A stretch of DNA of 4,755 bases. Origin: a virus. Taxonomy: Duplodnaviria > Heunggongvirae > Uroviricota > Caudoviricetes. The notes beneath the pieces were generated by a model that searched no databases, had not been told where the DNA came from, and saw nothing but the letters and a program-made list of their open reading frames with translations. The stretch is taken from the IMG/VR virus record IMGVR_UViG_2534681626_000012; one strand, written 5' to 3'. The position numbers were made by a program, and so were the translations under genes. Numbering within the stretch: position 1 is the stretch's first letter; each line of letters begins with the position of its first letter. This document shows positions 1 through 4,755 of this stretch, piece by piece.

Positions 1-1
1 G

Positions 2-1168
2 GAAGGACAGATTGCTGCTGCCAGACAGTCAGCAGGCATTGCCACGGAAAGGATGACAGAAGCGCATAAACAGCTTCTGGCTCTGCAGAAGCGCATCAGC
101 GACCTGGACGGGAAAAAACTGACGGCAGATGAAAAGAGTGTGCTGGCCCGTAAAGATGAACTGATTCAGGCACTGACGCTGCTGGATGTAAAACAGCAGG
201 AGCTTCAGAAACAGACGGCACTCAACGAGCTGAAGAAAAAAACAATTCAGCTGACCAGTCAACTGGCTGAAGAAGAGCGCGCTCAGCGTCAGCAACATGA
301 CCTGGATATCGCCACGGTGGGTATGGGTGATCAGCAGCGACAGCGATATCAGGTACAACTGAGTCTTCGCCAGAAATACCAGCAACAGCTGGAGCAGTTG
401 AGGCGGGATAGTGAGCAGAAAGGGACATATAACACGGATGACTACAGAAAGGCCGAGCAGGCGCTGACGGAGAGCCTGAACCGACAACTGAATGAGAATC
501 GCCGTTACTGGCAACAGCTTGAAGTTGTGCAGGGTAACTGGAAAAACGGAGTCCTGCGTGCATTTCAGGATTTTACCGTGGATGCAGATAATACGGCAGA
601 AACAGCAGAACAGGTGTTCTCGTCAGCCTTCAGCAACATGGGAAATGGCCTGGCAACTTTTGTCACTACCGGCAAACTCAATTTCAAATCCTTCACCTCT
701 TCTGTGCTGTCAGATATGGCGAAAATCCTGGCGCAGGCAACCATGATGAAATCGATAAAAGGGATTGGCAGTGTACTGGGATTTGATCTCAGCAGCCTTT
801 CCCTGAATGCCAATGGGGGGATTTATCAGTCTGCTGATTTGAGTCGTTACAGTGGCACGGTGGTTAACCGTCCGACGTTTTTTGCTTTTGCAAAAGGCGC
901 GGGTGTGATGGGGGAAGCGGGACCTGAAGCCATTCTGCCACTGCGTCGTGGTGCTGACGGTAAGCTGGGGGTTGTGGCGGATATTGGGGGTTCAGGTATG
1001 GCGATGTTTTCCCCGCAGTACAACATCGAGATCAATAACGATGGCACGAACGGGCAGATAGGTCCGGCTGCCCTGAAGGCGGTTTATGACCTCGGGAAAA
1101 AAGCGGCAGCGGACTTTATGCAACAGCAGGCCCGTGATGGTGGTCGGTTAAGTGGAGCATATCGGTAA
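2..1168 (+). CDS. H: Tail tape measure protein, C-terminal 388 codons (lambda gpH-like); 5' end lies upstream of the window
   Basis: Frame is open from nt 2 to TAA at 1166-1168 (the track's Met at 53 is internal). N-terminal part is Q/E/K/L-rich and coiled-coil-like; C-terminal part carries the lambda-family tape-measure motif (FAFAKGAGVMGEAGPEAILPL). Followed directly by M, L, K, I, J in lambda order. Confidence 0.9.
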   Translation, partial: EGQIAAARQSAGIATERMTEAHKQLLALQKRISDLDGKKLTADEKSVLARKDELIQALTLLDVKQQELQKQTALNELKKKTIQLTSQLAEEERAQRQQHDLDIATVGMGDQQRQRYQVQLSLRQKYQQQLEQLRRDSEQKGTYNTDDYRKAEQALTESLNRQLNENRRYWQQLEVVQGNWKNGVLRAFQDFTVDADNTAETAEQVFSSAFSNMGNGLATFVTTGKLNFKSFTSSVLSDMAKILAQATMMKSIKGIGSVLGFDLSSLSLNANGGIYQSADLSRYSGTVVNRPTFFAFAKGAGVMGEAGPEAILPLRRGADGKLGVVADIGGSGMAMFSPQYNIEINNDGTNGQIGPAALKAVYDLGKKAAADFMQQQARDGGRLSGAYR

Positions 1169-1497
1169 TGGAGACGTTTCACTGGAAAGTGCGCCCGGAT
1201 ATGAATGTGGTATCAGAGCCGAAAGTGGTGACAGTGAAGCTGGGCGATGGTTATGAACAGCGTCGTGCGGCGGGACTGAATAACCAGTTGTCGACTTACA
1301 GCGTGACGATACGTGTTCGTAAATGTGAACACCCATCTTTAAAAGCCTTTCTGGAACGGCACGGTGGCGTCCGTGCATTTCAGTGGACGCCACCTTATGA
1401 CTGGAAACCGATCAGGGTGGTTTGTCGTAAATGGTCGGCAAGCGTGGGGGCGCTGTGGGTAACCATAACGGCAGATTTTGAACAGGTCGTGGCATAG
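1168..1497 (+). CDS. M: Tail tip protein M (109 aa)
   Basis: ATG at 1168 overlaps the H stop (TAATG), suggesting translational coupling. The 109-aa product (METFHWKVRPDMNVVSEPK...) matches lambda gpM in length and position, from memory. Confidence 0.9.
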   Translation: METFHWKVRPDMNVVSEPKVVTVKLGDGYEQRRAAGLNNQLSTYSVTIRVRKCEHPSLKAFLERHGGVRAFQWTPPYDWKPIRVVCRKWSASVGALWVTITADFEQVVA

Positions 1498-1501
1498 GAG
1501 G
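1496..1501 (+). promoter_or_regulatory. Shine-Dalgarno sequence (AGGAGG) for L, overlapping the M stop codon
   Basis: AGGAGG at 1496-1501, 5-nt spacer, ATG at 1507. Confidence 0.6.
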
Positions 1502-1506
1502 CTCTG

Positions 1507-2205
1507 ATGCAGGATATTCCACAGGAAACACATCATGAGACGACACGCCTCACTCAGTCAGCCCAGGTGGTGCTCTGGGAAATCGATCTGACAGAGGTCG
1601 GTGGTGAACGTTATTTTTTCTGTAATGAGCAGAACGAAAAAGGTGAGCCGGTTACCTGGCAGGGGCGGCAGTATCAGGCATACCCCATTCAGGGGACAGG
1701 ATTTGAACTGAACGGCAAGGGCAGTGCTGCCCGTCCGACACTGACGGTTTCTAACCTGCACGGTATGGTCACCGGGATGGCGGAAGATCTGCAGAGTCTG
1801 GTCGGCGGAACGGTGGTCCGGCGTAAGGTTTACGCCCGTTTTCTGGATGCGGTGAACTTCGTCAACGGAAACAGTGACGCCGACCCGGAGCAGGAGGTGA
1901 TCAGCCGCTGGCGCATCGAGCAGTGCAGCGAACTGAGCGCGGTCAGTGCCTCTTTTGTACTGGCCACGCCGACGGAAACGGACGGCGCTGTTTTTCCGGG
2001 ACGTATCATGCTGGCCAACACCTGCACCTGGACCTATCGCGGCGATGAGTGCGGTTATCACGGTCCGGCGGTCGCGGATGAATATGACCAGCCAACGTCC
2101 GATATCACGAAGGATAAATGCAGCAAATGCCTGAGCGGTTGTAAGTTCCGCAATAACGTCGGCAACTTTGGCGGCTTCCTTTCCATTAACAAACTTTCGC
2201 AGTAA
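1507..2205 (+). CDS. L: Tail tip protein L (232 aa), with C-terminal cysteine cluster
   Basis: 232-aa ORF with a strong SD. C-terminal cysteines (C173, C182, C205, C208, C212) fit the iron-sulfur cluster reported for lambda gpL. Length and position match gpL. Confidence 0.9.
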   Translation: MQDIPQETHHETTRLTQSAQVVLWEIDLTEVGGERYFFCNEQNEKGEPVTWQGRQYQAYPIQGTGFELNGKGSAARPTLTVSNLHGMVTGMAEDLQSLVGGTVVRRKVYARFLDAVNFVNGNSDADPEQEVISRWRIEQCSELSAVSASFVLATPTETDGAVFPGRIMLANTCTWTYRGDECGYHGPAVADEYDQPTSDITKDKCSKCLSGCKFRNNVGNFGGFLSINKLSQ

Positions 2206-2210
2206 ATCCC

Positions 2211-2953
2211 ATGACACAGACAGAATCAGCGATTCTGGCGCACGCCCGGCGATGTGCGCCAGCGGAGTCGTGCGGCTTCGTGGTAAGCACGCCGGAGGGG
2301 GAAAGATATTTTCCCTGCGTGAATATCTCCGGTGAGCCGGAGGCGTATTTCCGTATGTCGCCGGAAGACTGGCTGCAGGCAGAAATGCAGGGTGAGATTG
2401 TGGCGCTGGTCCACAGCCACCCCGGTGGTCTGCCCTGGCTGAGTGAGGCCGACCGGCGGCTGCAGGTGCAGAGTGATTTGCCGTGGTGGCTGGTCTGCCG
2501 GGGGACGATTCATAAGTTCCGCTGTGTGCCGCATCTCACCGGGCGGCGCTTTGAGCACGGTGTGACGGACTGTTACACGCTGTTCCGGGATGCTTATCAT
2601 CTGGCGGGGATTGAGATGCCGGATTTTCATCGCGGGTATGACTGGTGGCGTAACGGTCAGAATCTCTATCTGGATAATCTGGAGGCCACAGGGCTGTATC
2701 AGGTGCCGTTGTCAGCGGCGCAGCCGGGCGATGTGCTGCTGTGCTGTTTTGGTTCATCGGTGCCGAATCATGCCGCATTTACTGCGGCGACGGCGAGCTG
2801 CTGCACCATATTCCTGAACAACTGAGCAAACGAGAGAGGTACACCGACAAATGGCAGCGACGCACACACTCCCTCTGGCGTCACCGGGCATGGCACGCAT
2901 CTGCCTTTACGGGGATTTACAACGATTTGGCCGCCGCATCGACCTTCGTGTGA
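2211..2953 (+). pseudogene. K: Tail tip assembly protein K (JAB/MPN metallopeptidase + NlpC/P60 domains), reading frame interrupted near 2772-2780
   Basis: The frame from ATG 2211 has an intact JAMM motif (H68-S-H70-x7-S78-x2-D81, nt 2412-2453) and the NlpC/P60 Cys (DCYTL, nt 2571-2573) and first His (VPNH, 2769-2771), then runs into ...AAFTAATASCCTIFLNN and stops at 2823-2825. The rest of the NlpC/P60 signature (IYCGDGELLHH...) is in another frame, 2777-2953. One extra nt near 2776-2778 would restore a 247-aa ORF ending at 2953. Confidence 0.75.
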
Positions 2954-3498
2954 AAACGGGGGCCGAAGCCATCCGGGCGCTGGCCACACAGCTCCCGGCG
3001 TTTCGTCAGAAACTGAGCGACGGCTGGTATCAGGTGCGCATTGCCGGGCGTGATGCAGGTGAAACCGAATTATCTGCCCGTCTTAATGAGCCGCTGGCAA
3101 ATGGTGCCGTGATCCATATCGTGCCGCGTCTGGCGGGAGCTAAAAGTGGCGGTGTGTTTCAGGTGGTGCTGGGGGCGGCGTTGATTGCGGTGGCATGGTG
3201 GAACCCTGTGGGCTGGCTGGGTGCCGCGGCTGTATCGGGCATGTATGCGGCAGGTGCCAGTATGATGCTGGGCGGTGTGGCGCAGATGCTGGCACCGAAA
3301 GCCAGAACGCCCCGCACACAGACAACGGATAACGGCAAACAGAACACCTATTTCTCCTCACTGGATAACATGGTTGCCCAGGGCAATGTTCTGCCTGTTC
3401 TGTACGGTGAAATGCGCGTGGGGTCGCGGGTGGTTTCTCAGGAGATCAGCACGGCAGACGAAGGGGACGGTGGTCAGGTTGTGGTGATTGGTCGCTGA
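2851..3498 (+). CDS. I: Tail tip assembly protein I (215 aa): N-terminal ubiquitin-like domain, C-terminal hydrophobic Gly/Ala-rich segment
   Basis: ATG at 2851 is the only start after the in-frame TGA at 2815-2817. It overlaps the 3' end of the K frame-2 segment by 103 nt, as K and I do in lambda. Product begins MAATHTLPLASPGMARICLYGDLQRFGRR...; stop TGA at 3496-3498. Confidence 0.85.
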   Translation: MAATHTLPLASPGMARICLYGDLQRFGRRIDLRVKTGAEAIRALATQLPAFRQKLSDGWYQVRIAGRDAGETELSARLNEPLANGAVIHIVPRLAGAKSGGVFQVVLGAALIAVAWWNPVGWLGAAAVSGMYAAGASMMLGGVAQMLAPKARTPRTQTTDNGKQNTYFSSLDNMVAQGNVLPVLYGEMRVGSRVVSQEISTADEGDGGQVVVIGR

Positions 3499-3516
3499 TG
3501 CAAAATGTTTTATGTG

Positions 3517-3536
3517 AAACCGCCTCCGGGCGGTTT
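3517..3536 (+). other. I-J intergenic stem-loop (AAACCGCC / loop TCCG / GGCGGTTT) followed by T-rich tract; terminator-like or mRNA-stabilising hairpin
   Basis: Perfect 8-bp inverted repeat, 3517-3524 pairing with 3529-3536, 4-nt loop, then TTTTGTCGTTT. Sits in the 60-nt gap between the I stop and the J start. Confidence 0.4.
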
Positions 3537-3558
3537 TGTCGTTTATGGAGCGTGATGA

Positions 3559-4755
3559 ATGGGTAAAGGCAGCAGTAAGGGGCATACCCCGCGCGAAGCG
3601 AAGGACAACCTGAAGTCCACGCAGTTGCTGAGTGTGATCGATGCCATCAGCGAAGGGCCGGTTGAAGGTCCGGTGGATGGATTAAAAAGCGTGCTGCTGA
3701 ACAGTACGCCGGTGCTGGACACTGAGGGGAATACCAACATCTCCGGTGTCACGGTGGTGTTCCGGGCCGGTGAGCAGGAGCAGACTCCGCCGGAGGGATT
3801 TGAATCCTCCGGCTCCGAGACGGTGCTGGGTACGGAAGTGAAATATGACACGCCGATCACCCGGACCATCACGTCTGCAAACATCGACCGTCTGCGCTTT
3901 ACCTTCGGTGTGCAGGCACTGGTGGAAACCACCTCAAAGGGGGACCGGAATCCGTCGGAAGTCCGCCTGCTGGTTCAGATCCAGCGTAATGGTGGCTGGG
4001 TGACGGAAAAAGACATCACCATTAAGGGCAAAACCACCTCGCAGTATCTGGCCTCGGTGGTGGTGGGTAACCTGCCGCCGCGCCCGTTCAATATACGGAT
4101 GCGCAGGATGACGCCGGACAGCACCACAGACCAGCTGCAGAACAAAACGCTCTGGTCGTCATACACCGAAATCATCGATGTGAAACAGTGCTACCCGAAC
4201 ACGGCACTGGTCGGCGTGCAGGTGGATTCGGAGCAGTTCGGCAGCCAGCAGGTGAGCCGTAATTATCATCTGCGCGGGCGCATTCTGCAGGTGCCGTCGA
4301 ACTATAACCCGCAGACGCGGCAATACAGCGGTATCTGGGACGGAACGTTTAAGCCAGCATACAGCAACAACATGGCCTGGTGTCTGTGGGATATGCTGAC
4401 CCATCCGCGCTACGGCATGGGGAAACGTCTTGGTGCGGCGGATGTGGACAAATGGGCGCTGTATGTCATCGGCCAGCATTGCGATCAGTCGGTGCCGGAC
4501 GGTTTTGGCGGCACGGAGCCGCGCATCACCTGTAATGCGTACCTGACCACACAGCGCAAGGCGTGGGATGTGCTCAGTGATTTCTGCTCTGCGATGCGCT
4601 GTATGCCGGTATGGAACGGGCAGACGCTGACGTTCGTGCAGGACCGACCGTCGGATAAGGTGTGGACCTATAACCGCAGTAATGTGGTGATGCCGGATGA
4701 TGGTGCGCCGTTCCGCTACAGCTTCAGCGCCCTGAAGGACCGCCATAATGCCGTT
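3559..4755 (+). CDS. J: Tail tip / host-specificity protein J (central tail fibre), N-terminal 399 codons; 3' end lies beyond the window
   Basis: ATG at 3559 with GGAG at 3547-3550. Frame is open to the window end. Product begins MGKGSSKGHTPREAKDNLKSTQLLSVIDAISEGP..., recognised as the lambda gpJ N-terminus from memory. The ATG at 3555 hits TAA after two codons. Confidence 0.9.
   Translation, partial: MGKGSSKGHTPREAKDNLKSTQLLSVIDAISEGPVEGPVDGLKSVLLNSTPVLDTEGNTNISGVTVVFRAGEQEQTPPEGFESSGSETVLGTEVKYDTPITRTITSANIDRLRFTFGVQALVETTSKGDRNPSEVRLLVQIQRNGGWVTEKDITIKGKTTSQYLASVVVGNLPPRPFNIRMRRMTPDSTTDQLQNKTLWSSYTEIIDVKQCYPNTALVGVQVDSEQFGSQQVSRNYHLRGRILQVPSNYNPQTRQYSGIWDGTFKPAYSNNMAWCLWDMLTHPRYGMGKRLGAADVDKWALYVIGQHCDQSVPDGFGGTEPRITCNAYLTTQRKAWDVLSDFCSAMRCMPVWNGQTLTFVQDRPSDKVWTYNRSNVVMPDDGAPFRYSFSALKDRHNAV

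Follow-up and report, generated by a model that had tools for sequence, protein, structure and literature searches.

Our analysis of the window (the whole stretch of DNA studied, 4,755 nt) showed that tail assembly gene K lacks a single base as deposited, and that the resulting frameshift is very probably a consensus error produced by merging the reads of paralogous prophages, and not a property of phage DNA. This explanation is favoured because the position of the gap coincides with a site at which the paralogues differ, because deletions of this kind recur 17-fold in the assembly of a sister isolate, and because no independent record confirms the lesion. The split of K is best regarded as not a real feature and brings nothing new biologically, with a small residual chance that it is an ordinary prophage pseudogene; the case for an artefact was built from consensus sequences.

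The window corresponds to the entire contig APYR01000015.1 of the draft assembly GCA_000358795.2 (E. coli P0299917.8). This strain is an enterotoxigenic E. coli (ETEC) from a case of cholera-like diarrhoea in Dhaka in 2011, belonging to a project in which HiSeq2000 paired ends, 300-bp inserts, a coverage of >200x and the Celera Assembler were used, and in which 9 of the 10 isolates from patient P0299917 were closely related or clonal, the exception being P0299917_1 (PMC4462620). The reads behind the P0299917.8 assembly were 100-bp Illumina reads. The contig carries a lambda-like tail module, H'-M-L-K-I-J', whose order, established from the ORF map and Pfam labels (Phage_tail_L for L and Lambda_tail_I for I), is that of lambda and of 10 genomes. 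On the plus strand, on which all the features given here lie, the 3' part of the tape-measure gene H occupies positions 1-1168, M 1168-1497, L 1507-2205, K as deposited 2211-2825, the tail assembly gene I (215 aa) 2851-3498 and the 5' part of J 3559-4755; the contig termini fall within H and J. Most E. coli carry this lambda-type tail module as a repeat (3 places per genome at the median and 14 at most), which would explain its assembly as a short stand-alone contig.

Alignment of K with lambda J02459, PV340536, PhiR30_1 and 16 further relatives showed that one base is missing at 2776/2777 and that the gene is otherwise free of indels. The relatives read GCC GC(T/C/A) ATT TAC at this site and the window reads GCC GCA TTT AC; the gap form of the junction is GCCGCATTTAC, and the gap site lies between CATGCCGC and the positions equivalent to TTTACTG. 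What is lost is the third base of the Ala189 codon, where the relatives have T, C or A. Frame 0 from 2211 gives a protein of 204 aa with the C-terminal end ...VPNHAAFTAATASCCTIFLNN before the stop codon (the same terminus can also be written HAAFTAATASCCTIFLNN, followed by the stop). Residues 1-189 of this protein are native gpK while the last 15, FTAATASCCTIFLNN, are out of frame up to the TGA at 2823-2825. The final 58 codons of K (residues 190-247, including His199/His200, CAC CAT at 2804-2809) lie in the -1 frame at 2777-2953. This frame is open over 2741-2953, forms a downstream ORF of 70 aa from the GTG at 2741, contains IYCGDGELLHH and reads ...IYCGDGELLHHIPEQLSK...STFV before its stop codon. 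The addition of one base led to a continuous K of 247 aa, ending at 2953 and overlapping I (start at 2851) by 103 nt. The original prediction had described these frames and coordinates, the product of a one-base repair and an indel of one nucleotide near 2772-2780, and the alignment and the repaired translation, with its full Pfam matches, agreed with it on each point.

The lost base was probably a T located between the C and the A, as in the closest intact relative (L190), which has GCT ATT at this site. The loss had been worded as a contraction of the homopolymer AA to A; the loss of one nucleotide stood, but the identity of the base did not, since L190 carries a T and the lost base need not be an A, which weakens the contraction as a candidate.

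The JAMM metalloprotease motif HSHPGGLPWLSEAD (2412-2453, H68...D81) is intact and belongs to a Prok-JAB/MPN domain of residues 3-104, in which the pattern E...HxHx7SxxD is present as E19 and H68-S-H70-x7-S78-x2-D81. Cys121 (2571-2573), the predicted NlpC/P60 nucleophile, and His187 (CAT, 2769-2771), the second catalytic residue and the last before the shift, lie upstream of the gap, and the third catalytic residue, His199 (2804-2806), is found 12 residues past H187 in the shifted frame, as had been foreseen. PF14464 (Prok-JAB, cutoff 25) scored 52.7 bits over residues 3-104, and 52.3 bits with the repaired protein. NLPC_P60 (PF00877, cutoff 23) increased from 20.3 bits with the deposited protein (profile positions 1-69 of 105) to 47.5 bits with the repaired one (1-105 of 105). 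The downstream 70-aa ORF spans positions 64-105 of the NLPC_P60 profile. The NlpC/P60 peptidase domain is therefore split in the deposited sequence. A search of PDB sequences with K matched only a JAB-domain relative (2kks), and the NlpC/P60 half had no match there.

Synteny, DNA identity (98%) and domain content mark K as a typical lambda gpK family protein, with a metalloprotease-like JAB/MPN domain and a cysteine-peptidase-like NlpC/P60 (C40) domain. Lambda gpK (247 aa, for example PV340536; C40 family peptidase or Prok-JAB + NlpC/P60) occupies the same place between L and I, and the 98% identity between lambda and the window holds over 2150-3000 (851 nt around K). The JAMM motif, Cys121, His187, His199 and the 103-nt overlap with I are common to both; unlike lambda gpK, the deposited K lacks the base at 2776/2777, stops at 204 aa and has an NlpC/P60 match below the Pfam threshold. 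Two features of the family, a complete Cys-His-His NlpC/P60 domain on one polypeptide and a single ORF of about 247 codons, are thus wanting in the deposited K, and both are present once one base is restored. The repaired K of the window differs from lambda K by six amino acids (E142G, D143Y, R227H, V240A and others).

A single missing base likewise cuts K in the 1982 lambda reference (J02459/NC_001416) and the records that derive from it, where the gene is annotated as 199 aa. J02459 lacks a G after position 14266 (14266/14267, equivalent to window position 2345), and this loss does not affect the NlpC/P60 end but the N-terminal JAB part, where the first 48 codons are out of frame, leading to a 199-aa K that starts with MSPEDW. 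The window has this G, as do re-sequenced lambda genomes such as PV340536 and every other relative aligned there, some K types having a T instead, and the 247-aa K of re-sequenced lambda begins 6 nt after L.

We then assessed the rarity of the lesion. A 40-mer centred on the deletion junction was found in none of 5,426 complete E. coli genomes, on the T-2771 and C-2771 backgrounds alike, and the repaired 41-mer was found in 30 of these genomes, always within an annotated C40 peptidase. Searches of GTDB species representatives, IMG/VR and JGI metagenomes with a degenerate 29-nt deletion pattern found no match. The 204-aa K protein (GenBank ENC84724.1) is present on one contig in a collection of about 15 billion proteins, and the I protein of the window (215 aa, or 182 aa from an alternative start) is on no other contig of this collection. 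The sole other carrier of the 2776 gap is the sister assembly P0299917.9, which comes from the same pipeline. In complete genomes, none of 13,348 places matched the 501-nt K-I stretch at 2560-3060 of the window at 99% or more, the best reaching 98.6%; as a control, the same stretch of about 502 nt from the independently isolated phages mEp460 and vB_EcoS-569R4 gave 100% matches, with 43-44 records at 99% or above.

A two-frame arrangement shared by K homologues, an outcome that the original prediction had allowed for, was not found, since K is an uninterrupted 247-aa frame in 192 of 200 full-length copies (all loci fetched). The other eight copies, window included (7 of the 199 others), are disrupted, at other positions except in the sister assembly. 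Among ten genomes with an identical L protein, eight have a 247-aa two-domain K, one has a 199-aa call and K is absent from one locus. The six further disrupted copies, on metagenome and IMG/VR contigs (L161, L070, L137, L134, L029 and L260), are broken elsewhere than at 2776, by a 2-nt deletion at 2732-2733, a G deletion at 2297 (two loci), a G deletion at 2500, an A insertion at 2265 and a premature stop. The background of broken K in public contigs is about 3-4%.

The comparison of the window with its relatives showed that the gap lies where two K types meet. L190, a contig from a human gut metagenome (USZI01000156.1, 45,584 bp), has an uninterrupted K; restoring the base in the window and replacing Y143 by D gives a protein identical to that of L190. 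This 247-aa protein (P0016) was found exactly on 3 contigs, of which L190 is very likely one. The K of the window differs from that of L190 by substitutions at 2561, 2597 and 2637 only, plus the gap, and the flanking genes (L, I and J) differ by 1-2%. Position 2637 is a T in the window and a G in the closest K haplotype (D143Y); the T belongs to a second K type, represented by L053, L069 and L267, and is present on 11 IMG/VR contigs (these three and eight more), all of them from draft isolate genomes. In the 5,426 complete E. coli genomes, none of the 7,559 places that matched carried this second K type, identified by the T at 2637, and its occurrence seems limited to a population that only draft assemblies have sampled. 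The D143Y substitution had been considered as a private damaging mutation marking the decay of K; this was rejected, as it is a normal allele of another intact K type.

The second (L053) type has an intact K with a T at 2597 and a C at 2776. Three of the four differences between the window and L190 in K (2597, 2637 and 2776) are located at sites where the L053 type differs; the window has the L053-type base at 2597 and 2637 and a gap at 2776. Tiling of the window by greedy exact matches against about 300 loci placed a switch of donor exactly at 2776/2777, from the L053 type over 2597-2776 to the L190 type over 2777-3016. In a panel of 16 sequences, 91 of the 744 columns of K vary and 4 of the 744 are tri-allelic, and the gap column is one of these four. 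An assembly chimera of the whole K was rejected for most of the gene, since the P0016 protein is present on 3 contigs and matches in DNA with L190. A mosaic test that counted donor switches in the 16-sequence panel did not discriminate, as the natural phages mEp460 and 569R4 also need many switches.

The sister isolate P0299917.9 (L080; IMGVR_UViG_2531839126_000015, tail region 4220-8958 on the minus strand), which was picked up by a haplotype-specific pattern scan, has its proteins in GenBank (ENC84455.1 and ENC84457.1) on a contig of 148,448 bp. It shares the patient, the clone, the sequencing, the assembler and the 2776 gap with the window, but has 16 more single-base deletions in K and J. 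The two sequences are identical across 1-1604, and over the 4,755 bases there are 42 substitutions and about 20 gap openings. Compared with 14 natural relatives, L080 has 17 deleted bases, the 2776 gap included, and no insertion. Although variable columns make up only 8.7% of the total, twelve of these 17 deletions fall on a column that varies among the relatives (binomial P = 7.7e-10); of the remaining five, four adjoin a variable column, and the fifth (2561) is variable when lambda and the window are counted. The deletions of L080 in K are at 2561, 2776, 2785 and 2792, and the last three are among the four local sites at which the L190/ET729 type has T, C, C and G and the L053/L095 type has C, T, T and A. 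At the variable sites that are not deleted, alleles of the window type and of the L095/L053 type alternate on a fine scale. L080 also carries 1605A, found otherwise only in L053, L267, L302, L304 and L298, and 4542T, found otherwise only in L053 and L267. The deletion of the window is of the same class as those of L080, being a deletion at a discordant site on a haplotype switch. A prophage divergence of 1% with 16 indels is not expected between two clonal isolates of one stool, so that both assemblies are read as composites of paralogues, most simply as mixtures of reads that stem from two or three such tail modules.

The deletions of L080 split K into ORFs of 117 and 129 aa and J into several pieces, and the fragments are stored in GenBank as separate proteins (ENC84455-ENC84458); those at 2776, 2785 and 2792 total -3, so that the frame is regained after 17 nt. 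The window reads CACGGTGTG at 2559-2562, the G-run that is deleted in L080. The context of this G-run deletion is unique to L080 in IMG/VR and was found among complete genomes only in CFSAN029787, and the 117-aa N-terminal K fragment is present on 6 contigs. The recurrence of this fragment was considered as a sign that the G-run deletion is real, but the CFSAN029787 record looks error-prone and the lead has no bearing on the window. In this nominally complete genome (L306; NZ_CP011416.1, E. coli CFSAN029787, 1-3762), one prophage has H, M, L and K each annotated as frameshifted, the lesion in K being a contraction of GGGG to GGG, and these lesions resemble homopolymer errors that an early long-read assembly left uncorrected. 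Another draft genome, whose IMG genome ID falls in the same range (L082; IMGVR_UViG_2531839583_000012), 96.5% identical to L080, shares four of its deletion positions in J (window-equivalent 4558, 4651, 4654 and 4739; net -4 bases), which are either a recurrent assembly artefact or a shared real lesion.

A consensus error would have arisen as follows. The P0299917 clone would carry several lambdoid prophages whose H-M-L-K-I-J modules are 97-99% identical, and with 100-bp Illumina reads and the overlap-layout-consensus method of Celera, the reads of the paralogues would have been piled into one multiple alignment. At discordant columns the consensus would sometimes have taken the base of the other copy (2597T and 2637T), and at 2776, where one type has a T and another a C, a gap would have been called. 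The true K copies of the strain would then be ordinary uninterrupted 247-aa tail-assembly proteins with the JAB and NlpC/P60 domains, as expected. The assembler presumably emits gaps at discordant columns, as the pattern of L080 suggests. We infer both this mechanism internal to the assembler and the presence of a second K type in the strain, the L053-type prophage of P0299917.8 being putative. Alternatively, the window and L080 may represent distinct, real prophages of the clone rather than one locus assembled twice.

We weighed this consensus error against a real recent deletion that inactivates K in one lambdoid prophage of the P0299917 clone, which we consider unlikely. In the resulting K, the JAB/MPN domain would be intact, but the NlpC/P60 domain joined to it would lack its third catalytic His and the last 58 residues, and since lambda gpK is needed for tail assembly (it is absent from virions; PMC12617516, PMC10721106), the prophage could form infectious tails only with K provided in trans by a co-resident prophage. 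The loss of a protein that is essential for tails and absent from virions is a plausible route of prophage decay, and the frameshift is indeed in the deposited sequence, the sister assembly also lacks the base, as a member of the clone would, and 7 of the 199 other K copies are disrupted. Moreover, indels are rare in a high-coverage (>200x) Illumina consensus and the base was not lost from a long homopolymer, both of which speak against an artefact. However, a random deletion would fall on a tri-allelic column in about 0.5% of cases and on any variable column in about 12%, and this one coincides with a haplotype switch; the downstream part of K has no other lesion, no other genome, metagenome or protein record carries the deletion, and the only other record with the gap, L080, has 16 further artefact-like deletions. 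The original prediction had left the choice between an inactivated copy and an error of one nucleotide, and this pair includes the answer, but the biological frameshift placed in its headline is the less likely branch because the lesion is a singleton on a repeat contig, at a discordant site and a haplotype switch, and the sister assembly contains similar errors.

The deletions could also have arisen in vivo, for example by faulty heteroduplex mismatch processing in gene conversion between co-resident prophages, and have been assembled faithfully, which we hold to be extremely improbable. The deletions of both sister assemblies are on paralogue-discordant sites and adjoin haplotype switches, a pattern that this process would also produce, but none was found at these sites in the 5,426 complete genomes or in about 290 other loci that are equally mosaic, and 16 of the 17 deletions are not shared by the two clonal isolates of one stool, a difference more in keeping with assembly noise than with inheritance. 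We know of no mechanism that results in single-base deletions at paralogue-discordant sites in vivo. That recombination in vivo has left an ETEC clone with a K genuinely split within the NlpC/P60 domain is very unlikely. The probability that the two-frame K is functional, through a programmed -1 frameshift, transcriptional slippage or two polypeptides that reassemble, is close to nil. Lambda tail G/GT is a well-known programmed -1 frameshift, and the downstream frame of K is open from the GTG at 2741; however, there is no zero-frame X_XXY_YYZ heptamer and no homopolymer of at least 5 in 2735-2825, no Shine-Dalgarno sequence precedes the GTG at 2741, the recovery of I190 and Y191 needs a shift exactly at GCA/TTT, which is not slippery, and with 192 of the 200 homologues in one 247-aa ORF the arrangement is conserved nowhere. 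Programmed frameshifting and a deliberately split gene were therefore rejected. Taken jointly, the explanations other than an artefact or a real inactivating mutation retain very little probability.

If the deletion were true, it would make one more defective lambdoid prophage in ETEC, which is common and unsurprising, and the roles of the JAB and NlpC/P60 domains of gpK would be no clearer. The case calls mainly for caution, as the short repeat contigs of early Illumina/Celera drafts can hold pseudogene-like frameshifts, and the GenBank 'hypothetical protein' ENC84724.1 has already been made from the frameshift in K.

Some observations were made on the sequences around K. The start of I is annotated inconsistently, either at the ATG at 2851 (215 aa, with the 103-nt overlap with K) or at a GTG at 2950-2952 (182-190 aa). 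The latter sits in a GTGA overlap with the stop codon of K, and both starts are used in RefSeq and GenBank records of near-identical sequence. A scan for promoters and terminators around K gave nothing beyond the expectation from shuffled sequences. The I-J spacer contains, at 3517-3536, a perfect 8-bp inverted repeat, AAACCGCC-TCCG-GGCGGTTT, followed by GTCGTTT, which was not called by the terminator scan because its T run is too short; position 3526, in the loop of this repeat, differs among the relatives.
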